Assembly (NCBI RefSeq): GCF_057098645.1
Contig: NZ_CM169472.1
Strand: one strand, 5' to 3'
DNA: 64,000 nt
Of the stretch, positions 1 through 64,000 are shown in pieces. The notes beneath the pieces were generated by a model. The model saw only the letters and a list, made by a program, of their open reading frames with translations, had not been told where the DNA came from and did no database searches. Each line of letters opens with the position of its first letter. Position 1 is the stretch's first letter. The position numbers and the translations under genes are program-made.

Positions 1-68
1 GCCTGACCTTTAACGGTCAATGGTCGCGCTTCGACAACTATGCGGGGCCGCAGTACGACGACGAATAA
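1..68 (+). CDS. dnaB: Replicative DNA helicase DnaB, C-terminal fragment (gene starts upstream of the window)
   Basis: Frame 3 reads ...LTFNGQWSRFDNYAGPQYDDE then TAA at 66-68, matching the DnaB C-terminus; position directly upstream of alr as in E. coli. Confidence 0.75.
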   Translation, partial: LTFNGQWSRFDNYAGPQYDDE

Positions 69-120
69 TAATTATTTTATGAATTAGGTAATTAAAGCAA
101 ACACTTATCAAGGAACACAA

Positions 121-1200
121 ATGCAAGCGGCAACTGTTGTGATTAACCGCCGCGCTCTGCGACACAACCTGCAACGTCTTCGTGAACTGGCTCCTGCCAG
201 TAAAATGGTTGCGGTGGTGAAAGCGAACGCTTATGGTCACGGTCTTCTTGAGACCGCGCGAACGCTCCCCGATGCTGACGCCTTTGGCGTAGCCCGTCTC
301 GAAGAAGCTCTGCGACTGCGTGCGGGGGGAATCACCAAACCTGTACTGTTACTCGAAGGCTTTTTTGATGCCAGAGATCTGCCGACGATTTCTGCGCAAC
401 ATTTTCATACCGCCGTGCATAACGAAGAACAGCTGGCTGCGCTGGAAGAGGCTAGCCTGGACGAGCCGGTTACCGTCTGGATGAAACTCGATACCGGTAT
501 GCACCGTCTGGGCGTAAGGCCGGAACAGGCTGAGGCGTTTTATCATCGCCTGACCCAGTGCAAAAACGTTCGTCAGCCGGTGAATATCGTCAGCCATTTT
601 GCGCGCGCGGATGAACCAAAATGTGGCGCAACCGAGAAACAACTCGCTATCTTTAATACCTTTTGCGAAGGCAAACCAGGTCAACGTTCCATTGCCGCGT
701 CGGGTGGCATTCTGCTGTGGCCACAGTCGCATTTTGACTGGGTGCGCCCGGGCATCATTCTTTATGGCGTCTCGCCGCTGGAAGATCTCTCCACCGGTGC
801 CGATTTTGGCTGTCAGCCAGTGATGTCACTAACCTCCAGCCTGATTGCCGTGCGTGAGCATAAAGTCGGAGAGCCTGTCGGTTATGGTGGAACCTGGGTA
901 AGCGAACGTGATACCCGCCTTGGCGTAGTCGCGATGGGCTATGGCGATGGTTATCCGCGCGCCGCGCCGTCCGGTACGCCAGTGCTGGTGAACGGTCGCG
1001 AAGTGCCGATTGTCGGGCGCGTGGCGATGGATATGATCTGCGTAGACTTAGGTCCACAGGCACAGGATAAAGCCGGGGACCCGGTCATTTTGTGGGGTGA
1101 AGGTTTGCCCGTAGAACGTATCGCTGAAATGACGAAAGTAAGCGCTTACGAACTTATTACGCGCCTGACTTCAAGGGTCGCGATGAAATACGTGGATTAA
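121..1200 (+). CDS. alr: Alanine racemase, biosynthetic (PLP-dependent)
   Basis: 359-aa ORF with the PLP-lysine motif [11 protein letters not shown]; matches E. coli Alr in length and sequence as recalled. Confidence 0.95.
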
Positions 1201-1225
1201 TCGTTCTGTAATATTTGATTGTCTG

Positions 1226-1257
1226 TGCCGGATGCGGCGTGAATGCCTTATCCGGCC
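1226..1257. repeat. REP (repetitive extragenic palindromic) element
   Basis: gccggatgcggcgtgaatgccttatccggcc: imperfect palindrome of the enterobacterial REP family immediately after alr. Confidence 0.6.
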
Positions 1258-1452
1258 AATAAAATCCTACCAATTCAATAAGTTGATATTCTTTCATGCT
1301 CTTATAAAGGTCGTACCTCTGGCGGATGTACGTTTGTCATGAGTCTCACTCTGTTGCTAATTGCCGTTCGCCCCTGAACATCCACTCGATCTTCGCCTTC
1401 TTCCGGTTTATTGTGTTTTAACCACCTGCCCGTAAACCTGGAGAACCATCGC

Positions 1453-2646
1453 GTGTTTCAAAAAGTTGACGCCTACGCTGGCGACCCGATTCTTACGCTT
1501 ATGGAGCGTTTTAAAGAAGACCCTCGCAGCGACAAAGTGAATTTAAGTATCGGTCTGTACTACAACGAAGACGGAATTATTCCACAATTGAAAGCCGTGG
1601 CTGATGCAGAAGCGCGCCTGAATGCGGTGCCTCATGGCGCTTCGCTTTATTTACCGATGGAAGGGCTTAACAGCTATCGCCATGCCATTGCGCCGCTGCT
1701 GTTTGGTGCCGACCATCCGGTACTGCAACAACAGCGCGTAGCAACCATTCAAACCCTTGGCGGCTCAGGGGCATTGAAAGTGGGTGCGGATTTCCTGAAA
1801 CGCTACTTTCCGGAATCAGGCGTCTGGGTCAGCGATCCTACCTGGGAAAACCACGTAGCAATATTCGCCGGGGCTGGATTCGAAGTAAGTACTTACCCCT
1901 GGTATGACGAAGCGACTAACGGCGTGCGCTTTAATGACCTGTTGGCGATGCTGAAAACATTACCTGCCCGCAGTATTGTGTTGCTGCATCCATGTTGCCA
2001 CAACCCAACGGGTGCCGATCTCACTAATGACCAGTGGGATGCGGTGATTGAAATTCTCAAAGCCCGCGAGCTTATCCCATTCCTTGATATTGCCTATCAA
2101 GGATTTGGTGCCGGTATGGAAGAGGATGCCTACGCCATTCGCGCCATTGCCAGCGCTGGATTACCCGCTCTGGTGAGCAATTCGTTCTCGAAAATTTTCT
2201 CCCTTTACGGCGAGCGCGTCGGCGGACTTTCTGTTCTGTGTGAAGATGCCGAAGCTGCAGGCCACGTACTGGGGCAATTGAAAGCAACAGTTCGCCGCAA
2301 CTACTCCAGCCCGCCGAATTTTGGTGCGCAGGTGGTGGCTGCAGTGCTGAATGACGAGGCATTGAAAGCCAGCTGGCTGGCGGAAGTAGAAGAGATGCGT
2401 ACTCGCATTCTGGCAATGCGTCAGGAACTGGTGAAGGTATTAAGCACAGAGATGCCAGAACGCAATTTCGATTATCTGCTTAATCAGCGCGGCATGTTCA
2501 GTTATACCGGTTTAAGTGCCGCTCAGGTTGACCGACTACGTGAAGAATTTGGTGTCTATCTCATCGCCAGCGGTCGCATGTGTGTCGCCGGGTTAAATAC
2601 GGCAAATGTGCAACGTGTGGCAAAGGCGTTTGCTGCGGTGATGTAA
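1453..2646 (+). CDS. tyrB: Aromatic-amino-acid aminotransferase
   Basis: ORF-track entry 1411-2646 trimmed to the in-frame GTG at 1453 ([14 protein letters not shown]...), giving 397 aa as in E. coli TyrB; [20 protein letters not shown]-lysine region present. Confidence 0.9.
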
Positions 2647-2866
2647 TGCAGTAAAGCAGGCTGGAATTACCCAGCCTGCAGTGAAATTAAACTGTCGTCG
2701 CTTTCACACTTTCTTTATAGATGATTTTTTTGATACCATCGTTCTACGTGAGAGATAATAAACGTTGTTAGTTCTTTTATTGTTAAGCTTATCCTAATTA
2801 TCTGGAATTCCTTACCCTGTTTTTTGTGTGGGGTAATAATTTCTGCATTTCTAATCATTATTAAAC

Positions 2867-3391
2867 TTAATAATAAGTGCCGGGTTTGTTACGATAGTAT
2901 TCTGCTATATCCTTAAGAATATGCTTTGCCTTATTGCCTGTGACTTTCTGAGATTCAATTATAGTATCGTTAAATTCTAAAGTTAAAGAGAACTCATTTT
3001 TTCCGCTTTGTGTAAGTTTAACCTTATATTGATTACCAATATCAAATGAAAAGGTCCTGTAATGAGAATAATCACCTTTAACCTCCTCGGCAAAACAGCA
3101 AAGCGTGCAAATATACATACAATCTTTCTTACCCCTGATTTTGTTAACTAAATCAATAAATGCGTGAAAAACTGTACTTGCAATAGAACTTGATGCTTCT
3201 TCTCCAGGTCTACAAAAATCTTTTGCAATTTTTAACTGTGTTTCTATATATAAAAAGAGATCTTTGGCATAAGAGATATCTTTGTTATTTAGTGTATCTA
3301 GCTCTACAGGTAAAGATGTCGTTTTGTTGCTATTCACATATGATATATTCATGTCATCATCTCCTTCGGGAGTAATAAAATTAGTCACCAT
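2867..3391 (-). CDS. Hypothetical protein, 174 aa, AT-rich, no recognisable domain
   Basis: Uninterrupted 174-codon ORF in a markedly AT-rich tyrB-aphA intergenic block; Asn/Lys/Ile-rich; no motif I can assign. Occupies the position of the short K-12 gene yjbS. Confidence 0.45.
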   Translation of the reverse strand: MVTNFITPEGDDDMNISYVNSNKTTSLPVELDTLNNKDISYAKDLFLYIETQLKIAKDFCRPGEEASSSIASTVFHAFIDLVNKIRGKKDCMYICTLCCFAEEVKGDYSHYRTFSFDIGNQYKVKLTQSGKNEFSLTLEFNDTIIESQKVTGNKAKHILKDIAEYYRNKPGTYY

Positions 3392-3490
3392 TGTAGGGTA
3401 GGGTTCTGGTCAATCAGAAATCATCTTTATAAAAATGTTATTTTATAAACTTCGATTGTTTTTGTAATGCTGTATCATTAAGTTCATTAA

Positions 3491-4483
<993 letters not shown>

Positions 4484-4489
4484 CAGAGC

Positions 4490-4525
4490 GGGAGAGCGTG
4501 ACACTCTCCCGAATGCTGTTTTTTT
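4490..4525 (+). terminator. Rho-independent terminator downstream of aphA
   Basis: GC stem gggagag/ctctccc followed by a run of seven T. Confidence 0.6.
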
Positions 4526-4593
4526 AATCACACCTTTATCCTTTCGCTGTCTTGCTGCAAACTGATTAAGAGAGTTTTATCAAGGAGCAGCAC

Positions 4594-5010
4594 ATGTGGT
4601 ATCAAAAGACGCTCACGCTTAGCGCCAAATCTCGTGGGTTTCATCTGGTAACGGATGAAATTCTGAATCAGCTGGCTGATATGCCGCGCGTTAACATCGG
4701 CTTACTGCATCTGTTGCTGCAACATACCTCCGCCTCTCTGACACTTAATGAGAACTGCGATCCCACCGTACGCCACGACATGGAGCGTTTTTTCCTCCGC
4801 ACCGTTCCCGATAATGGAAACTATGAGCATGACTATGAGGGAGCAGACGATATGCCTTCTCATATCAAATCCTCAATGCTGGGAACATCGCTTGTATTGC
4901 CGGTGCATAAAGGGCGTATTCAGACCGGCACCTGGCAAGGCATTTGGCTGGGGGAACATCGCATCCACGGCGGATCGCGTCGCATCATCGCGACACTACA
5001 AGGGGAGTAA
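4594..5010 (+). CDS. yjbQ: UPF0047 family protein YjbQ
   Basis: 138-aa ORF matching E. coli YjbQ as recalled; conserved position between aphA and uvrA. Confidence 0.85.
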
Positions 5011-5013
5011 AAA

Positions 5014-5370
5014 ATGACCATTTCGGAGTTGCTACAATATTGCATGGCAAAACCAGGCGCAGAACAGAGCGTGCATAACGACTGGAAAGCGACGCAGATC
5101 AAAGTGGAAGATGTACTGTTTGCGATGGTGAAAGAAGTAGAAAATCGCCCAGCTGTTTCGCTGAAAACCAGCCCGGAGCTGGCGGAGCTGCTACGTCAGC
5201 AGCACAGCGATGTGCGTCCAAGCCGCCATCTGAATAAAGCGCACTGGAGCACCGTGTATCTCGACGGTTCGCTGCCAGATTCGCAAATCTATTATCTGGT
5301 GGATGCGTCTTATCAGCAGGCGGTGAATTTACTGCCGGAAGAAAAACGTAAATTGCTGGTGCAACTCTGA
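5014..5370 (+). CDS. yjbR: Uncharacterised protein YjbR
   Basis: 118-aa ORF immediately after yjbQ (4-bp gap), same order as K-12. Confidence 0.85.
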   Translation: MTISELLQYCMAKPGAEQSVHNDWKATQIKVEDVLFAMVKEVENRPAVSLKTSPELAELLRQQHSDVRPSRHLNKAHWSTVYLDGSLPDSQIYYLVDASYQQAVNLLPEEKRKLLVQL

Positions 5371-5378
5371 AAGGAAAA

Positions 5379-5397
5379 GGCCGCTCAGAAAGCGGCC
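5379..5397. terminator. Bidirectional hairpin between convergent yjbR and uvrA
   Basis: ggccgct-cagaa-agcggcc stem-loop flanked by A-run upstream and T-rich downstream, between two convergent genes. Confidence 0.5.
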
Positions 5398-5404
5398 TTA
5401 ACGA

Positions 5405-8227
5405 TTACAGCATCGGCTTAAGGAAGCGTGCCGTGTGTGATGCTTCGCACTCCGCGACGGTTTCTGGTGTACCGGAGACGAGGATCTCGCCGCCGCCACT
5501 GCCGCCTTCCGGACCCAGGTCGACAATCCAGTCAGCAGTTTTGATCACGTCGAGATTGTGCTCAATCACCACGATGGTATTGCCCTGATCGCGCAGTTTA
5601 TGCAGCACGTCGAGCAGTTGCTGAATATCGGCGAAGTGCAGACCGGTGGTCGGCTCGTCGAGAATATACAGCGTCTGCCCGGTGCCGCGTTTTGACAGCT
5701 CACGCGCCAGCTTCACGCGCTGGGCTTCACCACCAGAAAGTGTGGTTGCGGACTGCCCCAGGCGAATGTACGTCAGACCAACGTCCATCAACGTTTGCAG
5801 CTTACGCGCCAGAGCTGGCACCGCATCAAAGAACTCACGCGCCTCTTCGATGGTCATATCCAGCACTTCGTGGATGGTTTTGCCTTTGTACTTAATTTCC
5901 AGCGTTTCACGGTTATAGCGTTTACCTTTACACTGGTCGCACGGTACGTAAATGTCCGGCAGGAAGTGCATCTCCACTTTGATCACGCCGTCGCCCTGAC
6001 AGGCTTCGCAGCGTCCGCCACGGACGTTAAAGCTGAAACGTCCCGGCGTATAGCCGCGCGCACGGGATTCCGGTACGCCCGCAAACAGTTCGCGCACAGG
6101 AGTAAACACGCCGGTATAGGTCGCCGGGTTAGAACGCGGAGTACGACCAATTGGGCTTTGGTCGATATCGATCACTTTATCGAAATGCTCCAGTCCCTGA
6201 ATATCGCGATACGGTGCCGGTTCGGCGATGGTCGCACCATTCAACTGGCGTTGGGCAATCGGGAACAGTGTGTCGTTAATCAGTGTCGATTTACCGGAAC
6301 CTGAAACCCCTGTGATGCAGGTAAACAGACCAACTGGCAGCGTTAGCGTCACGTCTTTCAGGTTATTACCGCGTGCACCAGTCAGCTTCAGCACTTTTTC
6401 CGGATTCGCCGGAACGCGTTTCTTCGGCACTTCAATCTTGCGTTTACCGCTCATGTACTGCCCGGTCAACGACTCCGGCACCGCCATAATCGCTTCCAGC
6501 GGACCTTCCGCGACCACTTCACCGCCATGTACACCTGCACCAGGACCGATATCGATCACATGATCAGCGGCGCGAATCGCGTCTTCGTCGTGCTCCACCA
6601 CAATCACGGTATTACCGAGATCGCGCAGATGGATAAGTGTACCCAACAGGCGCTCGTTATCGCGCTGGTGCAGGCCGATAGACGGCTCGTCCAGTACATA
6701 CATAACACCAACCAGGCCCGCACCAATCTGGCTCGCCAGACGGATACGCTGGGCTTCACCGCCAGAAAGCGTTTCTGCCGAGCGGGAAAGTGTCAGGTAA
6801 TTCAGGCCGACGTTAACGAGGAATTTCAAACGATCGCCGATCTCTTTAAGAATTTTTTCCGCAATCTTCGCCCGCTGACCTGCGAGTTTGAGATTGTTGA
6901 AGAATTCCATCGCATGACCAATGCTCATGTCGGAGATGGCGGGCAGCGGCGTATTCTCGACATACACGTGGCGCGCTTCCCGACGCAGACGCGTCCCTTC
7001 GCAGCTGGCACACGGACGATTACTGATAAACTTGGCTAATTCTTCGCGTACCGCGCTGGATTCCGTCTCTTTATAACGGCGCTCCATATTGTGCAGCACG
7101 CCTTCGAACGGATGACGACGAATGGAGGTATCGCCACGATCGTTCATGTATTTGAATTCAATGTTTTCTTTGCCAGAACCGTACAACACCACTTTATGCA
7201 CGTTCGCGCTCAGGCTGCCCCACGGCGCTTCGACGTCGAACTTATAGTGATCTGCCAGCGATTTCAGCATCTGAAAATAATAGAAGTTGCGGCGATCCCA
7301 GCCACGGATCGCACCACCTGCCAGCGACAGTTCCGGATTCTGGATCACGCGGTCAGGATCGAAATATTGCTGTACGCCAAGGCCGTCGCAGGTCGGGCAG
7401 GCCCCCGCCGGGTTGTTAAACGAAAACAGTCGCGGCTCCAGCTCGCGCATACTGTAGCCGCAAATTGGGCAGGCGAAGTTGGCGGAAAACAGCAGCTCTT
7501 CCGCTTTCGGGTCGTCCATATCCGCCACTACTGCGGTACCACCGGAAAGCTCCAGCGCGGTTTCAAACGACTCGGCCAGACGTTGGGTAAGATCGTCACG
7601 CACCTTGAAGCGATCAACCACCACTTCAATAGTGTGTTTCTTTTGCAGTTCCAGTTTCGGCGGATCGGAAAGATCGCAGACTTCGCCATCAATACGAGCA
7701 CGGATGTAACCCTGGCTTGCCAGGTTCTCCAGCGTTTTGGTGTGTTCGCCTTTGCGCTCTTTAATGATTGGCGCGAGCAGCATCAGACGCTTGCCTTCCG
7801 GCTGCGACAGCACGTTATCCACCATCTGGCTGACGGTTTGCGCCGCCAGCGGGACGTCGTGGTCCGGACAGCGCGGTTCGCCGACGCGGGCGAACAACAA
7901 ACGCAAATAGTCGTGGATTTCGGTGATTGTCCCCACCGTAGAACGCGGGTTATGAGACGTCGATTTCTGCTCAATTGAGATGGCAGGAGAAAGCCCCTCA
8001 ATATGATCGACGTCCGGCTTTTCCATCAGTGACAGAAACTGCCGCGCGTAGGCGGAAAGGGATTCAACGTAACGGCGCTGCCCTTCGGCATATAAGGTGT
8101 CGAAAGCGAGCGAGGATTTGCCAGAACCCGAAAGCCCGGTCACGACAATGAGCTTGTCGCGGGGGATAACGAGGTTGATGTTTTTGAGATTATGGGTGCG
8201 GGCGCCCCGAACTTCGATCTTATCCAT
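5405..8227 (-). CDS. uvrA: Excinuclease ABC subunit A
   Basis: 940-aa ORF with two ABC ATPase modules ([10 protein letters not shown] and [10 protein letters not shown] Walker A, two LSGGE signatures) and zinc-finger cysteine clusters. Confidence 0.97.
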
Positions 8228-8312
8228 TCACCTTTCCCGGATTAAACGCTTTTTTGCCCGGTGGCATGGTGCTACCGGCGATCACAAACGGTTAATTATG
8301 ACACAAATTGAC

Positions 8313-8328
8313 CTGAATGAATATACAG
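8313..8328. promoter_or_regulatory. LexA (SOS) box in the divergent uvrA-ssb control region
   Basis: CTGAATGAATATACAG on the plus strand (CTGTATATTCATTCAG on the minus strand), fitting the CTGT-N8-ACAG SOS consensus, located between uvrA and ssb. Confidence 0.8.
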
Positions 8329-8481
8329 TATTGGAATGCATTACCCGGAGTGTTGTGTAACAATGTCTGGCCAGGTTTGTTTCCCGGAACCGAGGTCACA
8401 ACATAGTAAAAGCGCTATTGGTAATGGTACAATCGCGCGTTTACACTTATTCAGAACGATTTTTTTTCAGGAGACACGAAC

Positions 8482-9018
8482 ATGGCCAGCAGAGGCGTAA
8501 ACAAGGTTATTCTCGTTGGTAATCTGGGTCAGGACCCGGAAGTACGCTACATGCCAAATGGTGGCGCTGTTGCCAACATTACGCTGGCTACTTCCGAATC
8601 CTGGCGTGATAAAGCGACCGGCGAGATGAAAGAGCAGACTGAATGGCACCGCGTTGTGCTGTTCGGCAAACTGGCAGAAGTAGCCAGCGAATATCTGCGT
8701 AAAGGTTCTCAGGTTTATATCGAAGGTCAGCTGCGTACCCGTAAATGGACCGATCAATCCGGTCAGGATCGCTACACCACAGAAGTCGTGGTGAACGTTG
8801 GCGGTACCATGCAGATGCTGGGTGGTCGTCAGGGTGGTGGTGCTCCTGCAGGTGGCAATATCGGTGGTGGTCAGCCGCAGGGCGGTTGGGGTCAGCCTCA
8901 GCAGCCGCAGGGTGGCAATCAGTTCAGCGGCGGCGCGCAGTCTCGCCCGCAGCAGTCCGCTCCGGCAGCGCCGTCTAACGAGCCGCCGATGGACTTTGAT
9001 GACGATATTCCGTTCTGA
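8482..9018 (+). CDS. ssb: Single-stranded DNA-binding protein
   Basis: 178-aa [47 protein letters not shown]..., Gly/Gln-rich linker and acidic C-terminal tail DFDDDIPF. Confidence 0.97.
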
Positions 9019-9086
9019 TTTGTCATTAAAACAATAGGTTATATTGTTTTAAGGTGGATGATTAAAGCATCTGCCAGCCATAAAAA

Positions 9087-9111
9087 AGAAGCCTCCGTTA
9101 TGGAGGCTTCT
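9087..9111. terminator. Hairpin terminator between convergent ssb and yjcB
   Basis: agaagcctcc-gttat-ggaggcttct stem-loop; A-run on the upstream side gives a U-tract for the minus-strand gene. Confidence 0.5.
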
Positions 9112-9116
9112 ACGTA

Positions 9117-9398
9117 TCAGGTCAAAATCATTGGCCATTGTGGCGGTGTCTGATTCATCTCTTCTATCATCACCGACTCGATGTTGTGCCAGATGGCGGT
9201 GATGTCCGCCATTGTGATGCCAAGCAACCCCATTGCGAACCAGCAGGCGGAAACCACGCCCAGACCGCTGCTGATCACTGCAAGCCCGACATAATCAGAC
9301 CGACGAAAACGGATGTTGAGTGTGCTGGCCAGAAACATCATTACGGCACTAAGAAGTTGCCAGCGAAGAAGAACCACGCCAGTGGTGAGGGTAGCCAT
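9117..9398 (-). CDS. yjcB: Small inner-membrane protein YjcB
   Basis: ORF-track entry 9117-9497 trimmed to the internal ATG (MATLTTGVVLLRW...), 93 aa, two hydrophobic segments. Confidence 0.7.
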   Translation of the reverse strand: MATLTTGVVLLRWQLLSAVMMFLASTLNIRFRRSDYVGLAVISSGLGVVSACWFAMGLLGITMADITAIWHNIESVMIEEMNQTPPQWPMILT

Positions 9399-9824
9399 CA
9401 AACAATTCCTCTGAAAAGAGCCGATGCCCTGGACAGCGCGGCGTTGTTCACGGGAGGCGTGGTACACTCTGGCTATCGCGGGGCTTGCAGAACACAAAAA
9501 TGAAACACTCTGTTTGTTTCATTAATTTTGTGAACTATATCACAATTGATTGTTTGTTAGCCAGATTAGGTCGTGACTTTTATTGCTGTACAGATTATGT
9601 GGTTTTTCTGTGGCATTAAGGGCATATCTTCCCGCCGCCCTGCATTCCTGAAGAAAATTAATTTGAATATCAATGAATTATTTTCATCCAGGTGACGATT
9701 AAAAAGGTATCAATTTCAAATCAGGCAAAAGTGCTATTTATACCGTAAGATTTATCTAAAGACGTCGGTAGCCAGGGTTTCACCTTGCAATGGCCGGGTA
9801 TAAACAGGCAGGAAATTGATAGCA

Positions 9825-11411
9825 ATGAGTCATCGTGCACGACACCAATTACTGGCGTTGCCGGGCATTATCTTTTTAGTTCTCTTTCCCATCATTCTTT
9901 CGCTATGGATTGCCTTCCTTTGGGCAAAATCAGAAGTGAATAATCAGCTCCGAACCTTTGCTCAACTGGCACTGGATCAATCCGAGCTGGTCATTCACCA
10001 GGCAGATTTAGTGAGCGATGCAGCAGAACGCTATCAGGGGCAAGTTTGCTCTCCAGCCCATCAAAAGCGAATGTTAAATATTATTCGTGGCTATCTTTAT
10101 ATTAATGAATTGATCTATGCCCGTGATAACCATTTTTTATGCTCATCACTGATAGCGCCTGTAAACGGCTATACGATTGCACCGGCCGATTATAAGCGTG
10201 AACCTAACGTTTCTATCTATTATTTCCGCGATACGCCTTTTTTCTCTGGCTATAAAATGACCTATATGCAGCGGGGAAATTATGTGGCGGTTATCAACCC
10301 TCTCTTCTGGAGTGAAGTGATGTCTGATGACCCGACATTGCAATGGGGTGTGTATGATACGGTGACGAAAACCTTTTTCTCGTTAAGCAACGAGGCCTCG
10401 GCAGCAACGTTTTCTCCGCTGATTCATTTGAAGGATTTAACCGTACAAAGAAATGGCTATTTATATGCGACAGTTTATTCGACAAAACGCCCAATTGCAG
10501 CCATTGTTGCGACTTCATATCAACGTCTTATAGCCCATTTTTATAATCATCTTATTTTTGCGTTACCCGCCGGTATTTTGGGGAGTCTTGTTCTGCTATT
10601 ACTCTGGCTACGTATTCGACAAAACTATTTGTCTCCCAAACGCAAATTGCAACGCGCCCTAGAAAAACATCAACTTTGTCTTTATTACCAGCCAATAATC
10701 GATATCAAAACAGAAAAATGTATCGGCGCTGAAGCGTTGTTACGTTGGCCTGGTGAGCAGGGGCAAGTAATGAATCCGGCAGAGTTTATTCCGCTGGCAG
10801 AAAAGGAGGGGATGATAGAACAGGTAACTGATTATGTTATTGATAATGTCTTCCGCGATCTGGGCGCGTACCTTGCAACACATGCTGATCGCTATGTTTC
10901 TATTAATCTGTCGGCCTCCGATTTTCATACGTCACGGTTGATAGCGCGAATCAATCAGAAAACAGAGCAATACGCGGTGCGTCCGCAGCAAATTAAATTT
11001 GAAGTGACTGAGCATGCATTTCTTGATGTCAACAAAATGACGCCGATTATTCTGGCTTTCCGCCAGGCCGGTTACGAAGTGGCAATTGATGATTTTGGTA
11101 TTGGCTACTCTAACTTGCATAACCTTAAATCATTGAATGTCGATATTTTGAAAATCGACAAATCGTTTGTTGAGACGCTGACCACCCATAAAACCAGTCA
11201 TTTGATTGCGGAACATATCATCGAGCTGGCGCACAGCCTGGGGTTAAAAACAATCGCTGAAGGCGTCGAAACGGAGGAGCAGGTTAACTGGCTGCGCAAA
11301 CGCGGCGTGCGCTATTGCCAGGGATGGTTCTTTGCGAAGGCGATGCCGCCGCAGGTGTTTATGCAATGGATGGAGCAATTACCCGCGCGGGAGTTAACGC
11401 GCGGGCAATAA
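9825..11411 (+). CDS. pdeC: Cyclic-di-GMP phosphodiesterase (CSS-motif sensor plus EAL domain)
   Basis: 528 aa from MSHRARHQ...; N-terminal TM, periplasmic domain with conserved cysteines, second TM, C-terminal EAL domain ([30 protein letters not shown]). Confidence 0.85.
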
Positions 11412-11413
11412 AA

Positions 11414-11737
11414 CTACAGGCGGTGGCGATAATCGCTGGGAGTGCGATCAAACTGCCGACGGAAAACGCGGGAGAAGGTCTGCTGCGAGACATAACCCAG
11501 GTCCATTGCGATATCAAAAATCGGACGCTCGGTGGTGCGCAACTCAACGGCGGCCAGTAACAGGCGGCGTTGGCGAATGTAATCGCCAAGCGTCTGATGC
11601 GTCACCGTGCGGAACATCCGTTGCAAGTACCACTTTGAATAGCCTGATTTTTTTGCGACAACATCAATGTTAAGCGGCTGGTCAATATGCTCGTCAATCC
11701 ATGCGATAAGATCCTGAATAATTTTCTGATGGGACAT
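11414..11737 (-). CDS. soxS: Superoxide-response AraC-family transcriptional activator
   Basis: 107-aa ORF MSHQKIIQDLIAWIDEHIDQPLNIDVVAKKSGYSKWYLQRMFR... matching SoxS. Confidence 0.95.
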   Translation of the reverse strand: MSHQKIIQDLIAWIDEHIDQPLNIDVVAKKSGYSKWYLQRMFRTVTHQTLGDYIRQRRLLLAAVELRTTERPIFDIAMDLGYVSQQTFSRVFRRQFDRTPSDYRHRL

Positions 11738-11793
11738 AAATCTGCCTCTTTTCAGTGTTCAGTTCGTTAATTCATCTGTTGGGGAGTATAATT

Positions 11794-11811
11794 CCTCAAG
11801 TTAACTTGAGG
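11794..11811. promoter_or_regulatory. SoxR operator palindrome within the soxS promoter
   Basis: Perfect 18-bp palindrome CCTCAAGTTAACTTGAGG in the 85-bp divergent soxS-soxR intergenic region. Confidence 0.8.
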
Positions 11812-11822
11812 TAAAGCGATTT

Positions 11823-12287
11823 ATGGAAAAGAAATTACCCCGCATTAAAGCGCTGCTAACCCCCGGCGAAGTGGCGAAACGCAGCGGTGTGGCGGTATCG
11901 GCGCTGCATTTCTATGAAAGCAAAGGGTTGATTACCAGTATCCGTAACAGCGGCAATCAGCGGCGATATAAACGTGATGTGTTGCGATATGTCGCAATTA
12001 TCAAAATTGCTCAGCGTATTGGCATTCCGCTGGCGACCATTGGTGAAGCGTTTGGCGTGTTGCCCGAAGGGCATACATTAAGCGCCAAAGAGTGGAAGCA
12101 GCTTTCTTCGCAATGGCGAGAAGAATTAGATCGGCGCATTCATACCTTAGTGGCGCTGCGTGACGAACTGGACGGATGTATTGGTTGTGGCTGCCTTTCG
12201 CGCAGTGATTGCCCGTTGCGTAACCCGGGCGACCGCTTAGGAGAAGAAGGTACCGGCGCACGCTTGCTGGAAGATGAACAAAACTAA
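11823..12287 (+). CDS. soxR: Redox-sensing MerR-family regulator with [2Fe-2S] cluster
   Basis: 154-aa ORF; MerR HTH ([26 protein letters not shown]) and C-terminal cysteine cluster [12 protein letters not shown]. Confidence 0.95.
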
Positions 12288-12316
12288 AGCGCCACAAGGG
12301 CGCTTTAGTTTGTTTT
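12286..12316. terminator. Rho-independent (bidirectional) terminator after soxR
   Basis: aaagcgcc-acaa-gggcgcttt stem-loop followed by agtttgtttt; A-rich on the other flank. Confidence 0.65.
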
Positions 12317-12430
12317 CCGGTCTTTGTCTTTCTCTCTATCCCGCTGGTACACAGGAGGGTTTCCCCCGACGTCAACACACCTCATTCGAGCACGTGGTGG
12401 AGGTTCCGGTTGGTGTTGATGCTTTAATTG
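12290..12430 (-). ncRNA. ryjA: Candidate small RNA in the soxR-ghxP spacer (position of K-12 ryjA); boundaries approximate
   Basis: K-12 carries sRNA RyjA in this intergenic region, antisense to soxR direction; the shared hairpin at 12286-12316 could serve as its terminator. Not verified by alignment. Confidence 0.25.
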
Positions 12431-28834: not shown

Positions 28835-30148
28835 ATGAAAAATATAAAATTCAGCCTGGCCTGGCAGATTCTGTTTGCTATGGTGCTGGGCATTCTCCTG
28901 GGAAGCTACCTGCACTACCATAGCGACAGCCGCGACTGGCTGGTCGTCAATTTGCTCTCTCCGGCGGGTGATATCTTCATCCATCTGATCAAAATGATTG
29001 TTGTGCCGATTGTGATCTCCACGCTGGTGGTGGGTATCGCGGGTGTTGGTGATGCCAAACAGCTCGGGCGTATTGGCGCGAAAACCATTATCTACTTCGA
29101 GGTGATCACCACCGTCGCCATCATTTTGGGGATCACTCTGGCGAACGTCTTCCAGCCCGGTGCCGGGGTGGATATGTCGCAGTTGGCGACCGTCGATATC
29201 TCGAAATATCAGAGCACTACGGAAGCGGTACAAAGCAGTTCCCACGGCATTATGGGCACGATTTTGTCGCTGGTGCCGACGAACATTGTGGCGTCGATGG
29301 CGAAAGGCGAAATGCTGCCGATCATCTTCTTCTCGGTGCTGTTTGGTCTGGGGCTTTCCTCCCTGCCCGCGACGCATCGTGAACCGCTGGTGACCGTGTT
29401 CCGCTCCATCTCTGAAACCATGTTTAAAGTGACTCACATGGTGATGCGTTATGCGCCGGTGGGTGTGTTTGCGCTGATTGCGGTGACGGTGGCTAACTTT
29501 GGTTTCTCTTCTCTGTGGCCACTGGCGAAACTGGTGCTGCTGGTGCATTTCGCCATTCTGTTCTTCGCGCTGGTAGTGCTGGGAATTGTGGCGCGCCTGT
29601 GCGGGTTAAGCGTCTGGATCCTGATTCGTATTCTGAAAGATGAGCTGATTCTAGCGTACTCCACTGCCAGCTCTGAAAGCGTACTGCCGCGAATTATTGA
29701 GAAGATGGAAGCCTACGGAGCACCGGCGTCGATCACCAGCTTCGTGGTGCCGACCGGTTACTCTTTTAACCTTGATGGTTCGACGCTGTATCAAAGTATT
29801 GCCGCTATTTTCATCGCTCAACTGTATGGCATTGACCTGTCCATCTGGCAGGAAATCATTCTGGTGCTGACGCTGATGGTGACCTCGAAAGGGATTGCTG
29901 GCGTGCCGGGCGTGTCGTTTGTGGTGTTGCTGGCAACGCTGGGTAGCGTAGGTATTCCGCTGGAAGGTCTGGCGTTTATTGCCGGTGTTGACCGTATCCT
30001 CGATATGGCGCGTACTGCGCTGAACGTGGTGGGTAATGCGCTGGCGGTGCTGGTGATTGCCAAGTGGGAACACAAATTTGACCGTAAGAAAGCGCTGGCT
30101 TATGAGCGTGAAGTGCTGGGCAAATTTGATAAAACTGCGGATCAGTAA
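28835..30148 (+). CDS. gltP: Glutamate/aspartate:proton symporter (DAACS family)
   Basis: 437-aa membrane ORF matching GltP as recalled. Confidence 0.9.
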   Translation: MKNIKFSLAWQILFAMVLGILLGSYLHYHSDSRDWLVVNLLSPAGDIFIHLIKMIVVPIVISTLVVGIAGVGDAKQLGRIGAKTIIYFEVITTVAIILGITLANVFQPGAGVDMSQLATVDISKYQSTTEAVQSSSHGIMGTILSLVPTNIVASMAKGEMLPIIFFSVLFGLGLSSLPATHREPLVTVFRSISETMFKVTHMVMRYAPVGVFALIAVTVANFGFSSLWPLAKLVLLVHFAILFFALVVLGIVARLCGLSVWILIRILKDELILAYSTASSESVLPRIIEKMEAYGAPASITSFVVPTGYSFNLDGSTLYQSIAAIFIAQLYGIDLSIWQEIILVLTLMVTSKGIAGVPGVSFVVLLATLGSVGIPLEGLAFIAGVDRILDMARTALNVVGNALAVLVIAKWEHKFDRKKALAYEREVLGKFDKTADQ

Positions 30149-30185
30149 TTGAAGATTGCCGGGGTTATCCCCCGGCAATGTGTGG

Positions 30186-30335
30186 ATGCCTGATGCGACG
30201 CTGGTGCGTCTTATCAGGCCTACGTCAGACAGCGCAATAGCCTGATTTAGCGTGATTTTGTAGGTCGGATAAGGCGTTTACGCCGCATCCGACATCAACG
30301 CCTGATGCGACGCTTAACGCGTCTTATCGGGCCTA
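30186..30335. repeat. REP/BIME cluster downstream of gltP
   Basis: Three or four REP palindromes (gcctgatgcgacgctggtgcgtcttatcaggcctac; gtcggataaggcgtttacgccgcatccgac; gcctgatgcgacgcttaacgcgtcttatcgggcc). Confidence 0.7.
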
Positions 30336-30337
30336 TC

Positions 30338-31027
30338 TTAACCGTTGGTTAATTTTTCAAACTCTTCACACCCGGTATCAAACCCTTCCATACAGCTCAG
30401 GTTCAACCAGTGCAGCGCCTTTTGCTTGTTCTTCTCGATAAAACCTTCTTCACCGTTTAAGAACATCATTCCCGCCCAGTACTCGGAATAACCGGTTCGG
30501 GAAATTGCAGAGCTGCGTTTGAAATACCAGGTTGCCTTGTCATCGTCGGCCTTAATGCCCACGCCGTTGGCGTAAATCAAACCAAGCAGCATTTGGGCAT
30601 CGACGGCAGAGTCGTTCTCCAGATCTTCCGAGGCGTTTTCTAACAGCGAAATCGCCTTTGGATAATCCGGTTTACCCGCTTGAGTATTTACCAGAATATG
30701 CGCCAGCGTTACTTCACCTTCTTTACTGCCCGCTTGCGCCGCTTTCTCTGCAAGAACTTTTGCTTGTGGATAGTCCAGACTGACCGGATTGGTGATTTTG
30801 ATCTGCGCCAACAGCGCGCAGGCATCAGCATCACCGCTGTCGGCGGCTTTCTGTGCCCAATATTCGGCTTTGCTCAAATCGCCGGAGCTAAACCAGCTGT
30901 CGGCAAGAAAATATTGTGCGCGTCGGTCCCCGGCCTCTGCTGCCTTTAAATACTGGCTGCCAGGCTCGGAGTCGTTCGCGTGGGCAAAGAATGTCAAAAA
31001 CAACATCAATGCGATAATTTTTTTCAT
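30338..31027 (-). CDS. yjcO: Sel1-repeat periplasmic protein
   Basis: 229 aa, signal peptide MKKIIALMLFLTFFAHA, repeated Sel1/TPR-like units. Confidence 0.8.
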   Translation of the reverse strand: MKKIIALMLFLTFFAHANDSEPGSQYLKAAEAGDRRAQYFLADSWFSSGDLSKAEYWAQKAADSGDADACALLAQIKITNPVSLDYPQAKVLAEKAAQAGSKEGEVTLAHILVNTQAGKPDYPKAISLLENASEDLENDSAVDAQMLLGLIYANGVGIKADDDKATWYFKRSSAISRTGYSEYWAGMMFLNGEEGFIEKNKQKALHWLNLSCMEGFDTGCEEFEKLTNG

Positions 31028-31086
31028 TTTGATAATACGATTGGGTAGGGAGTAACCAGTATAAAGAGTTCGAATGGATAAAAAAA

Positions 31087-31106
31087 CAGCCTCCGAAAGG
31101 AGGCTG
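31087..31106 (-). terminator. Rho-independent terminator after fdhF
   Basis: cagcctcc-gaaa-ggaggctg hairpin preceded on the plus strand by an A-run (U-tract on the minus-strand transcript). Confidence 0.6.
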
Positions 31107-31120
31107 TAGAAAGGACTGTA

Positions 31121-33268
31121 TTACGCCAGTGCCGCTTCGCGCAGGCGAGTTTTCAACTTGTTGTACTCGTCAATCACGTACTGCTCGGCGGCGCGCTGAT
31201 CGGCGATCGGCTCGACGCGCACGGCGCAGTATTTGTATTCCGGCGTTTTCGTAATCGGGCTTAAGTTTTCGGTAACCAGCTCGTTACAGGCACCAATCCA
31301 CCACTGGTAGGTCATATAAATCGCCCCTTTGTTCGGACGATCGCTGACCTGCGCACGGGTGATAATTTTGCCTTTACGCGAGTGCACCCAAACCAATGCC
31401 TCATCTTCAATACCCAGACGTTTGGCGTCTTCGGTATTGATTTGTGCGTAGCCAGGTTCATCAGCCAGCGCCGCCAGTGCCGCACAGTTACCGGTCATCG
31501 AACGGCAAGAGTAGTGACCAACTTCACGCACCGTTGACAGTACCATCGGGTACTCGTCGGTGAGTTTGTCGATTGGCGCTACCCAGTCGCAGGTGAAGAA
31601 CTGCGCCAGACCGTTTGGGGTATCAAACTTCTCTTTAAACAGATAAGAAGTCCCCTGATCGGCATCTGAAGTATCGCGGCAAGGCCACTGAATGAAGCCC
31701 AGTTCGCCCATTTTCTCGTAAGTCGCACCGTAGAAATCCGGGCACAGATGACGCAACTCATCCCAGATCTCCTGGGTGTTGTTGTAGTGCATCGGATAAC
31801 CCATACGGGTGGCGATTTCACTGATGATTTGCCAGTCCGTTTTCAGATCCCATTTCGGTTCAACCGCCTTGAAGAAACGCTGGAAGCCACGGTCAGCCGC
31901 AGTAAACACGCCTTCATGCTCGCCCCACGACGTTGACGGTAAAATAACATCCGCCGCCGACGCGGTTTTGGTCATAAAGATGTCCTGAACGATAACCAGT
32001 TCCAGATCTTCAAAGGCTTTACGTACTGCCGACAGCTCCGCGTCAGTTTGTAGCGGATCTTCGCCCATAATGTACGCGGCACGCACTTCGCCATGCGCTG
32101 CGCGGTGCGGCAGCTCGCTGATGCGATAGCCGGTATGCGCTGGCAGGCTTTCCACGCCCCAGGCTTTGGCGAATTTCTCGCGGTTAGCCGGATCTTTCAC
32201 ATACTGGTATCCCGGATACGTATCCGGCAGCGCGCCCATATCGCAGGCACCCTGAACGTTGTTCTGACCACGAACCGGGTTAACACCCGCATGTGGCTTA
32301 CCGAGGTTACCGGTCAGCATCGCGAGGCTGGTCAGAGAACGCACGGTTTCCACGCCCTGGTAGAACTGGGTTACACCCATGCCCCACAGGATGGCGGCGC
32401 TTTTCGCCTGGGCATACATCCGTGCCGCCTGACGAATCTCACTGGCGCTGACGCCGGTGATATCTTCAACCGACTCCGGCGTGTAGCCTTCAACGATTTT
32501 ACGATACTCTTCAAAGCCTTCTGTACGGGAAGCGACGAATGCTTTGTCGTACAGATTTTCTTCAATAATGACATGGCCCATCGCATTCAACAGCGCGATG
32601 TTCGAGCCGTTTTTCAGTGCAATGTGCATGTCAGCAATGCGCGCGGTTTCAATTTTGCGCGGATCGCAGACGATAATTTTCGCCCCGTTACGTTTAGCGT
32701 TAATTACGTGATTCGCCACGATTGGGTGGGAATCCGCCGGGTTGTACCCGAAAACGAACACTAAATCGGTATTATCAATTTCGTTAATAGCATTGCTCAT
32801 TGCGCCATTACCGACCGATTGGTGCAGACCTGCAACCGATGGGCCGTGTCAGACACGAGCGCAGCAGTCAACGTTATTGGTACCAATAACGGCGCGCGCA
32901 AATTTTTGCATTACATAGTTGGTTTCGTTACCCGTACCACGCGAGGAGCCGGTCGTCTGGATGGCATCCGGACCGTACTTCTCTTTGATGGCGCTCAGGC
33001 GCTCGGCAACGTAATTCAGTGCCTCATCCCAGGAAACAGGTTCGAGTTTGCCGCCACGCTGGCGACGGATCATGGGGGTTTTCAGGCGCGGGGTCAGGAT
33101 CTGGGTATCGTTAATGAAATCCCAGCCATAATAACCCTTCAGACACAGGGTACCCTGGTTGGTTTTCCCCTGCGCTGCCTCCGCCCGGACGATTTTGCCG
33201 TTATCGACGACCAGGTTGATTTTGCAACCTGATGCGCAATAGGGGCAAACCGTGACGACTTTTTTCAT
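31121..33268 (-). CDS. fdhF: Formate dehydrogenase H (selenocysteine, molybdopterin, 4Fe-4S)
   Basis: Two collinear same-frame ORF-track entries (32849-33268 and 31121-32800) separated by an in-frame TGA at 32849-32851 plus 16 codons; total 715 codons. N-terminal CPYCASGC Fe-S motif; ...VDCCARV-U-HGPSV... context. Confidence 0.9.
32800..32851 (-). other. Selenocysteine UGA codon (32849-32851) with the region expected to hold the bacterial SECIS stem-loop
   Basis: In-frame TGA inside fdhF; bacterial SECIS lies immediately 3' of the UGA on the mRNA. Stem-loop not folded by hand. Confidence 0.55.
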
Positions 33269-33465
33269 CGGTCTCGCTCCAGTTAATCAAATCACGCATA
33301 CGCGCTCTCGACTACAGTATGCATCTTTTATGCCACATTTTATTTGGGGTCATTCCCTGATATTACGGGCACTATTTATTCAAAACTCTGACGAAAAACA
33401 GGCTGTCGTCAGTTTTGACGTGACGAAACGAAATACCGCGTGACAGCCATCACGCGGCAGACATT

Positions 33466-34932
33466 TTATTTTTTCTCGACGACGGGACCTGCCTGATACC
33501 CGCCGCCCAGCGATTTCATCAACTGAATGCTTTGGATCACCCGGCGGCTGTCCAGCATCAGTAATGACATCTCTTCGGCAAGTACTGGCAACCGGGCTTC
33601 AGTGGCCTGTAAGCGGCTGGTTAAGCCGCGCTGATAGGCGGCCTCGGCAGCGCGCTGGGTGAAGCGCGTGGCTTCCACGCGTTCAGCCTGCATCTCTCGC
33701 TCGTCGTTGAGCGTTTGCAGACGCGTGCCGTTGACGGCAACGTCACGCACCGCGTTCAGTACTGACTGGTTGTGACGTTCAATCATCATGTTTCTGGCGG
33801 CGCGCGTGCCTTCGAGATTGGCATTCAACCGTCCACCGTCAAACAGCGGCAATTTCAGACCCGGGATGAAGTTGAACTGGCGACTGGTTTTTTTGAATAA
33901 GGTATCCAGGTGGATGGAGTCCAGACCGAAAAACGCTTTGATATCAAAGCTCGGGTAGAACAGCGCCCGCGCGGAATCCACCTGATCTAATGACGCCTGA
34001 ACATACCAGCGCATGGCTTGCAGATCCGGGCGTCTGGCGAGCAACTCATAAGAGAGTGTCGCCGGAATGCCGGTCTGGACTCGTGGTAATGCCACAGGTT
34101 TGATCTCCGGCATATCGCTGGCTCCCGCGCCAATCAATGCACGCAGAGATTCTCGCGTTTCGGTGATTTGCCCTTTGACGGCAGCAATTTGTTTATCGAC
34201 CGCCAGAATCTGTGCCCGCGCGCCGTGGAAAGGCACTTGCGCTTCCAGACCGTGCGCCACTTTACTTTGGTGCGCTTTCACCGCGTAATCAATCACATCG
34301 CGAGTTTGTTCTAACAGATCGAGCATCTGATAGCTGGCCTGCATACTGTAATAAAGCTGCGCTACGCCCGTGGTCAGCGATAGCTCTACTGCTGCGGTTT
34401 CTGCCAGCGCGGCATTATGCGCGCCAATGGCGGCGGCAACCGCTGAGCGATGCACACCCCACAAATCAAGATCCAGTCCGGCAAACAAACCGACTGTGGC
34501 TTCCGTATAGTACGGCCCGTCCATCCCCAGTGCTGGCGCATCCATTGCATAAGGGCTTAAAAAGCCGTTCGCCGAGACACGTTGGCGGTTGAGCATCCCT
34601 AACGCTGCCACCTGCAACTGTGAACCGGCATCTAACAAATCGGCCTGGGACTGCGCTTTTTCTTCCCGCAGTTTCGCTTCTGCGAGGGTGTGTGAACCGC
34701 TTAGCGTCCGCTGGATCAGGGCATCCAACTGCGGGTCATTGAGTTGTTTCCACCACTGCGCCTGCGGCCAGCCGGAGCTGGCAAGATGAATATCATCGGC
34801 CAGTTTGATTTGTTCCGGTTTGAGCTGTTGATGAGGCGCAGAATCCTTACGTACCAGGGCACAGCCGGAAATCAGCGTCGTGCTGCCGAGAATGCTGCAC
34901 AACAGCAGACGTGAAAGTTGACGATTGATCAT
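33466..34932 (-). CDS. mdtP: Outer-membrane efflux factor (TolC-like lipoprotein)
   Basis: 488 aa, lipoprotein signal (LISGCA), OMF-family length; last gene of the ytcA-mdtN-mdtO-mdtP cluster. Confidence 0.85.
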   Translation of the reverse strand: MINRQLSRLLLCSILGSTTLISGCALVRKDSAPHQQLKPEQIKLADDIHLASSGWPQAQWWKQLNDPQLDALIQRTLSGSHTLAEAKLREEKAQSQADLLDAGSQLQVAALGMLNRQRVSANGFLSPYAMDAPALGMDGPYYTEATVGLFAGLDLDLWGVHRSAVAAAIGAHNAALAETAAVELSLTTGVAQLYYSMQASYQMLDLLEQTRDVIDYAVKAHQSKVAHGLEAQVPFHGARAQILAVDKQIAAVKGQITETRESLRALIGAGASDMPEIKPVALPRVQTGIPATLSYELLARRPDLQAMRWYVQASLDQVDSARALFYPSFDIKAFFGLDSIHLDTLFKKTSRQFNFIPGLKLPLFDGGRLNANLEGTRAARNMMIERHNQSVLNAVRDVAVNGTRLQTLNDEREMQAERVEATRFTQRAAEAAYQRGLTSRLQATEARLPVLAEEMSLLMLDSRRVIQSIQLMKSLGGGYQAGPVVEKK

Positions 34933-36980
34933 TGCGTGGCTCCTTGTACCTGTTCCGTGGCGGGTGTTAATGCCGGGGCTGTCCAGTCTGGCAAGCGGGC
35001 GAAAAGCTGGCAGACGTGTTGCTCCTGTTTTAATAAGGTGGGCAGGATGGCCTGAGAGGCGGGTGTCTCTTCAAGCGTTATTTGAGGAGAACGGCTGAGT
35101 GCGGTTGCCAGACCGGCAGCGTATTTTTCCAGGGCGTCGGCAAACTGACCTGCTCTGTCCGGCTGTAGTGCGTTATCCAGCGCCTGCGCCGAGTTCCAGG
35201 TGGCATCCCAGGCGTGAAGAAGATCGCGGCCCTGACGAATAACCGTTTGCGAACGTTCAATCAGTAAGGCGCGTTCTTCGCTGTCCAGTTGACGCTCCAG
35301 CGCCACGCGTTGGCACATCTCTTCACAGGCATTAAACGCCGCATGCAGACCTATACGAATTTGCAGATAAGTGCGCAGAGCCGTGGCTTCCTGCTGGCGT
35401 GGGATCCGCATTACCTTACTTAACATACCCAGCGCGCCAGCCAGTTTTTGCGGCAGCGTGCGCGCTTCACTTTCAGGCCAGACAAAGGTGTAAATCACCG
35501 CAGACACCACGGTACCAATGATGATACCCAGGGCGCGATCGCGAATTTCCACCAGGTCGTACACCGGACCAAAAACGTTTTCGAGCGTGGCGAGCGCGAA
35601 GGTGACCACCATCTGTGTGCCGATATAAGAAGAGCGTTCAGAGCTGGTGGCAATCCATGCGCCCAACAGGAAAATCGGTGCCAGCACAAACAGCAATTCG
35701 ACAATATTGTCCAGCCAGGGCATGACCAGTAGCGTGAATAACAGCGCCAGAATCGCGCCGCAAAAGGCCCCGCCAAAACGCAGCACCATCTTCTGGTACG
35801 ACGAACCGACATTTGGATTAGCGACGATCACGCAGGTCAGCATACAGGTATGAATGCCTTCCCAGTCCACGCCGCTGTAGAAGGTGTAACAGATCAAACA
35901 GGCGAGCAGCGTTTTTACCGCGTAGCGCATATAGTCTGGATTGGTAAAAGCATCGGCGACCATTGATGGCGGTTTGGCGGCGGGCGTTGGCGGCGTATTC
36001 GGGTCCATCTGACCAAGCTGTAACAGCGTCTGGCAGATATTCTCCAGGTTACATTCCCGTGCCGCCATCGCTTCACTTTCACTGATCTGCCAGTCGCTTT
36101 GCCAGCACTGGCCTTCGGTAATTGAATGTTGCAGCTTGTTGATTTCTGAAGCTAATTTTTGTCGGAGTTCAATAATTGCCTGAGAATCAGCAAAAGAGGT
36201 GGGATCGTAGCGATTCAGCGTCGAGTAAATGTAGGTTACCGTTGCCACGCAGCTTTGCCACCATGCGCTTTGAGTTCGCCAGTTGGCATCGTCCGCGAGG
36301 CAAAAGACATTGAGTTTTTGCAGCGCCAGCGCCTCTCTTTCAATCCGCGTTTCGGGTAGCGGTGCGAGGCTGTCCGTCAGGTGGCTAATGGCATCATCAA
36401 GCCGATCATTAAGCGCCTGATGCATTTGCGAAATGGCACGACTGGGAAACCACAGCACGCCGATTAACGTCATCAGCAAGGTTGGATAGAGGCCAACAAC
36501 GATACACCACAGCGTTAAGCGCACGACCACTTCTGGATAGTCGAGCATGGCGGGGAAGGTTTGCCCGTAAATAGCGACAATGGCGACGGCGAAAAAGACC
36601 AGCCCCAAGCGATGGGTGCGCATCAAAAACATGCAGCCCATCAGGATCGGTCCGGCGATGATCAATCGGATCAACGGTTCGCCGTATGACCATTTGTAGA
36701 TCAAAAACAGGCTGCCGATCTCCAGCACCGTGGCAACCACAAACAAGATCGCGACAAATTTGGTGTAAAACGCGTTCGACTGAATACCGTAAAACAGCAC
36801 TGCCAGCGATAATGCCACAAAAGGGATCTCAAAAGTCATCGAGATCAGAATCACCAGCAGGCAGCCTACCCAGAGTTGCACGGTCTGCGGCACGCGGCCT
36901 GGTCGCCGCTCGCTTAACTCTTCATGAAAGAACGCCAGCAGCCTGACCACCGGTAATGGCAGGGAGTTGAGCGCGCTCAT
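34929..36980 (-). CDS. mdtO: Efflux pump membrane subunit (FUSC/AaeB-like)
   Basis: 683-aa ORF with two hydrophobic domains; 4-bp overlap with mdtP. Confidence 0.85.
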   Translation of the reverse strand: MSALNSLPLPVVRLLAFFHEELSERRPGRVPQTVQLWVGCLLVILISMTFEIPFVALSLAVLFYGIQSNAFYTKFVAILFVVATVLEIGSLFLIYKWSYGEPLIRLIIAGPILMGCMFLMRTHRLGLVFFAVAIVAIYGQTFPAMLDYPEVVVRLTLWCIVVGLYPTLLMTLIGVLWFPSRAISQMHQALNDRLDDAISHLTDSLAPLPETRIEREALALQKLNVFCLADDANWRTQSAWWQSCVATVTYIYSTLNRYDPTSFADSQAIIELRQKLASEINKLQHSITEGQCWQSDWQISESEAMAARECNLENICQTLLQLGQMDPNTPPTPAAKPPSMVADAFTNPDYMRYAVKTLLACLICYTFYSGVDWEGIHTCMLTCVIVANPNVGSSYQKMVLRFGGAFCGAILALLFTLLVMPWLDNIVELLFVLAPIFLLGAWIATSSERSSYIGTQMVVTFALATLENVFGPVYDLVEIRDRALGIIIGTVVSAVIYTFVWPESEARTLPQKLAGALGMLSKVMRIPRQQEATALRTYLQIRIGLHAAFNACEEMCQRVALERQLDSEERALLIERSQTVIRQGRDLLHAWDATWNSAQALDNALQPDRAGQFADALEKYAAGLATALSRSPQITLEETPASQAILPTLLKQEQHVCQLFARLPDWTAPALTPATEQVQGATQ

Positions 36981-38011
36981 TATTGCGGCTCAAGATTAGC
37001 GACTGCCGAAGCGCCGATGCGGAACATTTCCGGGTCAGGTTTATCGACCATGATTTTGACCGGAAAACGCTGGGCAACGCGGACCCAGTTAATAGAGCGA
37101 GAAACTTTTGGCAGGCCGCCCAGCACCAGGCCGCCGTCATCCGGTAGTACGCCGTAGCCAATCGAATCCACTTTACCCTCGAAGGTTTTGCCGCTGTCAC
37201 TCATCAGGCGAATCGTTGCGGGTGTACCTGAGCGAATATTTTTCAGATCGGTTTCGCGGAAGTTGGCGATCACATACCAGTGACGAGTGTCGATTAGGGT
37301 AAAAATAGGGCGCATGGCAGAAGCAAATTGCCCGACGGAGGTTTTGAGGGAAATGACCCGGCCATCAAACGGCGCGCGAACGGTCGCCATTTCCAGATGC
37401 AGTTTGGTCAGGGCAATATCCGCTTCGACCGCCGCACGCTGGGCAACTAATGCATCCACGCCGCTGACGGCGCTGGCAGCTGACTGCGCCTGCAACAATA
37501 CGGCATTAAGATCGGCTTCTGCGGCGTGCTGCGCAGTTCTTGCACGGTCAACGTCTTCCGCTGAGACAAAACCTTCTTTCAGTAATGGCTCGGTGCGGCG
37601 TAATGTATCTGTGGCCTGTTTCGCGGCGGCACGGGCTTTTTCTACCGTGGCATTAACCGAGTCGGCACCAAACTGTTGCGCGTCAACGCTACGCTGGGTG
37701 AGCATAATTTGTTTATCCAGCGCCGCGAGGGAGGCTTCGGCTTTCGCCAGGTTGGCTTCGTACGGGCGCGGGTCGATGCGGAACAGCAAATCGCCCTGTT
37801 TCACCGCCTGGTTGTCGGTGACCGCCAGTTCTACAATGCGACCGCTGACTTCCGGCACCACATCAATGGTATCTGCTGACGCGTAAGCGTCATTAGTTGA
37901 TGGCGCACTGTCTACGCGCCAGATAACGAAAACAAGGGCAACCAGCGCCAACGCAACCACTAACAGAGCAGGGAATTTACTGCGAGGAGCTTTTTTCGGC
38001 GTACTTTCCAT
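36980..38011 (-). CDS. mdtN: Membrane fusion protein (HlyD family)
   Basis: 343 aa, N-terminal TM anchor then coiled-coil and beta-barrel-like regions; 1-bp overlap with mdtO. Confidence 0.85.
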   Translation of the reverse strand: MESTPKKAPRSKFPALLVVALALVALVFVIWRVDSAPSTNDAYASADTIDVVPEVSGRIVELAVTDNQAVKQGDLLFRIDPRPYEANLAKAEASLAALDKQIMLTQRSVDAQQFGADSVNATVEKARAAAKQATDTLRRTEPLLKEGFVSAEDVDRARTAQHAAEADLNAVLLQAQSAASAVSGVDALVAQRAAVEADIALTKLHLEMATVRAPFDGRVISLKTSVGQFASAMRPIFTLIDTRHWYVIANFRETDLKNIRSGTPATIRLMSDSGKTFEGKVDSIGYGVLPDDGGLVLGGLPKVSRSINWVRVAQRFPVKIMVDKPDPEMFRIGASAVANLEPQ

Positions 38012-38029
38012 GAGCGCGTCTCAAATAGA

Positions 38030-38305
38030 TTAGAAAAATGCCAGCCAGAACAGCATGGCGTAGAGAGCAAAAAGGGCGGTATAAATAATTCCGACAAATG
38101 CCAGCTTGATATTTGCCCGCTGAATAACTCGCCTCGTGATGAGCGTCAATATAAGGCTGGCAATGGCGCAGAAAAACCAGCTGGGATAATAAGCGCCGAT
38201 CACCGGGATTGCCGGAGATAATGAGCATCCCGAAACCATGAAGACGGGAATTATCCAGGCTGTTTTTTTGAGTTGCATCGCCATGCGAGAGAGAACTGTT
38301 GGCAT
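38030..38305 (-). CDS. ytcA: Small lipoprotein YtcA
   Basis: ORF-track entry trimmed to MPTVLSRMAMQLKKTAWIIPVFMVSGCS (lipobox), 91 aa. Confidence 0.7.
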   Translation of the reverse strand: MPTVLSRMAMQLKKTAWIIPVFMVSGCSLSPAIPVIGAYYPSWFFCAIASLILTLITRRVIQRANIKLAFVGIIYTALFALYAMLFWLAFF

Positions 38306-38513
38306 ATTAAATACATCCTGTCTGCTGCGAACAATATCTGTAGTGAATATCAATATCCATTGAATGCGTCAGTATGGCTATTTTCTTGATGAATAAAAAT
38401 AGCTTTATTCAGCCACCGCATTCATAACTTATATATTTTATTTATTAATTGGCTGTATATATTTTTAAAATAAATGCTTTTGGGGGCTTCAGCGCCCCCA
38501 AAAGCGAGTGACA

Positions 38514-40499
38514 TTAATTTGGGGTTACGATATTCACCCACAAATCGAAATTATCCAGACAGGCGATAATTTCTTCCAGTTTCGCGCCATTGCCAATAAT
38601 TTTGGCTTTCTTCGCTTTTACCAGATCCGCCATTTTGGCTTGTCCGGTCAGCACGGCGTGCAGATCTTCACGGCTGATGTAGAAAGAGGCGTCAGCTTGC
38701 GGTTGCAGTGTTTTACGGTAGTTAAGCACGCTATCGTTCAGCGTCAGGTTGAGGTTATCGCCGTTGCTCATATTGAAGTTCAGGCTGATATTTTTACCCG
38801 CAGCTTTCGCGCTATCGAGGCGAACGGCCATAAAGTCGAACAGCATTTCGACCGACATTCCGCGAATGGTGTCCGGGGAACCGGTGGTGCCGTGGCTGAA
38901 CTTATGCACCCCTTCGCGCAGCTCTTTCGCGCCGGTCAGGTAGAAACCGCGCCATGTGGCGGACTCGGCCTGATAGCCCAGCTGTTCAAAGTTATTCGCT
39001 TGCAGATTCTTCGCGACCTGGTCACCCGGGTTGGCGGCAATCACCTGTTTCAGCAGTTCTGCCGACCAGCGGTAATCACCTTGCTTGTTCGCTTCTTGCG
39101 CCAGGTTGATGACACGGGCAGAACCGCCCAGCGCTTTCACGTAACGTTTGCCCATCTCTACCTGACCATACGGATGCAGGTTAGCCGGGTTACCGTCGTA
39201 ATAGCCAAGATAGAAGTTATACACCGCGCGGGCGTTGTGGCTGACAGAACCGTAATAGCCGCGGCTGGCCCAGTTATTGGCAAGCGCAGGCGGCAGCTTA
39301 ATCATGTCGCCGATTTCATTCATGGTGTAGCCCTGGTTCGCCAGGTGCAGGGTCTGGTCGTGAATATACTTGATGGTATCGCGATATTTACCAATATAAT
39401 CATTGATATGCTTATTGCCCCAGACCGGCCAGGTGTGCGGCATAAACAGCACTTCCGCGTCGTTACCCCACATATCCAGCGTTTCGTTCAGGTACTCGGT
39501 CCACTTGCTGGTATCGCGGGTTTTCGCGCCGCGCAGAGTGTAGAAGTTGTGCAGAGTATGCGTGGCGTTCTCGGCGGTACACAGGGCTTTCAGGGCCGGA
39601 ATATAGAAGTGCATTTCGGCTGGCGCTTCGCTACCTGGGGTCATCAGGAAGTCAAACTCCAGGCCGTCGATAATCATCTTCTCGCCAGTTCTGACGATAG
39701 TTTTAGTCGGTGCAATAATGCTCGGGTCGCCCGTTGCCAGCGTCACGCCAAGGCCATTACCCACGTTGCCTTGCGCGTTGTGCGGCAGTAACAGACCGTA
39801 AGAGTAGAGCGCACGGCGGCTCATGATGTTACCCGCCAGCACGTTTTCGCTGATGGCTTCGTCCATAAAGCCAGCAGGGGCAATCACCTGAACTTTGCCG
39901 GATTTAACATCGGCTTCAGAGATAATGCCTTTCACGCCACCATAGTGGTCGGTGTGGCTGTGAGTGTAGATAACGGCAACAATCGGTTTTTGCGGACGAT
40001 GCTGGAAGTAAAGGTCAAGTGCGGCTTTTGCTGCAGGTGGCGTCACCAGTGGGTCAATAACAATAATGCCTTTCTCGCCCTCAACGAACGTAATGTTAGA
40101 GATATCCTGGCCGCGCACCTGATACATTTTATCGGTGACTTTGAACAGGCCAGAAATACCGTTGATTTGCGACTGACGCCACAGGCTGGGGTTTACGGTT
40201 TCCGGCGCTGCGGCATTAATATCAAATTTGTAATCGTCCGCGCGGTAGTAAACTTTACCGTTCGCATCACGCAGAATACCTTCATCCAGCAGCGGGGCGA
40301 TAAATCCACGCTGGGCATCGTCAAAATCCTGACGATCGCTAAACGGTAATGATTTGGCGTAATTCTGATTAACCTGTTGGGTATATTGAGTGGCGGCTTT
40401 CGCTTCCTCTTTCGCGTAAGCGGTATTTACCATCATGCCGCTGGCGGCAGTTAACGCAATAACAATCCGGCTCAAACGGAATAACTGAGAGTTATTCAT
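38514..40499 (-). CDS. yjcS: Alkyl/aryl-sulfatase-like metallo-beta-lactamase-fold protein
   Basis: 661 aa from MNNSQLFRL...; signal peptide; MBL motif [11 protein letters not shown]; SdsA1-like length. Confidence 0.85.
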
Positions 40500-40789
40500 A
40501 TAAATCTCCATTTATCATTTATGTCGTAAATATGTAATCCATGCAAAATACGTCATTTAAAGCTGGCGTTATCATAATTGGGAAATTGCGACTTTAATAA
40601 GTGGAAGTGTGAGCGGAACGATCCATTTTATTAGGCATTTGTGCTGAAGAGGGAAAATTACGGCATATTTATTACTATCATCAATAATGTGACCTGACTT
40701 ATATTTTTATTATTTATATTACTTTCAGCTTTCACTTCGACAAGAAGTACGCACAATGATTAATCAGATGAATGATGCGGAGTGTAACC

Positions 40790-41497
40790 ATGAAACCCGT
40801 CGTGCTGGTGGTGGATGATGACACGGCTATCTGCGCACTGTTGCAGGACGTGTTAAGTGAACATGTCTTTACGGTTTCAGTCTGCCATACCGGACAGGAG
40901 GCCATATTGCGTATTGAGGGCGATCCTGACATTGCGCTGGTGGTGCTGGATATGATGCTACCCGATACCAACGGCCTGAGGGTATTGCAGCAAATCCAGA
41001 AACTGCGTCCGACATTGCCGGTGGTGATGTTGACCGGCATGGGCAGTGAGTCTGATGTGGTGGTCGGGCTGGAAATGGGCGCGGATGATTACATCTGCAA
41101 ACCGTTCACCCCGCGGGTGGTGGTCGCACGACTGAAAGCGGTGTTGCGACGGGTTGGTGCGCTGGCGGTTAATGACGAGAAAAGCGCCGGGCTGTCATTC
41201 AATGGCTGGTATCTCGATACCATGCGCTGCCAGTTGCACAATCCGCTTCAGCAACATGTCGAGTTAACTCAGGGCGAATATGGCTTGTTACTGGCACTGG
41301 CGCAAAACGCGCGTCGGGTATTGAGCCGCGAGCAGTTGCTGGCGTTCACCCACAGCGACAGCGTGGAGGTGTTTGATCGCACCATCGACGTATTAATCAT
41401 GCGCTTACGACGCAAAATCGAACTCAACCCGCATCAGCCGATGTTGATTAAAACTCTGCGCGGTCTGGGGTATGTCTTCGCTGCCGACGTGCATTAA
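40790..41497 (+). CDS. OmpR/PhoB-family response regulator (receiver plus winged-helix DNA-binding domain)
   Basis: MKPVVLVVDDD..., phospho-acceptor Asp in VVLDMMLPD, conserved Lys in YICKPF, C-terminal LIKTLRGLGYVF winged helix. Start trimmed to the ATG preceded by GGAG. Confidence 0.85.
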   Translation: MKPVVLVVDDDTAICALLQDVLSEHVFTVSVCHTGQEAILRIEGDPDIALVVLDMMLPDTNGLRVLQQIQKLRPTLPVVMLTGMGSESDVVVGLEMGADDYICKPFTPRVVVARLKAVLRRVGALAVNDEKSAGLSFNGWYLDTMRCQLHNPLQQHVELTQGEYGLLLALAQNARRVLSREQLLAFTHSDSVEVFDRTIDVLIMRLRRKIELNPHQPMLIKTLRGLGYVFAADVH

Positions 41498-42495
41498 TCC
41501 GACATTTCTGTTTGCAGCTCTTCCAGCGTTTTCGCCCCGTCGATGGCATTGGCGCATAACAGGCTTGCCCGCGCGCAGGCGTGTGCCAGTTTGATGCTCT
41601 CGGTAAGCGTCCAGCGTTCATGGCAGCCATATAAAAATCCGGCACAAAATGCATCGCCCGCGCCGACGCTGCCGATAATTTCCCGTTGTTCTAACTTTTG
41701 CGAAGGGATCCACACGCTGCCCTGTTCTGGGGTCTCTCCCCACGCCCCTTCCGGGCAGTGGATCACCACCCGCTGGCGCACGCCCGCATCTAACAGTTCA
41801 CGCGCGGCGGCAGCAATATGCGCGATATGCGGTTCGCCGTTGGGTAACCGAATTTCCAGCCCGCTAAACTCCCCGGCCTCCAGTTCGTTAATTACCAGAT
41901 AATCCAGATGGCGCAACGCGGGCAGCACCAGCGGCTGATAACGCGGATCGCCCTTACGGGAGACCAGGTCGAGTGAGGTTTCAAAGCCAGTATCACGCAT
42001 TTGCGCCAGCAGGCGTGCGCTACGGGTGCCGTAAACATCGTCCGGCATATCCAGGCTGTCGAGCAACAGTAAATAGCCGAGATGGAAAATCTTCATGGTG
42101 TTATCGAGCTGATCGAACGCCGGAAGATCCAAAAGTCTGTTTGCACCCGGCGAATGGAAAAACGTCCGCTGCCCGCTTGGGTCTGTCATCACCTGCGACA
42201 TCGACGTCGGGGCAAAGGTAGTGCGCTGCACATGCTGACGATTGACGTGATATTGCTCAAGCATCGCCATGATGTAATCGCCGTCGCTGTCCTGACCGAT
42301 TAGCCCAACCGCCTGTAACGGCAGCCCGGTGCGCATTTTCGCCAGCGTCAGCAGGACGTTAAGCGGCGCACCGCCGGTGGAGCGTTCGCTGTGGGTGATC
42401 TCCGCCAGCCAGCCGCGCTCTGGCCACTGGATAATCTGATGGACGTGGTCAACCAACATATTGCCTGCGGCGATAATCCCTTTACGCTCCATCAT
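41494..42495 (-). CDS. PfkB-family carbohydrate kinase
   Basis: 333 aa; ribokinase-fold signature near the C-terminus (GSVGAGDAFCAGFLYG) and N-terminal GG dipeptide region. Confidence 0.8.
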   Translation of the reverse strand: MMERKGIIAAGNMLVDHVHQIIQWPERGWLAEITHSERSTGGAPLNVLLTLAKMRTGLPLQAVGLIGQDSDGDYIMAMLEQYHVNRQHVQRTTFAPTSMSQVMTDPSGQRTFFHSPGANRLLDLPAFDQLDNTMKIFHLGYLLLLDSLDMPDDVYGTRSARLLAQMRDTGFETSLDLVSRKGDPRYQPLVLPALRHLDYLVINELEAGEFSGLEIRLPNGEPHIAHIAAAARELLDAGVRQRVVIHCPEGAWGETPEQGSVWIPSQKLEQREIIGSVGAGDAFCAGFLYGCHERWTLTESIKLAHACARASLLCANAIDGAKTLEELQTEMSD

Positions 42496-43352
42496 GCCTG
42501 CCCCGCACTGCCAAAAATACGCATCTGTTGTGCAACCGTATCGCTGATGGCGGCTTCCACTGCCAGCAGTAACTCGGCAAACTCGTCATACATCGGCTGA
42601 CGGTGCGCCATTCGGGCCTCAACGGCAGCCAGCGCCGCTTGCGACATGCCAGTGTAGAAATTGATTTTGTGGATACCCAGTTCGATGGCGCGGCGGAAAT
42701 CGGCATCGCTAATCCCTGAGCCGCCGTGTAATACCAGCGGGATAGCAGCCTGCTGGCGGATAGCGTCGAGGCGCGGGAAATCGAGTTTCGGTTCGCCGCG
42801 ATATTTGCCGTGTGCATTGCCAATCGCCACGGCCAACGCGTCAATGCCGGTACGGTCGACAAAATCACGCGCCAGTTGCGGATCGGTAAACAGGGATTCA
42901 TCGGCATGACCATAGAGCGCACCGCCTTCGTCGCTACCCACCGCGCCCAGTTCAGCTTCTACCGATACGCCAACGGCATGGCACATTTTCACCACTTCCC
43001 GCGTCTGGCGGACATTTTCTTCATACCCCAGCGTGGAGCCATCAAACATTACCGAGCTGAATCCCAGCCGCAACGCTTGCACCACCGATTCAAAATGCAG
43101 TCCGTGATCGAGATTTAACACCACCGGAATGGCATGACGCGCCGCTTCAAATTTCACTGTCTCGACCAGGGAATCCAGCGAGATATATTTAAAATGTACT
43201 TCGGCAATGTTGATAATAAAGGGCGAACGTTCTTGTCTGGCAGCAGCAAACAAGGCGCGTAAAAAGTGCGAGTCCAGCACATTAAACGCACCTAACGAAT
43301 AGTGATGTTCGCGGGCATGTGCCAGCCCTTCAGCGAGACAAATCAATGGCAT
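42492..43352 (-). CDS. Class II (metal-dependent) ketose-phosphate aldolase, FbaA/GatY/KbaY family
   Basis: 286 aa; N-terminal MPLI...LAHAREHHYSLGAFNV, LNLDHG and LHGGSG motifs typical of class II TIM-barrel aldolases. Confidence 0.8.
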   Translation of the reverse strand: MPLICLAEGLAHAREHHYSLGAFNVLDSHFLRALFAAARQERSPFIINIAEVHFKYISLDSLVETVKFEAARHAIPVVLNLDHGLHFESVVQALRLGFSSVMFDGSTLGYEENVRQTREVVKMCHAVGVSVEAELGAVGSDEGGALYGHADESLFTDPQLARDFVDRTGIDALAVAIGNAHGKYRGEPKLDFPRLDAIRQQAAIPLVLHGGSGISDADFRRAIELGIHKINFYTGMSQAALAAVEARMAHRQPMYDEFAELLLAVEAAISDTVAQQMRIFGSAGQA

Positions 43353-43366
43353 AACGTTATCCTTAT

Positions 43367-44050
43367 TCAGCGGAACTGGCGGTATTCGTTACACAATACC
43401 AACTGTGCAGGTTCGTCTTCGTCAATCAGGTTGTAGCGGTCCAGTGGCTGTAAAAAGTGGTTATCGTGGTCGTCGTCATTGACAGAAGAGACTTCGCCAA
43501 CCAGAACATCGCCAAAGCCGGTTTCCGCCCAAAAGCTGTGATACAGGCCGGGCGGCAGGCAGATACTTTCGCCGGGAGACAGGCGCAACTGAGTGCCTGC
43601 AGTATGTTTCTGGCGGCAGCCGTCTATCACCACCGTAATGTCACTATCAGCCGTTTGCTCGTTACTATCGGCATTCCACAGTTCAACAATTAAATTACCG
43701 CCGCCGCGATTGATAATGTCCTCACGCTTACGCCAGTGAAAATGCATTGGCGTGACCTGCGCATCGCGCACATGCATGATCTTCTCGGCGTAACATTTCA
43801 CATACGGCATTCCTTTTGCTGAGCCGTTACGTAGGGTAAACAGCGTCAGCCCGTGTGCTGCAAAGTTGTTGCGACCAAAAGCGGTAACATCCCAGCCGAG
43901 TTTAAGATCAAAAACCTCCTCCCACGCGGCGGTGTCGAGCTGCTGCCATTGAGCAGGCGAGAAACTGGCAAAGGGCGGCAGATGTACGTCATGTTGCGAA
44001 AAGAATTGCCGTGTATGGCCGAGAATGTCGTTTATAGCGGAGCGTTTCAT
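43367..44050 (-). CDS. Cupin-fold sugar isomerase, D-lyxose/D-mannose isomerase-like
   Basis: 227 aa; cupin metal-binding region (TPMHFHWRKREDIINRGGG ... PGLYHSFW); resembles the D-lyxose isomerase family as I recall it from a pathogenic E. coli enzyme. Confidence 0.65.
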   Translation of the reverse strand: MKRSAINDILGHTRQFFSQHDVHLPPFASFSPAQWQQLDTAAWEEVFDLKLGWDVTAFGRNNFAAHGLTLFTLRNGSAKGMPYVKCYAEKIMHVRDAQVTPMHFHWRKREDIINRGGGNLIVELWNADSNEQTADSDITVVIDGCRQKHTAGTQLRLSPGESICLPPGLYHSFWAETGFGDVLVGEVSSVNDDDHDNHFLQPLDRYNLIDEDEPAQLVLCNEYRQFR

Positions 44051-44104
44051 CGAAAGCGTTCTCCTTAGCGGTGACCGGGCAGCTGCGCCGCCCGGCGCGT
44101 GGAC

Positions 44105-45046
44105 TTATTTCACCGTCCAGCCTTTGTAATTGCCGACGTTGTTTTTATCGATCATCGTCACCGGGATCAGCACCGGCTCTTTCGGCGCAGGTTTGCCCTG
44201 CAAAATGTCGTAGCCAATTTCCACCGCTTTCGCTGCCATCACCTGGGGATCTTGCGCCGGAGTAGCGACAAACAACGAGTTCTCACGCTTGAGCGCCTCT
44301 TCGGCGTCCGGGCTTCCGTCCACACCGACAATAAAGAACTCGTTACGTTGCGCCTGTTTTGCTGCCAGATCGGCACCGATTGCGGTGGGATCGTTAATCG
44401 CAAATACGCCGTCGATCTTCGGATTTGCCGCCAGCAGTCCCGTCATTACCTCCAGCCCGCCTTCACGACTGCCTTTCGCGTTCTGGTTGTCAGAGAGCAC
44501 TTTGATGTCAGGATGGCGTTTAAATTCAGTCTGGCATCCTTCGACGCGGTTTTGCACGGCGGATACCGGCGGGCCGTTGATGATCACCACATTGCCTTTG
44601 CCTTTCAGGCGATCGGTGATGTATTTACAGGCCATTTCGCCCGCCTGGGTGTTATCGGAGGTGATGGTGGCATCAGCACCTTCTGCCGCTACGTCAACCG
44701 CGACGACTACGATCCCGGCATCTTTCGCCCGTTTCACCGCCGGGCCGATCCCTTTTGAATCGGCAGCGTTGAGGATAATCATATCGACGTTAGCGGCGAT
44801 AAAGTTGTCTATCTGCGACACCTGCTGACCCAGATCGTAGCCGCTGGAAACCAGCGTCACTTTGACGTTATCGCCTGCCAGTTTGCGTGCTTCCAGCTCC
44901 GCGCCTTTGGTGATCTGCACGAAGAACGGGTTCGCCAGATCGCCCACCGTTACGCCTATCGATTTCAGTTCTTTCGCTTGGGCGAACGGTGCTGCGGCCA
45001 GCAGCGCGCCTGCACAGAGCGCGGTCACTAAGGGCTTCAATCTCAT
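44105..45046 (-). CDS. Periplasmic sugar-binding protein of an ABC transporter (RbsB/AlsB-like)
   Basis: 313 aa, signal peptide ending AQA, type I periplasmic binding fold (GVTVGDLANPFF..., GIVVVAVD). Confidence 0.85.
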   Translation of the reverse strand: MRLKPLVTALCAGALLAAAPFAQAKELKSIGVTVGDLANPFFVQITKGAELEARKLAGDNVKVTLVSSGYDLGQQVSQIDNFIAANVDMIILNAADSKGIGPAVKRAKDAGIVVVAVDVAAEGADATITSDNTQAGEMACKYITDRLKGKGNVVIINGPPVSAVQNRVEGCQTEFKRHPDIKVLSDNQNAKGSREGGLEVMTGLLAANPKIDGVFAINDPTAIGADLAAKQAQRNEFFIVGVDGSPDAEEALKRENSLFVATPAQDPQVMAAKAVEIGYDILQGKPAPKEPVLIPVTMIDKNNVGNYKGWTVK

Positions 45047-45064
45047 GCTGTATTCCTCATGTGT

Positions 45065-46039
45065 TTATGCACTTTGATGGTGTCGGGTACGGTATTTGTC
45101 GATCAGCACCGCAATGATGATCACCGCCCCTTTGATCACCAGTTGCCAGAAGTAAGAGACGCCCATTAAGGTCATGCCATTGTTGAGCGTGGCGATAATT
45201 AGCGCGCCGACCAGCGTGCCGGTGATGGTGCCGATGCCGCCGACAAAACTGGTGCCGCCGAGGATCACCGCTGCAATGGCATCCAGTTCGTAACCCATGC
45301 CTAAGTTGCCGTTGGCGCTGTACAGCCGTGAGGCGCTCATAATCCCGCCAAGCCCAGAAAGCAGGCCGCTCATGCCATAAACAAACAGCAGCACCAGCCA
45401 GACCTTAATGCCGGTAAGACGCGCCGCCTGCATATTGCCGCCGACGGCGTAGATATGAACGCCAAGCGTGGTGCGGCGTAGAATAAACCAGCACACCACG
45501 ATCACCGCCAGCGCAATCACCACCAGCCATGGGACCGGCCCGAGATAGTTGTTGCCTATCCACTCGAAATTAATGTTGGAGTTGATAACCGTGGTGCCGT
45601 CCGCCAGCAGATACGCCGCCCCGCGCAGCGCCGTATAGGTGCCAAGCGTAACGATAAACGGTGGCAATCCGGCAAAGGCCACCAGCGCGCCGTTGAACAG
45701 CCCCAGCAGCAGGCCGAGCATCAGCGCTGCCGGGATCGACAGCATGGCGAACTCAGGGCTAAGGGAGACGACCATCGCCGCCACCGCTGTGGTGCCGAGG
45801 ATCGAACCCACGGAAAGATCGATCCCGCCGGTCAAAATGATGAAGGTCATCCCCGCGGCCAGAACAATGTTGATCGATGCCTGGCGGGTAATATTCAGCA
45901 GGTTGCTTTCGGTAAAAAAGTTTGGCGCGATAAAGCCAAATACCGCCACGATCAGAATCAAAATGGGCAAGATGCCGACCGTTTGCATCAGATCGCTCAT
46001 CAGCATTTTTTTGGCAGAGGTTTTTGCAGAGGTCGTCAT
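45065..46039 (-). CDS. ABC sugar transporter permease (RbsC-like)
   Basis: 324-aa polytopic membrane protein; 4-bp overlap with the upstream ATPase gene. Confidence 0.85.
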
Positions 46040-47556
46040 GAGGTTACCGCCTGGGAATGGGCGTCGTTGACGCCAGTCGCTAAGGTCATAATGTTTTCCT
46101 GGGTGATGTTTTTGCCGTTTAACTCACCGGCAATGCTGCCTTCGCGCATCACATAGACGCGATCGCTCATTCCCACTATCTCCGGCAGTTCGCTGGAGAT
46201 CATCAGGATCGCCACGCCCTTGCGCGCCATCTCGTTCATGATCCGGTAGATCTCACTTTTGGCGCCAACGTCCACGCCGCGGGTGGGTTCATCGAGCAGT
46301 AAAATGCGCGGGCCAATCGCCACCCAGCGGGAGATCAACAGTTTTTGCTGATTGCCGCCGGAAAGCCCGCCCGCGCGTACCTGGGCATGAGGCACGCGAA
46401 TGTTGAGCAACTTGATGGCGTCATCGGAAATGGTTTGCGCTTTTTTGCGATTGAGCATTCCCCAGCTGGCATCGCGCTCCAGGGTTGCCATGGTGATGTT
46501 TTCGGCTGCTGCCATTTCAAGGAATAAGCCTTGTTCTTTGCGGTTTTCGGTGAGAAAACCAATGCCAAGATCGATGGCTTCGCGCGGGGAGTGGATCACC
46601 ACCGGTTCACCATCGACTTCAATCATTCCGCCTGTCGCTTTCCGCACGCCGAAGATCAACTGCGCCAGTTCGGAACGTCCGGCTCCTACCAGCCCGGCGA
46701 GGCCGACAATTTCGCCGGAACGCACCAGCAGGCTACTCGGCTGGACTTTGCCACCGTCGGTCAGGTGGTGAACATTCAGGCGGGCTTTGCCGAGCGGGAT
46801 ATCGCGCTCTTTATTGAACAGATCGCTCAGTGGCCTGCCGACCATCATCCGCACCAGCTCCCCGGCATTGAGGTTATCGCGGGTCAGGCTGCCAACGTAT
46901 TGCCCGTCGCGCAGCACGCTGACGCGATCGGAAAGCTCATACACTTCCGCCATACGGTGGCTGATGTAGATAATCGCCATCCCTTCATCGCGCAGCCGCA
47001 TAATCAGTTCAAACAGACGGTGAGTTTCACGGGAGGAGAGGGCAGCGGTGGGTTCGTCCATCACCAGAATGCGGCTGTTGCGATGCAGCGCGCGGGCGAT
47101 TTCGACCTGCTGTTGCTCGGCAATGGTCAGCATCATGACTTTATCGCTGGCGTTAAACTGCGCGCCGAGGCGGTCGATCACTCTTTGCGCCTGCACCAGC
47201 ATCTCTTTACGCTGCACCAGCCCGCCGTGGGAAAGCTCGCTACCGAGAAAAATATTTTCTGCCACCGTCAAATTGGGTGCCAGCTGCATCTCCTGATAAA
47301 TCAGCGTAATACCGGCACTTAAGGCATCTTTTGGCGTGCGAATGTGAAAGGGCTTGCCGTCTATGAGGATCTCGCCGCTGGTGGCGGTATACGCCCCCGC
47401 CAGCACCTTCATCAGCGTGCTTTTTCCCGCGCCGTTTTCCCCCATCAGGGCATGGATCTCGCCAGGGTAGACCGTCAAATCCACCCCTTTGAGCGCATAA
47501 AATTTGCCGAAGGCTTTGGCAATATTGCGCATCTCCAGAACTGGCCTGCTGTTCAT
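46036..47556 (-). CDS. ABC sugar transporter ATPase, tandem nucleotide-binding domains (RbsA-like)
   Basis: Two Walker A sites ([20 protein letters not shown]) and two signature motifs (LSSRE-like, LSGGNQQK); start trimmed to [16 protein letters not shown] with GGAG RBS. Confidence 0.85.
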
Positions 47557-47669
47557 GGTGGACTCCTGCGAGGTTGTCGATATCAGCACTCCATCACAGG
47601 AAAGTAAATGCAAAATGTCAGAAGCCGTTCATATTTGTCATATTGCGATTTTTCTTCACGGAGCGTGAT

Positions 47670-49934
47670 ATGGCGCACCCCGGACGTCACTTTTTTGCCA
47701 GCGCGCGCGGGCGATTGCTGCTTTTGAATTTGCTGGTGGTGGCGGTGACGTTGATGGTCAGCGGCGTGGCGGTAATGGGCTTTCGTCATGCCAGCCAGAT
47801 GCAGGAGCTGGTGCAGCAGCAAACGGTGGATGATATGACCGGCAGCCTGAATCTGGCGCGCGACACGGCAAACGTGGCAACGGCGGCGGTGCGATTGTCG
47901 CAGGTGGTGGGAGCGCTGGAATATAAAGGCGAAGCCGAGCGGTTGCAGGAGACACAGCGGGCATTAAAAAGCTCGCTTGCACAACTGGCGAACGCGCCTT
48001 TAGCGCAGCAGGAAGCCGGGCTGGTGACGCGCATCATCACGCGTAGCAACGAACTGCAAACCAGCGTCGGCGGTATGCTGGAGCGCGGGCAAAGGCGGCA
48101 TCTGGAGCGCAACGCGCTGTTAAGTTCGCTGTATCAAAACTTAAGTTATCTGCGGCATCTGCAAAAAGTCACTCACGCGCAAGATGATATTTTGCTTAAC
48201 GAGATGAACCGACTAATTGTTGCCGCTATTGCCACCCCCGCGCCGCAGGCGATTATTCATCAACTGGTCGGGGTAATGTCTGCGTTGCCGACCCACAGCG
48301 ATACGCCATTGGTTAATACGTTACTCAATGATTTCAATGATGAAATGCGTAAACTCGCGCCGCTTTCTGCCGCTCTGGAGCAAAGCGATCTGGCAATCAG
48401 CTGGTATATGTTTCACATCAAAGCGCTGGTGGCGATCCTCAATGGCGACATCAACCGTTACGCCGAACAGGTGGCGACGCTCTCCGGTCAGCGTGTGGCG
48501 CAAAGTTACCAGGATTTGCGCTCCGGCGAGAGGGTGATCATGATTTTCGCCCTGTTAGCGGTGGTGATCACCGCGTTTGCCGGCTGGTATATCTATCGCA
48601 ACCTCGGCACTAACCTGACGGCGATTTCCCGCGCCATGAGCCGCCTGGCGCACGGCGAAGCGGACGTCACTTTTCCGGCGTTACAGCGGCGTGATGAGTT
48701 GGGTGAACTGGCGCGCGCCTTTAACGTTTTTGCCCGCAATACCGAGTCACTCGAACGAACCTCACGGCTGCTAAAAGAGAAGACCACGCAGATGGAGATT
48801 GCCCAAACTGAGCGGCAGGGGTTGGAAGAGGCGCTATTACACAGCCAGAAACTGAAAGCGGTCGGGCAACTGACGGGCGGGCTGGCCCATGATTTTAATA
48901 ATCTGCTGGCGGTGATTATTGGCAGCCTGGAGCTGGTGAATCCGGACTCGCCAGACGCGCCGCGAATACAGCGGGCGCTGCAAGCTGCCGAACGTGGGGC
49001 GCTACTGACACAACGACTGCTGGCGTTTTCCCGCAAGCAGTCCTTACATCCGCAAGCCGTTGAACTGAAAACATTGCTGGAAGAGTTAAGCGAATTAATG
49101 CGCCACTCCTTACCGGCAACGCTGGCGCTGGAGATTGAAGCGCAGTCTCCGGCGTGGCCCGCGTGGATTGACATCAGCCAACTGGAAAATGCCATCATCA
49201 ACCTGGTGATGAACGCCCGTGACGCGATGGAAGGGCAGACGGGAATCATCAAAATTCGTACCTGGAATCAGCGCGTTACTCGCAGCAGTGGGCAGCGTCA
49301 GGACATGGTGGCACTGGAGGTCATCGATCATGGCAGCGGTATGTCGCAGGCGGTGAAAAGCCAGGTATTTGAGCCATTCTTTACCACCAAACAGACGGGC
49401 AGCGGCAGCGGGCTGGGGTTGTCGATGGTCTATGGTTTTGTGCGCCAGTCCGGTGGGCGCGTTGAAATTGAAAGCGCGCCGGGGCAGGGGACAACGGTCA
49501 GATTACAGCTTCCCCGCGCGCTGACGGCGGCGAAAAACCTATCGCCAGCGGCAGTAGAACAGGCTTCTGTCAGCGGCGATAAACTGGTGTTAGTGCTGGA
49601 AGATGAAGCCGCGGTGCGCCAGACCATCTGCGAACAGTTGCACCTGCTGGGCTATTTGACGCTGGAAGCAAGCAGCGGCGAACAGGCGCTGGATCTGCTG
49701 GCGGCATCAGCAGAAATCGATATTTTTATCAGCGATTTAATGCTCCCCGGCGGCATGAGCGGCGCAGAAGTGGTCAATGCGGCCCGCAAACTTTACCCGC
49801 ACCTGACGCTGCTACTCATCAGCGGTCAGGATTTACGCCCCAGCCATAACCCCGCGCTGCCAGACGTGGCGCTGTTGCGCAAACCCTTTACCCGTGCGCA
49901 GTTGGCGCAGGCGCTGGGGCAAATTGAGGGATGA
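47670..49934 (+). CDS. Hybrid sensor histidine kinase (periplasmic sensor, HAMP, HisKA, HATPase, C-terminal receiver)
   Basis: Start trimmed to ATG 47670 (MAHPGRHFF...); two TM segments flanking a roughly 270-aa helical periplasmic domain; H-box GGLAHDFNNLL; ATP lid DHGSGM, GSGLGLS; receiver with Asp in IFISDLMLPG. No HPt domain. Confidence 0.85.
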   Translation: MAHPGRHFFASARGRLLLLNLLVVAVTLMVSGVAVMGFRHASQMQELVQQQTVDDMTGSLNLARDTANVATAAVRLSQVVGALEYKGEAERLQETQRALKSSLAQLANAPLAQQEAGLVTRIITRSNELQTSVGGMLERGQRRHLERNALLSSLYQNLSYLRHLQKVTHAQDDILLNEMNRLIVAAIATPAPQAIIHQLVGVMSALPTHSDTPLVNTLLNDFNDEMRKLAPLSAALEQSDLAISWYMFHIKALVAILNGDINRYAEQVATLSGQRVAQSYQDLRSGERVIMIFALLAVVITAFAGWYIYRNLGTNLTAISRAMSRLAHGEADVTFPALQRRDELGELARAFNVFARNTESLERTSRLLKEKTTQMEIAQTERQGLEEALLHSQKLKAVGQLTGGLAHDFNNLLAVIIGSLELVNPDSPDAPRIQRALQAAERGALLTQRLLAFSRKQSLHPQAVELKTLLEELSELMRHSLPATLALEIEAQSPAWPAWIDISQLENAIINLVMNARDAMEGQTGIIKIRTWNQRVTRSSGQRQDMVALEVIDHGSGMSQAVKSQVFEPFFTTKQTGSGSGLGLSMVYGFVRQSGGRVEIESAPGQGTTVRLQLPRALTAAKNLSPAAVEQASVSGDKLVLVLEDEAAVRQTICEQLHLLGYLTLEASSGEQALDLLAASAEIDIFISDLMLPGGMSGAEVVNAARKLYPHLTLLLISGQDLRPSHNPALPDVALLRKPFTRAQLAQALGQIEG

Positions 49935-50346
49935 TTTTCAGAATTTATCAAGAGGCCTGAAGCAAATGTGCTGCTATTGTGAGCAATTCTGTTCTGAATG
50001 GGATATAAAAGGAATTATGCCAGTACTGACAAGAGGCGATTCACATATGATCGTGATGCCAACCACCTATAGCGATTTCAGTGTTTGTATTAGACACTGA
50101 ACAAGGGGCATTTTGGCCTTATGATGGCACGAAAGTGATCTACGATGGCGGTTGCATTCCGGAAGAGCGTATCTGGAGTATTTCACCGGATCAAAAATGT
50201 CATGGCATTGTGCTGGTGGCGGAAAATAAACAGCGAGCTAACCAGCTAATGGAAGAGTCTGCGCCTTACCGAATTTGAGATTACTCCGCTACTCCGGTCA
50301 TTCACACTCAACTAACGTTAAGCCAGTCCATCGCAGAGACTGGCTT

Positions 50347-50676
50347 ATGAAACCTTACTCCACGCTTTTTCTTTTCAGCCTGCTCACGCTGACCACCGTA
50401 CCGGCCCAGGCCGATATTATCGACGACACCATTGGCAATATTCAGCAGGCGATTAACGATGCTTATAACCCTGACCGTGGGCGAGATTATGAAGATTCGC
50501 GCGACGACGGCTGGCAGCGTGAAGTGAGCGACGATCGGCGCAGACAATATGACGACCGCCGTCGCCAGTTTGAAGATCGTCGCAGGCAACTGGACGATCG
50601 CCAGCACCAGCTTGATCAGGAGCGTCGGCAGCTAGAAGATGAAGAGCGGAGAATGGAAGATGAGTATGGGCAATGA
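50347..50676 (+). CDS. yjdP: Secreted low-complexity Arg/Asp/Gln-repeat protein
   Basis: 109 aa from MKPYSTLFLFSLLTLTTVPAQA; repeated DDRRRQ-type units; upstream of phnP as in K-12. Confidence 0.75.
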   Translation: MKPYSTLFLFSLLTLTTVPAQADIIDDTIGNIQQAINDAYNPDRGRDYEDSRDDGWQREVSDDRRRQYDDRRRQFEDRRRQLDDRQHQLDQERRQLEDEERRMEDEYGQ

Positions 50677-50752
50677 TGTTGGGTATGGAGCAGGCATCGC
50701 CCCTCTGGGGAGAGGGTTAGGGTGAGGGGGCCAGCACGCACATTCCCTCTCA

Positions 50753-51511
50753 TCACGCCACCCCAATCTCCATCCCATCAAACCCCGCCTCAAACCCCGA
50801 CGGCAGTGTGTTTTCCATCAGCCATGCATCAAACTGATGGCTGATGTGCGTCAGAATCACGCGCGGCGAGCGGATAACCTGATTCAGCGCAAGCACGGTA
50901 TTTAAATCACAGTGATTACGCGGTGCATCCTCGCACGGCGGGTGGCTGCAATCAATCACCATTACCTGCGGCTGATTATTGCGTAAAAATTTCAGCGTTT
51001 TTTCCGGCAAGCCAGCGGTGTCAGACAGCCACGCCACCCGGCTGTGCGCCGTTTCCAGCAGATAACCGAAGGTCAGTTTTGAGTGGTTGAGCGGCAGGGG
51101 CGTGACCTGTAACCCCTGCAAATCAAACACCACAAACGGTTCCACCGTGTGGCTGAAATCAAGCAGGTCCGGATGTTTAAACAGATCGTCGCAGCCCTGT
51201 TCATCCGGCGGGCCGTAGACCGGGATCGGATCGCCCACGCCCCAGCGCAGCGGAAACAGCCCCTGGACGTGATCCATATGGTAGTGCGTCAGCAAAAACT
51301 GCTGGAACGATCCTGGCGACCAGCGAGCGGTGAGATCGTGCAGCCCGGCGTCGATCAGGGTGATCGCCTCGTTAAACTTCACTACGCCGCTGCACGGTTG
51401 GCGGCGATAGTGCGGTGAGCGCCGCGCTCTGGCGCAGGCCGCACACTCGCAGCCCCATGCCGGAACGCCCTGTGCGCCGCCGGTGCCGGTGAGCGTGAGG
51501 GTCAGGCTCAT
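50753..51511 (-). CDS. phnP: Phosphonate-pathway cyclic phosphodiesterase (MBL fold)
   Basis: 252 aa, HYHMDH metallo-beta-lactamase motif. Confidence 0.9.
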
Positions 51512-51512
51512 G

Positions 51513-51947
51513 TTACAGCGCCTTCGTGAAGCGGAAGTGGCTCTGCTCGTAGCCTTCGCGCAGATAGAAACGGTGTGCGTCGTGGCGCTTCACGTTGGTC
51601 GAAAGCTCGGTCATTTCGGCCCCGGCCTGGCGGGCTTCTTCTTCTGCCCACGCCAGTAACTTACTGCCGACGTTCAGACCGCGCGCCTGCGGCATCACCA
51701 CCAGTTCCTGAATTTCGCCGATCCAGTTGACATGATGCAGATGAAACTGCAAATGCAGGCCGATCATGCCGACAACTTCGCCATCCAGCAGCGCCAAATG
51801 GTAGCGCATGTTCGGGTCGCGTAGGTTAGCGTTAAAGCCCACGCGAAACGCGTGATGGTCAAACTCCGCCTGTTTTAGCTCACAAATCAGCGCGTAAACC
51901 GCGTCGGTGTCGTACTGCGTGGCCGGGCGAAGCTCACAAGCAGGCAT
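51513..51947 (-). CDS. phnO: Aminoalkylphosphonate N-acetyltransferase (GNAT)
   Basis: 144 aa GNAT-fold ORF. Confidence 0.9.
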
Positions 51948-52491
51948 GGTGTTTCTCCTTCTGATGAATCAGCGTCAGCAGCGTGTCGACCGACTGGCGC
52001 AGGCTACCGTCATTATTGAGCGTATGGCAATCCTGTGGAGTATAGCGGGCAGCGCGCGCCAGCCGGGCGTTAATTTCACTGGCGTTTTCGCGTCCACGGT
52101 TTTCCAGGCGCTGGCGCAGGATCTCTGGCGACACCTGTAAGCAGATGGGCAGCAGCGCCGATGCATAGCGCGCCCGCGCCTGCGGCAGATGGGCGCGTGA
52201 GCCGTTGACCAGCACGTCGAATCCGGCGTGCAGCCAGAGGTCAATCTCGACGCCGACGCCATAATACAGACCGTTGGCGTGCCAGCTTAAGGCCAGCAGA
52301 TTTTGCCCCGCGCGGGTAAAAAACTCCTGCTCGCTCAGGGCGATATGGTTTTCGCTTCCAGCGCTGGCATCGCGCGTGATGTAGCGATGCGCCACCAGTA
52401 GCTGCGCCTGTTCCCGCAGGCGGAGTTCCGCCAGCAGGCTGTCTTTCCCGGAGCCGGACGGCCCCATTAACCAAATCAGTTTTCCCGTCAT
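51934..52491 (-). CDS. phnN: Ribose 1,5-bisphosphate phosphokinase
   Basis: 185 aa, P-loop [10 protein letters not shown]. Confidence 0.9.
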
Positions 52492-53627
52492 CAGAACACC
52501 CTTTTACCCTGACGCCAGACGTGGTCGATATGAATGTGATTGCCCTTGCGATGCGCCAGCACCAGGTCCGCGCGATTGCCCTCGCCAATCACCCCGCGAT
52601 CCTGGAGATTAAGCGCTTGCGCCGGATTTTTAGTCACCAGCCTCACCGCCTGCGGCAGCGTAAAGCGGTTGCTCTGGTCATCGGCCACGCGGAACGCCGC
52701 ATCCAGCAGGCTGGCGGGGTAGTAGTCGGAAGAGAGGATATCCAGCAGGCCAAGCTGCGCCAGTTCACTGGCCGCCACGTTGCCGGAGTGCGAACCGCCG
52801 CGCACGATATTCGGCGCGCCCATCAGCACGTTCATGCCATGCTTGCGCGAGGCTTGTGCCGCTTCGAACGTGGTGGGAAATTCGGCGATCACGCTGCCAA
52901 GCTGGTGGGATTCGGCAACGTGGGCGTGCGTGGCGTCATCGTGGCTGGCGAGGGCAATTTGTCTTGCGCGGCACAGGGCGGCGATAGTTTCGCGATTCGG
53001 CTGCGACCAGCGTGCGGCGAGCGCCAGTTGCTCTTCTTCGTACTGCTGCATCTGCGCATCGGTGAGCGAGTATTTGCCCTGATAATACTCGCGATACTTC
53101 TCGCGGTTGGCGAACTGGCGCTGGCCCGGCGAGTGATCCATCAGCGACACCAGCGTCACCGGCTCGCGCTGCACCAGTTTTTCAAACAGCGGCAGCGTAG
53201 TGTGATGCGGCAGTTCGCAGCGCAGATGCAGGCGGTGCTCGGCGCGGTTGACGCCGCGTTTCTGCGTCTCTTCGATGGCGTTGATCATCTTCTCCAGATT
53301 TTCCAGCCGATCGCCGCCGTCGCGCACGTCGCCAATTGCTACGGCATCCAGTACGGTGGTGATGCCGCTCGCCACCATCAGCGCGTCGTGGCTGCTCATC
53401 GCCGAGTGGGCGGGCCAGTCCACTTTCGGGCGCGGGGTGAAGAATTTATCCAGGTTATCGGTATGCAGCTCAATCAGCCCCGGCAGCAGCCAGCCGCCTT
53501 CGCCGTCCATCGCCTCCGGCAGGCGGCTCTGGCTTTCGGCAAAGGCGCGGATTTCGCCGTCCTGCACCTCCAGCGAACCGTGTACCACCTCGTTTTCCAG
53601 CACCAGTTTGACGTTATTGATAATCAT
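52491..53627 (-). CDS. phnM: RPnTP diphosphatase (amidohydrolase fold)
   Basis: 378 aa; metal-binding LHTDNLDK region. Confidence 0.9.
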
Positions 53628-54304
53628 GCAGAGGCTCCCATTGGGTGCAGGCGGTCGGCGACGTCATTGCGTACGGCTTCGTCATGGAAGATGCCGACGA
53701 TGGCCGCGCCGCGGGCTTTGGCTTCGCGGATCAGTTCGACTACGGCGGCGCTGTTTTTGGCGTCCAGCGAGGCGGTAGGTTCGTCGAGCAGCAGAATCGG
53801 GTAGTCGACGATAAAGCCGCGGGCGATGTTGACGCGCTGCTGTTCGCCGCCGGAGAAGGTCGATGGCGCCAGATGCCACAGGCGTTCCGGCACGTTCAGG
53901 CGGGTGAGCAGACGCGCGGCTTTAGCGGCGCAGGCTTCACGCGGAACGCCGGTATCGAGCAGCGGCTGCATCACCACTTCCAGCGCCGAAATACGCGGGA
54001 TGACGCGCAGAAACTGGCTCACCCAGCCAACGGTGGTTTTGCGGATTTCCACCACTTTGCGCGCTGGCGCGGTGACCAGATCGACCCATTCGTCACCGTG
54101 TTTGATCTGGATTTGCCCTTCGTCGGGCAGATAGTTGGCGTACAGCGAGCGTAGCAGGGTTGATTTTCCGCTGCCGGAATGGCCGTGGAGCACCACGCAT
54201 TCGCCCGCGTTGACGGTGAGCGAGGCGCGGTTGAGGACGGGCAGGCGCACGCCGTTTTGCTGGTGCAGGATGAAGGTTTTACTGACGTTTTGTACGTTAA
54301 TCAT
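53624..54304 (-). CDS. phnL: C-P lyase system ATP-binding protein PhnL
   Basis: 226 aa from [11 protein letters not shown]; Walker [11 protein letters not shown]; ORF-track entry has an upstream extension. Confidence 0.9.
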
Positions 54305-54323
54305 TTTTCGCCTCGTGGTTCGG

Positions 54324-54408
<85 letters not shown>

Positions 54409-54414
54409 ACCGGC

Positions 54415-55173
54415 TCAATTCTGCAAAACCGATGACACCAGCAGTTGGGTATACGGATGGTGCGGGTCGTCGAGCACGCGGTCGGTTAACCCACTCTCCA
54501 CCACCTTCCCCTGCTTCATCACCAGCAAACGGTCCGCCAGCAGGCGGGCGACGCCCAGATCATGGGTGACAATCACCACCGCCAGATTCAGCTCCACCAC
54601 CAGACCGCGCAGCAGGTCGAGCAGGCGCGCCTGCACCGACACATCCAGCCCGCCGGTTGGTTCGTCCATAAATACCAGCTTCGGATGCGTCACCAGGTTG
54701 CGGGCAATCTGCAAACGTTGCTGCATGCCGCCGGAAAAGGTGGTCGGCAGGTCGTCGATACGGTTGGCGGGAATTTCCACCTCTTCCAGCCACTTCTGCG
54801 CGGTGGCGCGAATATCGCCGTAATGACGCGCCCCGGTCGCCATCAGCCGCTCGCCGATATTGCCCCCTGCCGAGACCTGGCGGCGCAGGCCGTCGAGCGG
54901 ATGCTGATGCACTACGCCCCATTCGGTGCGCAGCAGGCGACGGCGGTCGGCCTCGCTCATGCCATAGAGGGAACGGTTTTCATAGTGAATCTCCCCCTGC
55001 TGCGGCGTCAGACGCGCGGAAATTGATTTCAGCAGCGTGGTCTTCCCGGAGCCGGACTCCCCGACAATGCCCAGCACTTCCCCCGGCCATAAATCAAAAG
55101 AGACATCGCTAAAGCCTTTGCCCGGCGCGTAAAGGTGGGTCAGGTTATTGACCGAAAGTAACGGTTGATTCAT
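54415..55173 (-). CDS. phnK: C-P lyase system ATP-binding protein PhnK
   Basis: 252 aa from [11 protein letters not shown]; Walker [11 protein letters not shown]. Confidence 0.9.
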
Positions 55174-56015
55174 TGGTTTTTTGCCTCGCTCTGTTGGCGG
55201 CAATAATCGGTATCGGAGCAGACAAACATGCGGTTTCCGGCGTCATCCAGCACCACTTCATCAAGATAGCTGTGGGTCGATCCGCAGATGGCGCATGGTT
55301 CATCCCACTGCTGAACGGTGAACGGGTGATCGTCGAAATCGAGGCTTTCCACGCGGGTAAACGGCGGCACCGCATAGATGCGCTTCTCGCGCCCCGCGCC
55401 GAACAGTTGCAGGGCGGGCATCATGTCCATTTTCGGGTTATCGAATTTCGGGATCGGCGACGGGTCCATTACGTAGCGCCCGTTCACCTTCACCGGATAG
55501 GCGTAGGTGGTGGCGATATGACCGAAGCGGGCGATATCTTCATACAGCTTCACCTGCATCACGCCGTACTCCTCCAGCGCGTGCATGGTGCGGGTTTCCG
55601 TTTCGCGCGGCTCGATAAAGCGCAGCGGTTCGGGGATCGGCACCTGGAAAATAATGATCTGATCTTCCGTCAGCGGCGTTTCGGGGATGCGGTGGCGGGT
55701 CTGGATAAGCGTCGCATCGTCCGTGCGCTCGGTGGTGTTCACCCCGGTCACGCGCTTAAAGAAGTTGCGAATCGATACGGCGTTGGTGGTGTCATCCGCG
55801 CCCTGGTCAATCACCTTCAACACGTCGCTTTCGCCAATCACGCTGGCGGTGAGTTGTATGCCACCGGTTCCCCAGCCGTATGGCATCGGCATCTCGCGCC
55901 CGCCAAACGGCACCTGATAACCGGGGATCGCCACCGCTTTTAAGATGGCGCGGCGGATCATGCGTTTGGTCTGCTCGTCGAGGTAGGCAAAGTTGTAGCC
56001 GCTCAGATTAGCCAT
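55170..56015 (-). CDS. phnJ: C-P lyase catalytic subunit (radical SAM-like, Fe-S)
   Basis: 281 aa from MANLSGYNFAYLDEQTKRMIRRA...; C-terminal cysteine cluster CAICGSTHSYLDEVVLDDAGNRMFVCSDTDYC. Confidence 0.9.
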   Translation of the reverse strand: MANLSGYNFAYLDEQTKRMIRRAILKAVAIPGYQVPFGGREMPMPYGWGTGGIQLTASVIGESDVLKVIDQGADDTTNAVSIRNFFKRVTGVNTTERTDDATLIQTRHRIPETPLTEDQIIIFQVPIPEPLRFIEPRETETRTMHALEEYGVMQVKLYEDIARFGHIATTYAYPVKVNGRYVMDPSPIPKFDNPKMDMMPALQLFGAGREKRIYAVPPFTRVESLDFDDHPFTVQQWDEPCAICGSTHSYLDEVVLDDAGNRMFVCSDTDYCRQQSEAKNQ

Positions 56016-57072
56016 GGTTCTGCTCCTGTTGCAGACGTTTGAGTAGCTCCAGTTCGGCCTGGAAATCGACGTAGTGCGGGAGTTTGAGGTGCGAGACAAA
56101 GCCTGCGGCTTCGACGTTGTCGGCATGCGCCAGCACGAACTCTTCATCCTGCGCCGGGCCTGTCGCGTGCTCGCCGTACTCCGGGGCCTGCAACGCACGA
56201 TCGACTAGCGCCATTGCCATCGCTTTGCGCTCGCTCATGCCGAACACCAGCCCGTAGCCGCGTGTAAAATGCGGTGGTTCATCCGGCGGATCGATAAAAC
56301 CGTTGACCATTTCACACTCGGTCATCAGCAGTTCGCCGACGTTTACCGCAAATCCCAGCTCTTCCGGCACAATCGACACGTCGATGTAACCACTGCGGAT
56401 TTCACCCGCGAACGGGTGATTGCGCCCGTAACCGCGTTGGGTGGAGTAGGCCAGCGCCAGCAAATAGCCTTCGTCGCCGCGCATCAACTGCTGCAAACGG
56501 GAAGAACGTGAGCAGGGGTAAACCGGCGGCGTGCGGGTGATGTCATCCGGCTGTGCGCCGCTATCCTCTTCAAACTTCGCCAGCCCCTGACGCGCAAGCA
56601 GGCTGAAAACGTGCGGCGACGGCTGTTGTTCGCTGTCGGCGGTGGTCAGCGTTGGCGCTTCGCCGTTTGCCAGCAGGGTGAAATCGAGCAGGCGATGGGT
56701 GTAGTCGTAGGTTGGGCCAAGCAGTTGGCCGCCGGGAATATCTTTATAAACAGCGGAGATACGCCGTTCGAGACGCATCCCGGTGGTGTCGAGCGGTTCG
56801 CTCACCGCCAGCTTCGCCAGCGTGGTGCGGTAGGCGCGCAGCAGAAAAATCGCTTCGACGTTATCGCCGCTGGCCTGTTTCAGCGCCAGCGCCGCCAGTT
56901 CGCGGTCGGCAATGCCGCCTTCGGTCATCACGCGATCTACCGCGAGGTTAAGCTGCTGTTCAATCTGGGCGACGCTCAGTTCGGGCAAATCGGTATCGCC
57001 CCGGCGTCGGCTCTCTTGCAGGGCGTGGGCGGCGTCGATCGCCTTTTCGCCCCCTTTTACGGCAACGTACAT
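56008..57072 (-). CDS. phnI: C-P lyase core complex subunit PhnI
   Basis: 354 aa from [16 protein letters not shown]... Confidence 0.9.
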   Translation of the reverse strand: MYVAVKGGEKAIDAAHALQESRRRGDTDLPELSVAQIEQQLNLAVDRVMTEGGIADRELAALALKQASGDNVEAIFLLRAYRTTLAKLAVSEPLDTTGMRLERRISAVYKDIPGGQLLGPTYDYTHRLLDFTLLANGEAPTLTTADSEQQPSPHVFSLLARQGLAKFEEDSGAQPDDITRTPPVYPCSRSSRLQQLMRGDEGYLLALAYSTQRGYGRNHPFAGEIRSGYIDVSIVPEELGFAVNVGELLMTECEMVNGFIDPPDEPPHFTRGYGLVFGMSERKAMAMALVDRALQAPEYGEHATGPAQDEEFVLAHADNVEAAGFVSHLKLPHYVDFQAELELLKRLQQEQNHG

Positions 57073-57656
57073 CAGCACACCTCCACATGAGTGGTTCGCG
57101 GAATAGCCAGCAGGCGTTCGCCGCAGGTCAGGATCAGGTCGATGCCGAGCGGGAACGGGTGCGGGCGCTCGGTGAGTTCGTGCAGAATGCTCTCCGGCAG
57201 CTGCGGAGCGATCATTCGTTCTTCGGCAATACCCGCGCCGGTGAGGCGCAGCATGCGCCCGCCGCTCAGGCTGGCAACCTGTAAAATCAGCGTTGCGCCC
57301 GCTTCCGGCGCAACGGCGGTGCCGGTGGAAAGGGCGTTAAGCTGTTCGCTGGAAATCGCCTCATCCGTTACCGCGAAGGTCGCCTGTTCCGGCTGGCTGA
57401 CCAGCGGCGCGTTGGTATGAAAACGCAGGCTCTGGTTGACGATATCGTTACTTAATGGCGCGGAAAGCCACACCGGCGTGTCGTTATCGGCCAGCGTCAG
57501 CAGCACGCTGGTGGTGGCGATATTCAGCGGCTGCCAGCCGCGTTTGAGCTGATGCAGGGCGACAATCACGCCCGGCTCGCTCATGGCCTTTAACAGGCGA
57601 CGAAAACTGTGCTGGGCATCCTGCACAGGAAGCATAAAAGCGGTTTCCAGGGTCAT
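57072..57656 (-). CDS. phnH: C-P lyase core complex subunit PhnH
   Basis: 194-aa ORF, overlapping neighbours. Confidence 0.9.
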
Positions 57657-58105
57657 GCGTTATCTCCGCGAACCATCGTAAAGAAATCGACCCGGCTGGT
57701 GTTCACTTCGGCCTGGCGTGCGGCAATGCGTGCCATACGGTCAGCGTCCAGCGGGGCAATAAGGGTTTCTGATAAGTTTTGAAAATGGCGGGTTTGCTGC
57801 ATCAGCGCGTCAATCAGCGCGCAGCGTTCGGCGTGCTGTTTGTCGCGCCCCAGCACCCAGCTGTAGCCGAGCGTGCCGTCAGCCAGGCGTACGGCGGCGC
57901 GGGTGAGCGTGGCGTCGCCAGCAAAAAAGCGTTCGCCAGTGCCGCCCATCCGCGCCTGAATCTGTACCAGGCCGGTTTCAGCGGCGCGGATCACCTCATA
58001 GTCGGCGGTGATGTTCAGCGCGTTCAGGCGGGCTGCCAGTTCAGCCGGTTGGCTGTGCGCCAGTACGGACATCCAGTGCTGGCGGGTCGCGGTATCTGCG
58101 TGCAT
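57653..58105 (-). CDS. phnG: C-P lyase core complex subunit PhnG
   Basis: 150-aa ORF. Confidence 0.9.

Positions 58106-64000: not shown

Follow-up and report, generated by a model that had tools for sequence, protein, structure and literature searches.

The small gene yjdP encodes a protein whose charged residues recur in tandem, and the question it raises is whether such a repeat is a disordered stretch that may gain and lose units from strain to strain, or a structural element held at a defined length. We examined the gene in a window of 64,000 nucleotides, which is the whole stretch of DNA analysed (contig NZ_CM169472.1, assembly GCF_057098645.1). In the preliminary description of this locus, the product had been presented as a secreted protein made mostly of degenerate Arg/Asp/Gln units, in effect a coiled or disordered periplasmic polymer, whose repeat number could differ between strains. 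The coordinates of the gene, of the parts of its product and of its upstream elements are collected in Table 1.

Table 1. Features of yjdP and its upstream region, in positions of the window
Feature	Position	Strand	Remark
RcsB-box-like candidate operator TGAGATTACTCCGC	50276..50289	+	conserved block 50273-50292, ATTTGAGATTACTCCGCTAC
Putative -10 hexamer TAACGT	50313..50318	+	inferred transcription start near 50325
yjdP coding sequence	50347..50676	+	109 codons plus stop; ATG 50347, TGA 50674-50676
Signal peptide, residues 1-22	50347..50412	+	n-h-c layout; predicted cleavage between AQA and D
Imperfect 9-nt proto-repeat, codons 11-16, SLLTLT	50377..50394	+	site of TLF expansion elsewhere
N-terminal amphipathic segment, residues 23-40	50413..50466	+	DIIDDTIGNIQQAINDAY
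Acidic low-complexity linker, residues 41-61	50467..50529	+	long helix starts at about residue 54
Heptad array, residues 62-109	50530..50673	+	about 6.9 units of [DE][DE]RRRQ[YFLM]

Identity and layout of YjdP

The reading frame of yjdP had been placed exactly, with a product of 109 aa, and the gene name also holds. The protein matches the NCBIfam model NF041443 (DDRRRQL repeat protein YjdP, an equivalog family) with an E-value of 5e-44 and 148.7 bits against a cutoff of 90, and residues 1-103 of the window protein are aligned with positions 1-101 of the 101 in the model. When the window protein was scanned against Pfam-A, only sub-threshold noise was returned; the Pfam family PF28054 (YjdP) is recorded instead in the precomputed matches of proteins 97-99% identical to it and of every listed homologue. 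The annotated yjdP of E. coli O145 RM9872 has the same sequence as the window gene (100% identity). Compared with the K-12 allele, the window allele has a signal peptide like that of E. albertii (MKPYSTLFLFS...), as well as His87 and, at the C-terminus, Gln in place of Arg. Because the NCBIfam and Pfam families and the RefSeq annotation exist, yjdP and its repeat are already catalogued, and the family name itself describes the repeat. A literature search on the function, localisation and regulation of yjdP found no functional study.

The gene is widely distributed: it was found in 5,404 of 5,426 complete E. coli genomes (99.6%), and 73 full-length orthologues were collected from about 25 genera, including Escherichia, Citrobacter, Enterobacter, Klebsiella, Raoultella, Kosakonia, Kluyvera, Leclercia and Buttiauxella. 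All 73 have the same architecture. It is transcribed as a single gene, and the upstream box described below is retained although the flanking genes differ: the upstream neighbour is rpiB in K-12 and Citrobacter, a remnant of the OI-167 island in the window and a transporter elsewhere. Around the gene, an Rfam search of positions 49900-50800 gave nothing relevant, no intrinsic terminator was called 3' of yjdP, and the 76-nt spacer between yjdP and phnP folds no better than its shuffles (z=+1.4).

The window protein reads MKPYSTLFLFSLLTLTTVPAQA before and DIIDDTIGNIQQAINDAYNPDRGRDYEDSRDDGWQREVS after the predicted cleavage point, followed by the units DDRRRQY, DDRRRQF, EDRRRQL, DDRQHQL, DQERRQL, EDEERRM and EDEYGQ. 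Its N-terminus has a Sec-type n-h-c layout, MK-PYSTLFLFSLLTLTTV-PAQA before the Asp that would begin the mature chain. By a rule-based call, it shows what is expected of a Sec and signal peptidase I substrate, namely a positive n-region, a hydrophobic h-region of 7-15 residues and small residues at -3 and -1. Of the 73 orthologues, 70 retain the A-x-A motif, and the length of the signal is 19-23 residues, so the signal peptide of the preliminary description is borne out at the level of such rules, and export and cleavage of YjdP are predicted. The window protein has no cysteine and is therefore not a lipoprotein; the lipobox L-[AS]-[GA]-C recognised by signal peptidase II does not occur in it. 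The signal peptide is also the least constrained part of yjdP, with a dN/dS of 0.59 against K-12, compared with 0.06-0.20 for the whole gene.

The mature chain has 87 aa, of which 53% are charged, and a net charge of -10, which ranges from -5 to -13 across the orthologues. Most of the invariant columns of the family fall in residues 23-40, a segment with a hydrophobic moment of 0.52 that AlphaFold2 models as a helix with moderate confidence (pLDDT about 64-73). The pLDDT is low over the acidic loop of residues 41-53, and the differences in length between genera (101-116 aa) lie mainly in the acidic linker.

A charged heptad array of nearly constant length

The preliminary description was right that the repeat is made of tandem units, which occupy the C-terminal 48 of the 87 mature residues (about 55%); the rest is the non-repetitive amphipathic segment and the acidic linker. 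The periodicity is strong. Protein autocorrelation over residues 61-109 has its maximum at lag 7 (55% identity, z=7.1, a value that none of 2000 shuffles reached) and further peaks at lags 14 and 21, and DNA autocorrelation of the array gives z=5.0 at lag 21 and z=5.7 at lag 42 against codon shuffles. The repeat is thus real, though its period is 7 and not 9: the unit of nine symbols proposed earlier had taken in the start of the next unit. At the DNA level, the 21-nt units share 33-76% mutual identity, and Tandem Repeats Finder reports no array in 50200-50800 even at a minimum score of 30.

With an alignment of 28 sequences, AlphaFold2 predicts residues 54-108 as one uninterrupted helix of about 55 residues with a pLDDT of 91-97. 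The charges in this helix are arranged non-randomly: opposite charges occur 18 times at i+4 (9.8 expected, z 3.4) and 15 times at i+3 (10.0 expected, z 2.1), and like-charge pairs are depleted (2 against about 9.5 expected, z about -3.2). A hydrophobic residue recurs at every seventh position (Y68, F75, L82, L89, L96 and M103), each preceded by a conserved Gln, so that the register has YFLLLM at a, RRRREEE at d and Gln at g. The net charge of a heptad also shifts along the helix: it is +1 in each of the first three units, and the last two have -2 and -3. The model thus supports a charged helix for the array and speaks against the disorder claimed for it, and we found no evidence for a polymer. 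The array would be expected to be helical in vivo as well.

Several known systems were compared with this pattern. Like the charged single alpha-helices (CSAH, or ER-K) of myosins and caldesmon, YjdP has dense alternating acidic and basic blocks, a long predicted helix and an enrichment of opposite charges at i+3 and i+4. It differs from them in its hydrophobic seam, which charged single helices lack and which is strictly periodic and conserved here, in the conserved Gln, in the use of Asp and Arg rather than Glu, Lys and Arg (Asp favours helix formation less than Glu, the usual acidic residue of such helices), in a length of only about 55 residues, and in being bacterial and predicted to be periplasmic. 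Braun's lipoprotein Lpp is also a small exported protein of enterobacteria and consists almost entirely of a single heptad-repeat helix, about 55 residues long. YjdP resembles it in the length of the helix and in that this length is apparently under selection, but has neither a lipobox Cys nor the C-terminal Lys for attachment to peptidoglycan, and shares no sequence similarity with it. Hydrophilins and LEA-like proteins combine more than 6% Gly with high hydrophilicity; YjdP is highly hydrophilic, though Gly makes up only 4 of its 87 mature residues (4.6%).

The presence of a seam raises the matter of self-association. A canonical coiled coil has hydrophobic residues at both a and d, and in the YjdP array only a is hydrophobic. 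Since d is Arg or Glu throughout, the canonical core is missing, and with no hydrophobic d position no trimer core of the Lpp type can be inferred. A linker-fused dimer modelled by AlphaFold2 was not confident (pTM 0.44, with a helix pLDDT below that of the monomer) and is uninformative on self-association, and a Foldseek search of this model against the PDB returned nothing with E <0.001. A profile search of the sequences of solved structures gave weak matches only, and each of these was to a coiled coil, whether natural or designed: tropomyosin (E 0.039), GCN4 and two designed antiparallel-coiled-coil constructs. AlphaFold yields a lone long helix of high pLDDT for coiled coils and for single helices alike; because of this ambiguity, and because the dimer model is not confident, YjdP may be either a monomer or an oligomer.

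Does the number of heptads vary? Homologue lengths fall on exact heptad steps (95, 102, 109, 116 and 123 aa), with deletions and duplications at differing junctions, and such whole-heptad indels occur in E. coli, Shigella, E. albertii and Citrobacter. Among the E. coli alleles, P0116 and P0084 lack FEDRRRQ, P0046 lacks RRQLDDR, as does one Shigella boydii allele, and P0037 lacks EDEERRM. The alleles of E. albertii have 95, 102 and 123 aa, the 102-aa form being the one on the most contigs among the proteins with this label, and two Citrobacter alleles have 116 aa. Lengths of 85 and 100 aa also exist, the former from a 72-nt in-frame deletion; in addition, there is one truncation by IS1, and there are many indels of 1-3 codons in the CGC-rich runs. 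The P0116-type deletion sits between two copies of GATCGCCGC that are 21 nt apart, while the 123-aa allele of E. albertii is an exact 42-nt duplication. Whole units are apparently gained and lost by slippage between direct repeats of 7-10 nt that lie 21 or 42 nt apart.

In the population of E. coli, these variants are rare. A 178-nt query for the array was covered to at least 80% in 5,384 of 5,405 complete E. coli records (about 99.6%), never with less than 90% identity. In a systematic sample of 60 rows, the span of the array was exactly 178 nt in 59. Of the junction types, which also include P0037, P0014 and the +21 duplications, the queries covered P0116 and P0046. The P0116-type junction, which is the commonest 21-nt deletion, is present in 16 of 5,426 genomes; the P0046-type junction gave no full-length match of at least 99% identity among the best-ranked rows and is read as absent from the complete genomes, with a query that is weakened by the repeats, through which undeleted alleles can align to it in register. 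Altogether, about 0.3-0.4% of the complete genomes of E. coli have an array of altered length. Near-identical DNA units and frequent changes in copy number, which define a VNTR or contingency locus, are not found in the heptad array. Besides, about 70 of the 73 orthologues, which represent about 25 genera, retain six seam residues, and the dN/dS of the array is 0.03-0.11, with dS saturated (>1.8) between genera. Judged from these comparisons, both the sequence and the number of the heptads appear to be held by purifying selection; the array is a constrained structural element and not a drifting polymer. The expectation that repeat number varies between strains is right to the extent that exact heptad-step alleles exist, and goes too far for E. 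coli, where the array is unaltered in the 5,384 of 5,405 records above. An invariant length without periodicity had been named as the outcome that would speak against the earlier interpretation; since the periodicity is confirmed and the length is near-invariant, only half of that outcome came about.

These results allow three other accounts of the locus to be weighed. The least probable, to a degree that we regard as negligible, is that the frame is no genuine gene and arose, for instance, by chance in a GC-rich spacer: nothing but the shortness and low complexity of the frame could suggest this, and it is refuted by conservation, with the signal peptide and the frame intact in at least 73 species, a dN/dS far below 1 and curated family models for the protein. 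Much the same fate befalls the account in the preliminary description, that YjdP is a disordered charged polymer whose repeat number drifts or is switched as in a contingency or VNTR locus. The whole-heptad indels at several junctions in four taxa and the many small indels in CGC-rich runs are what it would predict; however, it is largely refuted by the helix confidence (pLDDT >90), the low dN/dS of the array and the rarity of variants, and neither the seam residues kept in about 70 of 73 species nor the divergent DNA units, in which Tandem Repeats Finder sees no array, agree with it, so we consider it very unlikely. The idea that the array is a classical coiled coil, and YjdP a stable parallel dimer or trimer forming an Lpp-like periplasmic fibre rather than a salt-bridged single helix with a binding seam, deserves more weight, although it is still rather unlikely. 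It would account for the strictness of the heptad pattern, in which each seventh residue is hydrophobic, for the fact that the weak profile matches are all coiled coils and for a helix about as long as that of Lpp; against it stand the Arg or Glu at every d position with only a hydrophobic, the fused-dimer model that gained no confidence and the empty Foldseek search. The earlier interpretation is therefore partly supported: YjdP is exported by prediction, charged and repetitive, yet helical in the model and constrained in length.

Repeat expansion in the signal peptide of other strains

Where yjdP often differs in length between strains, the difference is in the signal peptide and not in the heptad array. 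At the proto-repeat of codons 11-16, the window reads SLL-TLT and K-12 reads TLL-TLS, and the window allele is not expanded. Some other strains have a perfect 9-nt repeat at this site, (ACGCTGTTC)n, which encodes (Thr-Leu-Phe)n. A query made of the pure repeat matched 509 of 5,426 genomes (about 9%), always in yjdP, with 2-11 overlapping matches per genome. Alleles with 3, 4, 5, 6 and 7 units were read directly and encode proteins of 112, 115, 118, 121 and 124 aa, whose mature sequences are identical. Calibration on such sequenced alleles showed that the number of matches equals the number of units minus one, apart from one 4-unit variant (with ACC in its first unit) that gives 2; by this measure the alleles have between 3 and about 12 units, most often 5. 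Several of the records with the repeat are labelled O25b:H4-ST131. The same picture came from a systematic sample of 60 rows obtained with the K-12 gene as query, in which 8 rows carry +9 to +45 nt at this site and none has a 21-nt change in either direction.

With the expansion, the h-region grows from 15 residues to 18-30 or beyond. A longer h-region can impair cleavage or turn a signal peptide into a membrane anchor. A literature search for the repeat sequence found no publication mentioning it. The Thr-Leu-Phe repeat, unlike the heptad array, is truly hypervariable; it could serve as a typing marker, and it offers a natural experiment on how the length of the h-region affects export.

A conserved upstream box and the probable role of YjdP

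Upstream of yjdP we found a box with the consensus TGAGATTCCTCCGC about 72 nt 5' of the ATG in all 73 orthologues. Expressed as a pattern, it is TNRGAN4TCY, or TG(A/G)GA-N4-TC(C/T), and each of the 73 full-length orthologues has it between -70 and -75 relative to the ATG. In an alignment of 9 species with differing flanking genes, the box and the -10 element (columns T117, A118 and T122) are the sole invariant upstream columns, and the upstream sequences are otherwise unalignable. Of 75 orthologous promoters, 63 have a TAnnnT hexamer at a distance of exactly 37 nt from the first base of the box. As the centre of the box is 30.5 nt upstream of TAnnnT, it would be centred at about -42.5 from the predicted transcription start, next to the -35 region as in rprA. 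A generic sigma-70 scan does not call this conserved promoter, because it has no good -35. The conserved box and -10 upstream of yjdP are new here.

The box resembles the published binding site of the RcsB homodimer, TN(G/A)GAN4TC(T/C)NA, for which rprA (TTGAGACGAATCTGA, -33 to -53) and osmC (TGAGATTTATCCTA) provide crystallised and validated examples (PMC7913699). Of the 8 specified positions of the published box it shares 7, lacking the last A of the 14-mer, and it agrees with osmC at 10 of 14 positions; its left half and the spacing form a perfect RcsB half-site, whereas the right half-site ends in GC where the consensus has NA, and the conserved block extends past the 14-mer. By itself, the short pattern shows no enrichment in the window, where it has 10 matches and 17 would be expected, so the weight of the argument rests on its conservation and position. 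With the RcsB-activated promoters of rprA, osmC, bdm and osmB, yjdP shares a TGAGA-N4-TCC box adjoining a weak -35 at about -42.5 and co-induction with the Rcs regulon, and it differs from them in the missing last base of the consensus.

Published expression data fit control by RcsB. The RNA of yjdP rises 9.5-10.6-fold on inhibition of LolCDE (PMC5105897), in a list that also contains osmB, bdm, wca genes, rcsA, yjbEFGH, ivy and mliC, together with spy and cpxP (PMC5105897). This list also holds sigma-S and Cpx targets, and therefore co-induction does not single out RcsB. A table of ChIP and expression results for an unassigned regulator (PMC5217608) counts yjdP as repressed and places a binding site within it; the argument here makes no use of this entry.

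Taken with the conservation and position of the box, the response to LolCDE inhibition makes direct control of yjdP by RcsB quite likely in our judgement, and RcsB would act as an activator. A different protein might use the same box, namely an RcsB heterodimer (with RcsA, BglJ, GadE or MatA) or another regulator of the FixJ/NarL type, with the LolCDE response arising indirectly through sigma-S or Cpx. The GC at the end of the right half-site, the conservation beyond the 14-mer and the mixture of regulons in the LolCDE list would fit such a regulator; the perfect left half-site with its spacing, the 10 of 14 positions shared with osmC and the placement mirroring rprA favour the RcsB homodimer, and by eye no CpxR (GTAAA) or sigma-E-like motif is seen in 50200-50346. 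We regard another activator as rather unlikely.

The explanation we prefer as a whole, and hold to be reasonably probable, is that YjdP is a Sec-exported, Rcs-induced periplasmic protein with a constrained, salt-bridged helix. In this explanation, YjdP would be a small periplasmic protein of the Enterobacteriaceae whose 87-aa mature chain has three parts: an amphipathic N-terminal helix, a variable acidic linker or tether, and a charged alpha-helix of about 55 residues (about 8 nm). The spacing of Asp or Glu and Arg would allow salt bridges from i to i+3 and from i to i+4 that stiffen the helix as in charged single helices, while the Gln-flanked hydrophobic seam would be the likely contact surface, either for self-association or for a partner. 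Transcription would start from an activator-dependent promoter with the RcsB-type box at about -42.5, placing yjdP in the Rcs envelope-stress regulon. YjdP would then resemble CpxP, Spy and ZraP of the LTXXQ family in being small, envelope-stress-induced and, by prediction, helical and exported; it is unlike them in its acidic rather than basic overall charge and its repeat architecture, and the LTXXQ motif is absent from YjdP, as is any Pfam match to that family.

YjdP may serve as a length-defined, stress-induced rod or adaptor in the periplasm. A bolder version, which we put forward as improbable, makes YjdP a direct RcsB target that works as an 8-nm (approximately) strut or adaptor during envelope stress and, separately, has E. 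coli lineages, including those labelled ST131, tuning its export or anchoring through a hypermutable Thr-Leu-Phe repeat. If true, the strut or adaptor role would explain why the six seam residues are kept across about 25 genera.

In conclusion, the repeat by itself adds nothing to a family that is already named after it; what is added here is a probable regulon assignment, evidence for a constraint on length and a signal-peptide repeat in other strains. The box conserved in every orthologue points to direct Rcs control of a protein present in 99.6% of complete E. coli genomes, and the constrained helix of fixed length suggests that, in an envelope under stress, YjdP has a specific role in structure or binding.

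Heptad array of YjdP

The heptad array of yjdP has a super-period of two heptads, and in the autocorrelation of its DNA the signal at a lag of 42 nt is higher than that at 21 nt. Units 1 and 3 have 16 of 21 nt in common, and units 2 and 4 have 15 of 21. In E. albertii, the 123-aa allele (comparison locus L007, 601-972) is an exact, fresh 42-nt duplication. This duplication and the 42-nt super-period suggest growth of the array by duplication of 14-aa blocks.

Two rare damaged or shortened alleles are found in the records L004 (FLI21) and L019 (2024CK-00535). One has an IS1X2 insertion, with the 5' half of yjdP gone; in the other, an in-frame 72-nt deletion (GWQ|...RRRQ|LDD) gives an 85-aa YjdP with about three heptads fewer.

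Repeat in the signal peptide

In other strains, 9-nt units in perfect tandem repetition, (ACGCTGTTC)n, encode (Thr-Leu-Phe)n within the h-region of the signal peptide; 509 of 5,426 complete E. coli genomes have this repeat. Direct sequence reading gave alleles with 3-7 units, and we infer that the repeat reaches about 12 units. Several records with the repeat are labeled O25b:H4-ST131, and mature YjdP does not differ among these alleles.

Genomic surroundings and the 5' end of yjdP

The chromosomal position of yjdP is constant and its partners are variable (L008-L012 and further context): it either borders the 3' end of the phn operon, converging on phnP, or follows rpiB, and in C. rodentium and E. 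fergusonii the phn genes are absent beside it. Among these loci there is no conserved operon partner to serve as a clue to function. The length of the yjdP-phnP spacer depends on the strain (146 nt in K-12, 76 nt in the window, 27 nt in UTI89). A hairpin/G-quadruplex element is reported between the two genes in K-12 (PMC5100583), and the G-tract element in this spacer of the window may correspond to it; as RNA, the spacer folds no better than its shuffles (z=+1.4).

Features around yjdP and loci with expanded alleles
Feature	Window position	Remark
lmvK, hybrid histidine kinase/response regulator	47670-49934	
GNAT acetyltransferase pseudogene fragment	50075-50278	annotated
Signal peptide	50347-50412	MKPYSTLFLFS...
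Thr-Leu-Phe repeat site	50377-50394	site only, unexpanded in window allele
Two-heptad super-period	50530-50613	42 nt
G-tract element GCCCCTCTGGGGAGAGGGTTAGGGTGAGGGGGC	50699-50731	convergent yjdP-phnP spacer
Expanded Thr-Leu-Phe alleles		loci L002, L003, L013-L018

Upstream of yjdP, where K-12 has als-rpiB, stands lmvK of the EHEC OI-167 island (PMC10128022), followed by the GNAT fragment, which runs just up to the conserved yjdP operator. In a genome record titled 'Chryseobacterium sp. 18061' (L027, CACSKA010000007.1), yjdP is of typical enterobacterial form and has the conserved operator; this assembly is probably mislabelled or contaminated.

The signal peptide and 5' flank of the window are of the type of E. 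albertii, Escherichia sp. E1V33 and Shigella boydii, unlike the K-12 type (MKRFPLFLLFT...), and dN/dS is 0.59 in the signal peptide versus 0.07 in the array. These two observations hint at an exchange of the 5' end of yjdP along with the OI-167 island.
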